From positions 248,001 through 312,000 of the forward strand of contig DF236975.1 of assembly GCA_000708835.1 (NCBI GenBank): a DNA stretch of 64,000 bases, written 5' to 3'. Below the pieces are notes generated by a model. It did not search any database. It worked only from the letters and a program-made list of their open reading frames with translations, and was not told the DNA's origin. Positions 1 to 64,000 of the stretch are shown piece after piece. A program made the position numbers and the translations under genes. The DNA is from Klebsormidium nitens. Taxonomy: Eukaryota > Plantae > Klebsormidiophyceae. Positions within the stretch are counted from its first letter, which is position 1. Each line of letters opens with the position of its first letter.

Positions 1-2196
1 GGTACTGGGGCCAATTCGCGCCGGGGGTCGACGCCCCCCGGATCTCCAGCTGGCACAAATGCGCGGCCAGAATCTCAGCCATCCGCTGCTGCGACTCGTC
101 GTAGTGCCTGCCGGACCCCCCTGAAATGGGGATGGGAGACGAGGCGGGACTCTGGGATGCTGCGACCAGAGCAGCCGCCAGCTGAGCCTGCTGAATCTGC
201 TCCTCGATGCTGGGCAGTTGCAAACGGGGGGGGAGGGATGAGGGACGTTCCAAACGGGGGGTTCCCGTCGGGGCCTGGCTGCGGGGGGGCATCTGATTGT
301 TGGGGTAGTTTGAGGCTCTGTATGATTGGCGCGGGCTGAACGGTGCCGTGTGTCCCAGGGGGGACATGGGAGGGACCTGCTGACCCCCCCCCAGAGAAGG
401 ATTCGAGTTGTAGTACGGCTGTGCGGAAGCGGGGGACCCCGGCTGGATTGGCGAGTACGCATTGTCAGGGCTGCAGGGGGGGGATGAGGGGGGGGTAACG
501 GGGGCGGGGAAATTGCGTTGTGGCCGATGAGAATGGACGTGGGGGACGTCATTTGGCGCTTGGTGGGAGAGCCCTGCTTTTGGTGGGGTTTGTCGGCGTG
601 GTTTGCGGCGGCGGCGGCGGCGGGGAGGAGGCGCAATTGCTCGGGGGTGTGCGCAAAGAAGCAGACCCTGCGGCGGCACTTGAGGCCGTCTTTGCAGGGC
701 TGGGTGTGGTAGCGGGCGGGGTGGAGCCAACACTCAAAGACGCCGTGCTGGAAACAGATGTAGGAGTGTCAGTATGGCTTGTAACTTGGTTTGTCAACAT
801 AAACCCATGCTGTTTGCTCCCTTGGACTTGAATCAGACGGAACCAGAAAACATTTCTGGATCCTGTCGGAAGTCAGGAGCAGCTTGCATAAATCACACTA
901 GAGGAAACCCAACTCAAGAAGCAGATGTCAACCCCGATGGCATTCATGCCAAAATGTATAAAGAATGCTCTGAAGCATCTTACTTGAACCAGGAAATTCA
1001 ATGGAAGGCAATTCAAAGTGAGGGTTATGTAATACAAGCCCAACACTGAGGAACTGGGCCTGGCTTCCGTGTCTTCTTGCACATAATAGACAAGAAGCAG
1101 ATTGAGCTTACAGCAAATTCGCAGGCATCTCCCCTTCTGCAGGTCCCTTTCCGGAAGTCTGGGCAGGCGGTTCCACTGTAATGATACTTCCGGGGGTCCC
1201 TTCTGCAAACCGAGACAAATAACTTTGTTTAGAGCTGTTTTGTCCAATAATGGCCAGGACAACTGAATTGCAAGCTTACTGTGCCATGAGAGGTGGCAGG
1301 CAGTTTGAGCTAGGAAAGCATCCGGAGCAGCTGAGAACATCTACTGGGAGCTTGATAAGGGTCTGCAAAAGACCCAGCATGCAGTAGTCACCAAAATGAT
1401 GGCTACTTCAAATACCAGGCTTTCTTGTTGGAGTGTCCAATGAAGAGTAACTCTGAACAGCTCAACCTCCGACAGTGAAAGCTAGACTCAATCTGGAACA
1501 AAGAACTTCTCCCCATTTCCTTTGCTGGCAATCCAAGTTGCATCAAGAGGCCTATCACCAGATAAACCTGCTGACAGGCGGAAGCAGAATGTGCCGCCTT
1601 CTGGACAAGCCAGGTAAGGGGGGTGACATTCGAGCTGAGATGTTCCAGAAACCTTCAATATGCTCATCATTGCACGCATAAAGGTTGGAATCTGGCTCAA
1701 GGTAAAATCATGAGCTGGCACAGTAGACTGCTTGATGCTGGCTCCAGCTTCTAAACCGAGCTGAACTGAGCTAACCTCACCTTCTTGCCTTCTCCCCAGG
1801 GTGCGCAAAGGGACACTCGGTCCAGTCATGGCTGCGTCCCCTCATGCAGCGCCGCACCTTAAACTCGTACATCCGAAACTGATCACATGAGTAGATGTCG
1901 AGACCGCCCTCGCCCTTCTCATGCCCCCACTGCTCATCGTCAGTGTCCTTCCTCGGACCAAAAGCAGACATGGCCCTCTCTACTTCTGCATCCAGGTACT
2001 TGGAAGAGTCCCTGTGCGCCTGGATCGCAGCGGCCGCAGCCATCAGATCGGCCGCATAGTTCTGGAGAGAAGAGACCTGTCTCGGGCTGGCAATATTGCG
2101 CCCCTGCTGGTCTCTGTTCTCCTCCAACCGCAGAGCGTGGTATCGGGATGCGTCCGACGCAGACGGGTACGCCATCGGCTCTTCAAACATCATCAT
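1..2196 (-). CDS. Plant arginine-rich tandem CCCH zinc-finger (RR-TZF) RNA-binding protein, 3' end beyond window start
   Basis: Exons 2196-1781, 1202-1112 and 747-<1 (GT-AG, phases consistent) splice to [108 protein letters not shown], the diagnostic plant RR-TZF signature. The C-terminal tail appears to change frame at G runs near 488-495 and 226-233. Confidence 0.92.
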
Positions 2197-4389
2197 GGCA
2201 GAAGCGCCAGAAGTTCTGAGCTGTTCGAGATCCTTGGAATGTGGTAGTTGTTCAACTTCAGCTGCGTTTTGTCACTTCTAATGTTAAATAGGCGTCCCTT
2301 TGCAATCAATCCTGAGAACCTTCGAACAATGAGGGAAAGAATGGAAAGAATGGGAGCTGGCAGCCCTTTTGACGCAGCCCTGCGGCAGCCCCTCCAGGTG
2401 GATCTTGGAAGTCACCCTGTGGTGAGGCAACCTCTCTTCTTGAACTGAACATCAAGACTTGCAAGGAAGCGTGCACTTTTCCTCGCTAGCTGTCCTCTGG
2501 TTGCACTTACATATTACACAAGCCCTTAATTCGTCGACTAGTGGACTCATAGGCGTTCGAAACGCGTCGAAGTGACGTTTCGTGCACTTTATCTGAACCG
2601 GATAAAGTCAGTCATAGCGAAAGGCCCCGCGTCACAGTGAGTACATGTGGGCGGGCACGCGTAAACAATACTGGTTGGCCAAGCCGCATGCCGGTTCGTG
2701 GAACCGGGGCTCGTGTGGGGCACTTTTTGGCAGCGCTTTGTGCCCGGACATCTCCGCAAAAGTTGGAAAAAGGTTCCCGGGTGGCAAATTGCGCGGTCTT
2801 GAATAACGCGGCCCACATGGACTTGGCATGGAAGGTTCGCACTTGGAGGCTGCACTTGGCATCATGTGAATTGCTGGTGGCTCGCAACCAATCAGCGTCG
2901 AGAAATTGATCGAGGACCGCGTCCTCTAAAAGCCTCCCAATCATTTTGAACATCACGCGGGCAGCGGGCTGACGAAACTTTCCGGTAGAGGAGATATGCG
3001 AGTTCCAGCGTTGTGCGATTGGTCCAGCCAGGTCAGCTTCACGTTGAACTGACCATCGACGGCCCGAGAATGATTGGCTGGAGGATCGGACGATATTTCA
3101 GTGCCACGCTGGCAGCCTTCACGTGATCAATATCGTGGGCCGCGCCCGACATGCGGCTCAGGCTCGTCGGTAAATCCAGCTGTCACAATCATTGCCACAA
3201 ATGCTGGAAAATTATTCGTTTGCCTGCACGCTGCAACACGGGGGGAGGTAATTTGTCAGCTGACTGGTGTATAAAATCAGAAGGTTCAAGGCTGACTAGG
3301 ATGCTGGGAACTTGGAAGCCTCGGCAAGCCCATTGGGCAAGAAACGCCAGGATCCCACAAATCCTGCACGACAAATGGCGAATTTAGCAGTAGGTATTCC
3401 TTCTGCATTTTGATACATGGTTTAGGTATGCCACCGTGGCACCGTGGCAGGCTGCAGCCTGCAGGAGTCAGGGCCGCCGATAGGAGCGATGTCGCTATTA
3501 TGGGCGTTCAACGGTATGATATGGGCAAGCTAGAGCAGTGGCTACGGCGTGTAAAAGGGAACATTGCTTTGGCTACGGCGTTACGAAAAGAGACCAATGC
3601 ACCAACTCACTAACATTGATGAACCAGGAGAAGCCATAATGGCCTGTTGGCTATGCCGTATTTGACAAAAGACCAACACACATGTCCATTGCAAGGATGG
3701 TTACTTGGACTGGTCATTGTTGATCCACTGGTGCAAATCGAGATTGGTGCAATGTGCCCTGATTCAATGGACATAAAATAGTCGACCATTTCCCTCAATC
3801 GCTCACATGCAACGCCCAAAGGAAAGTCGCTTAACTCCAATGATTGTGCATTGATCATTCATCTAATAGCCGCCGTCGCTCATGCGGCATGTACGTGTGG
3901 AGAGTTTTGTCCAACCAGTTCCCAGCAATGATCTGCATGTCCCGGCTACCACCGGTTGCTTTTCCAGAACACTGATCATGTGAGGCGTGTTATAACTTGG
4001 TCGTATCAGCAACGAAGCCCATGCGTTGCTTCGATGTGATCAACATGCCTATCTGTCGAACTATGATGGACGTCTACAGAGTCAGATCATGTGATTTCTG
4101 GGGTTGAAATTCAAACATTTTGGGTGCAGATTGGGATCAATGCCATGGCCCCAACATGCTACTGCAGCTCGAACATATAAACTCGACAACATTAGTTCAT
4201 AATGAACATTCAGAGCTTCAATTTGAATAGTACTTCTCAAAATCTCATGAGCCGGGGTCCCGGGGAAGGAGATAGACATGGATACGGAGCCGCCCCGACG
4301 TTCATGCGCTTGTATCTGGATAGAGAGCTTTACGTCCTCAATGTTCCAGTACCCTGTCAATCTACATTGCCTGACGGGCTTTTACATTG

Positions 4390-7300
4390 TTAAGGGGGAA
4401 TCGGGATATTCTGCCTCCCCCTCACTGTGCACACTTCCTTGAAATATTGCTTTGGCACGGTTCCGTCGAGCCCCTCCGTCAAGATGACACCGTTGGTCGA
4501 CACCCAGAGTTTCATGCCATCTACAAAACAGAACGTGGCGTGAGCGAAGTTGCTGCGGAGAAGCCTTTTGTTGTTCCATGCCTGCTCTCGAACGACACAG
4601 CCACTATAAATCCAACTTGTGCCATCTTAACATGAACCATAGCGGATGCAGAGGTAGACAAACAAGTCTTACCTTGTAAGGCCTTTTCCACGTCCAAAAA
4701 AATTAGCACCTCGCACGTCGTCCGCATTCCTGTGACACAAAGCACAATTGCCATTTCCTTATTTTATCAGTATGAACACGGACTTTCCCTAACATATAAC
4801 GTGTGCAAAATTGGTTTGATCCTGCTCGATGATGCCAGGTTCGATATCCAACCACAGCAGGATTGCCCTGATTGTTCTCAAAAGACCTTCCTACCATTTT
4901 GTCACTTCTGCTCAGGCCGAAAGTGAAAGTTAGAGACAATAATTTCGGAAGGAATCCTACTGCGACCTGTCCCGCCCCGAAGATAAGAATCTGCGGCCGC
5001 AACTACAAACTGGCGGATGTGGACTGTCATATTACTCTTATTGTCTTTGAACAGGACACAGTGTCAGGAGTGGTCATTTCGCCCGTCAGAATCTTGAGGA
5101 CTCAAAACCAAGAGCGTTTCGGACTACGTCGACATCAGAGAAGCGGGCCATCTTCACACCCGCTTGTCCTCCAAGAATATTGATAGTCTGCTACAACTCC
5201 GACATTGATGCACGGTGCATGACCAATCCGGAACGGACACTTAGGCATGAGGAGGCTCAAATCGTCTAGACTGTGAATCAATGGAGTAAGCATCTAGTCA
5301 CAACACGGGTACAACGATTACTTCCCAGGATAAAAGCAAGAGAAAAGCGTACCCATCCTTCCTCACAGCAAGCGCTTGAAGTCAAGCCAGCTCGTAAGCA
5401 ACGCCTGGCTTTACACTCGACTAGTGTGACCATCGTTGTCTTGATGTCATGCACGTTTGATTCAAGCGCACAATGAGAACAAAAAGAGGAGGTACGTACC
5501 GCTGATGACGCCATCCTCCTTCGGAAGCCCGCTCGCAAAGTGGACGTGATTACGTTTCATGGTCTTGAGCCCCTCCCGGAAGATTGCGTCCAGGTACCGG
5601 GTGTATGTTCCGTGAACACATACTGCAAGATGACATAGAAAAAGCAAACCCATTTGTAACGAAGCCCCAGTGAGCCCTCAGTTTGGCTCGACTGAAAGCG
5701 ACGCTGGTCCCCATGAACGAACTGATACGTTTTCTGCAGTTCTGATATTCCCGTTCCCCGGGGTCCTGACTTTCATCCTAAGATAGTCGAAAAGGTGACA
5801 AATGCAATCCAGTCGTACGGAGCAATCTGAAGCGAACGACGAGGTTGAAACGATCTCATGCGCGCGCACCCGTTGCCAAGAAGATGATCCTTCCGTCTGC
5901 GGCGTTCGTGCGACACTGGTTTGCAAGCAGAAATACCAACCGGGAGTGTTGCTAGGACTCGGCTTCGGTGATGCGATCGGTGCTGTTTTCGTTAGTCCTT
6001 ACCTGGAACTTCAGATGCAGAAGTGACCGAGCGAAGCAGTGCCTCGGATTCGATGATCTGCGTGAACGGTTACGAACTATGAGTACGATAACAGAGCGGA
6101 ACGCCGAAGATTGATCGACTAAAATAGCTGCGGGGCCTTACAAACCCGTTCACCTGCTTTCAGAAACGGTTTTTTTACGGAGAAGATGCAGAAGGTCAAG
6201 TTGGATGTGAAGTAGCAGATGTGAAAAGCTTTGTGGGGCTGCCAGTCAGACTGCCGCGCAAGGGGTGCATTTCGGGAGCCTTGGCCCCAGCTGAAGCAAG
6301 AGTTTCAATCGTACGCACATGTAGCTCGATCTGAGCCTTCTGATCGGAGGGTCTGAATCGGCCCCAAAAGGAACATACCCGTCATATTCGAAGCAACGCG
6401 ACCATGCTGAGGAGTCACTGTCTTCAATGAGATTTCCGGGCTTCTCGTGGGGCTTCCAAGCGTCAAGCTAGAGCCGAGAAAAAGCAATAGTCACCTTTAT
6501 GGAGTGGCCCTGGGTTGCACGGATCCACAGCTCCCCTCCTTCTTCCCGCAGCTCCATCCGACCCTTCTTATCCAGTGCTGCCGCCTGCGAAGCTCGGACC
6601 AGAATCTTAATCTTGACCGGTCTCGGAAAAACTTCAAAAGAGTAGCAAGCGTGACTGATCTGAACAAGAAAGAGGGCTCCACATCAACTTGTGTCCTCCT
6701 CTTTATTAACGTCACGATAGATGAAGGTTGATGACTGCGACTGAAACTTACTGCCCATAGTCCATTGACAGAAGTCAGGCAATCATCATGAGCTGAGGTG
6801 GGAAGGTGATTCCGTGGGGATCGGCATACGAAATCTAAAAATCGCAGAACAGAAAGGTGAAACTTCGTGACGTCGGATTTCACCAAGTTTGAACCAGATT
6901 CATTTTGCCGATTATCAGACAAGGACTCCATCAACACTGGAACTTGTCAAACAATTCCTTTGAACACAAACTTTTCAAAGTAGCTGGCCAGCGCACCTGC
7001 CTCACGTCATCTTCGGAGTGACTGCTCAGCGAGCGGCCACTGCGCGTCTTTTTCTGCAAATGCAGGATCTCAGAGACTTGAACAAAGGCGTCGGGCCGCA
7101 TCGCCAACCCGTGCTCGAGCGCGCTGTGCCGCAGGATCTGGGTTCTGTGATGAGTAAGAAATCGCGACTTGGTTTAAAAGCGTCCCAACTGACTTCAAGG
7201 ACACCCGATCAGTGGGACAGTTGATCACAGATTTTGAGGTCACAGAAAGGATGTTGGTCCGGGATTCAAGTTGAGACGTTCGAGAAGCAAGCCAACGAAG

Positions 7301-8267
7301 GTTTCCTGGGGCGAACTGCTTCAGACAGAGCGATCAAAAGCTTCTCCTGGTGTGCGCCTTGTTTTGAAAAGGTCTGAAGTACGGGTTATCAAATCACCTG
7401 ATTCTACAAAGAAGACAATCAGCAGTATCACAGTTGATGCTGATGGTGGCTCTTGAAGTTTTCTACTTACAAGCTTCGCCCCAGGTTCTCGATCTGGTCT
7501 CCGCCCCTGCCGCGGCCCCCTCCTGACCCCCCCCGCCCCTCGCCTCTCCCCCTGGCCCCAGCACCGCGCCTGCCGCCAGAAAATCCTGCCGCCTCTAGTT
7601 CCCCCTCATCTGCCACCAAAGCGTCTTTCCCTTTCCTGTCCCAGCCTTTTCCTGTGGCTGCCGGGGCGCCCGTTTTCTCTAACCCAGACACTAACCCACC
7701 AGAACCTGATTCTAAATGACTGGTCCCAGGAGTGGTTCTACGAGACGCGATGTAAGTCGCGCTCGTGCCGGGAGCATTCCCCCGGCCGTGGCGTACACCC
7801 CCGGACAGCGAACCCTGTTCTGAAATCGAAGTGCTGGCCATGCTTTCGTGCAGACTGCCAGCAAAGGTACCTGCTGCAGTGCGTCGATCATCAGACTGGC
7901 CAGCAGGTGTGAGCTGCACGCTCGCGGCCCCAAGCGCTGGGAAAGTGGCGCCATCTAGCGGCTCGCCGAATCCTGCCATCTGCTTACGATGCAAGAGTTT
8001 TGAGGACAAGGTCCTATGAGGTTTTGCGCCGTTGCACAATGGACTAAGAAGCACTCTGTTTGCAGTCAACAAACTCAATTGCCCCCGGAGCAGCACAATC
8101 GCAGAAGCTGGTGAGCAGAAACTGCGTGTGAAGGTGGTGTTGCGATCCCGCAAGAGGGATGAGGGATCGGTGGTAGCCAGCGACTGACGTCGGGCTACAG
8201 AGCGGACACAAAGCAGCATTGGCCCCTGTGCGCGCTGAGCTGCTGTCCAGAGCAAGTGGGACAGCAT
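4390..8267 (-). CDS. TPT1: tRNA 2'-phosphotransferase (Tpt1/KptA family)
   Basis: Exons (8267 or 7979 or 7841)-7471, 7144-6997, 6584-6495, 6057-6003, 5622-5500, 4729-4673 and 4520-4390 splice in frame. They give LGRSLTQILRHSALEHG..DAFVQV, ELWIRATQGHSIK, VCVHGTYTRYLDAIFREGLKTMKRNHVHFASGLP, GMRTTCEVLIFLDVEKAL, WVSTNGVILTEG. These are the canonical Tpt1 motifs (LRH, RAxQGHS, HGT, RxHVH, NGVxLT). The start codon is uncertain. Confidence 0.94.
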
Positions 8268-8878
8268 GTGTTTGCAAATTGCAGGCGCTGCTGAAGTGGC
8301 GAACTCGGAATTCCAGGACAAGGGTTCGCATTCGTCGTTGTCGGATGGTCACCCTAGGCTGCGGACGGTCGCGATACGGTTCGCACCGTCCGAAAGCTTT
8401 TTGCGAACAGTCGCAAACCGGGAAGGCTAAATGAACTGGAACCGGGGGCTGACTTTACCTACGTCGCCCCTTTTACTTTGCTCGGGGACTGCGCACCGCC
8501 CGCCTCCCGGCCCGCCAAGTTGTCATTTGGACCATCCTGGGGCGTCCGAAAACCGGTTTAGAAATATAACCTCCGGGTGGGTTGGCTGCAGTTGAACCCA
8601 ACTCCCTTCATCATTTGCACAGCTCTCCAATTTGCCAATGGATACCCCATGCAGCAGCAAACGTTCATTTCAAATGCGGATCGAAGAAGATGGCTCCCTA
8701 CCAATTGTCAAGTTAGCGCCAAAGGGCTTTGTCATTGTCTCTGCAAGACAGTTTACTAGGTTGAATGAAGCCGGTTCCATTTCCAGCGGCGGTTTCAATT
8801 GTCTCATAAACTAGCTGGTTGGATGCATTCAATTTGCATGAAGCTGTTGAGCACTGTCCACAATTGAATGAAGGAGCC

Positions 8879-11800
8879 ATGAGTTCGGCACGCTGCGCCA
8901 GCTCTCTTGAGCGGGCCCAAAGATGGTCAACCTTGCAATGTCAAGAACAGACCTACACCCCACATCGGAAGAGCACGCTCAACCCAAGGAGGCGCGAAAT
9001 CAGAGCGACTCTGCATCGCTCAAGCAAGGTCGCATGGAGGCAATTGCCAGGAAGACCTACCACCGCAGGAAAAGTGCGTCATTCTGGTTTTCAGACTTTT
9101 CATTCTGTATACAAGGTCCTGAACTCATTGGCCGTAGGTTGTGATTAATGCGAGTTTGCCAAGCTCCATCCTGATGGCTAGCAACTTCGTTGCATTCTGA
9201 GTAGCAATGCCCATGTAGCGACGATGATAGCTTTGCGGCAAAAGGTTTCCTGTCTACATCTCTGAGCCAACCGGAGAATGGAACTCTATGTCGAAAAGTT
9301 TCTTCTGCGTGGCAGGACTTCTATATTCAACCATTTGGACAACCCGTTGATGCCCCTTTGAGGTTTACGGCAAAGCCTGTTAACGCCGTCTCCCAAGCCA
9401 GCCTACCAGGAGGTCAGTAGCCATTCAATTCCCTTCTACCACCACAAGATGGAAACGAAGATGATTGCAATGTAGAAGTGAATGCGAGGATGGAGCTGAA
9501 GTGCAGATTTGCACATTTGTCAACATGTAGTGAAATGGTTCTATGAAAGGCATAACCTGGAGAAGACACTGATGCCATTGTTTTTGCAGGGTCTGATTCT
9601 GAGTTGAGGGGTGCGCTTGACTTGGCCAGCGATGAGGAGTTGCATGAGATTGTCAATATCTTGTATGGGAGAAGGTAAGCTGGCGTATCAACCTGGTATC
9701 TTTGGTCCAGAAACCTTTCAGATTCAGACTCCTTATTTGTCCGGAGTGCAGTGTTTGCAAATTGCTTCAGAGGCTCCTTTCGCTTCGGATTCTGAGATCA
9801 GCTTTGGGAATCCAAGCAGTGGTGACGGAGAGGGCAATCACAACATCTCCTGGATGACTGGAAACCGTTTGACCACCAATCTCCAAAGAACAGTTTGATC
9901 ATTCAAGTCTGCATTAGTCCACAACCTGATTCAGCCTGTGCCAGCACCATATAGCAGATTAGCGATTACAATCATATTGCGTCAAGCAAATCAAGCCACC
10001 TACTAGTCTGTCCCTCTGACCAATGTCTATCCTTGCGTGCAGCCCCCTCAGTCCCATTCTGAAGTCCATTGCCACCGGGGATGGTTCCTCCTCTGACGGC
10101 GAGGATGGCGGAGCGGGTCACCCCCGGAGGGACTTCCGGGACATGCTGAGCGAGAGAGAGACACTTCTCCGCAGGCTGGAGGCGCGGTTCTTCTTCCTGG
10201 CTGCCGATGCCAAGGCGACCATGACGTGAGTTGGCTTGCTTGGAAAGTGAGCTGGCTTGAACAAGTGTGAGCAGAGTTGGTCATGCTGTATGTGGGAGGA
10301 CCCCAAAGGTGGAAATGTTGATGAAGATGGCGAATTGCGGGGGCCCGTGAAGGAATCACAAGATTTGGCGAATCTGACTTGGGCCTTTTGCAGCTTTAAG
10401 GCCCCTACTACTTATGCTCAACGCATGAATTTCATGTTTACGGATTGGTTTGCGCTGGATCTATCAAGGAAAAGGCTGACCGACAGGGTGACCTCAATAG
10501 AGCGGCCCCTGACACAAGCGGACCCCAAACCATTCGGTTCCCTGCGATTGGTCACTTTATCCCCCTTGTATCTGCCCTGTCCTCAGAAGCACGCTAATAC
10601 AGATCTTATTCTCTTCGGCTACTATCTGGACACTCTTACGTTCAAAGCCCTGTAATGACAGGACCCCATGTGATTGGATGGTAACATTCGTCCCAGAACT
10701 CCATCAGGTACTTCCTGCTCTGCATTCCGCCTTTTTAAAGCGAACGCCTCCAATCGACTGCCCAGAATATTTGAAGTCCTGTACAGAGTCGCCTGAAGAG
10801 ATATTCGAATATATCTGCGCAGGGGCAAACGACCGAGCTACCGCCAGGTGCTGCTGTGCGTGCGTCAGAAGCTACGCGTCCCATGCTCCAATGTGCTGTC
10901 GACTGCGGACCTTGAAGCGGAGATCTTCTTGCACTTACTGCAAGAGTATTCCAGGTACCCGAGGCAATCCTTTCTTCTCAGCTTCATGCAACGGCTTTGT
11001 GTTCCAAGCGCTCGGTCGGAAGCCCCATCCAAGTGCCACCTCGCCGCCACGTTGGATATGAACACTCAAGGGGCATGCGCTGCTTTCCAGCGATGCACCA
11101 ATTGCGACCACCTGGGCCTACTAAATCACAGAATGGGTACTGCTGGCCACAACGGCGATGACCTCGGCATGACGTCATCGACCACAGCCTGCTCTTTCAG
11201 TAGCCGCCAGACAGTGACGTGTCCTGGTTCCGTTTTCCGTCTTGCAGCGCACCGTCTAAACAGAAGGAACACGAGCAGGGCGTTGTGATGGTGAACGACC
11301 CGAGGCACGTGCAAGGCAAGCGGTGGCATCAGCTAGGGAAGCTGCTGGCGCCGGTCAAGATCGGGGGGGAGGAGGTGCTGTCAATACTAGCCAAGGTGAG
11401 CCCCTCGAAACGGCGTTGGTGAAATAGATAAGTTTGACCTCAGAGGAAGAGTCTGGGAAAATGAACTAACGAAGCTGCTTGATGTCAACGTTTCCAATAT
11501 CCGCCAGGGGTCAGATACCTTCTGCCGGATTCCATAATGTCAACACATGGCTTGAAGAGTAGTACGTGTCGAGAAATTGCATTGCCGTCGTTTTAAGTCG
11601 GCTGTGAAAAGTACGGAACTGAAATCAGCTGGAAGCATTCATTGGGTTGCCCACCTTGAGCGGAGGGTTTTCCGCGTAAGATCAGTGGGTCAGATTGTTC
11701 GATTGTTTAACCTGCAGTGGGGCCTTTGCACGAGGCCAAAGTAGCCGCCCTTGCTGTAGGAAACGATTAGCCGCAGCCGCATTTGCAAATTTCGGGTTAT

Positions 11801-14499
11801 ATCCTGAAAAGCCGACTATCTGTTCGATTTACACAGCGTGGGTTCTGCTGACCTGGGGCTCCGGCTTTACGATGTTGTCTTGTAAAGTCGCATTTTCTCT
11901 GTCACCAGGCTATGCAGTTCTGCATCACAGCCAACTTTGCGGATTCAGTTGGAAGACGCACCGCTTATCCTCTAGCTGAGAGCATCTCGTCTATTTCTTG
12001 CAGGGAAGCAGTGCGCTGGGCGTGACCACGCTGCAAAACATGGTGAGTGACACCATCTGAGGCGCCGGGGTTCCTGGCTATTCTCAAGTATGCATCGACG
12101 TGTGATGGACGTCAGCAGTGATCGCTAACGGCGGGAGATTTTTAACGGTCAGGATTTTGGACGTCAACTTGATGAGGTCTCGGTCTGGAAAGCACGTGCA
12201 CTTCCTGCGTGCTCTTTCAAGAGCAGCGGCTGTGATTTCTAGGCTGAGGCAGGAGACGAACGCTGCAGCAGGATGGGGAAATTTGACCACTAGTTTGGCA
12301 CTCTGACCTACCATTCTGGGCTGGAGGTCCCGAAGGATGGTCATGGTGACGTCAGTCACCTCAAAGACCTATCCTTTTCCGGTGGGTTCGTGAGAGGAAT
12401 GTGTCTCTCGTTCTGCAAGTTAACCATGAGAATCTCGTTCGTTTTGCAGGCTCTTGGCCGGTTGTCAGGGCGCATGTTGTTGGAAAGGGCCAAGTATCAG
12501 GTCGCGACTGAAGCCCTCAAGAAGGTATGATTTTTCCCTTCCATCAATACTGTCCGCAAATGTCGAGGTGCTCGCAGTCCGGCAGTGGCAAGGCTCGACT
12601 TAGGTCTGCTGAACCTGGGAAGAATCCCAGGCAAGGCGAGCACAAGAGTGGTGTTATTGTAACGAGACTTATCGAGCCGCGGCCTTCTTGGCAATAGCCA
12701 TGTTAAAAGTGCTACTCTACATACTCGACATCGTTGAGATCTTTGTTTTGTGGATTTCACTGACTCTGCCGCGAAATTGGAGCTATCCGTGCTTTGCTTT
12801 CAAGAAACGGTAGGCAGCAAGAAAGTGGTACACCGGTCTGGCATTGTCCCACCTCTTTGCTTTGGGTTTGTTCTCAAAAACTCTCCTGTTGCGCTTGTAC
12901 ACAGCAAATACTTAGCGGAGAGCTTGCATCGCGACGAATGCTGACCAAAGTTCTGTGCAGCTTTACGCCTAAAGTCGAAAAAGGAGCGTATGCGATACAA
13001 AGTGCCTTTCAGCTTTAAGTCCTTTGTTTCACCGCTTGAGAAGCGGGTTCGTGTGGGGCTTTTTTGTTAGTCATGATCTGCAACTTTGACAAAGCTTTGC
13101 TCCTCGCTGCTTGTAGGGTGGTGCAGCAGTGGCCAACCGGATTCAAAGTCACTACGCCGTTCTGGCGGCTAAGCAGGTGCGCCTTCTTCCCTTCTTTCGT
13201 GACAATCCACAGCTTTGTAAGTCGACTCGGCCTCTTTCTTTCCGATCTTCTCCAGTCTCTGGATTCCCTCGTCGAACAACGTTCTGCGACGTCTGACGGT
13301 GCAATACTGCTCTTGCGCACTTCAGCAGTCTTGTCGTTTGGAACAAGGGCAAAAAACTTTGCTCGTGGACGGTTCCGTTTCATAGCGGTGGTTATTCTGG
13401 GCTTGAGCCGGGAACAGATCTGCTCCTGGCCCTATGTTGCATAAGCTCAAACCTTGATGAACCGCAAGAAGATTGCCTGGAGACGAGTTGATATGTTGTA
13501 ATGGAAGCTAACATGGCTCCCCGCAATGCAGGCCCTTGCTGGCGCATCTGCGCGTTATGCCATCCTCAGAAGCACGATGACATTGCTTGGGCCAGTGTAA
13601 GGGACCTCGGCTCAACTCCTCGACCCTTCGTTCCAATGATTTTTCATTGCTCGATGATTCGACCTGCCCTGATTCTTGTAGCGGGCTTCTCGCGATTGCC
13701 TGGACCTCGTGGGATGCATATGTGGTTTTCTGGTCTCGGCTGTGCGAAACGAATGCAAAACAGTAAGTTCGTCACAACAAAGCGAAGCGATGATTTGAAG
13801 TTTTACTGTTTTTGCTGACGTCGAACGTGGTCAGTTGAGAATGCTGAGGTCCTGATTGCGGCATATGCTTCCCTTGCAGCATGTGGGGGGCGTTCATGGC
13901 GGACGTGGTGCTTCAGGCGGTGGGTACGGACTACGGACGTGTTGTGCGGGTGATCTTTGCGCTGGCCCAGGTGAGTGATGGCGACAGCTAACCTCTGGAA
14001 TGCGTTGGGCCGATCTCGGAGATACGTTTAAATGTCGAACATAAGAGCTCTCATATTGCACTTTGTTGGATATAGTTAGGGTTTTCGGGCCTTAAACATT
14101 GTGGATCTGGTTAGCTGCGATCAGCGGTCGTGTGGGCGAAGATCTGCAGTGTATCGCTTCCTGATGGGGTCAGACGAACTTCTCACAGAGTTGCTGGAAA
14201 AAGTGCGCCCGGTCTTCGTTTGACAGTTGAACGTGCTGATGTTCTGATTCGATACTCGAACAAAGCTGCTAAACAGTTTCGCCGATGTGCACCATTTACA
14301 AAGCTACTTTCTCTCTCGCTTGGTTGTACTTGAGGACCTGTGACGTCCCCTGTATCGCTCAATGAGAGGCCTCATTCATGCGTACCCGACATCTTTCTGC
14401 GGTCGCAACCATGCCTTCCGTGCGTGAGGCTCTTCGCTGTCACCTTCGCAGATCCGCCTTACCAGAACGTACGGCTGGAGACAGTCGGATGCAACTTAG
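8879..14499 (+). CDS. Conserved plant protein of the UPF0174/YaaW-like type (resembles Arabidopsis At1g73470 from memory), probable plastid transit peptide
   Basis: About 11 GT-AG exons give ELRGALDLASDEELHEIVNILYGRSPLSPILKSI, LEARFFFLAADAKATMTGKRPSYRQVLLCVRQKLRVPCSNVLSTADLEAEIFLHLLQEYS, LAPVKIGGEEVLSILAK, ALGRLSGRMLLERAKYQVATEALKKGGAAVANRIQSHYAVLAAKQALAGASARYAILRSTMTLLGP, MWGAFMADVVLQAVGTDYGRVVRVIFALAQIRLTRTYGW..stop (TAG 14497-14499). The first exon and start are tentative. Confidence 0.8.
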
Positions 14500-14728
14500 G
14501 GCGGTAGGTGAAGAGAGGCAGCGCTTGGAGGGGACGTTATAAGACGTCACGTTCAATTGCAGCTTATGCAAGAATAAGCTTTTGAGACACGGCTCACCAA
14601 ATGATCTTTTGAGAGTCTCAAGCATGGTAGACATAAATGATAAGTATGCGATCCATGATATCTCGATTGCATAAGTAGATTCACGTGACCTGATACGAGT
14701 TGCGTTTAAAACATTGTTTGCTAAGCAC

Positions 14729-14812
14729 GCACAGTCTTACATAGAAGTTGAACAAGATATTCCCATGATTGCACAGTCTTACATAGAAGTTGAACAAGAT
14801 ATTCCCATGATT
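14729..14812. repeat. Perfect 42-bp tandem duplication
   Basis: GCACAGTCTTACATAGAAGTTGAACAAGATATTCCCATGATT occurs at 14729 and 14771, downstream of the UPF0174-like stop codon. Confidence 0.95.
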
Positions 14813-15638
14813 GCCTTGAAGGACTCGAGTTGTGATTCTTTGACCTGTGCAGATTGGAATCAATTGCTTGGTGAATCATTGGTATGCGCAATTGAACGCC
14901 GTCAGAACACTCTAACATGGACTGGGGCTCGATCTAGTGTGCATCGGCCGCCCGTTCTTCGAGCCGACTGATTTCCCGGATGCCTAGATCTGCAAGAATT
15001 AAACCTTAAAAGCCTACTAGTGTGCATGATCCCGACGTCGATATGGTCCCTGAGCCGCGGGCCATTCCTTGCAATGACGGCCCGCGGCAGAAAAGTGATC
15101 CGGATGTCAGCTACGTCAGTGGGTGCTAGCTGTACAACATTTGGCTGTCCGATTGACTGACAAGCATCAATCTTGATTAAGATTATTATGCGGTATACTC
15201 GTTTTGTGAGTCCCGTGCTTTTCACTTGCGGCGCCATGCCACGTCATCTTTCAGCTATAGAGCTCCGTAAGCTCGGACACTCGATTCAAATGTATACTGA
15301 TATCTGCCCGACGGTCATTGGTGGCCAACTACGCTCACCCAATTCTCCATTCGGGTCCCTGAGTGCATCATGCCTTCTACATGCATGCTAGCCATGGTGA
15401 TCTTGTAGCAGAAGATTATGTACCTACTCTGTGATGTGAAGCAACTGCATGCGTCGAAACGCTTTTAGTTCTTATACGTGAGGTGATTGTTTCCACTAAC
15501 ACTCATGCAACAAATCTTCTATGCACTTGCGCACATAACCAAAGTTTCGTCCAGAATTACCGCACGATCAGTACTCTGAACAAAGCACTGAGCTACTTGT
15601 TTCAAGCTGAGGTTCTACGGAACCTTCTGGCTGCAAAG

Positions 15639-18430
15639 TCAATGGCAAGGATGCCGCAATCTGGTTTTGGAGTCCTTCACACGCTTTACATGACGACCTC
15701 CCGCCAGAATTCCCAAGTTCGCCAGCTCTCGTTTCAACTTTCCAGGGCCGACCTTGGGCTGCCCTTTCGCTGTGGATGACATCTTCGTTGGCGTGCTACC
15801 TTGCGCCTCCTCGGGTTGAGGTGGTTGAGTCGTCTGGCCAGACAACCCGTCTTTGTTCCCGTTCGGTGTCTTGGATCCCTCCGATGGTTCTTCCTCTCTC
15901 TTCGAAGCTACATCCGTTTCGCCTTCCAAAACCTTTTCCGAAGGATCTCTACAGCTGCTGGGCTCGATCATCTCGTGTCCGAAAACCTGCACCTCGCCGC
16001 CTTCATCGGTCTTGACGTTCTCCACCTTTCCAAGCCCCTCTCCTGGTGCAACTCTGACCTTTTTTGGACGTCCTCGCTTTCTTGGCCCGCTTTGCGTGGC
16101 CTCCACAGTCACTAGGTCCCCATTTGACGTCACGTTGACCTCTTCAGAACGTCCGCTCTTCGTCGCTCCGTCCTCCGCACTTTCCATGCTCTTTGCCGCC
16201 TGAAGCTTTTCACGCTCTTCGTTTGGCGCCACTTTGACGTTCTTTGGACGCCTTTGCTCGTCTTCTCTACCTTCCAAGGTCTCGGAGCCCTTCCGGGAGA
16301 CAATCTCATCCCTTCCCGGACGACCTCTTTTCCCACCTTGCGCGTCCATGTTGCGCTCTTCTTCTAACGTCACCTCGACAGTGGAGCGTTTTGATTTGGT
16401 TGCTCCACTCTGCGTGCCCACAGCAGCGGTGACTGCCTTTGACAACGTATCGGAAGCTTGGCCTACTTTTGAGGCCAACTTTCCATCAGACGTCCCTTTG
16501 TTTTCCAAGACATTTCCAGCATCCTTTTCTCGTCCGTCGATTGTCGCCAGTGACGCAGCGCTTTTCCGGGCCTCGCTTCTCTCCATTTGCTGCGCGTGCA
16601 CGGCGGTGGAGGTCTTGGCTTGCTCCAGCGGTGCCACTCTGTCTTTTCCGCCCGCCGACGGCCTTGCGGTGGAAGGAGGCAGTTTCAAGCTAACAAATTT
16701 CGCCTTTGGCTCGTCTTTCCTCTCTGACTCTTTGTCAGCGTCTCTCTTCTGACGTTTTCCTTTCGCCGCCAGCTCTCGCGGCTCTTTCTCCGTTGCACTC
16801 GTTTCTGCAGCGCTTGCTACTTTTGGCAAGGATCTTACAGGGGTCGAATCACTGGAGCTGATCTTTGGGGAAGGAACTTCTCGACATGACTTGCCTTTGA
16901 CCGCTGCTTTCTTTGCCCTTGGCTTTGCCTGCGACTGACTGGCTTTCGACTTTGCCATTTTTGCAGTCCCTTTGTTTGCGAAAGGTCGGGGCTTCGCTTT
17001 CTCGCGGATAGCAGGAACCTGAAGCTTTGAGCCGCTTTTCAAGCGGATAGCCGCAAAGGTCTGGACGGTCACAAGGTCTCGCGAAGCTACACCATCGTTC
17101 GGTGAAACGGGAGCCCTTGAAACCAATCCGAAAACAGGGCACTCCTCAGGGGCTTGAGAAGTACAGGCAGTCGTCGCAACGTTTCCCAGTACTTGATCTT
17201 GACGCTGCTTTGCTGCTGACCAGTTTTGAGCGTTGTAGGTGGACCAGACTTGAGATTCTTTGCAAAGAATGGTAGAATCCAAGGTGCTCGGAGGAGCTGC
17301 GCAATATAGGAGAAGTCTGTCAGTCTCGAAACAGCTGGTGACCGAGTTCAATCGGTCACTTGCGCAGGTGGATAGCGGACTGTCCCACTCTTGCTTTGCC
17401 AGCCTGCCAAACAATTCTAGCACCAAAGACCTGGTCAAGTCCGCATTCCGTCAGAGCTCTGTTGCTGAACATCTGTCTACAGCACATCAATAATGGGAGT
17501 AGAATTTCTCATCAAGGATGTTTCCTGTAGTAGGCATCTGGTAAAGCAAACAGACCTTTTGTGCCAGCAACTTCTTACTTACCGAGGGATCCATTTTCGT
17601 ATCTAGTGAGCAAAAGCTGGATAACTTGTCTGTACTTGAGGCCAAATTTTGGCGTTGCTGCCGGGGTCGTTTGTATCTGATTCACCTTGAGCATCTGCGA
17701 AAGACATCAGCACTTTTGATACGTTCTTAAGACAAGAGAAGACAAGAAGGAACAAGGGGCTTCCACGTTGATAACCCATAGAGTTAATCAACTTGGATTT
17801 GGATTCTGCTCTCCGATAGTCGCCTCGGTGCGAGCTGACACAAGACACAAGAATGCAGAGCTCTGAGAAAATGGAGTCAGGTGGAGTGATAGCTATCGTA
17901 GAGTCAAGAAAAGATCACGTTTTCGTAAAGTGCTTACCTGCTGGAGCAGAGAACGGGGGGGGACGGACGTTAATACATATGTGCATTGCTTCTGTGTAAG
18001 ACGCTTCCAATCCTTCCGTTTAACAAGTTGGAAGAGGCTGCACATGGGAATACGACCCTGGTCAACAACTTCCTAGGAAAGACCACAAGGATACTACGGC
18101 CTTCTCTGCTTCGCAGGCCGTCTCGTTCGGAATCCCTAATAATTCTCGGAGCACTCTCACTTTTAGAAATGGTTCTGAGATGTTGATTTGGACTGGAATC
18201 ACAGCATTTTGAGCAGTGATGCTTCGGATGATATCTCCATCGCTGCAGCTGCAACAGTCGAAAGGGTAAACATACAGAATGAGCAACCAAGGGACGAGTC
18301 CCAGCAAGCAAGAAAGATAGGAGTGATGTGAAAGCTTACCTTTGTATGCAGGAATACAAGTAGCTATACTCGACAATTGTCATTGGTAGATGAAGGCCAG
18401 TAAATGATTGGTCTCCATGCCTGTTCGTCA
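15639..18430 (-). CDS. Unknown protein with small N-terminal globular region and long Lys/Glu/Ser-rich tail bearing AT-hook-like motifs
   Basis: A 599-codon open frame at 15639-17438 contains KRGRPGR and RKRGRPKK. Upstream exons (~18430-18340, ~18242-18165, ~18080-17938, ~17697-17584) splice with consistent phase to ..YSYLYSCIQSDGDIIRSITAQNAVIPVQINISEPFLKEVVDQGRIPM..LLTRYENGSL. They can join the long ORF via a phase-compatible acceptor at 17417. The 5' end is unresolved. Confidence 0.5.
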
Positions 18431-20720
18431 GCATTCGTCGCATTCGTGCTCATGAATCCTGAAAAAGATGGAACAGAGAGACTTTGCCGCTTCAGCTGAT
18501 CTCTCAAAGATGTCAGAATTGAGCTGCAGGTCCGATCAGGAACACACTGTCTTGCTTCTTGCTATGACGGCTCAAGCAACAGGCCCTTGCTGCAGAATTG
18601 TCCAAAGCCACTAAAGGCTGACTCTGAATTCCTGGCAGCACTCGGATTACCTTGATCAACAAGGATCCAAGCTCAGCTTCGAGCATGCCTTTCATGCCTT
18701 GAAACTTGACGCTCTTGCAAGGCACTCAGCGATCGCGATTTCCCCCTCAATCATTCGCGTCGCGTGAAATCTACCAGAAACCATGTACCGTTGTTTGATC
18801 ATTCCGAGGATGAAGTCCAGAATTCAGATTATTCTTCTGATGCCACACTCGAGACGTATTCCACATGAAGGCCCAGTCTCAGCGTGTGAGAAAGTGAGTT
18901 CGATCAGCGATCGCGTGTCTGCCTACCCGCTCTCTGGCGCTCGCGGCGCGCCTGTACGCAGCACGCGGCCGCGTTAGACCATGCAGACTTGGACGGACGG
19001 TGAGCGGTACGTGCTCCGACAGCGGCTGCCGCATCTTTCGACTGTATCTTTATGCGCCTCTTCTAGTTCTTTTCCACGCCGGCGTGGACGATGGTCACTT
19101 CGTTTTAACACGATTGAGCTGAAGGAGGACCGCTTCGGGCGGCTGGCGATGACTCGAGCTGAGAAAGGGCGCAGGCAGTTTCACGATTACTGGTTTCAAG
19201 TTATATAACTGGGTTGACACACAGACTAGTATGGGGCATTTCATGGTGTTGAGACGGATCAAGCAGGTGAAAAGGTGTGCAAAGCTGGTCAGGCGCTGAT
19301 TTGGAGTCGTTTACTCTTATCGCACGAGATACATCGCGGCTTTGTGAAAACATCAATGCTTATATTCGCGGTAGTTTTGAGACGGATCACCATGCACGCC
19401 GCAGGTGCATCGGGGTCAGGGATCAGGTCACCGGCAAGATCACATGCCAATTGAGGAGTCCATATTTAGTGTGGGTGACGTGGAGCTTGATTTAATCTTC
19501 CTGACGCACGAAGGATCATAGGGTTTTAAAAGCTCTGCTTTGCGTATGTAACCAAACAGCAGACGAAGCGAATATTGGCCCCTAATCCAGTTGCCTCCGC
19601 AAATCTCATTACCGGTAAAGTGAATCATGTCGCCGATCATCATATGGAGATTATCTAACCGTCTGCAACTTGCCAAATGCGCATACAATGATGACTCTGA
19701 AGTCAAAGCACAAGCGAATCACTCAATGCATCTGTGCAGCGCCCTGCGCTTACTTAGGAGTCCCGACACAGGCTTTTGTCTCTGCGCTGCCCGTACGCTA
19801 CTTATTGGCTTTCATTGGCGCCAGCAACCTTCGCCGGTAGCCTGATGTTGCTCAGCTTCACTTTTTATTCTCATAAATTATTCCTCGGTATCAACCAGGT
19901 CTCGACCTCCTAGAAGTAGAGATCAAAAAACTACAGAATATGCTTCTTTGTCTATTTCGTTTCAATTCGACCAAGCTGCTACCTCCCATTCACTGGCAAA
20001 ATAACACTGCAACATGTCTATGCAAAAATGACCGACAACTCTTCTACACGGTGAGCACAAACCGTCTCAGATAGCTGCGGAGGCCTCAACACGCGCGCGC
20101 TGGTTTCCTAGGCTCCGGATGGCCGAGTTAACCACTGCCTCTCAAACTGCAACACGTGGCTGATTTCAGTATGCCTCCAGATGTGCCACAATTGCCGCTG
20201 GGCGGGCTTGACACATGCAAATGATGATGGACGATCAACCGCGCTTCGGAGGGCCGGCAAGCCGGGCAGGAAGACGCGCCTCCTGTTGCGCACGTGCCGA
20301 TACTCAATTTCCTGTGTTCAGACACCAAAGCAAGAGATGAGCCCTTTCCCCAGAGGGCGGTTCTCTCTTACCTGCATGACTGCTTGTCACATGTTCACTT
20401 AAGAAGGCGGCAAGAGAGCAAGTACCCCGTGTCGCAACGAAGGATGTCTTAAACACGCAAATTTAAGCCTGCAGGTGCTTCAAATTCAACATACTTGATT
20501 GATGGCAAAAGATGCTGGATATAGCCATAACTTTGAAGGATCCAATATCTGGTCTTGTAGATGCGTGAGAACTCCTCGTTCTTGCTTTAAGTTGTGTTCC
20601 ATCGGCAAAGACGATCTGGAAATAAGGATGTCGACGAGCATGTCGATCTTAAAAGCGCCGTGATCAGAGCCGATGATGACTGGGAATCGAATCGGGAGAA
20701 TGGCGGGAAACGTACGTACC

Positions 20721-23700
20721 TTAAGCACAGACTGGTGTGGCTCCCGGCAGACCGGGGCACAGCCCCGGGCAGCAGATAAACGCAGAACCGTCAGAGTTGA
20801 AGCACTGCGCGCACAAAAGCGGTCCCACGAATGAGCCGCGCACTTAGATCTATAAAGTTTCGAAATAGTTCCACAGTTCGTTCGGATAAGGAACTCGGTG
20901 CAGCAATCTGATGCAGAGTGAAGCGTCAGCTCCTGTTTTGTCTGTGTAGCCACGGCGCCGCAGTGCTGCGGGGTCTCTAAAAAGCGCTGAAACGATGCTT
21001 GTTCAATCATACTAACATAATCGGTGTACCGATTCAGGGATGAACTGGCTCGAAGTAAAGCCCCCGTGATTTCAACTATTCAAGAGTAAGGGGGATCGAA
21101 CCTCAGCTGCAGCGTCCACATCCAATCTCATGCCATCTGATCAACGAAGCACAAGGTGACTGAGGAACAAAATCACCCAGGAAGGCTTCACCCGACGTGA
21201 TCAACTGACAACAGGACCCGCCTCAGAATCCTGCCTAGACGCCCTGCACTTGACCTTAACCCGGTTTTTACTTGCCTGGTTAGAAAGCGGAGACGCCGGG
21301 TTGCACGTCGTCGGAGGCGCGGTGGGCCTAGGCGTTCCGGTGGGAACGTTCGTCGGGGCGACGGTGGGCGCGCCCGAGGGAACGTCAGCGGTCGCGCAGG
21401 CGGGGGTGGGCATGGGGGGAGCGGGGCACCCCACCCCGGCAGGACAGCACGTGTAGGATGAGCCGGTCGCGTCGAAGCACTGCAAGCGCGGGAAGTTTGA
21501 TATTGTCAGGTTTTGGAGGGGGTGTTGTGGCCTTGGCATTTGAGGTTTTTAAGACAAGGAAGGGCAGGAGAAGCAAAAACTAATGGGTGTCAGGAATGTG
21601 CGTGGGAATCTTGGAACGGGCTGAAACAGAGCGAACGAGCTTGACGGCCTGCAATTTACCGTTAATGACGCCGAGCATGAAGGTCGCACGCGGTTGAAAA
21701 TTTCACGGAGCAAAGAGTGAGAAAGAACGGGAGACTCGAGCGACAACGAATCCAATAGTTGTACCAGGGGGTCGATGTCGCCATGAGATCTTTAAACTCT
21801 TGTAGCTCTTTCGAGAAAACAAACGCACTCAAAACTGAACGATGGCCGTCTCTTCAGCGAGCATCTAATGACGTTTGACAACACAGGGCTCCAGCCGATT
21901 GAGAGAGGTAACATCATCTGGCCGATTACAAACGCTTTCGCTTGGAAAGCAGTTTCTGACGATCCAAAATGAGGTACTCAGCCTTTCAACTACGCAGCCG
22001 TCCGAGTTTGAAAGGAGGAAAGGCTCTTTCCAGCCCACCTGATTCGGGAGCGATGATGAGGCGTCGCACGTGGTGCCGACCGGGAAGACGGTCGGTACCG
22101 TCGCGGTCGGCGCCGGAGTTATGGGGGCGAGGGTGGTCGGGGCCGGGGTGGTTGCCCCGGGGGTTAGTCGGCGCCGGAGTTGCGGGGGCGAGGGTGGCCG
22201 GGGAAGGAGTGGTCGGGGTACAGCTCGGGGTGCCAACAGCCGGGGGGGTCGGGCACTGAACGGAAACAAAGAATCGAGTCAAACCGGAACGAGCGGAACG
22301 AGCTCAAAAGCGGAACTGTCCTAATCAAGATCCCAGCCACGACGCTTTTGAGCAGTGGCTCTGACGAGTTGCTTGGAAGCGGTCTTGAAAAAAAGCCCCG
22401 AAGGCCTAAACAGGTGCCTTTTAGCAATGTTCCGAAGGACGTGGGGGGCTCCAGTGCAAATCCTAGCTGACCGCCTGACACCTGGCAGTGCTGAGCTACA
22501 AGCACGTGACAAAAGGCTTAGCCGCTGAGCTTGGGGCGCTTGCTTCAGATCACTCTACTTGCTCGCGCGGCCCACGTGCGCGGAGCCGGTTTCTCGTCGT
22601 TTGTCGGTGCTTCGACGAGTCTTAATTAAAGCCATTCACAGGGACCGGATACTCATTCGAGCCGTCAGCAATCGCTCGCACACGCGTCAGATTTCTAAGC
22701 CCGCCTTCAGTCCCGCAACCTGGAAGCTCGACAGACGTTCGGAACTTCAGTCTCTTTGCGTCTTTCGAGAAAGGCATACGTACCTGGCCGGCGCAGCAGA
22801 TGGACTGGGAGCCGTCCGAATTGTAGCACTGGTTGGCGGTAGCGGGTGAGGACAGGCACGTGCCGTCGGGCCCGGGGAAGGCAGAAGAGGGCACGGTGGG
22901 AGCGGGAGTGGTCGGGGCAGGGGTCGTCCCGGTGTCACGCTGTAGAGGCTCGTTGCCGTGGCTCATCAGAGTTNNNNNNNNNNNNNNNNNNNNTGTCGTG
23001 ATCCTAAAACCCTAGAATCACCCAGAGATTCGGTCCCTAAATGCCCGTATCTCAACAAGGTTCCCTGAAAGCTGTTTCAGGCGCGAAGCTTCATATACAT
23101 GAGCAAAGTTGCTAATTATTGGAGTTCGTGCGTCCACACTTTTCTTTGATATCACTGATCGACTACGTTGATGCGCTTTGATAAAAAGTGGTCCAATACT
23201 TGATGGGCTCTTTCTTTATTGGTGAGTTATTCAATAAAATGGGTTCAGTTGCTGATGGGCTGTTCACGCAAAGCTTCAAGTTGTCTTCTGAGGCCTTTCT
23301 CGCATGCCTGGCTGCAAAAGCTGCTGGGCAGTTCAACTTTATGCCACGATCAAGCAATAATTCGCGGATTTAAAAGGTGGGCGCACTCAATTCAATACAT
23401 GAGCAAGGCAATGATGTCCGTTAGATTTTGTGGGTCGAAACTTCAATCTGGCCGCAAATCACTACTTCTCAACCCACCCTCCATTCTGGTTCAGGTTCGA
23501 GGAGAGCGCGTACGAGGCGCTCCAAGCGGCCGCGAAGGACTACCTCGTCGAGCTGTTTGAGCAGGCCAACCTCTTTGCCGTGCACGCGAAGAGGGTGACT
23601 TTGATGCCCGCGGACTGGGAGCTGATGAGGAAGCTGAGGAAGAAGGAGTTCCGGAATCCCTTGGGAATGGCAGCGTTCTGGTAGCCACGAGAATCAGGAC

Positions 23701-26700
23701 AGTGTGGGGAAAATAACATAAGCCTTGCTGGCAGTTGTACAGAGCTACAGACGGTCGAGATAGTAGCTTTACAGATGAGACTCGAAAGTAGTTGTCGACG
23801 AGTTCGTTCTAACGGTAATAATTGTGCACTGTAATGAACGCAAGATCTTGACGTTGTAGAAAGGAGCTTTCAAGCCATGATTTCATCCCTCGTGATGACC
23901 AGGACATACACTCCAACGCCCAGAGATGTTACAATCCTCTTGCGAGCTGATAAACTCATTTGACGGGCACCAAACCCATGTTTGTGCATGAAATGATGGG
24001 CATAGGATGGTTTTGCGCGGCGCTTCCGATCGACATCCAATCGTATGACAGATTGGACCATTTGCGCGGCTTGCGGCATCGAACGCGCCGACCCGGCACT
24101 ATACGGCATGCTAGCGGCAGGTGCCGGCGCACAGACGGCACTCGCCGGCGCACAGACGGCACTCGCCGGCGCCGTGCTGTGCCGGAGTGGTCTTGACGGT
24201 CGCGCCGGGCGGCATCAAGGGCCCATATGACCCGGCACGGACCGAGACCGGCGGCGGCACTAACATAGCCGTCCGGCACCGGTCCCGGTTTCCACGGCCG
24301 GCATCACCCTTGTCTGACCTGTGAAAAGCTCAGCCGCCCGGCCCGAATTTGCGCCGGACCGGCGCTCTTGGCCGCCGGACCGGCGCCGCAGGGCCACATG
24401 CGGCAGCTCCGAGGTACTCGCGGCATACTGGCGGCACATATACGGCAGGGAGAGCACAGGGGCGGCACTCTTCCGGCATACCGGCGGCGAGACAGGAAAT
24501 TTCCGATGTTGCATCCGGAAGCAAGGTTTGACACTGAAGTAATATGCGTGCCAAGGATGTCAAGAATCAGTACTATACCATCCAAATGTTCCAGTGTGGG
24601 TTGATTCTCATCATTTCAAGCTATCAAGCGGTGGGTATACAGTCGCTTGCGAAGCCGGAATAGCTCGATCCTGAAGATGATCCTTGTCTGTTCTCGTTCA
24701 GGGGTCATGGTCTTCCAGTGATCGGGAGTCTGTCACGCTGTAGAGGCTCGTTGCCGTGGCTCATCGGAGCTGCGCGCGCGCGCGAACTTTGTGAGCCGTT
24801 GATATTAGGGCTCGACCCGATCAGACGGCTGTAGGTTGCTGCAGTTTGTAGTCTACTATGTGTAGACTCGAATGCTGAGTGACTGCGGCCAGCCCTATAA
24901 GCTGGACCCGAAAGTTGCTGATGCAACTTTCTGTACGTTGCTCTAAGAAGGAGGAAGGCGCGCTATGGCGGCCTAGTGAGACTTCCATAGGCAGCTTTTC
25001 TTCATGAGCGCCAAAGCAGAAGTTCCCTGAGCACATGTGTTTGTGCTCTTGTATGTAGTGCGTTTTGCGGTGTGCGACATGGCGGCGTGGCGGTGTGCCA
25101 CTTGACATTCCATCATAAGCGGGGTGCTTATATTTGGTAGCCAGCTAGTTTTGTTGTTGTTGGATTGGCATGATGCAACGCGTAGATGATGCGGAAGAGA
25201 TGCTGGTGCCGAGGCGCTGCCGCAGCGATAGAGTACCTCATGATAAGTCTGCGTTTCACTCTAGGGCATATGAGCCTTTTCCGGCCACCCCTTCTTGCCA
25301 GCAACGTGATGCAGTCGTTCTTCAGCTGTGGTCGCTTCCATTTTGGATCAACATATGCGGCTGCGCTCCGTCAAGAACTGACCTCCATGGGCGCCCGGAA
25401 GTGGACAGGTGCGAAACGCTTTCTCTAATTTAGGCGTGCTTCGCTGATGAGAATGGTACGAGAAAGTGTTGAGATACGGGCATTTAGGGACCGAATCTCT
25501 GGGTGATTCTAGGGTTTTCGGATCACGACGTCGACGGTAATTCGATGGTAACTANNNNNNNNNNNNNNNNNNNNGAATTCGCGCTATGGCGGCCTAGTGA
25601 GGTCTTCAATGGCAGCTTCTCTTCATGGGTGCCAAAGCAGAAGTTCCCTGAGCGCATGTGCTTGCGCTCTTGTATGGCGTGCGGTGTGCAACTTGGCGGT
25701 GTGCCAAGCGGATCGGTGGGTCCATCATAAGTGGAATGCTTATATTTGGTAGCCAGCTAGTTTTGTTGTTGTTGGAGTGGCATGATGCAACGCGTAGATG
25801 ATGCGGAAGAGATGCTGGTGCCGAGGCGCTGCCGCAGCGATAGAGTACCGCATGACACCGGTGCCGGTAGGTACAGGGGTGGTCGGGGCGGGAGTGGTCG
25901 GGACGCAGCTCGGGGTGCCAACGACGGGTGGGGTCGGGCACTGGAAATGATAACAACAAACGAGATGATTAATTGTTGGATCTAGAATGTCTGGAGGCGC
26001 TACTCGGGCCGGAACGCCAAAGAGCAGCGCACGTCTGGATTCTGCCTCTGGAAGCAAGACGCACGACAGAAAGTTTGGCCGCCAGTTTTGATCTTTCAAG
26101 GGAGCTTTGATCTGCTAAGATGCAACGTCGCTTCAGACCGTTTCGAGCCAGACTCATAGTGATTTGTCGCGACAATTGGAAAGATAGCATCGAAGCCGCC
26201 TTAAAAGCAATTGTGCTCTGAAAAGTTGCGCGGGGATATTTCACCGGAGTCGCTCTTACAACGGTGGTTTCTTGAAGACCGCTACGCACCCTGTCTATGC
26301 AAACCTATTTTTGCGAAGCTCGGTTTCCCAACGGAGGAGTCCGCTATTGGAGCCGAAGGAACGTCAAAAGGAACCTACAAACCGAACCTTCAAAAGTCGG
26401 GTAGTGAAGAAATGAACTGCGAAATGTGGATGCAGCTAAACGCGGCAAGCGGCCGGGGCGACCCACCTGGCCGACGCAGCAGATTGACTGGGAGCCGTCC
26501 GAGTTATAGCACTGGTTGGGGGAGCCAGGGGAGGACAGGCACGTGCCGTCGGGCCCGGGTTGGGCAGAAGAAGGCACGGTAGGAGCAGGAGTGGTCGGGG
26601 CAGGGGTCGTGGAAGCAGGAGTGGTAGGTTCAGGGGTGGTCGGGGCAGGGGTGGTCGGGGCGGGAGTTGTGGGGGTGGGGGTCGTAAGTGCGGGGGTGGT

Positions 26701-29700
26701 GGTCGGGGCAAGAGTGGTTGGATCCGGGGTAATGGGAGCCGGCGTGGTCGGCTTTGGAGTGGTCGGTGCGGGGGTAGTAGGGGCCGGAGTGGTCGGCTTG
26801 GGAGTGGTTGGAGCGGGGGTAGTCGGCTTCGGAGTGGTCGGGGCGGGGGTGGTCGGTTTTGGAGTGGTCGGGGCAGGCGTGGTCGGTTTTGGAGTGGTCG
26901 GGCGGGGGTGGTCGGCTTTGGCGTAGTCGGGGCGGGAGTTGACGTTGGGAGAGCCGCGAAAGGCACTGCAAAAAGGAATCGAGGATAAATGCTTGATGCA
27001 TGCAACCCCGGTTCTCCGACCTTTCCTCGAACATTCCTGACCATGTGCAGAGTGAATCGTGTTGACAATGACGTAATGGCGCTCTCACTAAGCACTCCCA
27101 AAGCAAGTGTTTCACCATCTTCTTGAAACGTCCATCCCCAGACGCGAAAGCCGAAGGACCTTTCGTGGCCCAGCTTGCCAGTTCAGTGACTCTATCTCGC
27201 GGAAAACAAGAAAAAGCTTCTCGCTTGGATACTGTGCTGGCAAGTCGAAAAGAAAGCAGTAGAGAAAACGTATGCGGAGAGCTGGCGCTTCAAACGATCC
27301 GAAATTTCGGTTTTGGGGGGGTAACTTACGCAGAGTGTTGCAGTTCATGCTAGAGGACCCCACGCGCTTGTTGTCCGCGTCGTAGACGACCTGGCACGGG
27401 AAAGGAAAGGAACGTGAGGCATCGAAACAATGGTCAGAAATAAGAAAGGAACTGAATTGGGGGCAGGGTTCTTTGCAGAACCTTTTGGTGGGGAGTCCAA
27501 AACGGGGACGCTTTTTGGAAAAGATGAGGTTGCAGACAAGATGTATATTGAAGCTGGTACAAGACGAGCTCGCGGATGCTTTTGCTGAGGGGATGAGGAC
27601 TGTTATCTCGCAGGGTTAAGCAAAAAATAATAATCAGGAGAGGCTAGCCATCACATTTTCGAGAGGGCGTTTTTGATGGTCAGATCATCGGGCGCGGTCG
27701 TTGTTCGGCTTAGCGGGCGGCGTATTTACGGTTACCAGATTACTGTAGGTTATCTGGCGGGGTTGTTTACTGGGTTACCAAGCGGGGTTAACGCTTACCA
27801 GGTTGTCGGTCGTGAAACTGGGGCCGATTTTGCGGACGGGGGGCGCGTCCGGGAAGGCCGCGTCATTTGGCCCCCCGTCGAAAATCCCGATGCTGATCTG
27901 CTCATTGTTTGGGTCCAAAGGGGTGATGTACGACTTGGGCCGCGCCACGATCTGCGTGCCGGGCAGCTGGATCGTGAGGACGGGGAAGCGCGCGTAGAGC
28001 TCCTCCGGGGAAAATGTGACGAACGTTGCGGGGCAGAGAAGCAGGGTGGATCAGACATTTTCGATTCGTTGGGGTTTCACATTCATAGGGTGATGGGATG
28101 TGCCTGATTTCTCTGGGTCGCACGTCTCCGGCCGGCGCCTGGGGCGCTCTACTCTTTTGGCTGATTTCAACAAGAGAGACATTGCTGGCGAACCCCCCTC
28201 TAGTTTAGGCGGTACGTGGCGAGGGCTGGATGCTTTGCTTGGATAAACAAAGCTTTGGTTAAGCCGTCTAAAACGCCGCAGCGCGCGCCTGAAAGTCTCC
28301 TCTCGGCCTAGGAATCTTCCGCGAACGCGGAAAAGCATTTAAGTTGGCGCTCACAACGAGGACGTCGCAACGTCGGGCGGACATTTCCTCTCATTGCAAG
28401 TTATGATATAGAGCTTGGCGGGAAAGCTAATGTCAGGCCTCCAGTCTGGAAGGATCAAGGGCGGGGGGGATGAAAACTTACGAGGGGTGCAAGTCGTGGT
28501 GCTGCAAAGACAAGCAAGACAGGGGGCACGCGTCAGACGAACTGGGAGCTTACGTAAGGGCCAATGGACCTTGGAATTTTCTTTGCTGGTGCGCTGGTCG
28601 GGCCTCAAACCGAAGTGCGCACCAGACACCAGGTCGAAAGCTTTGTCTGGAGGTCTGAAAATCCATGACATGCAAATCTCAGCGACTTTTAGAAAACGGG
28701 TTGCCTTTCACGGTGGTACTGACCGTCCACACTCGAGCTCTTAACGAAATCAGACAGTGGTGCCGTCTTGACCTTCGCCAGGCGTACCCTGACGCAATCA
28801 AGGCACGAACAGAGAAAACGCGGATGCTCACTGGTTCGTGAATGTTTCCGGCGCGTGCTGAGACTTTTGCGGAAGGTACGGTTCTTCTTTCACCGGGCGT
28901 CAAGCAACCGATAGATCTTTAACAAACAGCATCGTTTCGAGATCGACGACCGACAGATTCGTTGACATACGGCATCATTTCGAGATCTGCACGGAACGCT
29001 TTGAGCTTTTGTTTTGGACCCATAGACATGCTTCCAATGCGCTTAGGATCGCGGCGGAGCTCACTCGATAGCTTCCAGGCCGCCAAAGTTCTGAGAATTG
29101 GGGCAGCCGGTGGCGGTTTTGACGGCGGCGATCAAGCTGTTGAATAGCGCAGTACTGAGTACGGACGATACGGTGCCTGTAACGAGAGTGGAGTGAAAGT
29201 TGGCACTGAAACGAGGAACTCGGGCCGGCAGCTGGCTGCCCGAGAGAACGGGGGTGCGTCAGGGGCCAGGCAAGTCGGCCGAGAACTCTGTGAGTGGTCT
29301 CCAATCACGTGCTCTGAGGACAATCAATGGGATCAACAAGCCGTTTCGAGCAGCATGAGAAAATGGCTGTCCTTCAAGCCGGTTGCAACTCGAACGAAGA
29401 CTTTCCACTTCAGCATTGTACGCAGTCCACAATTCAGAGGGAACCCCCGGAACATCATGCTAGAACGTCAGCAGTGACAAGACGTTACGACCACGTTGAA
29501 AAGACGTCACAAAAACGTCACACAAAGAATGCAGACACGGCGCATACAAACGGTCCAAATCCTGGGACGCAAGGACTTTGATGCGGCAATCTCATAGTGG
29601 AACCCACGATCCATTGGCCCCCCCGCCAAAGGAAACTTTACAAGGAATACACAAAGACGTTACAGAAGTGTTGCAAAAGAAGAAGCGCTTTGACTCGGAA

Positions 29701-32000
29701 TCTTACTCGAGTCCAAGATCCACGTGGCCCCAGTATCTGCCGTCAGCGCTGCGGCAGCCCCCGGCACCGGGGCGCCGTTGAGCAGGACGTTTGTCGGGGC
29801 CGGGGTAGACCAGAACGGGGAGTTGGTGTTAATAGGCGGGGTGGTATAGCTGACTGCGTAGTTGGCACCGCCGGGCTGTGTGGGCACCCCCCCGAGGAAG
29901 AGCGTGCCGCCGGTGTCAAAGCCGGAGGCGAGGCACAGGCCGAACGTGGTGGTTGTCAAAGCGCCCACCTGGTGAAATTGGGGGGTGGACATGTTTAGCA
30001 CGAACTTTGATTTAGCAATGCTGTGCTTTAGGAAGAGTATGCTAACCAGCCTAGGACGGGTGGGGTTAGTTTGGGGTTTAGGGTGGGTATATACAGGTGC
30101 GGAGCATGTGGTCTTGTGGGTTAAGATTTCGGTTTTACTTTAGAAGCTTACTATTGCTAGAGCTTACTATTGCCAAACTGTCAGATACCACGTCAACTGT
30201 TACTGAGGTTTGTTTCTTTGGTCGTTGATGGTAATGGTGGTTGTCAGGATTTGGATCCAAGCTGTGAGCTGTAAATCATGACAGTATTTGTTGACACGGC
30301 CAGAGATTTCAAGGCAGCTGGAAGCAATGTCCAGCTGTATCAAATAGTAAGAATACAAGATAATTGAATGGCCATTTGTCTAGTTTGCATCTCTAGTACT
30401 CTGCATTGCAAACCCTTGGCTGCATTGCTTTTGCAAGTACTGATGGAAAGCAACGCCCCAACACCCTCACTTTTTCCGGAAGGCTTAGGTTTTGGGCGGA
30501 AATTGTTACCTTGGTTTGAGACTTTATAACCTGCTCTCACAATCTGAGATAACACAGCCTCAGGAAAGTAATAGTCCAGCCAACTTTAGAAGAGGTGACA
30601 CGGGTCACTTTCACATTGAATGGACCTGAAAATGAAAACTGTATGAAGGTGAGGAACATAAAAGGTATGGTAGCGCAGATTGGGAAGAGGTTGCTTCTAT
30701 GATCAGATAAGGCTCAAGAAATGAGATTGCTGGCAAGGTTAGAGTTAATGATAAGCCCTTAGACCCTAGCATTCTAACCCTGGGTGCTGCCAGTGCACCA
30801 CAGAAAGAAATAGTAGACCTGAACAACTCAGATTCCTCTTGGGAGTAGAGGAAGCAGACACCAAAGCACCTTGCTTTGACACTGAACCTGAAAAGCTGAC
30901 ACCAATGAAGCCAACACCCGTCAATTGAGAGCAGTGTGACAGCATGTAAAGATTAGGAAACCCGCAAATTGAAAGTGACGTCTGAAACTGGGCACACCAA
31001 ATTTGACGACAAGACTGACAAACCAGAACTGAATATTTGGAACAGCAATCGAAAGTCTCAATGTGAAATGTTCATGGAAGCGTGGAGCCTTGGTTTTCCG
31101 GCCTTCTTCTGCTTCTGCTTCTGCCCTCTTCTTCTTCTGCTGCATTTTTCAGGACAGGTTTGATGTGCTACATTTTCGACACATAAGCCCAGAATCTGAA
31201 AGTAAGCGCCTCCCACAGGATTACCCACCTGCTTCAGCTGCGCCGGCAGCGACGCTCCTGCGGGCCCGAACCCCACCTGCCCGGCGTTGGAATCATTGAA
31301 GTACTGAAAGATACTGGTTCCGAGGAAGATGCGCGCGGTCCCGGTGGACACCGACCCCAACGCCACCACGTCCCGGAGATACGGCCCGGCCGCGCCCCTG
31401 TTCAGGTTCTGAATCTCAAACTGGCACCCAGTGGAATACGCGGCCCCCAAGCACCCGGTGGCCCCGAGCCCCCCCGCAGCGCACTGGTCGCACGTCGCGT
31501 TGGAGAGGGCCGTGGTCGAAGAGGCCGGGTCGTACTTCGGCCCCTGGTAGAAGCAGAACGAGGTGTCGGCATCAGGCAACGGGTTTTGGTTGGCGGCAAT
31601 TGGCGGCCCCGGGGCAAGACCGGCACTGCGGGCCCTGGACGAGGTTCACGTGGCTCCCCGTGTCGACGATCAGGGGGAGCGTCACGGGGGGGGTGCCCAC
31701 CTTCACGTCCACTGTGAACGTGAACTGAGTGAGGAACCCCCCCCCGAGGGCCATGCCGGGGGTGGCAGCCAACAAGCTCCTCCTGCTGACGTCAGAGCTT
31801 GCATCTGCTACGTTGCGGAAGTAGGCGGCGCGGGTAGCAACCTGAGCTGCGACCTCGTCAGCGGAGAACGAGCGCTGCGTGACGGGTAGGGCAATGCTCT
31901 GGGCGGCAGCAGGCGACAGCTGGCAGATCAGGGGGGCGGCCAGCAGGGCCAGCAGGAGGGCGCAATGCAGGCGGAGTGGGGGCGCCATGTTGCTGATCAT
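20721..32000 (-). CDS. Secreted pepsin-like (A1) aspartic protease fused to Pro/Thr mucin-like stalk and four Cys6 modules; interrupted by an LTR-type insertion and several 1-nt indels
   Basis: Exons 32000-31229, 29968-29707, 29176-29065, 28501-28482, 28025-27799, 27390-27330, 26965-26467, 25940-[insert]-22784, 22255-22039, 21479-21276, 20804-20721. The product has a signal peptide ([33 protein letters not shown]) and a propeptide ending RRSLL. It then shows [80 protein letters not shown] (A1 family hallmarks), followed by PTTP repeats and Cys modules. Stop TAA is at 20721-20723. Confidence 0.82.
22974..22993. other. Assembly gap (20 N)
   Basis: Run of N. Confidence 1.
23495..23684 (+). pseudogene. 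Orphan 3' exon of a divergent histone H3 / CENH3-like gene
   Basis: After acceptor TTCAG (23490-23494) the frame reads [63 protein letters not shown]-stop. This is the H3 histone-fold alpha2-L2-alpha3; my manual count is 30/49 identities to canonical H3. No N-terminal exon is found between the TIR and the acceptor. Confidence 0.8.
24074..24480 (+). repeat. Strand-polarised CGGCA motif array including a 21-bp tandem repeat
   Basis: About 17 CGGCA on the + strand versus about 2 on the - strand in ~410 bp. CCGGCGCACAGACGGCACTCG is tandemly repeated at ~24124-24170. Confidence 0.6.
24731..25245. mobile_element. Solo LTR, 515 bp, 4-bp TSD AGTC
   Basis: Begins TGTCACG (24731) and ends CATGATA (25245). 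It is flanked by AGTC at 24727-24730 and 25246-25249. Its 5' end matches 22933-22966 and its 3' ~280 bp match 25580-25857. Confidence 0.82.
25555..25574. other. Assembly gap (20 N)
   Basis: Run of N. Confidence 1.
26580..26940 (-). repeat. Coding 15-bp tandem repeat encoding ~22 PTTP(A/K/E) pentapeptides
   Basis: Units such as CCGACCACTCCAAAA / CCGACCACCCCCGCC on the minus strand. They are seen as GVVG(A/F) repeats in the antisense ORF 26516-26926. Confidence 0.9.
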
Positions 32001-32070
32001 CGGCGTCGCTCTGTGAGAAACTTCTGAGGAATTCCGAATGCAGGTTGAGAATGGAGAGCTCATGTGGCTT

Positions 32071-32795
32071 GTACTTGAAGTTGAACTTGAAGTTGAAGTC
32101 GAAAACGCTTGCTGCTGAAGCGGCAAGCTGTTGAGCAAGATTGAATCGCGAGGGCCATATGGCATACGGTAGTTCTGTCGACTCAGAAAAAGGTGTACCG
32201 TGTTCCAGGTACCCATTCCAAATAGGTACCTACCTGGGTGTTGAGTAACTTGAGTTGCTTGAACGGTACGAGCAGGTACGTACCGGACTACGCAGTCTGA
32301 GGCAGCTACTGGTACAACAGGTACAAGCAGGCGGAGCAGCTGGTACCACGCACACCTAGGTATGAGGGCCTCAGCCGGCGAGCGACCTAATAGGTACCCT
32401 ATGGGAGACTGGAGTCGAATCGAAAGTTGCTTTCCGGTCACAAAATGCCCCTTCGGAAGCACCCGGTGTATGATTTCCTTCAGCCTGCATGTACACAGTA
32501 TTCTGTAGGTTCTGCTACTAGGTAATACGGTACCTATACCAGGTACCTACCTGCATACTCGTACCAACACGCCGGTTGGGAATTTTGCCCAATACTAATT
32601 AAATTTGGGCAACTCAATTTGGAATTTTTCGATTTTGAAATTTTTAGTGACACTTGGAATATTTGAACAAAAAGTTAAAACCCTTTTCTTACCGAGGACA
32701 TATTCATGGTAATAAAGTTCTGGGCAAAACCGAAAATAATCTAAATTGACGCCCAAGGGCCAAGGGCCAACCGGCATGCTGGTACTGGTACGTAC
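32071..32795. promoter_or_regulatory. Dense GTAC cluster upstream of the aspartic protease gene (candidate SBP/SPL-type binding cores)
   Basis: About 17 GTAC counted in ~725 bp, against roughly 3 expected at 1/256. Function is inferred only. Confidence 0.35.
32564..32782. mobile_element. MITE-like element (~220 bp) with 16-bp imperfect TIRs flanked by TA
   Basis: TA|CCAACACGCCGGTTGG...CCAACCGGCATGCTGG|TA (14/16 TIR match). The interior is AT-rich with a TTGCCCAA..TTGGGCAA hairpin, contrasting with GC-rich flanks. Confidence 0.6.
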
Positions 32796-33549
32796 CAGGC
32801 TAGGTTTTGGATACAAAGCCCCAGGTTCTGATACACCTAATAATTACATATGCTCTAAAGAACTTACTTGGCACGAGCAGCCCGCGGGTTCTGACATCAG
32901 CTAGCGGCATGCCGCACGCTACCCTGGGTGAGCTTTAAGTTTGTGGTCCGGTTGAGATGTACATCTGGAACCGGGAGGACGCACTTAACCTAAAGACCCC
33001 AAAGCCTAAGCTCACGCGCCCTGCGCCCATGACCACTCTAACCCCTAGCTAAACCCACCTGTCCCGGGACACTGACCTAATTCAACCTGGCTGTACAATA
33101 ACCTGGAAATGGTGCGCCGGCGTCGCTTCCCGTCGGCTGACGTGTGGCTTAATTATTGACTTGCCGGAGACTTCCGACAACCGCGTGCGCCTTTCCTAGA
33201 TGTTGGCGACATCCGCGTTCACTTTAGCAGCCGGTGTTCTCCTCCAATTTCGCCCGGGGCACCAGGAAACCCATTCTCTAACTAACAAAGGGACGCCCTT
33301 CTACATCCGTGCCCGCCCTGTTAACTCCCAATAAAACCCTACCTGTCCCCGGGACTTGTTCTTCTGTGAATGTGGCCCTAAACGACCACCAATGTCGCCA
33401 GTTTCAATATCGTGTGAGTGACGATACAACCCCGGCGCTGACTCGTACTCTGTCACTCGGACCGATTCCGCCGGAATTTAGGCAGGCCTGGCCTGGTTGG
33501 TGGGGGGGCCCTCATCGAACGATGCAGGGACCCTGTTCATGGGCTGTAC

Positions 33550-34344
33550 TTATCGTCGACGGTTGAAAGCACAAACTGCCTGTCCGGTTGGCAGCTCGTG
33601 CATAATGACCGAGTCGGTTCGTTTAGACTCAGGCTCCCACACAGTCGATCTTGGGCTACTCCGAGACTCTGATTCTCCTGTGGGCAGTGACTTCAGGTTT
33701 GTTGAAAACTTGCACTGGTGCCAGTATAGTTATGGTAGAAGGCTCACGAAGGCAACAGAAGAATGCTTTTAAGCTTCTCATACGGCGCTGCATGCGGATA
33801 TCGTACAGTCAAATCAGCGGACCGGTACCTCGTAACCAGGCAACGCCAACGGCCTGCAGCAACTCCACAACCCCATGGCCCTGCAGGGGCGCCTGAAAAG
33901 TTGCATGAGCTGCTTGAGTAGTTGTACACTCAGGCTGTAATAGATTGAAATTGAGACGTTGATGTTTGCAGTCTTCAGGTGGGTGAGGAAAAGGACAGCT
34001 GGGGAGGCCGCCTGCTGAGCGCCTGCGGGACCACCGGATTTGTGCTCTGTACACCTTGTGTCTCTTTTTTGCGCCTCTTCCAATCACATGTGCAACGGGA
34101 ACAAAAAAGCAGGGGCACCGTGCTGCTATGACCCCCGGCAATGGAGGTTGCTCCACGCGTTGGCTTGCAATTGGTTTTAATCAAGGACAGATTGTTGCTG
34201 CCTGATACCATCAGCTGAATCAATGTTTCATCACTCTGATGACGCACCATCTCAATCCTGGATACGATACGAGGCCAAGTATGAAGACTGAAATTAGGGA
34301 TCTGGAGGATGGCAGTGAGCTGCTCTTGCAGCTGCCAGGTGAAC
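33550..34344 (-). CDS. Hypothetical protein, 3' exons only
   Basis: Three phase-consistent GT-AG exons (34344-34209, 33972-33829, 33714-33550) are open and end in TAA: FTWQLQEQLTAILQIPNFSLHTWPRIVSRIEMV..; TANINVSISIYYSLSV..; CKFSTNLK..AFNRRR. No family recognised; upstream exons unresolved. Confidence 0.35.
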
Positions 34345-37300
34345 CTGCAAACCAGAGCTTGCTTTCTTCTTGTATATGAGGACTGATGCTGATACATGAT
34401 GCTGAGATTGACATGGATCAAGGCCTCTGCAGGCCCTCTGCTAGACTATATGCAGCTTGTTCGTGCGAGCGCATATTGCTCAGATTGAAGCTGTTGCTTT
34501 CTGAGCTTCCTTCCTTGCTGCCATGGGCCGCTCAGGAGCTCCTTTGGATGGCCACCATCTGACTCTGAGGTGTCCACATGCAGAAAAGACTAGCAACCGG
34601 ATCAAAGGAAAGCCTATTGATTGGTGCCTTGTACAAAGAGCTATATTAGCTCTCATCATGTTTGGAGCCATAGCATGGGTAAGCAGTTCATCTTACCAAC
34701 TTCAAGTACTCAAGGCTTTGTTGTTCTTGTAATACAGTTAGCGTGTGTTATATGGCAGGAGTCTCTGCAGAATGTGGCGCCCGTCCAAAGCTCCAGGTTT
34801 GCAGTGAGTTTGCCGGTTGAGTCGTAAAGCCACTATTCTGGCCAGTTATCAGAGCCATGCGGATACCCTGTTTAAGGTGGGGGAGGCGAATGCTTTGCAT
34901 TTTGGACGAGGATGACCGCAGTACAAGAAGGTGGGCACTCGGTTTCACGTGATTCGTCCTTCTTTGATTGAATTCTACGCTTTGCCTCCGCGTTCTTGAG
35001 CACTCTGTTTCTGGAAAGCCGTAAGTTGCGAGCCTTTATCACCTCCTTCCTCTGCAGGTCATCTACATCATAGCAAGTGGAGAAAAGTAAACTTTTGCTC
35101 AGCCTGACGGTCGAGGGGAGCCTGCAAGACAACCGGGGATATATGTAGCGGCGTCTCACCATTACATACATTGACATGAGCGGCGCAGCGCGCGTATCAA
35201 TCCGTCACAGTGGGCTCAGTGTCACTGGGGTGCTTCTAAACTTAAACACCTCTGTTTCCATGCCATTAGTAACGGACAGGCAGCTTTGACGGTTGAGAAT
35301 GAATTGTCCTTATTAAATGCTCCGCCTCATGCAGGGCACTAAGTTCACTTCATGGCATGCCAGCTTGATGAGCTCAACATGGGCGTACGCAGGCTTGATC
35401 ATGTATCTGCACACATTAGCATTCTGCACTGAGTAAGTGGTGTGATTGCATAGATGAGCTCAGGGGCGTTCCTATGTCTTCGAGTTACAGTAGTAAGGGT
35501 CAACCCTGCAATTGAATCAAGTCGATCAAGGCTGCAATATCTCTAGAGGTGTGTCGGATCTAGAAAGATCAACATGCATGTGCACACTGTAACCGCGAGC
35601 TAGCTCAATTGTTAGCATGGTCCAGTGACATATACGTTTATTCAATCGCGCAAGCTGAACGTGCCTAATTCATGCATGCCATGGCCCGCGGCATGTGACT
35701 GTGACATGATATACCGCAATCTAAGTAGGCCAGTACATGAAAAGTCACTATAATGCATCAACGGTTTGCGTGTCACTGAGCGTCCGGGAACTGGGGACCG
35801 GGAACCGGGGCCGAATTTATCATAACATGGCTCTAGCTGTTTTGTACGAACTTAATTGCATTTCGGCCACCAAAAGTATTATTGTGACGCGGCATCCGCA
35901 TGTTCGATTTACAGGGGATGCGTGAGCTCGGCGGCAGGCCCCACCGCCTAGCAGATCATAAGAGTATGTTGAAAGCATTCAAAGGCGACAATAGACGGCT
36001 GCTGCACGGCCGGGTAGTAGATCGGACGGTGCGGCCCTGCCACAAAATTGTTCGCGGCTCGTGATCTGATGAATGGTATGAACTTCAGTTTTCAACTCCC
36101 AATCTAGCAACCTGGTTAAATTACTTTCGGACCGTGCATGTGGAGTAAATCCGTTTACCGCCCAAAGCTAGCTCTCACAGGAGACTTGCCGCGCAGCTAA
36201 GTGCAGTTTTGGGAGGGAGCAAGGTCTCTGCACATGCGACGCGTGCATTCACGACACTGCTGGTGCCGCGTCAAGGGGCAACTCGCTTGCGCTATGCTTT
36301 CTTTCAGGAGTTATGCAAGTTGTCCTGATGGCAATCTTCCCGTTTGCTAACTTTTGACAGTTTTCATTGCCAGCCTTTTCCAGCCTGAGCCAAAACGAAA
36401 TCTGAAAGAGCGTGTATATTGGAGTCGCTCAATCGCGGTCCGAAGGTGCACTGGCCCCTAGGTTTGCACTCAGCGCCGTACCCCTGCATCAAGACAGCCG
36501 AGACCTGATTCAGACTTATCTGTTAGCAGAATCACTCGGCTTCATTGCAGACCAAATTTGGAGAACTGTCAAACAGAAGGAAGCATCATGACAACTACTC
36601 GTTTCGTTTTGAGGGGAACATACACAGTGATTCAGTCTGCTCATCCAAGCGTTTGCATTTTAGTGCCAAGTCCGCTGTTACTCTATTCGCAGACACACGG
36701 ACTTACCGGCATCTTTCCCTTCCCGAAGTACGTGATCTTATAGATGGCTTCCTCAGTATTCATATTGTTCCTGCAGCGTATCATGACATGCATCACAAAT
36801 TCCGGTGAAAAACTCCAGGACTCGTGAGGACTACTTTCATCGAAGCTGTTCTCTAATGGACAGAAGACGTTTGAACCGGAAGAAGGAGAACACACGTTGA
36901 AAGACGAGCTGGCTTTCTTGTTTCCTGATTCGCCCTGCTGTAGACACTGATGAGATCGTGTTTTGTTAAACGAAGGAAGGGCAGTTCACAGCACGCAGTA
37001 TGTTCTACACCCCCATCGAGAGTCCGCCAGTCGGTGTTCATTTCCAATCCTTTGAAGTCTCACCTTTCAAGATCTTTCGTGAACAGCGTGGCGCCCTACA
37101 TCAGTAGAAGAAGATGCCTTAAGAGGGAGACGTGCTAAAGAATATTGAAACGAGTGGCGGGAACCATGCACCGGTTAAAATGAACCATGCCAACAAAGGA
37201 TTTTTCAGTATTTCATTGTAATGGTCTTTTTATAACTTCGACTCCGACTACTAAGCTTACTTGACTTGAGGAGAGGCCTTTTACTTGCCTACACGAAAGA

Positions 37301-38581
37301 AGCTCTGACAAAGCAGATTGAGCCAAAGCTTGCAGGCCCAGATTCCCAGGGGCTTCCAGGGTTCCGACAAACATTCAGCAAAAAGGAAAGTGGCCTACTG
37401 CTTGAACGACGTTTCCCCCTTTGTAGTGGCAGCCAGCGCAAGTTGTTGCGAAGACCTCAGCAGCCCCCCCGGCAACAAGTGTATCGGCAAGTGCGGCGCC
37501 TGCAATAGGCAAGCTGACTGTCCTGTTATTGCACAGAATCGATGTTGAGAGGCAGTCAAGACTTCAGTCCAAAGAAGCGAGGCCTTTGCAGAAGACTGGA
37601 ATCAAGAGGGTGCTCATCAGACATTTTAGGTGACGTATGGCTGGCCCTGAAAAGCAGGATATCAGAGCAGTGACCCCCTACATGTCCAACATAACACTAG
37701 TGCCATGAGGAGACAAATTGCAGATCTAAGAGTGACAGACAAGAGCAATTTACATCAAGTGGTGAAAGGGCCTCAATCCCCTGTCTTACCTATGTATGAA
37801 GTGTCAGGATCTGCGCCTCCATCCTGGGAAATTACGATTCACCACAAGCCTAAAGATAAATCTTTTTCTTTCATTCAAGCTGCCAGAAAGTGCCCTCACC
37901 AGGTGCTGCCATCGCCAGTGCCGCAGCGACAGCAAATATGGCCACAGCTTCACGAACCCGGGCAGCTGCCTTAAGGGGCTCTGTTGAGGGTCAAAGCAGC
38001 AGTGCTCAGCAGGGTCTGGTGTGCGCTTCAGGTTGTTACTTGGAAAAGCCTCGAACAAAAGCTGACGGCTCAAGAATCTGGTTGACAAGGATTCGCCTGG
38101 CGCCATGAAGGCGTAGGCAGGTTCACATGGCTGAGTAACTCTCCTGGACTTTGTCTCACAGAGTTACGAGACTTCACCAGATTGCAAGTTTGCCCAGTCC
38201 TTTGTGCTCTGGAGCATTTCAAGCAAGCAATAACTCCACAGCTGTGGCCAGGGGCGCTTCATGACTTGTTGACGAAATAGGAACTCCACCTTGCAAAACT
38301 CACAAGCAGCTTCGGGGTCTCAAAATGCAACACTTGGTTCCACTTATGAGGAAGAGAGGGGCCTGGTGCATCATAGGACTCACCTTTCAGAGATTTGTTT
38401 TCTTTGAATTGGGTTTGCCTGCAAATCTGCAAATGCCACACCCAACTTACAATCAACAAGAGATTTTAGCTAGCGCCCACCATGAGCATGGTCCAAACTT
38501 CATGCTTTTAGTGCCTGCCCTCCTTTAAGCACAGCGTTATGCAATTGCTTCTTGTAAGGTGGTCGTACTGTTCCTGGATAC

Positions 38582-38627
38582 AATAATACCTGTGAAACAA
38601 ATAATACCTGTGAAACACTGTGAAACA
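38582..38627. repeat. Short tandem repeat (18-bp unit x2 plus partial)
   Basis: AATAATACCTGTGAAACA twice, then CTGTGAAACA. Confidence 0.85.
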
Positions 38628-40898
38628 CAACACCATGTACTGAGAACATCACAAACTTACGCAGAATCCATCTGAGTCTGACACGCCAACCAGGTGACCC
38701 GGACGCCACTCTCCTGATCACCAAGGTCACACGACGACCACCACTCATACATCACAACAGCTTTCAAATCAAAGAAGGCAACGATAGCTCACCACCACCT
38801 GGGACCTGGTTTTGCTTCTTGAGAATGCAGCATTGTTAGGTAGACTAGGTTTTGAGAGAGTATTTGATGACAGGACTCGTGAATTGCAGCTCAGTGATTC
38901 AGGGCCAAGCAGTCTGGCGGAGACAGCGGCCATGATCCTGATCGATTGAGGATGGTGCAGAAACTCAGCTCAAACAATCTTCCTCGTGCTCCTCATCGCT
39001 AACCTACTCGCATGCACCTCGAGGAACCACCTTACGCTAATGTCCTAAGGTAGCTGAATATCTGCGCCAGATTTCATGCAACACCTTAATCCTCTTCTGT
39101 GAATCCTGATCGAGCATTGTGCTGCGGCTTGCTGCCAATGCTGGGCTAGCTAGACAGCCGCACTGCGCAGCGCAGTGCGCACCTGAGGTTGCCAGCTGGC
39201 ACCTGCCCGCTGTGCTGATTGGTCATGCAGGACCTCTTAGTTTGCGGATTATGCGGAGTGCTACTGTTGGTCAAGGGGGGGGTCAATGAGCAGTAAATAT
39301 TACCCCCCACGTCGACGGGAGCCCTGTTCGCCCGATCGCCATCTCTGGCAACCGTGCATCCGGTCCGAAAATGGATAAGATACGTACAGAGTCTGCAGAG
39401 CCAGCTCAGAGTCTCAGAGGCCTGCAGCTTGTCAATATAATAGCACATATCTCTCAATCGCTTGGTGCACCGATGCAGTTTCATGTAAACGACCAGCTGA
39501 TCATGCTTTGGACTCGCTTTTGATCCACAATCACTTAGTTTCAACCAAAATCTCACCAGCTATCTTGTTTCTCGACATCTAACTAAGGCATCTTTGAGAT
39601 TCGTCTTGGATTATGCGTCTAATGGACCGCGTCGACGATAAAGAAGTTGCATCTTCGAGGTGTAAACGTCCCTTTTGAGAACGCCAAGAAAGGCCTGCAA
39701 GTCTTACTACATTGAGCACAAATCAATTCCAAAGCTTCTTCAGATCATAGACAGCGCTGCGTTGCTTCATAAAAGAGTCAACGAAGCGCCACAAAAGTTG
39801 CAGATCAGTAGATTTTTCAAAGCACATATTTCAGCCGCCAAGTCATTTGACCACCAGAGTTGTATTTTAATGTTTTGGCAAGTGCCAGCTAATCTTCAAT
39901 CAGGTGATCTCTAGGTCACACGTACGGAGGGATGCGCCGAATAGAAACCGAGTCAAATAGTAGTACAGCCGTCTCTGATCAATCAGAGCGATGTATACGC
40001 GTGCAGATTTGCAGATTCGAAGATGCAGATCGAATAGAACCAGTTCAATAAACAGGAGAACCGTTCTTCGCACATGGTGCAAAAATGTCAGCGAAGTCGC
40101 CAATTCTTGCTCATCATAGTTGAGCACGTCTTCGTTGTTACAGGCTTCGATTCGAGTCTGACGACTTATCCAAGGCAAGACGACATAGGGGTCGACGTCA
40201 TCGAGACTTGAGCTTTGGGAGGACAAGCTGTGGTCCTCGATCAGCTTACAGTCAGCCCTCGGGTTTGCATCAGTAGCTCAAAGCTAGCGGCACAATCTGA
40301 TACGTGAGTCGACCTCAAGCTCTCTTATCTGAGTGGATCAGCCTTTCACTTAAAGTCAAATTAGCCGAAGACAAAGACAACAAGCGGATGCCAGATAACG
40401 GAAGGAGTCTCCTGGATGGCCCTGCAAGGCGCTCAGAAACGATCTATGACCCCGTGGTCATGATCGAAGCACGTCTTGATGGCCTAGACGTACGTGGAGA
40501 ACAGTATGCTGACGTCAACGGCGGGTTATGAGATGAAGATGACTTGATGAAAGTGGTTCTATATTCTGAACATTCTACTGTCCCCGAGCTGACATCATCA
40601 CAACTTTCTTGCTGCAAGATTCTTTCCATGAGCTGCTGTTCAGCTTGCAGCCCGCTGTGCCATCCATAGGTCATCAGCACCGGGGTGAAGCGCCAGAGGG
40701 TTTTTACATTCAGGCCCCTGAGCAGGCGAATGACTAGCTAATCAAAGCAATTGGAGAGAAATAAGCCTCTGGGAGCTTGGAGCCTGGCTCTAGATCAGCA
40801 ACGTAACACCGGCGCACACTTACTGGAACAAGAATGGCAGCTTGAGCAATGAATGGTTCTCGTGGTTCTAGAATCTGCTCCTACGACTTTTCATCACC

Positions 40899-43362
40899 AT
40901 GGCAGGCTGGTGGAAGCCATTGGAGATCCTTGGGGTTGCAAGTTCTGAGAAGACGGCTGTCTTTCTCAGCAAGGTGAGCGTACAGGAGGCGATATGTTAG
41001 CTTCGAAGCTAACAGCAATGGCCACTGGACTGATCACTTAATATCCAAGCGCGCCCTGGGAATCAGCTTGAGAATGTGATCTGTCAAGAGGCATTCTGAC
41101 GGCCTGTGTCATGTTTCATTCTGCGGAGAATCTGCTGAGAGTTTGTGCAGACACGAATGAACGGCTTTCATGCATGCATGCATCTTAAGCTTTATAGTGG
41201 CACTGCTTTGATTGCCTGGGGAGACTCATGAGATCCTAACGGAAAAAAAGAGGGAGTGAAGGTGTAAGAGAATATATTTGAGATTCGGAGTACCTGAACT
41301 GCTGCGGGCTCATCAAGTCTGCGAAGGGAAAGACCAGGAGCCATTCAGCCAATCTCGATGGTTGCGCTTTGAACCAGCTCGTTTTAAGTTAGTGAGATTT
41401 ACTCTTCGTTCCTCTTGCAGGCTAGGTACGTCTTGGCGAGCGAAGAGTTTTTAGAGTTGCGTTCGCTTATGCAACAGCATGCTTCGAATCAGGCTAACTT
41501 CCATGACCTCTTGATATCTGTGCGACGTGTCTGCCTCGGAAAGGATGTTCCGGAAAACGAGCGCAGGAAAGCACTTTGGGCAGAGTTTCTGGGCATCATC
41601 ACTCCAGCAGAGGCGAGGATGGCATTCCATCCAACCTGGGAGGTCCCCAAAATAGGTGATCTTCTTCCTTACATACCTCAAGGGACCCGCAGAAAAAGAT
41701 CTAATGTGTGAAGCTGGATGGGAGTATAAGCACACGTTACTGAGTGGCCAGCTTCTATGTACATCTTTATCTATCCAAGACATGCACTGAGGACTTCGAT
41801 CTGAGAAGAGACATAGATTCTGGATCGGAAAGGGACAAGTAAGCTTCGTCAGCTTGCTGAGCAGAGCGACTGATACCGAAGGGGAAATTTCAATTCTTTG
41901 TTTTCGCAAAGGAGCACTGCAATCTTTAAGGGATTTTGAAGCAACTAAAGTTGAAGCAACTAAAGTTGAAGCAACTAAAGTTGAGCATATCTGATTCTGG
42001 CAGGCATGGAAGATGTATCGCTCAAAGGGGACGTGTTCGAACTTCACCGACCGACATACTCGGGGCCGTGCGCCACGGCAAGGGTCCCAGCTCGACTCTC
42101 AGATCTCCCTTCGAGCCCCGCACTACAAGCAAGGACCAGAACGCTTCTGGCCAAAGTGGATACCTCCCAGAGTCGAATCGCTAACGCTGTCGATCTCAAA
42201 GTCCCAGGGTGGGACTGTCCGTTTGTGCAGAGAGACTGGCAGCCGGACCTCGTAGTGCATGCAGCTTCGACAAGTCAGTTAGAGGCATCAACGTCTGCTA
42301 TGATGAATGGGGGTCGTCTTCTGCAAGACGGACGGCAGATGCCCGTCGAGTTGACGGGCGCATCCGCCAGTGGTGACGTCGAGACAGCGGATACGGAAGC
42401 GCTGGGATGGTGGCCGCTCACCAGCCTCCCTCTCAGAACCGCTTTTGAGGTAAGTTCTAACTAATTTTTGCGCATCTGAAAGGCCACAATGAAATAAGAT
42501 AAAATAAACTGCTTCTGTTTGTTTACTTCGTGTGAGCGCCTACATGTAGCAGCTTCTGAAATTGCTGCAGTGGTGGCAACATTAGCAAAACTCTCTGCGT
42601 TTTGACTTCAGAGTTGAAACTTCGATCACGTTACGTTTACGACAGAAGGTGCGGCCAGTCGCGAACTACTTCCTAGCGCTCCCTGTCGGGACGAAGGAGA
42701 TTCTCGCGGCCGCTTTTGAGTATATGACATCCGTCCTGATTGAAGTACATCCAAACATTTCGCAAGGGACGACTGAAGACGGACGTTAAGTGCTCGATTG
42801 ACCTAGTTGGTCTCTCGAGCGATCTGTTGCCTCCTGAACCAGATTCTCAGTGTCGCTCAGCGAAAAGCTATGATCGCTTCCTCTGCAGATGATGAAGCTG
42901 GCGGCGGAAAGGGCGGCCTCGATAAGTGGCACCGTTGCATCTCCTCCAGTGTGGGACGAGTCAGTGGTCCGAGAGCACGGTGCAGATGAGCTGTCCTGCC
43001 CTCGGGCTAAAGAAACGGACGAAGGTTTAGGGACCCTGGAAGGTGCGCAGCAGGCGAGCTTGGTGCCGAGCGGCTTTTGGACGTCCACAGGCAGGGAGAC
43101 AAAGATCGGTAACTCAACGGCCGCCACTCAGCTTCATCCGTTCTACACGGATACATCCTTGAGTCAAGCAAACGGAGAGGATGTCTGGGCAATCGAGCGG
43201 CCGCTACTTGCTGAGGATCAGCCGGCCATGTCTTCTTTCGTCTCGTCAGATGCTCTAACGCCTCATGAAGAAATCAGAGAGGTCCAAGTCACGCACGCAA
43301 GTGACACGTACAGCAAGAGGAGGCGTTTACTTTACGAGAACTACGGCACCTTCTTCTTTTGA
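40899..43362 (+). CDS. Hypothetical protein with N-terminal PAH / harmonin-N-like helical bundle and low-complexity tail
   Basis: Exon 40899-40973 (MAGWWKPLEILGVASSEKTAVFLSK) splices in phase 0 to 41421 (ARYVLASEEFLELRSLMQQH..FHDLLISVRRVC..RRKALWAEFLGIITPAEARMAFH). Further open exons lie at ~42004-42449, ~42646-42720 and 42889-43362. The helical pattern resembles RTEL1 harmonin-like/PAH domains (inference). Confidence 0.55.
41936..41984. repeat. Intronic 15-bp tandem repeat x3
   Basis: TTGAAGCAACTAAAG at 41936, 41951 and 41966. Confidence 0.95.
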
Positions 43363-46300
43363 CCACTGTAAAGATAGGGCATCTTGCATAGCATACCTGA
43401 CGCAAACGCTAAGGTGAGACTCGCTCGGCAGGTCAAGGGACGGCTTCCATAGTTCTTCTGATTTTCGCAGTTGTAGTCAGCAGAGATAGAAATAAACTTA
43501 ACTCAAGCCAAGGTCGCATGGTCTGATCACTAATAGGCCAGTAAAAAAGCAGGACCCTTAAAGATGCATGTGGAGTACAAAAGAGGTTGCGTGTGAAGTC
43601 GACTCTTGGAGCTTTCGCTGCAGGTGTCAGATGTGCAGGTTGGATCGATCAGAATGGGTTTGAGCTGAGTTTCGAGTTAAGCCATGCCGTTGCCGGACTG
43701 CGACGGCAAAGACAATAGCCATTGGTCTCATGCGAGGCACCCGCCCCGCAGTGGACGAGCTTCTCAATGAATTCAATCTGTATAGATGTTTCTTTTCAGA
43801 AGGCAATAAGAAGCTTTTTGCAATGACGGTCGAAAAGACTTATTGACCGGTCAATTATTAGTTCAGGGTAGCATGATGCCAAAATGTCGGAGTGCAAGCA
43901 AGAAGCGCATAAAATTGCACTTGAATCTGAAGCCAACCCTTCTTCGAAACTGATGTAATCAGGTGGAGAGACGACGAGCTCCCCATGAGCTCAGGCGGCC
44001 CTTGGGCTGGCTCGTCTGAGATCAAGTCCCTATCATCAACCCCCTGTCACGACTGCACCGGCCTGGCCAACGGGTGAACCACATGCAATTGAGCCGTAAG
44101 TATGATTAGTGATTGAGATCAGCAATCTTCGATGTATTATATGAGATCCTGATCCCTATTAATGGGCCGTTGTAGGCTACGGTGAGAGTAGCAAACGCGC
44201 CTGCGGGCCAATCATGATCATGATCATGCATGAGTTGGGGTTTCCTGGGGACCAATGAGTATTACGGTTGGATCAAGAGCTCGAAAAGGGATATCAAACA
44301 CTTCGAAATGGTCAAAGTATCATGCCATGCGTAGCTCGATCCACGAAGTCGTCACTTTGACCCATTAACCGTATCAGCTTATTTAAACTGGAACCGGCCT
44401 ACACTCGTGAATTACTCTGGCAAAAAACAAGACGGATTCTTCAGAATAAAACGCTACGTCGCGACTGAGCAGTCAGAAATTCGAAAAAGCGGAAACTCTG
44501 GTTTGAGATGCGGGAAAAGCGCTCGGGTTGGGCTCGGGACCATGTCGACGGACTCCACTGGAACTCTGTGCTTCGGTTTGCTTAGGAACTAGTTTAGGGC
44601 AGGAAGGCGCCACACATCTGCCATGATTCACTCCGGCACTGTCATCGTCTCGAACAGATGGTGTCCGGCCAGTAGATCACAAGCTGAGCCTGCAAACTCA
44701 CGGATGCGCGCACGCGCGGCCGGCCGCGTCAGCGACTACCATGCGCGCGCCGGGCCACGTGTGCAAAGTTGTACAACCGTCGATGGACACCGATATACTC
44801 ACGTGACCGGCGCGCAGCCGTCCGATGGGGAGAAGTTCAATGCGCGCGTGGAGAATGTATTTGCGTGTGTCCGATGACCTCTGGCAGTGACACAGGAGGT
44901 TGAACGATCCGGACTTAGTATACTAGTAGTAGTACTATTACTAGGATTATGAGCCTGCAGGTCCAGGTGGAGGTCTAGTCCTAAGCCGAGGCTTGAGCAA
45001 ACTCAAACTTTGAAACTTCAAAGAGTCAGGGCGATGCACCTTCATGCGGTGGACCGCCCTGGCAGTCCCAAGCATGGGGCCCAAGGTACGTACGTATGTG
45101 GTACGTATCACATTATTCTGTAATACGCCTAGATGAGCATCTATATTGAGCTAGCCCTGATGCCCTATGATCCAAAAATAGCTGCAGGCTGCTCAGAGCT
45201 GCTACAGAAGTTTCAGTGCAAGTTGCAGAGCGAGGCGTCAGAGTTGATTCAGTGGCATTGCATGTAAGACAAGGCAGTCTTCGCTGTAGAGGGAGGTTTG
45301 GTAGGTTCGGGGGCCAGCCAGCTATACATAGTAATTGATTGAAGGGATGGCATTGCAGTTTGAAGGATTGAGCTCGCAAGCTCGTTGCAAAGAGATCGTG
45401 GGCTGTGCGGGCTAGCTTTGTGGTTTGCACCAAAGGCAGACGAAGTGAGTGAGCACCTGAAAAGAAAAGCTGATAGGTCCAATTGGAAGTCCAAGCGTGG
45501 ATCCTGGACAGGGTAATCCTCTCAATTTCTAGCGCGCAAGTTTTGCTGGCGATCAATCACCATTTGGTGGTTGAGCTGTGCAAATGCAAAGGGTCATTGC
45601 TGTCGATGCATTTGTTGTCGGGTCGAGACTAGCGGCACATCCAAGAGGTGAGCTCGCTGTTCGGCAATCAAGGCCTGACAGTCTGCGGAAAACAATGATG
45701 ATACGTAGGTCCATAAAGGGCAAATCCGAGGGCCGTTGTGTAACGCAAGAGCTCGCGGACACACGCCATTCCCACACCGTTATGGAAGGTCAGTGTAGAG
45801 CTAGCTAGCTGTTCGAGCATATGACCGAGTATCCCCTAAGCCTTTTGTTTGCTGTGAAATAATGTGCTGTCAAATAATGGTTAAGCACTGGCTGCCGCCG
45901 TGTCTGGTTAATGTCTGTCTACCGAATGAACTAGTGGTCCTAGAAGATCCGGGCATAAGCTCGTAAGTCCAGCAATGTAAGGATGCAAGACTTGATGTAA
46001 CGGTAACCTTCCGCTGGTGCACTGTGTACCAACTGAACTTCGTTTTCTATATAATTGTCACACGTCTGTCCTGGTCAAGAGCTGCACAAATGAGAAGGCA
46101 ATAAGTGCCTCTAGAAGCTCGACACATGAAGCGTCTGTATGCTCTTCTGGTAAACACTTCTGTGGCTTCTCTGTGCAAAAAGGTTGGATTTGTAGAACCG
46201 ATATTTCTTTGATTGACCTTCTGAGCCTATCCCTAGCTTGATGTGACAATCACCAAGGTGGAGCTTCCATCAGAGACACGTTTTACGAACAGGTGGCATT

Positions 46301-47130
46301 CGGTAAAGACATGTAAGAAAAGAACTTGCCAAGGGTCTGCCACCTTCAGGAACCCTCCATTGATACCACCAGGCTTGTTACCAAGTATTCAAGATGCAGT
46401 CGTGATCGCCTGGATCGAAGCAAAGGCAGAAACAAGTCATCTGCATCACGCAAATTTCACTTCGCGATCTTGGAGCTCACTTGGATCATTGATCTCTGCA
46501 GATGAAGCTTCCAACTTTGGAGGCGAACTTGATGTGGTTACCACAGCAGGCGAGCCAGCCTCTGACCAGGGGCCAATGATGAATCGAGAGTGAGTCTTTT
46601 CGCTCTGCAACTCCCATATGAGTAGATCTTTACTGGTGGTGTGGAGAAGATTCCAGTTCTGAGACTGCAGCAGCTGATTGACCCGGGGCAGATCAGCTTG
46701 TGAAGAACGCCTTGCTGTTTGGAGAACTAATCCTGGTAATTCGTTTACAAAAGCTTGTCAGATTTGAGAGCACAGTTGCACTAACTCTGGCTTACCCGTC
46801 ATCTGGTGCACAGATTAGGATGGGATGAAACCCATATCCTTCCTTCAAATCCTCTATATGTAGCAGGTGCATAACACAGGAAGTTCTGGCAGCCAACCAG
46901 GATACATAATATTTCAGTCTTGGTTTATTGGACAGATAACCGGTATTTAACCTTCTGTTTACCGGCCAAGTCTGGTGATGGGACATATAACGTCGTTCTG
47001 ACCAGCCCATAACATTCGAGGTTATCGGCAGAGTTTCTAAGCAATGCTGACGGTGTTAACTTGCAGGTCCGTGTTCAGGACGTCGTGCGTGCAATAGCAG
47101 ATGGGAGTAGGTGGAACCTCCCCTGTCAAG

Positions 47131-50100
47131 ATGGCGCCACGTGTCAAAAGCAGAGCAGTCTGGACGAGGGTGGCTCTGTCGTTGGTGGTGCTTTCGTTGG
47201 GGGTAGCAGGTAAATCAAAGGCGCGAATTTGCTTCACAATCTGGGTCAAGCAGGTCCGCTTATTCTTGCTGTCATCATTCAGAGCACCGGAAGATGCCAC
47301 GGAACTTTTGATTCGTACGGGCTCTTACAAACACTATCTGTACAACTTGGAAAGGATTACACACTAGCATCTTTAAAGAAAGGGCATGCTTTAAGGGGAC
47401 GACACTGTCTACGGAATCTGATCTGAACAGTAAAATGTCGACGTTCAAGTGACCGGAAGCTGCACAATCGAAGCGGACCAATTCGGATCCTCCTCGGAAG
47501 GTCTTACGCCGAGTCGATGCGACAATGAGCAAATCATGCTAGCTGCCCTTCGACATAGATAAAAGATAAGAGCTCCAAGAAGAGGCTTTTCCTTGATGAC
47601 TTGCTATTCTTAGTATTGAAACTGAATTTAGAATATCTTGTCGATCCAGACGCACGTCTTATATTTCCACCCGACTTCCCAAGTCCCCAAGGAACAGTGC
47701 GCCTGCCGACCGCGCTCGCGAACCCAATAGCCGTGGACTTCACCAAGCTGCCTCAGTATCCAAGGGCGGGCGTTACCTTCTTCACATCAAGAGTGGCGGC
47801 GATTTTGCAAGGTGCGAGTACTTTTCAACTATGATCCTCGTGACCTCAACGGTCTGAGTGATGTTTCTACTGTACTTCCTGAGTATTTCGGGCCTTTTGA
47901 ACAAGTCTTCCTATTTCACCAGCATCAGAACGGCTTGTTTTTCTTTGTCGTCTCCCAGCCGAAATCAGCCGCCTGCGTTGTAAGCTGGTTTGCCCACCTC
48001 CCCCAAGTCGAGCAGATTTTTCCAACCCGTGATTCAGCCCCTTAATCTGGGCTCCCTTTCGCCCTACAGGCTCGGTCTCTGTCCAAGTTCCACCCCCGGG
48101 CATGAACGGTCAACCGCTCCAAAAGACCTCAGTCCAGTACACGATAACCGTTGGCTGGGACGTTCTCCAAGTCACCATCGTAGCCGCCGACCAGCCGCTC
48201 TACCTGAACCAGCAGAAGATCCCCCCAGGGCAAAAGTCGAGCCCGGTTTACCTCGTCGGCCAAGTCACGATCCTCTCGGTCCTCGCAACCACCGCCCAAG
48301 ACGTCGCTTTGCGGACGTACGTCATCTACGTTTACCGTCCGGGGGCTCCCCCCGGGCTGGAACTCCCCTCCGCTCCACCAGTAGGAACCGCGCCCGCTTC
48401 GGGGGGGTCTACCAGCCCCCCGGCGGTGATCATTCCTGGAGCCCCTTCCCCCCCAAAAACCCCCACAGGAACACGAAAACCGCGGCCCCCCCGGACGTCC
48501 GCCCCCGTGTTTCCGCCCGGGGGATCCCCCTCTCCACCCTCGCAAGGGGCACAAACGCCCCCCTCGGCGAATAGCCCCCCGGGGGCGACCTCCGGTCCAT
48601 CCAACCCGGTTCCAAACCCGGTCTCCACGCCTGGGGGATCCCCCTCCCCCGGAGCAAGTGCTCCGAACACTCCTTCTGGGGGTGTTCCGGGGGCAACGCA
48701 GAGTGGTCCGCCTGCTTCGGGGGGATCCCCGGGGGGCAGTGGGTCTAACGGCGGGAGCACACCAGCCCCAAGCAGCGGAGGGGGTTCGCCGCCAGGGGGC
48801 AGCACGGGTGGCCCCCCCGGTTCGGGGGGCAGCACTTCCGCCCCTGGTCCGAGCGTAAGCGGCCCCCCTGGATCTGCGTCGGGGGGCGGCACAAGCGGCC
48901 CCCCTGGAACTGGAGCGGGGGGCACGAACGCCCCCACAAGCACTGGTGGGGGGACCCCTGACTCTGGTAGTGGCACCGGGGGGAGTCCTGGGACAGGGGG
49001 ACAGGGCACGGGCAGCGGAAGCCCAACGCAAACCCCCGGAAGTGGAAGCGGAACCGGAAGCAGCAACGGGGGAACTAACTCTCCAGGGGGGAGCGGTTCG
49101 AGCCCAGGGGGGGGCACGACGCCCTCTCCCTCCAGCCCGAGCAGTGGGGGAAGCCAAGCCCCCCCGGGGCTCAAGGACCCCCCGGAAACGGGAATGGCAG
49201 TGGAGGTAATGGGGGTTCTGGAAGTGGGGGGACTCCAAGCACCGGGGCGCCTGGCAGCGGTGGGGGGGGCGACGGTGGGAGTGGGGGAAGTACTGCGGCC
49301 CCGGGAGGTAACGGGGGGGCAGGCGGGACTGGAAGCCCCCCGCCCGAAGAAGGATCACCGACGCCGGCGGGAAGTCCCAACAGCCCAGGACAAGGTGAGT
49401 TTCGAGCAGCGGGATGAGTAGGGGCTGACCAGGTTCTGCTCACTGTTCACGTCTCTTGCTTGATTCGTGAGCGGAGAATTGGAAGCTCAGTGTCCGTTTG
49501 CTTGCAGTTTAGAACTGAATAGCCATGTTTAGAAACGATTCCGGTTTGAAGCAGCTTTAACGTGATTCGGGAGCCCGTCTTCAATCTCGGTTGACGGCCT
49601 GGTGTGCTCATGGTTACGCATTGAACACAAGCAATCAAGAAACAATTGCCTGGGCTGGATCGCTTTTCGAACACAGCGGATCTCCCCAACTAAAACAATC
49701 AGTCGACTCCGCTCTCTTTGAGTCCCTTCGGCCCTTAGATTTGCTTGCCGGTTTTGGAGCCAATTTGAAAAGTTCGCGTGCTCGTTATTCTGGTAGCGAA
49801 GGGTGCTAGCGCTATTATGCCAAGCGCTGCTTAATAGGACGAATCCGAGAGGCAAACCTGCTTTGGGAGCTGGTCTGAACTCAAGGTGCTCTGCTTTCGG
49901 CTTCCTTCGTCTAACGAAAAACTAAGAATCCCAAGTATTTGAACCTTTGGGGTGTCACCCCAAAGCTTTCTCCATCTTGTTGCATTTGGCGACCGTGCGG
50001 AGCGGCCAAAATTGTGCAACGTATTTGGCTTTCGTACGAACCGCATGGGAATCCAGCAACGCACTTTTCAGAAACTTCCTGCCGTTACAGGTGATCGACA

Positions 50101-53100
50101 AGGGTTTCGAGAATCTACGCTTCGGAATGGGGAGTTGAATGTAGACCCCTCTCGTCGCCTAGTGCGAGTCGTCCGCAAAGTGCCAGCCAAGTTCTAGTCT
50201 TTTTTTTACAATTTAGCTACTAACATGATTTCGATCATCAGAATACTTGCAAGTTTGGTATCGCGCGCACTCAGGATACACGAAACTGCTTCTCAAGCGA
50301 GTGTAGAGCTGGCGGCCTCTCTCCCTTGAGGGTTCCAGCAAGTGGATGATATGTGTCTGTTGCGAATCCATGTTGTAGAAAGTATTACGAAGATGCAGTA
50401 TGAACTTTCGGGCAAGTTGGAATGTTCCACGACGTTTACGTGTATTCAAATGGTCCGCCTTGATCAACTGTCAGCGCCGGACGGTTCTATTCACGCATTG
50501 AACGCTTAAGGACACATACTGTAAGAGGTGTTTTACCGGTGACGTACACGTCCGCCAAGGCAAGGAGCTCAATCTTTATTATCAAGTATCCAACTCATGT
50601 TTTCTGTAGATGTGAGGTAGGTCTTGGCCAGCTTTCAAGCTGATCATCAACTTTCTGGCTGGAACATCAAAACCAAACATTCTTCTACCTACTACGAAAG
50701 GATTGAACAAGCATATGAGTACCTCTGATCCGTCGGTTTGCAGGCAACCCCGGCAGCACTCCTTCGCAGCCGCCGCATGGGGGGGCTTCGGGACCCACTC
50801 CCGAGCAAGGGGGGGTCAGCACCAACAGCCCCGGTGGGGGGGGCAGCACGCCAAGCCCCGGGGGAAGCAGTTCGCCCGGCGGAACAGGATCCCCGGGCAG
50901 CGGAAGCCCCCCCGCTGGGAATGGGGGGGGAAGTGGCACCCCCCCAGAAGGAAACGGGGAGGCGAGTGGAAGCCCTCCAGGAGGAAACGGAGGGGCGAAT
51001 GGCAGCCCCCCGGAAGAAAACGGGGGGACGAACGGCAGCCCGCCAGGAGGCAATGGGGGGGTCAATGGCAGCCCCCAAGGAGGCAATGGGGGCGTGAATG
51101 GAAGCCCCCCGGAAGGGAACCTGGGGGGATCTGGCAGCCCACCCGGCGGAAACGGAGGAGCGATTGGCAGCCCCCCGGGAGGGATCGGAGGCGCGATTGG
51201 CAGCCCCCCGGGCGGGCACTGGACCCCCCCGAGCGAAACAGGGGGGAGTGGCAGCCCACCATCGAGTGGAAACGGCGGCGGAAGCCCGCCAGACGGGTCC
51301 GGAGGAACAGGAAGCCCGGGAAGCGGAAGCGGAAGCAACAGCCCACCGGAAAGCCCCCCGACCGACGCACCCGGCGCAGGTGGGTCTCCGACGGAGTGGC
51401 CAGCGCCCCCTGCTGATGGGCCCGCCGGCGGTCCTTCCGTTGGCAGCCCTCCGGATTCCGCTGGCCAGCCGACCGCGTCTCCTGGGAGCGGAACCGGGGC
51501 ACCAGGCGAAGCCGCAGGCGCTGAAGGCCCGGCCGAAGCCCCGTCAGAAAGTCCGTCAGAAAGTCCGTCAGGTGCCCCGGGGGGGCCGATCTGCGTCGGC
51601 GCTTGCAACCCGGGCGGTGGGGCGGAGATCATCGTGACCGGTCAGGCGTTCGACAGTTACCTGCAGTCGTGCACCACGTTTGTGGACGTCAACGGAAACG
51701 GAATCCAAGATGCCGACGAGCCGAGCGGAATGACGGACCTCTTCGGGCAGTTCAACTTGTCGACCCCGGTGTACGCCCCCCTGGTTTTGCTAGCGGGGGG
51801 GGAGTGCACTGACGCCGCGACCGGGGTGCTTCTACCGGGCATTCTTTCCGCCCCTCCGGGAGCAACCGTGATAACCCCATTAACCACGTTGATAACCCAA
51901 CTAGGCACGCGACAGAACATCGAAGCGGTAGCGGCGGAGCGCATCTTGGCAGAGGGTCTCGGGCTCAACGTGAGCGCGGCGCTCACGCTGACGTCGACTG
52001 ACGTCATCGCGGCCGTGCTCGCGACCCAGGACGGCGCCGCGGCGCGCGTGGTGGTGCAGAACACGCGCGCGCAGAACGTCGCCGCGATGGCGGCCGCGCT
52101 GATGTCGGCCGGAGGCGACCGCGCGGCGGGCGCGGCCGCGACGTTCGGCTCGTTGGCGGACGCCATCTGGACGCTGCCGACTCCGGACAGCGGAACGGCT
52201 CAAGGGAGCGGCACGAGCGAAGGCGACGAAACGGATGCACAGCTTGCAACAGAAGCCAACAACGATACGACCGGGGGATCGAGCCCGGGAGCCGGCCAGG
52301 CCAGCCTGCAGCTTCGGCGGTTGCTGGGGATGCTCTCTGAGGGTTCCCCCGGGGGTTCGATTGGCAACTTGGACTCTCGGAGAAGCATGACCGGGGTTGA
52401 CGTCACTGTGGAGGACGGGTGTAAAGAGGGCGGTCTCGAAAGGCGGCCTCACTGCTCGCGTCGAGTCGAAGCGGGAACAAGCGGAATGAACGCAGAGCTT
52501 GAAGAGATGACTGCGTCGCGGCAAGGGTCGGGCCTGGAAGGAGATTCGAGCAACGGAAGACAGAATCTTAAAGGTCGGAAAGGAAGAAAGTTACGGCGCT
52601 TGTTGCAGGACGAAGCGGATGCGTCTGATAAGACAGCGGATTCGCCTGCCGATCTGACCGACCCAGTCTTTCTAGAGTCCGCTTTAGAAGGGGCGTACAA
52701 ACTGTTGTCAAATACTTCGGTCCGGGGTTTGCAACCGATGACGTCAACCAACGACAGCACTTTTGGCGCGCCGGCACTATCGGCCGACGACTTTGCGCTG
52801 GCGGCTTCGGCGATGGGGGTCGCAAACGCCGCCATGGACGCCCCCCTGGAAGCGTTTCTGCAGCTCAACCTGGCCGGTAATACCAACCGGTCCGCAGCGA
52901 TCGAGTTTCTGAACGAGATCTGGCGCCGCGCGAAGGTCGCGCAGTCGAACTTCGCGGACGTGCTCGTGCAACTAGGCGCGGGAGAGATCAACCGCACCGC
53001 GGCCGCGGCCGCGCTCTCGCCGGCCGCGTTCGAAAGCCTCGTGGCCAATACCACGCTCTTGGTATCTTCCGGGGGGGGCCAAGCGTCGCTTCAGGCGCAG

Positions 53101-54189
53101 ACTGGGGCGCCCCCCCCTCCGGGAGTGATCGAGTTGCCGGGGAGTGTGGTCGGGGGAAAGCACCGGGCGAAGTCGTGGGTGTGGATCGTGATCGGGGTGG
53201 CGGTCGGAGTGGGCGGATTGCTGCTCTGCTGCTGCTGCGGGGGGGTGGCGTACTACTGCTACAGAAGGAAGAAGAGTGAGCGATCAAACCCCCGGAACGG
53301 AAACTTTTGTCGGTTGTTACAGACTATTTCGTTCGCAAGCGAATTCGGTCGAAATAGAGCGAAACGCTCCCTTAGAGATATAACAGTTCCTCCTTAATTC
53401 TGATAGACCGTTCGGTCTTCATTCGACCCACAGAAGGTTTGAAATCTGTCAAGAAGATGGGACCCTATCCATGATCCTCAAAAGCCGATGTGTCTTGTAG
53501 GTCAAATCGTTCCTCCTTCCTCTAGATGCGGCAGTCAAATTGAACTCGCATGGATCACCCCAATCCGTTCGTGCATCAGGACATGTATTTACTAACTTTC
53601 TTCGTGTCAAGCCTCATAAACAGCGTGGAACTACGTTATTTTCTACTGTTGCTCAACACAAGAGGCCTGCGAAACTGGTGGACTTTGTCCTCGTGACTTG
53701 AACGCTCTCCTTCCACGTATTCAAAGCGTCGAACCTTACCGAAGAGCATCGAAGGATACTTGTCCTGACTCACTTTCTGCTTTCGCGCGCAAAGGGACGA
53801 ATCCCAGTCTGTTAGGACGAGTTTTTCGACCCACTCTTTCTCTCTCTTCTTCAGACCGCCGAACGGGCCACCGGGGTGCCGACCCCGAGCAAGGCCCGCC
53901 CATCAGCCCCCGTCGCTGGCCGTGGAGTCCCCGCCCGGTGGCTTCCTCCGACCACTCAACACCGCCCACAGAGGAATCCCCCGACGTGGCCTCCCCGGTA
54001 GAAAGTCCCCCGGTTTCGCCCGGGGCAATTCTCCGGAGCCATAGCATAGCCCTTCCCCCGAGCACGCACTTATTACCGGTGGCCGCCCAAGCGGAAACCG
54101 CGCGAGAGGCGCCGCCGGGGGTGGACGAAACGCCGCAGGAGACGGCGTTTTCGACCCCCCGGTCCGGGATCTCGTCCGATTCGGACTGA
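47131..54189 (+). CDS. Type-I membrane surface glycoprotein: signal peptide, cadherin-like beta-sandwich, Gly/Ser/Pro stalk, cyanobacterial-exoprotein-like domain, TM helix, Ser/Pro-rich cytosolic tail
   Basis: Exons 47131-47209, 47632-47811, 48070-49394, 50744-53275 and 53855-54189, all with phase-1 junctions; one missing base in the C7G4 run at ~49160-49169. SP: MAPRVKSRAVWTRVALSLVVLSLGVA. Beta-sandwich: VQYTITVGWDVLQVTIVA..LYLNQQKIPPGQKSSPVYL..TILSVLATTAQDVALRTYVIYVYR. Second domain: AFDSYLQSCTTFVDVNGNGIQDADEPSGMTDLFGQF..TDAATG..LSAPPGATVITPLTTLI. TM: WVWIVIGVAVGVGGLLLCCCCGGVAYYCY followed by RRKK. Confidence 0.82.
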
Positions 54190-56363
54190 GAAAAGGGACC
54201 CGGTTTATCGATAGGACTGCGGCACGCTTACAGCTTGTAAAGGTTTAGGACGGCGTAGGGAAAGCAGAAGCTTTCGCGAACTAACTTGAATGAAGCGGAT
54301 TATGGTAGAGAACAGTCTCATAAACAGTATCATGGCTGAGAGCTTGAGCTAGGGAGGCGTGCAATAAGGGCTCATTGGCCCCTTGAGAAGTCGGGATAAA
54401 ATGCACCGTGCTTAACATAAGCGCAGACGGTCAGCCGAAGCTGACTTTGAGAGCGCAGGGTGCTATACTACGAACGTTCTGTCAAAGCGAAGGCACGCAT
54501 TTGAGTTTCTGAGTAGTTGCGAAAGGTAGCTAGAAAGGCTTGGTACGATGCATAGCGGGTGATGCCTCTTTCAGATCTCGTGGTTTGCAGCTAGAGCGAG
54601 TATCGTTGCGGCACGTGTGGTTGAATCTTTGAGACACCTCCGCCTACGGATAGACGGGTACCATTCCGATTCCCGGCCTTGGTCTCTAACTTGTACGGAC
54701 ATGCTTATACCTGAGGACGTCAGTGTTATCGCCCGGGCGGTCACGAACCTTCCAGTATTGTCTCGAAGTACTGCAATCGTTCGAGCGCGTCGGAAGGCTT
54801 GTCACAATGCCGTCACACCGGAGTATTGAGCTTGGTCGTTCAGAATGAAAAGCTTTTGATACCGCGCTGTAGTCTCAGTCCTTCAACGCGGACGGTTGAC
54901 ATAAACTTTCTTCAATCCAGGGAGCCGGCATCGAAGCGAAAGATATCACAAAGGCAAAACCTATCACAACATCGCTCACTGTACCTGTTCTCTGAGCTAG
55001 TCGCTCTCGTGTGGCTCCTGAGTCGTGTTCCTGAGACAATGAAGCGCCCTACAGATTGGTAGATTTTTTCGCAAGTAAGCGTGGGTTCCAGGGTGCGGAG
55101 CGTTCCACTATAATTGTAACGGTTACAATGTAAATAGACCTGTTTGCGGAAAATGTAGCCGACACAGGCCCCACAGGCACACGAAAACCGTCTGTTCGTT
55201 GATCTCTCCCCGAAACCTCATCCTATATCTACTAGTAGCTCGAAGCCACTAGTAGAACCGCCCAAGCGTACCAGCTGACACGTGCTTCTTGAAGTGGTTG
55301 GACCAGCTTGAGTGCAGCCAGAGAATTGTTGAGCCCCTCTACGACCTGAAAACTTCATTGCCGATCGCGTTTTCATATTCGTTCCTGCTTCCACTCGTCC
55401 TCGGATGAACTTCGGGAAATAGAGCCATGAGGACGGCTTGCGCTCTTTTCACGCCGTCATATTTCAACGCAGGACTGCTTCGCGGATGCCTCGGCACAAT
55501 TGACTCGAAAAGAACTGCGAACTTCCCAGGACAAACTCGGGAAAGCTTTGACGCTTCCCGAATTATTCAACTGTGCATGACTGTACTTATGCTCTGCGGT
55601 GCGCGCCCGCCAACGAATTATTCGTTTGCAATATTGAGTGTGTGGGTCGAGGACGCACGATTATCACTCTTAAAAAATAAAATGGAGGTCATTTCACGCA
55701 CTGCACGGCGTATCAGTGAAGAGCCGAACATGGCGAGTCGACCTGACCTTGTCGCAGTGTGTGCCAAGATGGAAATACTAACGGCTTGAGAGCAAGATGG
55801 GCCCGTCAGCACAACGACGGTTTGCTACGAGGTACCTTGCAGACAACTTCATCTGCTCGAGTTCAATAGTGCGGCACTTGTCGAAGGAGGGCAATCTGCG
55901 TCCTGGCTGACGAGTTCAGATCAGCAGTACTATCAACTATCATGCTGGCGCGCCATTCCGGCCCAAGTAATCTGAAAGATGAGTGAATCACAGTTTGACG
56001 TTCCTCCCTAGCCGAACCCTTTGCCCTAATTTTCCATATCAGCTACTTTCTAAGTTCCTTTCCATCGCCTCTACCGGCTGCCATGCAAGATCCAAAACGC
56101 CCTGCAGACCTGACTTGGGGGCAAGACGTCTTTGCGCGCGAGCGCGAACGCGAGCGCCCAAGTATTGACCGGAGACTGGTTTATCTCGAAACTGGAGGTT
56201 TACGGCGCTAGAACAATCAGCCAGCCTTAGTTCCGGTTTGTTAATATTTGAAAGTATTACCTGGGTTAGAGCTAACGGGAACTCTAGGGTTGTTGCCTTG
56301 CAGAGCATGGTGGCTTCTTGCATTTCAGCACAAGCAGTAGCGGCGCCTTCCTTCCTCGTCAGA

Positions 56364-59300
56364 ATGGTGTCAGGCGTTGGAGGGGCTGACTGGTTCGAGG
56401 TCGCCAGCAGGCTTGCCCAGGCGGAGACCAATATCGGTCTCGGGAGAATTGTAGACTCCCCCAGGTCTGCAAATACTCCTCGAGCTGGGCAGGAAAGGGG
56501 TGAAGAGAAGGGGAACAACAAGCAAGTGACATTTCAACCGACATTTACAAGTGACAAGAAAGAGAGAATTGCAACCCCTGAGAATACCAAAAGTCGGGGG
56601 GCAGTGTTTGGCCCTCCGTCACCACCCCTCAAGCGGCATGCAGCTCCGCTTTTCAAAGTTGGTAAGCTAGCGGATGCACAGAGCAACCGGAAGCATAAGC
56701 AGGAGCAGTTTCCGGTGGAGTTGGAAGATGTCACCAGTGACAAGCAGAGCTTTGACTCGAAAGAAGGCCAGGACAAAGAAAGGCCAGCAGAAGCAGATGG
56801 TGCATTGGGTGGAGAAGAGGATTGGGAGTTGATAGATGGAGAAAAGGGCACTGGGGCCTTTCAAGAAGGTAGGCTTTGAAGCGAATTGCAAGCTTTGTTC
56901 GAAGTACTGAGCATGCAAAGCAGAGCAATGCACTGCAATTATGCGGTGCCCCAGTCCAAAGCTGCACCCGTGGCGTCCTCACATCGAAGTCTGGCATACC
57001 TTTTAGTTCAGAGCATTCATTGCATTCCCCTTCCTTTCATTGTTATCAACATTTCATGCATGCTGAGATCCATTCTTTGTCGTTCTTCTAGTAAGCCGCT
57101 GATCAGGTGTCCTCTGTAATCTCTTATGACCTACTAATCATGGACGTCAGGTGTTCTCTGTACAATATTCTCATCTGCCAGACACTTCTAAACACAGCTG
57201 CCTAGAAAGTCAACCGGCTGTTGAACTTGTCTCCACAATCGTTTTTCTGCAGACGAGGAACGTCCTGCTGAGAAGCAAATTACCCCCAAGAGCGTTCGGA
57301 CTGCCAAAGGGCTTCTTGAACTTCCTGATCTAGTCGGCACCTCCCCTCCCGACCAAGAGGCTAGCCTTCTGCGAGACTGGAGCCTGCCTTCCCCCAGCAG
57401 ACGAACCGTTCAGCCGCCGCTAGATGCTGGAAAGTCGCCTAGAACTGCATCGGCATCCACAAAAACCCAGGCACCAGTAGATCGGCAAACAAACACCAGG
57501 GAAGACCACCCCCAAAAAGAAGAAGATGGCCACTCCATCTGGCAGTTTAACGAATTCGGCAGACATGACCACGCGCAGGAGTTGGAGCGGCGGGGGTCTC
57601 TGCAGATGGAGGAGCTGGTTGGTCCTTTGAGGGGGGGCACACCAGAAGGCGGCCCCACCCCCTCTCCTCGAGAAAGTCAGCTGGTCCCAGTATCCCCTTT
57701 CGGTGCCCTGGCAAATGTCCCTGGGTGGAACCTGGCGCAGGCAGGCCTTTTAAGCACGTCCCTAGGGCAGAGGGTAGCTAGTTTTGTGGGGGAAGTAGTA
57801 GCCGCATCGGCAGAACACGAGCAGCGCTTTGTTGGGCGGCTGCGGAGCAACTCGTTCAAGAAGAACGGGGTCCCCTCTGAGCTGAAAGCGATGGATACCG
57901 CCAGTGGGAGCGGACCCGATTCTAGAGCAGACTCCGGGGCGGAGCTGGCTTCATCCGGGGGGGAGGGGAGGGCCCTTCCTGAGGCGGCACTTGCTAGTGT
58001 TGAGACGGGAGCGGCAGAGGCAGTGCTGGAACGAGGGCCGGCCGCTGAGATGTCAAATGCAGATTGGATGAGCAGGATTCAGAGCGCGACCACGCAGCAG
58101 CTGGGGGAGTGGCTGGCGCGAGTCAAGATGACTTACAGGGGCTCAAAGGAGGTGAGGGGTAGTTTGAGGTTGTCCGAAACATTTTGATCATGTGTACACT
58201 TCTTGGAAAATGGTTGTCCAAGGAGACTCTAGGAACCTGTCATGGCCGTGGCTACTCTGTTGCTCTTGTCTTGTTGTAGATCTGGCGGCGGGGTTACTTC
58301 TTAGTCAGACGTTTCTGCTGTGACACTCGCCCTGCTGCGACCGGAATAGTGCACCGCGTGTCTGATGTTACAAACCGAGAAAGAGCTGTTGATTGCTGCC
58401 AATCTCGAGGTCGTCTTGAAGTCCAATCAACCAAAAGCCTGTCACATGTGGTTACTTGGTGCAAAATCTTGTCTACTCGGAGGCAGTTCCTCAACTTGAC
58501 AGCCTGTTCAATACATCGCGTCGCTGGGCCTTCTCTTTAAAGAAACCCTCAGCGGAGCTGCGCACTCTCGTTACACATTATGCATCACCGAAACCCGCTC
58601 ACATTAATGTTTGGTTTTTGGGCCTGGAACTAGGTGGTAATTGTCGATCACCTTGGTAGAGTATTCCTCTCACGTGATTTCAGCCAGCTTCGATCAACGG
58701 TTTTTTACTCTCTCAGGACATTGGCTGGCTAAAACGGGAACCCGGCATGCCTCCCATCACGGACGGCAGCGAGCGCTTCCTCCAGCTGCTGGGGCAAATC
58801 GTGCATGGGATCCATTCCCTGTCGGACGAGTATGTATATCTATTGACACCAGGTAAAGAAGATTGCTCGAGGCAATGGGACTCAGCTCATGACACAATCC
58901 ACATTCAGACGATATTGATGAAGGCAGGCGACCATTGTCTCGTTGATCGGCTCGTTAGTTCATGTCTTTTGTACTTTCTCCTCTGAGACTGGATAAGTAC
59001 TCACTGATCTTTTTGTGAGTTGACAAGACGGGAGTTGGATTGTCATCAGTCATGGTCGGACGCTGATCTCCAATCGACTCAAGAGGAAACATAAGACCTC
59101 TTCGAGGCCCGTTCTTGGATCCGACTCCTCTTCAGTAGAGCACCAGCTGCTTATGTACCCCCATCTCTTCTAAACCCGCAGGTCTGTTCAGCAACTTTGG
59201 CCCGCTGTACCTGTATGATACCAAGAAGTACCTTGCAAAACTAGGACTGAGCACGCACATAGCTAAGATTCACAGCGAGGTGAGCTTTGGTCCTTAGGCT

Positions 59301-62107
59301 ATTTGAAACAAATGCGACGGACGCTCATCGACGACACTTCCGGATCTGTGTCAAGCCGTCTACCATGTTCAATTGCTCCATTATTGGTCTCTCGAAGAAA
59401 CGGAACCTTTCGAAGCACCTGTTACTTGCGTTGATGGCGAGTAGACTCTCCGGCTCATGACGACAATGATCGAGCGACCAAGGATGACCAACTGCTTGCA
59501 CAGCGTGTTGCTCGCGTTGAACACTGCTTGATTGTTATTGTGCCCGATTCTTTTTAACCTGCATCTGCTTGAAGGAGTGTCACAAATTTTCCAGGTTTTG
59601 AGTTGAGCTTTTTTATGCGTTCTTTCCAGGCCGCAGTAGAGAAGAACGCCTTAGAGATCTGCCAGTACGTCGAGGAACTGAACTGGGGAACGGGCAAGCA
59701 GGTCAGCGCCTCTTCTTCGACTTCGAATCCTTTAAGCTTGGCAAGTGGCAACGGTTTTAAAAGCCTAACGAATACGTCAACACTGTTCTTAAGGAAAACG
59801 TCAAAAGTTCGCACCGCAAGCTAGTTATGTCCCGTTTTGCATCTCGCCCTTGGATTACTTTTTCTTACCAGTGAGCGAACGTTGCAACGTCTGCTCCATT
59901 GTGACAGAAGGTTTCAGAAGCTCGGGACTTAAAGCAAGCCCATGATATCTGAACGGGCGCTCAATCCTTCATCTTCTCACCGCTACTGTTTGGAAGAAGA
60001 GCACTTCATCATGTGATGCTGAAGGAACGTGCAAAAATCGATCTGTAGCTAGATCCGCTGCTAGTGACACTGATCGATGTCGACGGGACAGCGCGTTGAA
60101 GGCAAAATTAATCCATTTCAGACCGCTCGTTTGGGCTTGATGCTTGTCCTTGAGCTGCTTTATAAGGTGTGCAAAGGTCGCTTAGCCTGGATCTTTCCGT
60201 TACGTCCCTGGGCCGTTCCTTGCCGTCGGGCCCTTATTTACGCTCCCGGGTTTTCCTCACACGCCTCCCGTCTTCAACAGGTGGTGATACTGGGCCACAG
60301 CAAGGGGGGCATCGACGCCTGCGCGGCGCTCGCGCTTTTCCCTGAGCGGCTGGCCGGCAAAGTGCGCGGGATTGCGCTGGTGCAGAGCCCATATGCGGGA
60401 AACCCGGTTTGCTCAGACATCCTGCGGGAGGGACAGGTGGCGGACTTTGGTTCGCGGGCGGTGCTACAAACGCTGATGCATCATGCACTCAAGGTGAGGC
60501 TCGACTCCACCAAGCCTTGTCAGACAGATTGTTAGCAGGAATGATGACTAATTCGAACAGTGCCGCTTCGATGAGAACACAACTTAAAATGACGGGAGCC
60601 AAATGTATAAAGGAAGGAACGTTAGTTCGAGGACAGAAGCTTCTCAGGAAGCCAAGTGGAGACGAGAGCGGAAGCGGTTCATTTCGCACGACGCACCCTG
60701 AGGGAATGACGCCTTGCCCTCCTCAATTCTCTTTAGGGACCTCAATCCATGCTACCCCAAGCAAAGTTCATCCGGCACAGAAGCGCCCCTGCCTCGACTG
60801 CTCAACTCCCGGGGGCCTCTCTGTAGCCCCATTTCCACATAACGTCTCCCCATCTTCCCGCAGGGAGAGCTCCGTGCCCTGGAAGACCTGACGTACGAGC
60901 ACCGCCGCGCGTTCATCCTCTCCCACCCGCTCCCTCCGGGGATCCCCCTCGTGTCCTTCCACACCGAGGCCAGCCGCGCCCCGACCGCCCTCTCAACCAT
61001 TACCACCGTCGGCCACGCAGAGCTGCCGTTGGCCGCACTAGTTGCTGGGGCCACCAGCTCGGCAGCGGCGCAGAGCGCGGGCGTTGGGAAGCTGCCGATT
61101 GCGATGCCGATTGGTGCCACGTTGGCGACGATTGCGGGGCACTTGGAGCTCAGGTGAGGGGGGCCCGAAAAGAGACTGGTGGTTTGGAACAGTTCGGCCG
61201 TTCTGGAGAAGTCTTTGGCATGAGAAGCGCAGTAAGTTTGCGGAGGGGCCCTCGAATGGGACGGACATGTCGTGCCTCAGTCACAACATGTCCGAGTCAC
61301 GAATTGTTGATCTACTTGCGCCGTCTCAACTCCAGTTTCAGTTGTTCATCGTCGCCTGAAGCGGCGGCCGAACTCCTTGCAAACTGTTATTCTTCCTTTC
61401 TTTTGGATCTGACGGACGAATTGAGCGGCACACGAACAACCAGCACACGAAAGAGCCTACGAGCAGTTATCATTTCCCGTGCAGGTATGGGGAGAAGTCA
61501 GACGGTTTAGTGACCAGGCCCGATGCGGAAGTGCCCGGCTCGGTGGTTGTCCGACCCGAGAAGAAGCTGGATCACGCGTGGCCGGTGTTTGGAGGGGGCA
61601 AGTCGACCCCGGGGGAACCCGAGCCTGCACACGTGAGCCGCTCCTGTGAAGTTCAGGCGCCTCGAGCTGGATGCAGGGTTAAGACATGTGATGTTCACAG
61701 TATGCTAAAGCGGTGGGAACATGAAACGAGGGCCGGCGTGTTATCAGATAGTATTCTAACGGCAGGGTCCTTAAAGTTGCTGGAGATGCTCCCGTCTAAA
61801 ATTTCTCAGCGTCAAGGTTTTTGTGTAGTTCAACTTGATGGTGAAGTCAGCCGTTGTTTGTCCTGTCAACCCGACGTCCACATGGTAGATACGAGAACGA
61901 AAGGCGCCCACTGGCAATACTTCTTGTACACCCGTCAGATGCGTGCTGGCTGCATCCCTAATGATTTACTCGACACCAACCTTTGTCGTCGATGTGCAGG
62001 TGAATGAGGCGCTCCTGACGCTGCTTCTTGAGAGCCAGTTCCCACCCGGTCAAGCTCCAGTTGTGCGCCAAGTCAGGAGCGGGGATCCCCCGAAGCGGTG
62101 GCGCTGA
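56364..62107 (+). CDS. Plant alpha/beta-hydrolase (lipase/LCAT-like, GHSKG; resembles Arabidopsis At2g44970 from memory) with long N-terminal extension
   Basis: Spliced exons give DIGWLKREPGMPPITDGSERF..YVYLLTPGLFSNFGPLYLYDTKKYLAKLGLSTHIAKIHSEAAVEKNALEICQYVEELNWGTGKQVVILGHSKGGIDA..VQSPYAGNPVCSDILREGQ..LEDLTYEHRR..RYGEKSDGLVTRPDAEVPGSVVVRPEKKLDHAW..VNEALLTLLL. The nucleophile Ser is at 60299-60301 and the stop TGA at 62105-62107. The true start may lie upstream (e.g. 55797). Confidence 0.9.
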
Positions 62108-63478
62108 TATAATTAGTTGGAGACGTTAATGTTTTGCGCGGCAGGAAATCTGCAAGACAATCTTAAGGTGATTTTGTAAACTGTGTACTTCGGTGTCAAT
62201 TATGGCGCTCTCTTTGCTGATGGGGCCAACCACGTTGGTTTTTTGAGTATGTACGGTCTGGAAACTACCAAATGCGCGCAGGAGTGTGGATCATATACAA
62301 GGTGAATATACTGTTGGTCATAGCAAGGCCTCCCTGGTGGAACAGATCAATCGGAGGACCAGCGAAAAGCTGCATATAGTAGCTCGCTTCAACCTAAAGA
62401 AACGACGCAGGTATGATCAACGCTGGGTCTTTGACTATCAAACTTCCGTTTTTGGAAGTTGCTCCCTATTATGATTCTTTGTCATCCTAGTGTCGAATTT
62501 CGGGTCGACTCATGCAATCCAAGCTGAATTAAGAACAGTCCTTTGATTCCGTTCATAATCTGCATTGGAGCACACTGTTTAGTTTGGGACTGAAATCAAG
62601 TAGATGCCAGGATCTATGACTCGAAAACATGCAGCATCCCCTCAGATGGTCTGCTTCAGTCGACACCATGTCTTCAGGAACTAGTATTCGTGTCGAGCAC
62701 ATCATTGATCGATCGAGATTTGATTCGCTCGCGAAGCTCCTGATGTAATCTTACGGCCCGTATGCGTTGCATCGGCTCATATGATCTGGCATCTTAAGAA
62801 GCTCTGGCACCGCGCAAGAATAAGTGTAGCTCGATTAAACCGGCAATTGTAATCAGGATATATTTAACCGCGTTTGTAAGATGATTCTATGGACGAACCT
62901 TCAATGGTCGCATGCATATGCACACTCCGCGGCCGGCACTATGACATATGGTTCTGCGCATATATATGCTCGCACGGGCTTGGGCGCGTCCGATTTGCAC
63001 CATGATCGACGCGCCCATGCAAACCGCGTCGTCCTCTTATATATCACCATTCTGCCTTTGCTTTTGACCAAGTCATGATCGAGCGCGGCTAGCAGGGGCG
63101 GTTTCACGAGTAAACTAAGCAGCTCCGGCCAGCTTGCGCGGCGCGCATATGTGCAGTACGGTACGTATCTCGTGGGCTGCAAGAGTGGACGGCGTTTGCA
63201 TGCAATATCCTCGATCGTGTCCTGCATCTTGGCGATCATAGGATCACAACATTCAATCGCCACGCAATTGCAGAAGCACTGCATGTAGCTAACGCGGAGC
63301 CTATTTTTCATACGCAATCGAGCGGTGATTTAACAGCCTGTAGCTAGAGTTAAGGGGAAAGGCGGCTCATGCAGTTCAAGTCGTCGTATAAGATGGTCGC
63401 CTGCATCACTTGAATCGTCAAAATGAACTTCAGTTGCTAATTTGCATCTTGAAGTCGTAGCCGCGAGTATATACAAAC

Positions 63479-64000
63479 TCAATGTCGGTATGCTACAACG
63501 TCGAATGGTGAACTGTGGACTTGTACTTGATGATCCGCCTGAGCATCTTCGACTGGGAATACCATGTTGGCGCTGCGCTCAGCCACGCCTGTTGATCTTT
63601 CTGACCCGGTCGAATCCCTTCTTTCGAAATCCCCATCTTTGCGCTGCAAATGTGCAGCCCCACTTCGCTGCGTCTCTCCGTTTCTCACGCCTATTGGCCA
63701 CCACTCAATCCCACCTGTTGCATGTCTTCCATTCACACGGACCCTCCCTTTCGTTCGACTGTGCCCGCCCTCACTTCCGGTGCCTTTCTCCTCCGTCCCC
63801 ACTACACCCGATAAGTTGCTGAACAAATACTCATCCGCATTTCCTCCATGCGACCGGTTTACGGTACTTGGCCCTGCCCCGCCCTCTAACGAACGCCGCC
63901 TTTGCTCCGCATATTCTGCACCATCCTCTACAGAAGAGACTCCGACTTCCTGCGGCCACGTCGGATCCGCAGCATGCCACGTGTCATGCTCGCGGTCAGC
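63479..64000 (-). CDS. 3' terminal exon of a gene extending beyond the window
   Basis: The frame of ORF 63479-63826 stays open to position 64000 (ADREHDTWHAADPTWPQEVG..AYRH-stop, ~173 codons, low complexity). No family recognised. Confidence 0.5.
   Translation of the reverse strand, partial: ADREHDTWHAADPTWPQEVGVSSVEDGAEYAEQRRRSLEGGAGPSTVNRSHGGNADEYLFSNLSGVVGTEEKGTGSEGGHSRTKGRVRVNGRHATGGIEWWPIGVRNGETQRSGAAHLQRKDGDFERRDSTGSERSTGVAERSANMVFPVEDAQADHQVQVHSSPFDVVAYRH

Follow-up and report, generated by a model that had tools for sequence, protein, structure and literature searches.

A Klebsormidium nitens aspartic protease gene with a Pro/Thr linker and four six-cysteine modules, most likely a recently inactivated or crippled copy

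A gene on the minus strand of Klebsormidium nitens scaffold DF236975.1 contains, in this order, a TAXi-type A1 aspartic protease, a phase-1 intron (27330/26965), a Pro/Thr linker and four six-cysteine modules. The window, i.e. the whole stretch of DNA analysed, is 64,000 nucleotides long. With moderate confidence, comparison of sequences points to a Klebsormidium family of proteases carrying such modules, in which the module probably holds proteins in the wall and of which the window copy was most likely inactivated or crippled recently.

Results

Gene layout and the junction between protease and tail

The exons and other features of the locus are listed below (a slash marks an exon-intron boundary).

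31229-31988, minus strand: exon 1; start MAPPLRL (annotated start 32000), signal peptide, N-lobe with DTGS; TAXi_N matches on exon pieces
29707-29968, minus strand: exon 2; ends ..WILDS + A/GTAAGA, phase-1 donor
29065-29176, minus strand: exon 3; absent from public model P0001; completes the C-lobe motif as D-S-S-T
28482-28501, minus strand: 20-nt mini-exon, cag/CACCACGACTTGCACCCCTC/gtaagt; counterpart of paralog mini-exon L005:5017-5038; absent from P0001
27799-28025, minus strand: exon 4; ancestral acceptor 28027-28026 reads AA
27330-27390, minus strand: last protease exon; donor GTAAGT
26467-26965, minus strand: Pro/Thr (PT) linker exon (15-nt repeat units) and module 1 Cys1-Cys4; frame break near 26900
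25857-25940, minus strand: module 1 Cys5-Cys6 and beginning of next linker
22935-25857, minus strand: insertion in linker exon (element X copy 1 and gap-bounded contig); same exon uninterrupted in paralog
24733-25245, minus strand: element X copy 2, 513 bp, with 6-bp direct repeat CAGACT on both sides
23239-23684, plus strand: annotated 77-aa gene on the opposite strand, within the gap-bounded contig; the histone fold is limited to its C-terminal half
22784-22939, minus strand: linker and module 2 Cys1-Cys4; acceptor ctacag/ inside element X
22039-22255, minus strand: module 2 Cys5-Cys6, linker and module 3 Cys1; frame break near 22160; skipped by public model P0005
21276-21479, minus strand: module 3 Cys2-Cys6, linker and module 4 Cys1; GC donor (CAG/GCAAGT)
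20721-20804, minus strand: last exon, module 4 Cys2-Cys6 and stop; 73% identity to paralog last exon L005:9942-10019

The last protease exon (27390-27330), with one base C before its donor (C/GTAAGT), is joined in phase to the acceptor tttttgcag/TG at 26965. This junction (..CxTL + 1 base /GTAAGT ... gcag/TG CC., giving L/L-P-[FL] in phase 1) is identical in the window, in the paralog locus L005 and in the relative L002, which comes from another sequencing run and keeps it. The intact paralog at L005 (P0006) is annotated as a single 764-aa protein consisting of the protease and the same modules, and the exon plan and the ..C-x-stop ending of its tail match those of the window. The in-phase splice proposed in the earlier note was found to enter the PT exon correctly, but a CCCCCGCCCG run near 26900, about 20 codons further on, shifts the frame, and the one entered at the junction misses the module.

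When read through its defects the gene model has about 897 aa, with a tail of 418 aa (26% Pro, 23% Thr, 5.7% Cys). The design of a fused protein of about 900 aa, as predicted earlier, can be recognized, but the assembled copy does not encode it intact. Four six-cysteine modules, split by phase-0 introns, alternate with PT-rich linkers up to the stop codon (TAA, 20723-20721) after ..PVCA, just as had been claimed. The claimed absence of a TM or obvious GPI signal was also confirmed: no hydrophobic C-terminal signal or TM segment was detected in the tail. The tail exons have neither a start codon nor a signal peptide of their own. Comparison of the loci supports the view that protease, Pro/Thr linker and small disulfide modules make up one gene design. 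No transcript of the window gene or of P0006 was obtained, and the fusion is supported by this comparison and by an Augustus model.

Protease domain

P0006 scored 71-72 bits, above the cut-offs of Asp, TAXi_N and TAXi_C, which assigns it to the TAXi-type A1 proteases. The separate window exons matched TAXi_N with an E of 3e-5; the division of the domain among exons keeps this match under the 30-bit cut-off. They align to P0006 over the whole protease, and the public model P0001 has precomputed PF14543 and PF00026 matches. The catalytic motif of the N-lobe is present (IVDTGSH at 31664-31650, DTGS at 31664-31653). The locus appears to belong to a family of tailed, secreted A1 aspartic proteases of the TAXi type (plant 'atypical') in Klebsormidium; the paralog P0007 lacks the tail.

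The six-cysteine module

The module consists of about 41 residues with six cysteines (C-x9-QC-x9-CC-x3-5-C-x9-10-C) and the motifs PNQC, G, CC and CP; in fuller form it reads ..PNQC[FY]N..G...CC.G.CP..PG..P.C-x-stop. The four modules of the window and three of the paralog share this spacing and align in 45 columns. When 23 sequences were aligned (A6), five of the six cysteine columns were invariant and the sixth nearly so. A profile (A4) found 27 proteins at E<=1e-3 among 1.84e9 representatives, and every match whose organism is named in the source was from K. nitens or K. subtile. Two of the matches are transcript-type records, a K. subtile Trinity sequence and the intron-free Logan contig L008.

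In 17 of the 27 proteins the last module ends one residue short of the C-terminus, as it does in the window gene. The partner domains include dirigent, alpha-carbonic anhydrase and LTD (the last by its UniRef name), and probably NAGPA, which is adjacent in the DNA. Internal and N-terminal copies also occur (P0017, P0013, window modules 1-3), and P0009 contains little besides modules. These data suggest that the module is a mobile add-on, so far found only in Klebsormidium and usually forming the very end of secreted proteins that are otherwise unrelated; the likeness to enzymes with carbohydrate-binding modules noted earlier is borne out in this respect.

With E thresholds of up to 1-10 the module matched no Pfam family, knottin-type and chitin-binding ones included, and neither profile nor fold membership was found for CBM1, hevein (CBM18) or other named small Cys modules. 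The PDB sequence profile yielded just a weak motif match to mollusc hemocyanin. The AlphaFold2 model of the module, a single beta-hairpin, is of low confidence (pLDDT 65.5); Foldseek and VIA-align found no structural neighbours for it.

The tail of the window copy has been under selection in the past. Its duplicated module exons share 89% and 84% identity, whereas the introns that go with them, of 526 and 528 nt, could not be aligned (z about 1.3); the codon differences between the exons are 8 synonymous versus 5 non-synonymous.

Defects of the window copy as assembled

Besides the frame break near 26900, the window copy has one in exon 1 at about 31587 (31589-31586), where the relatives keep one frame. 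A third, near 22160, coincides with a CCCCCGGGG run in exon 22255-22039. The acceptor at 28027-28026 reads gcAA/CG, whereas four relatives (L002, L003, L005, L006) have gcAG/C, and no in-phase AG that could replace it was detected nearby. In the C-lobe the catalytic D-T/S-G is missing: over the exon 2/3 junction the window reads ILD-S-S-T, with A/GC (Ser) in place of the G/GG (Gly) codon of the paralog, and DSG is present in P0006, P0007, L002 and L003.

The sixth defect is an insertion. Between exons 25940-25857 and 22939-22784 lies a 2.9-kb interval that has been inserted into what the paralog has as a single uninterrupted linker exon. It contains both N gaps (25555-25574 and 22974-22993), neither of which lies in an exon, and element X copy 1 (5' part 25857-25575, 3' part 22971-22935) with the direct repeat CACCGG at both flanks; the contig bounded by the two gaps was scaffolded inside this copy. 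The exons flanking the insert and the N gaps can be joined in frame, either by splicing (GT 25856 / AG 22940) or by taking out the insert together with one copy of the target duplication.

The exons of the window gene contain no in-frame stop codons, all 24 module cysteines are present, and all splice sites but one are usable. This state would be compatible with very recent decay as well as with an intact gene. None of the defects of the window copy occurs in the paralog, although both stem from one assembly.

Newbler was used to assemble the genome, with 454 and Illumina reads as input (PMC4052687). As the three frame breaks lie at homopolymer runs, the assembly was of the 454/Newbler type and there are two gaps, some of the lesions may be assembly errors. 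Taken together, however, the six lesions (three frame breaks, the lost acceptor, DSG changed to DSS and the transposon-type insertion) most likely mean that this copy is a recently inactivated or crippled paralog; that the locus is misassembled rather than really damaged is less likely.

Discussion

In the favoured model the last protease exon would be spliced via the conserved phase-1 intron to the Pro/Thr linker and the tandem six-cysteine modules. The linker would be glycosylated and the module would hold secreted proteins in the wall or the matrix outside the cell, to which four copies would attach them in a multivalent way; the window copy itself would be inactivated.

It is rather unlikely that the gene is intact and codes for a protein of about 900 aa, the breaks being 454 homopolymer errors, the contig mis-scaffolded, X spliced out as an intron and AA and DSS either errors or tolerated. 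This would fit the position of the breaks at AAAA, CCCCC and CCCCCGGGG runs in a Newbler assembly of 454 reads, the open exons with their cysteines and nearly all splice sites preserved, the possibility of removing X in frame and the constraint under which the module exons evolved. However, two of the changes, AG to AA at 28027-28026 and G to A in the Gly codon, replace one base by another and are not errors of the 454 type, and both ancestral states are kept in four relatives. A 7-nt duplication is another possible reading of the exon-1 break, the donor for the in-frame removal of X (GTCATG) is weak, and the undamaged paralog went through the same assembly. A third view, that the locus harbours two separate genes, is that of the public annotation (GenBank, Augustus), in which KFL_000260450 is a protease of 476 aa and KFL_000260430 an unrelated Cys-rich protein of 153 aa. 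We regard it as very improbable. At its 3' end P0001 reads through a consensus GTAAGT donor into the intron, and it omits two protease exons (29176-29065 and 28501-28482), a conserved one among them, after whose addition the motif is DSS, not DSG. P0005 begins at an ATG inside the inserted element, has no signal peptide, leaves out exon 22255-22039 and continues past the last donor. The PT exon, module 1 and the last exon, all conserved in the paralog, are absent from both models. The 476-aa and 153-aa models are the gene predictor's detour round the damage.

Another alternative accepts the gene design and gives the module a different role: a covalent cross-linker of the hydroxyproline-rich glycoprotein matrix, a C-terminal sorting or quality-control signal, or a released knottin-like peptide. 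That it stops exactly one residue before the C-terminus in 17 proteins would suit a recognition or sorting signal too, P0009 is made of little else, and C-C-CC-C-C is the pattern of many small bioactive peptides. On the other hand, a purely terminal signal would not need internal or N-terminal copies, and the window linkers show no obvious processing sites, dibasic or other; we consider such roles improbable. A bolder extension of the wall-retention model, offered as a tentative possibility, would see in the module a general surface-retention tag of Klebsormidium's own that would work like CBMs or GPI anchors. Phase-0 exon shuffling would have placed a three-disulfide module on a glycosylated Pro/Thr stalk behind proteases, carbonic anhydrases and dirigent-like proteins, among other enzymes, its copy number setting the strength of retention. 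It might be tied to life on land in biofilms or soil crusts, and the 513-bp element X in the linker exon might be a transposon on its way to becoming an intron that is removed in frame.

Should wall tethering prove to be the role of the module, it would provide a handle on the organization of extracellular enzymes in an early-diverging terrestrial streptophyte alga and a small portable tag for protein display on algal walls, and mounting an A1 protease on a long stalk would be a separate means of bringing proteolysis into the wall. Domain censuses of streptophyte algae miss the module because no profile exists for it. Three public models are wrong: KFL_000260450, KFL_000260430 and the end of the 764-aa paralog. 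The earlier note had called the architecture unrecognised, and this holds for the literature searched; the fused protein itself, however, has been public, unremarked, since the genome publication of 2014.

Comparison with known systems

The plant atypical or nucellin-like A1 proteases (TAXi_N + TAXi_C) include Arabidopsis CDR1, PCS1 and the GPI-anchored A36/A39. The window protease shares with this group the signal peptide, the two-lobed pepsin fold, the Cys-rich N-lobe insert, the N-lobe DTGS and the ending ..VVYD..RVG...C, and like them it has no plant-specific insert. It differs in that the 418-aa PT linker with four Cys modules replaces the short tail or GPI/TM signal, and in that the window copy has DSS, not DSG. 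The module resembles hevein/CBM18 and the C-C-CC-C-C knottins in its adjacent CC pair, small size and tandem occurrence, but its spacing is 10-9-0-3..5-10 and it has no Pfam match even at E up to 10. The CBM1 enzymes differ in having four cysteines instead of six and a catalytic partner other than a protease, and no sequence or fold match (Pfam, PDB) links them to the module. The overall plan is nevertheless that of fungal and bacterial glycoside hydrolases such as the Trichoderma cellulases with CBM1, i.e. a catalytic domain, a low-complexity Pro/Thr linker and a terminal small disulfide module, and, as in the CBM systems, one module is found on unrelated catalytic domains.

Layout of the gene and the protease-tail junction

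The window is identical to the reverse of scaffold DF236975.1 of Klebsormidium nitens NIES-2285 (locus L001). All features of the window gene are on the minus strand, and re-reading of the window sequence bore out where protease exons, junction and tail had been placed earlier:

27390-27330, minus strand: last protease exon, cag-GTC GTC TAC ... ACT CTG C-gtaagt
26965, minus strand: start of the Pro/Thr (PT) exon, acceptor tttttgcag followed by TG CCT TTC, joining in phase to 27390-27330
26556-26467 and 25940-25905, minus strand: module 1, Cys1-4 and Cys5-6
22873-22784 and 22255-22220, minus strand: module 2, Cys1-4 and Cys5-6
22083-22039 with 21479-21396, minus strand: module 3
21317-21276 with 20804-20724, minus strand: module 4
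20723-20721, minus strand: stop codon

The proposed in-phase splice from 27330 to 26965 gave a joined reading that is continuous across the junction, and the four Cys modules described as extending to the stop at 20721 were all located. The introns splitting the modules are phase-0 and lie at GQ-C in modules 1-2 and at NQ-C in modules 3-4. The intron after the module-3 exon is of the GC-AG type (donor at 21275-21274, CAG-GCAAGT); such donors are rare, yet known to be usable. No hydrophobic C-terminus was found in the joined product, in agreement with the absence of a TM or GPI signal claimed in the earlier note. The protein of about 900 aa that the note had envisaged was obtained once the defects were bridged (~897 aa, of which the tail makes up 418 aa with 26% Pro, 23% Thr and 5.7% Cys), but as assembled the reading frame is broken. 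The figure of 897 aa comes from a joined reading with the residue X at the three breaks, used for length and composition.

Comparative evidence for the fusion

The comparative evidence says that the protease-tail fusion is real, a conclusion drawn from conservation because a transcript was found for neither the window gene nor its paralog P0006. This K. nitens protein (764 aa, locus L005 on DF237111.1) is 47% identical to the window gene in the protease and is annotated as one protein. It contains, in order, a signal peptide, Asp/TAXi_N/TAXi_C domains above the Pfam cut-offs, VNCDTL-LPLAPASS, PT linkers and the same modules as the window gene. Its tail has the same exon plan, with a last exon 73% identical to that of the window gene, and the conserved frame ends in CFNADGSAFTCCSGPCPGTPGNTPSCT followed by the stop. 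The donor CTG N-GTAAGT, the acceptor gcag-TGCC and the product L-P-[FL] are common to the window, L005 and L002, a more distant relative's contig in which PT repeats start just before the contig end. No start codon or signal peptide was found within the tail exons. A third paralog, P0007, is without a tail up to the next gene.

Modules 1 and 2 are, on sequence comparison, an old internal duplication. Their exons are 89% and 84% identical, with eight synonymous and five non-synonymous codon differences, whereas the introns (526 and 528 nt) cannot be aligned (z ~1.3). The excess of synonymous differences, together with similar exons and diverged introns, shows that the tail exons were selected as coding sequence in the window gene.

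Word searches with exon 1, exon 21548-21204 and P0001 (the public model KFL_000260450), which covered matches of 0.55-1.75 times the query length and thus excluded a 900-aa product, revealed no transcript of the window gene; the matches were K. nitens proteins and three SRR23617307 relatives only. Searches were run on single exons and database proteins, with P0006 standing in for the joined spliced model.

Another K. nitens paralog, P0008 (KFL_015440010, locus L007), has D-I-F and D-A-G at the catalytic D-T/S-G sites and may be a non-catalytic relative, like the TAXI xylanase inhibitors. Its contig stops before any tail position.

N gaps and the mobile element

Both N gaps lie within a stretch of 2.9 kb that separates exon 25940-25857 from exon 22939-22784, a region whose counterpart in the paralog is one unbroken linker exon (L005:7952-8269). 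Two copies of a mobile element, X, were found here:

25857-25575 (5' part) and 22971-22935 (3' end), minus strand: split copy of X, interrupting the coding linker exon, 6-bp target-type direct repeat CACCGG on both flanks
25245-24733, minus strand: complete copy of X, 513 bp, 6-bp target-type direct repeat CAGACT on both flanks

Excision of X with one CACCGG puts PTGTGTTPAP back in frame. Splicing from the GT at 25856 to the AG at 22940 is in frame too, and adds RDTG. This GT starts at the second base of the element, and the AG lies 5 nt from its end.

Between the gaps lies a separate contig (22994-25554), which contains the complete copy of X. Its two ends are inverted copies of each other over 63 bp (22995-23057 and 25529-25467, 98% identical), and it encodes, on the plus strand, the C-terminal half alone of a histone fold (23430-23684, within an annotated 77-aa gene). 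This contig is either a TIR element nested inside X or the product of a scaffolding error through common X sequence.

Elsewhere in the window, a GC-rich block was noted at 48000-54000 (60-63% compared to ~50% in the surroundings). It contains long unbroken plus-strand ORFs (48102-49421, 439 aa; 51094-53397, 767 aa), for which Pfam gave no match past threshold, only a weak Cadherin-like one.

Defects of the window copy and the public gene models

As assembled, the reading frame of the window gene is interrupted at several places. In exon 1 the frame shifts near 31587, directly after CPGAANCRQ, in a stretch that is single-frame in the three SRR23617307 relatives and in the paralogs P0006 and P0007. 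The 142-aa product expected from a genuine frameshift at this point had no exact match on record. The PT exon is broken about 20 codons in, where the repeat ccgaccacccccgcc-cgaccactcc is one C short compared to the following units; the frame entering from the junction runs on past the break and never reaches a module. Exon 22255-22039 starts and ends in different frames, with a CCCCCGGGG run between.

Alignment of P0006 to the window revealed two exons absent from the public model, one at 29176-29065 and the other, at 28501-28482, a mini-exon of 20 nt. The C-lobe motif spans an intron and, once both exons are included, reads D-S-S (GAC TCG A-..-GC); in the paralog G-GG yields D-S-G, and the relatives likewise have DSG. 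The acceptor 3' of the mini-exon is gcAA-CGTTC in the window versus gcAG-C in L002, L003, L005 and L006, and no in-phase AG was found near it. The idea that LLLCPATF at 28044 corresponds to LTTCNPPF of the paralog was rejected, LLLCPATF being the translation of a polypyrimidine tract; the true counterpart is the mini-exon.

Altogether the gene carries six lesions, two of which are substitutions. Given these, and with the paralog intact in the same assembly, we consider it probable that the window gene is a recently crippled copy. The K. nitens assembly was produced by 454/Newbler (PMC4052687). The gene might then be intact, with most of its lesions being assembly errors in a gap-ridden region. 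This is unlikely, since P0006 is undamaged in the same assembly and two of the lesions are substitutions, which are atypical of 454 sequencing.

Three public models are wrong, namely the two listed first and last below and that of P0006 (L005:1828-10809):

32000-27112, minus strand: KFL_000260450 (P0001), annotated 476-aa 'peptidase A1', 100% match to the window
23239-23684, plus strand: annotated histone-like gene, 77 aa
22966-21201, minus strand: KFL_000260430 (P0005), annotated 153-aa hypothetical protein

P0001 hides the exon-1 break by cutting out 106 nt, thereby deleting a conserved Cys loop; its frame stays open solely through omission of exon 29176-29065, and the model also runs into an intron. 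The start ATG of P0005 lies within X, and one exon is skipped. In the P0006 model the last exon is in the wrong frame and the terminal module is lost.

The six-Cys module family

A 41-position profile based on the modules of the window gene and its paralog (alignment A4) was scored against 1.84 billion representative proteins. It matched 27 proteins at E<=1e-3, one of which, P0031, is an unrelated repeat protein. Of 20 matches looked up, 13 were from K. nitens, one was a K. subtile transcript and six came from JGI/IMG or Logan. Most module proteins start with a signal peptide, and in 17 proteins the last module stops one residue short of the C-terminus. Among the partners are barrels of the dirigent/allene-oxide-cyclase-like type, an alpha-carbonic anhydrase encoded on an intron-free Logan contig, an LTD-domain protein (by its UniRef name) and several domains without a family. 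Upstream of the gene for the five-module protein P0009 lies one that encodes a NAGPA-domain (PF09992) protein, and six-Cys module coding was also seen where the range of this NAGPA gene ends on the 3' side (L009:2802-2900); the NAGPA-domain protein would be a further partner.

Scanning of every window exon and of P0005 and P0006 identified no Pfam family for the tail. In the PDB sequence-profile search nothing came up beyond weak, summed matches to the motif at the N-terminus of mollusc hemocyanin units (i-E 0.5 to 250 for the individual matches). In 4yd9_A the weakly matching motif, P.QC..ADGS...CC.HGMP, occurs at residues 42-67, 1292-1318 and 1708-1735, where each functional unit begins. Because no single match was significant, the hemocyanin motif was rejected as a relative of the module, the similarity being probably due to chance. 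AlphaFold2 prediction of one module with 23 sequences yielded a weak model (pLDDT 65.5, one hairpin) without a structural neighbour in Foldseek on PDB or in the wide VIA-align search. The ESM Atlas gave no usable match, and JGI metagenome contigs scanned with P0006 gave 504 pattern matches, none confirmed. A full-text literature search found no papers on the fusion or the module.

Proposed working of the protein

The window gene encodes a pepsin-type domain with a secretory signal, then a long Pro/Thr stalk and four modules of a type that occurs on many secreted proteins. Pro-rich wall proteins of plants and algae are hydroxylated and O-glycosylated, and by analogy the stalk would be modified in the same way. 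The modules would anchor the protease to the cell wall or the matrix, with multiple copies raising the avidity, a putative role that resembles the anchoring by carbohydrate-binding modules of fungal and bacterial enzymes.

What the first reader, a model, noticed from the sequence alone, without database searches (positions are those of the whole stretch)
47131..54189. Algal membrane protein built from bacterial-type surface-protein modules (cadherin-like sandwich plus cyanobacterial exoprotein-like domain)
Seen: an intron-containing gene with SP, a beta-sandwich ending RTYVIYVYR, an ~800-residue G/S/P stalk, then the domain at 51628-52170 (TGQAFDSYLQSCTTFVDVNGNGIQDADEPSGMTDLFGQFNL..GGECTDAATG..LSAPPGATVITPLTTLITQL..ILAEGLGL..TDVIAAV..QNV), a single TM with CCCC, and a cytosolic tail with many SP motifs. 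Knowledge: the first module fits the Cadherin-like beta sandwich family (PF12733), mostly prokaryotic. The DG/DSY..F.D.N.NG..D..EP..TD..G.F..TG..L.AP....TPLTTL pattern is, from my memory, typical of giant Ca-binding exoproteins of cyanobacteria and other Gram-negatives; DxNxNGxxDxxE is an EF-hand-like Ca loop. Inference: a horizontally or endosymbiotically acquired adhesin domain has been domesticated into a eukaryotic receptor/adhesin with a phosphorylatable tail. I know of no such architecture in land plants.
Basis: partly seen in the sequence, partly recalled or inferred. Interest (0 to 1): 0.8.

Follow-up and report, generated by a model that had tools for sequence, protein, structure and literature searches.

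The report
Algal surface protein with bacterial module
The green alga Klebsormidium nitens has one long membrane-anchored surface glycoprotein, filed in the database as two separate genes, and one of its outer domains is a calcium-loop module otherwise found in surface proteins of proteobacteria, so it was most likely captured from bacteria.

Summary
The window is Klebsormidium nitens scaffold DF236975.1. GenBank annotates 47101-49421 (KFL_000260490) and 50045-54189 (KFL_000260500) as two genes. The evidence favours one five-exon gene of about 1,477 codons.

- **Layout:** signal peptide, a borderline Cadherin-like (PF12733) sandwich, a G/S/P/T stalk of about 634 residues, a 180-residue bacterial-type module, a lineage-specific helical region, one TM helix with CCCC, and an S/T-P-rich tail.
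- **One gene:** two related algal genomes keep the same exon order and the same phase-1 junction. One has no flanking synteny. One transcript-like contig is spliced at the 49394 donor.
- **Frame break:** exon 3 is broken near 49156-49170 in the reference but intact in both relatives.
- **Bacterial module:** a profile built from bacteria alone hits algal residues 312-492 at E 3e-31. The nearest 80 genome loci are almost all Pseudomonadota, and none is cyanobacterial.
- **Module identity:** no Pfam or NCBIfam model covers it. The best solved fold is the non-heme domain of Geobacter PgcA (Z 8.4).
- **Range in eukaryotes:** only Klebsormidium-like algae were identified.

Transfer from bacteria is likely, but the donor is unresolved. 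The adhesion or wall-sensing function is inferred, not shown.

The parts
47131..47209 (+). Exon 1: start codon and signal-peptide-like leader (MAPRVKSRAVWTRVALSLVVLSLGVA). The donor is G|GTAAAT, phase 1.
   Evidence: Sequence. The MAPRV start and leader are conserved in relative L004, but the annotated upstream Met at 47101 is not. Signal-peptide status is judged from the pattern only. No predictor was run.
47650..47811 (+). Exon 2: N-terminal ectodomain segment (ARLIFPPDFPSPQGTVRLPTALANPIAVDFTKLPQYPRAGVTFFTSRVAAILQ). Phase 1 at both ends.
   Evidence: The acceptor and donor are listed. The same exon is used in the annotated protein P0163. It is conserved in L004 (56% identity) and partly in L002 (55% over 33 aa).
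48070..48350 (+). Exon 3, first part: Cadherin-like beta-sandwich ending RTYVIYVYR.
   Evidence: PF12733 scores 25.6 bits for the exon alone (cutoff 24.2), 26.3 for L004, 22.3 for L002 and 23.9 for P0163:1-200. Identity is about 82% to L004 (over a 203-aa match that runs on into the stalk) and 74% to L002. dN/dS against L004 is about 0.09.
48351..49394 (+). Exon 3, second part: G/S/P/T-rich stalk A, about 354 residues. The donor is CAAG|GTGAGT at 49394/49395.
   Evidence: The composition is 79-81% G/S/P/T. A transcript-like contig is spliced at this donor. In L004 (7246-8853) and L002 (7588-9390) the sandwich and the whole stalk form one ORF that ends at the equivalent donor.
49156..49170 (+). 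Frame break inside exon 3. The reading frame moves by -1 in a C7G4 run.
   Evidence: The three-frame translations are. Exon 3 is 1325 nt, which is 3n+2. K. nitens is 13 nt shorter than L004 here, equal to one 12-nt repeat unit plus 1 nt. No read or contig covered this spot.
49395..50743 (+). Intron 3. It holds an AG|GT at 50090/50091 that one contig uses as an acceptor. It also holds the start (50045) and first exon (50045-50090) of the annotated KFL_000260500 model.
   Evidence: The joint 49394|50091 is GT..AG, and the contig then runs on to 50227. The annotated Met and the AG|GT are not conserved in L004.
50744..51585 (+). Exon 4, first part: stalk B, 280 residues with about eleven GSPPxx units.
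   Evidence: The composition is 75% G/S/P/T and the repeat units are listed. The acceptor TTTGCAG|GC is phase 1.
51586..51630 (+). Cys-containing linker PICVGACNPGGGAEI in front of the module.
   Evidence: The two Cys residues are invariant in the four algal sequences.
51631..52173 (+). Bacterial-type module (P0001 residues 312-492): a beta-sandwich with a Ca-type loop, followed by a helical bundle.
   Evidence: A bacteria-only HMM scores 125.7 bits, E 3e-31 at Z = 1.8e9. The exhaustive search found 1384 hits. tblastn to 205 bacterial genome loci gave 35-50% identity for the 80 listed. The AF2 model has pLDDT 82.6. Atlas fold matches are bacterial at TM 0.62-0.71. PDB 9i0e scores Z 8.4.
51685..51720 (+). 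Putative Ca2+-binding loop D330-V-N-G-N-G-I-Q-D-A-D-E341.
   Evidence: In 66 bacterial sequences the matching columns are D 100%, N/D 98%, N/D 100%, G 76%, D 83% and E 98%. The loop lies between strands in the model. Ca binding itself was not tested.
52174..53175 (+). Lineage-specific, mostly helical membrane-proximal ectodomain, including the conserved NRSAAIEFLNEIWRR block.
   Evidence: Only algal sequences match profile positions beyond about 280. There are no Pfam, NCBIfam or PDB sequence hits. dN/dS against L004 is about 0.19. The AF2 model with four sequences failed at pLDDT 29.
53176..53262 (+). Transmembrane helix with CCCC (53227-53238) near its cytosolic end, followed by RRKK.
   Evidence: The sequence is and the coordinates were worked out. 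It is conserved in P0002 and P0003. Palmitoylation is inferred only.
53855..54189 (+). Exon 5: cytosolic tail with 6 SP and 3 TP motifs, plus the stop codon.
   Evidence: The acceptor CTTCAG|AC at 53855 reproduces the annotated KKNRRTGHRG. It is the best conserved part: 92% to L004 and 59% to L002.

Best explanation
Window positions 47131-54189 hold one five-exon nuclear gene of Klebsormidium nitens. It encodes a type I plasma-membrane surface glycoprotein of about 1,477 residues. The database splits it into KFL_000260490 and KFL_000260500. This happened because a one-base frame break in exon 3 leads to a false stop at 49421.

From outside to inside the protein has these parts:
- a cleaved leader;
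- a small N-terminal region with a divergent Cadherin-like beta-sandwich;
- a Gly/Ser/Pro/Thr stalk of about 634 residues, probably heavily O-glycosylated and extended;
- a 180-residue module made of a beta-sandwich with a D-x-N-x-N-G-x-x-D-x-x-E calcium-type loop packed against a helical bundle;
- a helical region of about 330 residues found only in this algal lineage;
- one TM helix with a CCCC patch;
- a conserved tail of about 115 residues rich in Ser/Thr-Pro.

The 180-residue module was acquired from bacteria, most likely Pseudomonadota. In bacteria it sits in RTX or cadherin-repeat exoproteins and in surface lipoproteins. After capture it was built into a eukaryotic exon and gained an algal-specific cysteine pair.

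Inferred mechanism, not shown: the membrane-near module and helical region form a Ca2+-stabilised base. The stalk carries the Cadherin-like tip through the cell wall, where it binds wall or matrix carbohydrate or a substrate. Load or contact is then reported through the tail.
For: **One gene**
- A contig in run X1 is spliced at 49394 (GT..AG) rather than reading on to the annotated stop.
- The 49394 donor and the 50744 acceptor are both phase 1 and join stalk to stalk.
- In L004 and L002 the sandwich and stalk are one ORF ending at the same ..PG(Q/H)|G donor. A phase-1 acceptor then leads into the big exon.
- L002 shares no flanking synteny but keeps the order sandwich exon, big exon, tail exon.
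- The downstream model has no signal peptide, and its Met is not conserved.
- Both halves are under purifying selection, with dN/dS 0.09-0.19.

**Bacterial origin of the module**
- The exhaustive profile search gave 1384 hits. Those with names are proteobacterial Ca-binding or RTX proteins, plus one Verrucomicrobiaceae protein named SdrD B-like.
- The partner domains are Cadherin_4/5, Big_9 and HemolysinCabind.
- The reciprocal bacteria-only HMM scores E 3e-31.
- The genome scan found 205 bacterial loci. The top 80 are nearly all Pseudomonadota at 35-50% identity.
- The loop and core motifs are conserved.
- Fold matches with known taxa are all bacterial. In one search the nine below an algal-labelled cluster are bacterial or unlabelled.
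- Only two algal 50%-identity clusters appear in 1.84 billion representatives.

**Not contamination**
- The module lies inside a 2.5-kb spliced exon on a 355-kb scaffold.
Against: - The reference sequence does not give a continuous reading frame through exon 3. No read covered that spot.
- No transcript contig shows the 49394-to-50744 join itself. The one spliced contig joins 49394 to 50091 and runs on into intron sequence, which would give an early stop. The run is only guessed to be RNA.
- The tree places the algal clade on a long branch (1.31) in an unresolved polytomy. It shows neither nesting nor a donor.
- Only the top 150 of 1384 hits could be inspected. ESM Atlas clusters labelled 'Chlorophyta' share the fold at TM 0.90 and could not be retrieved, so the eukaryotic range is not fully known.
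- Ca binding, glycosylation, palmitoylation, phosphorylation, localisation and function are all untested.
- PF12733 membership is borderline.
Confidence: 0.6

Rival explanations
1. The gene is intact in the lineage but broken in the sequenced strain. The frame break at about 49156-49170 is real. K. nitens NIES-2285 then makes only a truncated secreted protein of sandwich plus stalk ending at 49421, or nothing useful.
For: As written, exon 3 is 3n+2 and the reference changes frame. K. nitens is 13 nt shorter than L004 at a short direct repeat, which could be a slippage deletion.
Against: The 2.5-kb downstream exon and the tail exon are fully open and under purifying selection against L004. The spliced contig uses the 49394 donor, which only makes sense in the shifted frame. 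The break lies in a C7G4 run, a typical site for base-calling errors.
Confidence: 0.2
2. The database annotation is right. There are two neighbouring genes: a secreted stalked Cadherin-like protein and a separate membrane protein starting at 50045.
For: This is the GenBank annotation. The only spliced contig does not show the 49394-to-50744 join and continues into 50091-50227.
Against: - The annotated stop at 49421 lies beyond a donor that the contig uses.
- The downstream model lacks a signal peptide although most of it must be extracellular. Its start Met lies in poorly conserved intron sequence and is absent from L004.
- Phase-compatible junctions and the same exon order persist in L002, which has no flanking synteny.
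Confidence: 0.1
3. The module was not transferred from proteobacteria. It is either an old eukaryotic or plastid (cyanobacterial) inheritance lost almost everywhere, or it moved from algae to bacteria.
For: The tree is unresolved and unrooted, and the algal branch is long. Atlas clusters labelled Chlorophyta carry the fold. The genome scan used one motif pattern, so it could have missed cyanobacterial versions.
Against: - More than 1,300 hits came from the exhaustive search, and those inspected have typical bacterial partner domains and lipoprotein signals. The genome scan added 205 loci, the 80 listed spanning three bacterial phyla.
- Only two algal 50%-identity clusters were found.
- No cyanobacterium is among the 80 closest loci.
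- All named hits are proteobacterial apart from one Verrucomicrobiaceae protein.
Confidence: 0.1
4. The bacterial-looking stretch is contamination or an assembly chimera.
For: None beyond the bacterial affinities of the module.
Against: The stretch is embedded in one exon between a eukaryotic G/S/P stalk and a TM and tail, with introns on both sides, on a 355-kb scaffold. The same layout occurs in independent assemblies from two other samples.
Confidence: 0.01

Closest known systems
Unnamed 'DGY ... F-D-x-N-x-N-G-x-x-D-x-x-E ... TD-x-x-G-x-F ... GG-x-D-x-x-TG ... AP-x-G-x-T-V-I-TPLTTL' module of bacterial RTX, cadherin-repeat and lipoprotein surface proteins. Examples: Algihabitans albus WP_162906485.1 'calcium-binding protein' and Halomonas CAO1661895.1 'hemolysin-type calcium-binding protein'.
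   Same: The homology is significant in both directions. Identity is 39-45% over about 125 residues. The loop and core residues are the same. The predicted two-part fold, a beta-sandwich plus a helical bundle, is the same.
   Different: - The algal copy sits in a eukaryotic type I membrane protein with introns, a glycoprotein-like stalk and a cytosolic tail.
- It has no RTX repeats and no bacterial cadherin or Big_9 repeats.
- It reads DSY where bacteria read DGY.
- It has an extra Cys pair (C325 and C370), made possible by a 3-residue insert.
- No Pfam or NCBIfam model covers the bacterial module.
Non-heme domain of the Geobacter sulfurreducens surface lipocytochrome PgcA (PDB 9i0e / 9i0d)
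   Same: It is the best solved-structure match. Z is 8.4 over 143 aligned residues spanning both the sandwich and the helices, well above the next hit at Z 4.8. Foldseek ranks it second with probability 0.93. PgcA is also a surface-tethered protein with Pro-rich linkers (PMC5732950, PMC11520253). Atlas neighbours include cytochrome c fusions.
   Different: Identity is only 14% and rmsd is 6.4 A. A profile search finds no sequence-level match. The function of the PgcA non-heme domain is not described in the papers I could read. The algal protein has no heme domains.
Pfam PF12733, Cadherin-like beta sandwich domain
   Same: The N-terminal exon matches profile positions 14-89 of 89, at about the gathering score.
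   Different: The scores straddle the cutoff, at 22.3-26.3 against 24.2. No relatives were found by word search apart from the gene's own annotation. The fold was not modelled here.
SdrD B-like / CnaB / carboxypeptidase-regulatory (transthyretin-like) Ca-binding sandwiches
   Same: Profile positions 19-67 (mostly 26-60), covering the Ca loop and the TD..G.F hairpin, recur 6-17 times in some hit proteins. One of these, from a Verrucomicrobiaceae bacterium, is named 'SdrD B-like domain-containing protein'. Weak fold matches to CnaB, carboxypeptidase D domain II and SusC NTE domains give Z 2.9-4.8.
   Different: The algal module has no Pfam hit to SdrD_B or CarboxypepD_reg at E <= 1. Those families also lack the attached helical bundle.
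Stalked single-pass wall sensors and hydroxyproline-rich algal surface glycoproteins (yeast Wsc1/Mid2, plant PERKs, Volvox Algal-CAM). Recalled from my own knowledge, not tested here.
   Same: The general layout is shared: a signal peptide, a long Ser/Thr/Pro-rich glycosylated rod, one TM helix and a short signalling tail.
   Different: There is no sequence relationship and no kinase domain. Here the rod lies between two globular parts, one of which is of bacterial type.

Membership tests
Bacterial DGY/TPLTTL Ca-loop module (no database name) | Significant profile match in both directions over the whole module | tested here: met
   The algal profile hits bacterial proteins over profile positions of about 10-250 at E 1e-11 to 1e-26. 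A bacteria-only HMM built from 77 loci hits P0001 residues 312-492 at 125.7 bits, E 3e-31.
Bacterial DGY/TPLTTL Ca-loop module (no database name) | Conserved D-x-N/D-x-N/D-G-x-x-D-x-x-E loop and the core residues T346, G350, D372, T375-G376, A385-P386, and P394-L-T-T | tested here: met
   All are present in K. nitens. The bacterial column frequencies are 83-100%.
Bacterial DGY/TPLTTL Ca-loop module (no database name) | Two-part fold: a beta-sandwich followed by a helical bundle | tested here: met
   The AF2 model has pLDDT 82.6, with strands at 15-89 and helices at 98-195. TM to bacterial Atlas models is 0.62-0.71, or 0.77-0.83 using the Atlas's own model.
Bacterial DGY/TPLTTL Ca-loop module (no database name) | Binds Ca2+ | not testable with these tools
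   Inferred from the loop pattern only.
Pfam PF12733 Cadherin-like beta sandwich | Score at or above the gathering cutoff of 24.2 bits | tested here: inconclusive
   The scores are 21.0 (ORF from 48102), 25.6 (48033-48380), 23.9 (P0163:1-200), 26.3 (L004) and 22.3 (L002).
Pfam PF12733 Cadherin-like beta sandwich | Seven-strand sandwich fold | not tested
RTX exoproteins (PF00353 HemolysinCabind) | Nonapeptide GGxGxDxUx repeats | tested here: not met
   No PF00353 hit on any exon translation. The repeats are present in the bacterial hit proteins.
EF-hand | Helix-loop-helix around the 12-residue loop, and a Pfam EF-hand match | tested here: not met
   There is no EF-hand family hit. In the model the loop (residues 34-46 of the modelled piece) lies between beta strands.
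SdrD_B / CarboxypepD_reg | A Pfam match | tested here: not met
   No hit at E <= 1. There is only motif-level and weak fold resemblance.
Bacteria-to-eukaryote horizontal transfer | Recipient clade nested inside donor diversity with support | tested here: inconclusive
   The algal clade is supported (100*) but sits on a branch of length 1.31 arising from an open polytomy of proteobacterial sequences. The tree was a quick search and is unrooted.
Bacteria-to-eukaryote horizontal transfer | Absent from other eukaryotes | tested here: inconclusive
   The exhaustive search shows only two algal clusters and one fragment ahead of the bacterial hits. Word searches found only Klebsormidium-like proteins. 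Only 150 of 1384 hits were visible, and the Atlas 'Chlorophyta' clusters could not be inspected.
Bacteria-to-eukaryote horizontal transfer | Integrated in the host genome, not contamination | tested here: met
   The module lies inside a spliced exon on a 355-kb scaffold, and the same layout occurs in assemblies from two other samples.

The most novel reading that the evidence does not exclude
The module belongs to a large and still unnamed bacterial family of Ca-stabilised 'base' domains. These sit next to the membrane anchor of surface lipoproteins such as PgcA and of RTX adhesins. On this reading, Klebsormidium-type algae captured one and re-used it in the same position, at the foot of a glycoprotein stalk. 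That would give a terrestrial, biofilm-forming streptophyte a bacterial-style surface-attachment device.
Probability: 0.15. Interest if true: 0.75.

Novelty: new variant of a known kind. Interest (0 to 1): 0.55.

Why it matters
- **Annotation:** it corrects the annotation of a model streptophyte alga. Two 'hypothetical proteins' become one stalked membrane glycoprotein.
- **Domain-level capture:** it gives a clean example of capture at the level of a single domain. A bacterial surface module was built into a multi-exon eukaryotic gene, gained a disulfide-type cysteine pair, and has been kept under selection.
- **An unmodelled bacterial family:** the bacterial module has well over a thousand members but no Pfam or NCBIfam model. 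Its only solved relative, the PgcA non-heme domain, has no described function.
- **Ecology:** Klebsormidium forms soil crusts and biofilms next to bacteria. A bacterial-type, calcium-dependent surface module could therefore bear on adhesion and wall sensing in early land-adapted algae.

Tried and rejected
- **Family scans:** Pfam and NCBIfam scans of the C-terminal ectodomain, the tail and the bacterial module found nothing beyond chance-level rows.
- **PDB by sequence:** sequence and profile searches against PDB found nothing.
- **First AF2 model:** the whole 524-residue ectodomain with four sequences failed at pLDDT 29. The C-terminal half therefore remains unmodelled.
- **Foldseek against PDB:** no match at E <= 0.001.
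- **Word-index searches:** these returned only the gene itself, three algal relatives and three weak bacterial hits. The two weak hits I read (P0161, P0162) are bacterial lipoproteins, not algal proteins.
- **Metagenome contig scan:** the scan with the algal alignment found no relative.
- **Recursive splice site:** I considered that the AG|GT at 50090/50091 is a conserved recursive splice site. The motif is not conserved in L004, so I treat it as a cryptic or alternative acceptor.
- **Identity of L002's organism:** Pfam on five neighbouring ORFs gave nothing.
- **Literature:** no paper mentions the two locus tags or this gene among Klebsormidium transfers.
- **RNA runs:** only one of four runs held any part of the stretch, as three short contigs.
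- **Joined protein:** the joined five-exon protein was never assembled, searched or folded.

Full report
**Source and annotation.** The window is Klebsormidium nitens scaffold DF236975.1. Locus L001 position 8001 equals window position 50045. GenBank annotates two genes here.
- KFL_000260490 (P0163, 540 aa) spans window 47101-49421.
- KFL_000260500 (P0001, 970 aa) spans 50045-54189.

**Observation check.** The ATG at 47131 opens a leader, MAPRVKSRAVWTRVALSLVVLSLGVA. It is conserved in a close relative, whereas the annotated upstream Met at 47101 is not. The splice sites define five exons: 47131-47209, 47650-47811, 48070-49394, 50744-53275 and 53855-54189. All are GT..AG and phase 1. The first three agree with P0163 and the last two with P0001.
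- Exon 3 begins with a sandwich ending RTYVIYVYR.
- The stalk is 277 + 76 residues in exon 3, one split junction codon, and 280 in exon 4. That is about 634 residues, 75-81% G/S/P/T, with about eleven GSPPxx units.
- The TM segment with CCCC, the RRKK stop-transfer and a tail with 6 SP and 3 TP motifs are all present.

**One gene or two.** Four lines favour one gene.
1. In run X1 a contig joins 49394 to 50091 across a GT..AG gap. The transcript is therefore spliced at the CAAG|GTGAGT donor and does not read on to the annotated stop at 49421.
2. The 49394 donor and the 50744 acceptor are both phase 1. Joining them continues the stalk as ...SPGQ-G-NPGSTPSQ....
3. In L004 (a Logan contig, 79% identical in this protein and syntenic on both sides) and in L002 (a JGI metagenome contig, 51% identical, with no flanking synteny), the sandwich and the entire stalk form a single ORF. 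That ORF ends at the equivalent ..PGH|G or ..PGQ|G donor. In L002 the acceptor at 9836|9837 restores the frame into the big exon, and the tail exon follows downstream.
4. The downstream model lacks a signal peptide, and its Met lies in weakly conserved intron sequence that has no Met in L004.

Both halves are under purifying selection against L004. dN/dS is about 0.09 for the sandwich, 0.15 for the module and 0.19 for the C-terminal ectodomain.

There are limits to this evidence. The run is only guessed to be RNA. The contig continues into 50091-50227 rather than showing the 49394-to-50744 join. A further contig lies inside the intron at 49620-49886.

**Frame break.** Exon 3 is 1325 nt, which is 3n+2. 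The stalk switches from frame 0 to frame 2 in a C7G4 run at about 49156-49170. K. nitens is 13 nt shorter than L004 at this point. That equals one 12-nt repeat unit plus one base. This break explains the annotated stop at 49421. It may be a homopolymer error in the assembly or a real lesion in the strain. No read covered it.

**The bacterial-type module.** Pfam, NCBIfam and PDB sequence searches of the ectodomain found nothing. Word searches found only three algal relatives.

An exhaustive profile search of 1.84 billion representatives gave 1384 hits at E <= 1e-3, of which 208 were at E <= 1e-10. After the two algal clusters, the hits match profile positions of about 10-250 in proteins of 150-4800 residues.
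- Named members are a Verrucomicrobiaceae 'SdrD B-like' protein, gamma- and alphaproteobacterial MAG proteins, an Algihabitans albus 'calcium-binding protein' and a Halomonas 'hemolysin-type calcium-binding protein'.
- Their partner domains are Cadherin_4/5, Big_9, HemolysinCabind and beta-helix.
- Several are lipoproteins.
- A scan of one genome per bacterial species found 205 loci. The best 80 are alpha-, beta- and gammaproteobacteria, two Sulfurimonas and one Verrucomicrobiota, at 35-50% identity. None is a cyanobacterium.
- An HMM built from 77 of these bacterial loci alone hits P0001 residues 312-492 at 125.7 bits, E 3e-31 for a library of 1.8e9.
- No Pfam or NCBIfam model covers the bacterial module.

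**Structure and residues.** With 70 sequences, AF2 gives pLDDT 82.6 and pTM 0.80. The model is a beta-sandwich (model residues 15-89) followed by a helical bundle (98-195).
- ESM Atlas neighbours at TM 0.62-0.71 are bacterial wherever taxa are known. They are fused to cadherin or Big_9 repeats, cytochrome c, MbnP or phosphoesterase.
- In PDB the only clear match is the non-heme domain of Geobacter PgcA (9i0e). Z is 8.4 over 143 aligned residues at rmsd 6.4 A and 14% identity. The next hit scores Z 4.8.
- PgcA is a surface lipoprotein with Pro-rich tethers (PMC5732950, PMC11520253).
- The loop D330-x-N-x-N-G-x-x-D-x-x-E341 matches bacterial columns that are 76-100% conserved. So do T346, G350, D372, T375-G376, A385-P386 and P394-L-T-T.
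- The loop lies between strands, so it is EF-hand-like only in ligand spacing.
- Algal-specific changes are DGY to DSY, and a Cys pair (C325 and C370) supplied partly by a 3-residue insert. Both are invariant in the four algal sequences.

**Origin.** The four algal sequences form one clade (100*) on a branch of length 1.31. It arises from an open polytomy of proteobacterial sequences. The tree therefore names no donor and does not by itself prove nesting. Transfer from bacteria is nevertheless the simplest reading, given three points.
- The bacterial range is very wide, while the algal range is only two 50%-identity clusters.
- The partner domains are typically bacterial.
- The module lies inside a spliced exon in three independent assemblies.

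A plastid origin finds no support. One caveat remains: Atlas clusters labelled 'Chlorophyta' share the fold at TM 0.90. I could not retrieve them. They may be fragments of the same algal family.

**Other parts.**
- PF12733 scores 21.0-26.3 bits against a cutoff of 24.2, depending on flanks and species. I treat membership as borderline. No relatives were found.
- The membrane-proximal region of about 330 residues is found only in these algae and could not be modelled.
- The tail is the best conserved part, at 92% to L004 and 59% to L002.

**Mechanism (inferred).** This is a type I surface glycoprotein. A Ca2+-stabilised bacterial-type module and a helical region sit near the membrane. A long, probably O-glycosylated stalk carries a carbohydrate-binding-type sandwich outward through the wall. 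The CCCC patch is probably palmitoylated. The conserved Ser/Thr-Pro tail offers sites for proline-directed kinases. The most likely role is wall or substrate attachment with signalling. None of this was tested.

Noticed in passing
window 50088-50095 (AG|GT at 50090/50091): One transcript-like contig uses this AG as an acceptor for the 49394 donor and then continues to 50227. The same spot is the donor of the annotated KFL_000260500 model. Its layout is that of a recursive splice site, but the AG|GT is not conserved in L004. As read, the contig would meet a stop near 50195.
   Followed up: partly
window 49620-49886: A 268-nt contig of the same run lies wholly inside intron 3. It could be unspliced RNA, DNA carry-over or another transcript.
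   Followed up: no
window 49156 versus L004 8476-8488: K. nitens lacks 13 nt relative to L004 at a short direct repeat (GGGGGAAGCC ... GGGGGAAGCC). Stalk length is therefore polymorphic through repeat-unit gain or loss.
   Followed up: partly
L002:7588-14902 (JGI metagenome 3300060284): A more distant alga carries the same gene layout (sandwich and stalk ORF, big exon, tail exon) but shares no flanking genes with K. nitens. Its organism is unknown, and five neighbouring ORFs have no Pfam family.
   Followed up: partly
proteins P0005, P0006, P0010, P0030 (bacterial hits): Profile positions of about 19-62, covering the Ca loop and the TD..G.F hairpin, recur 6-17 times in some large bacterial proteins. 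This suggests that the sandwich half of the module is related to SdrD B-like repeat units.
   Followed up: no
bacterial hits P0018, P0051, P0060, P0161, P0162: In several bacterial proteins the module follows directly after a lipoprotein signal and lipobox cysteine. In RTX-type hits it follows an N-terminal region of about 200 residues. Both positions place it near the cell-surface anchor.
   Followed up: no
window 48129-49443 and 50685-51632, minus strand: Long minus-strand ORFs of 280-409 aa overlap the GC-rich stalk-coding DNA. They look like by-products of low-complexity, GC-rich sequence and not genes.
   Followed up: no
window 53855-54186: The cytosolic tail exon is more conserved (92% to L004) than any extracellular part (about 75-82%). 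This points to a constrained intracellular partner.
   Followed up: partly
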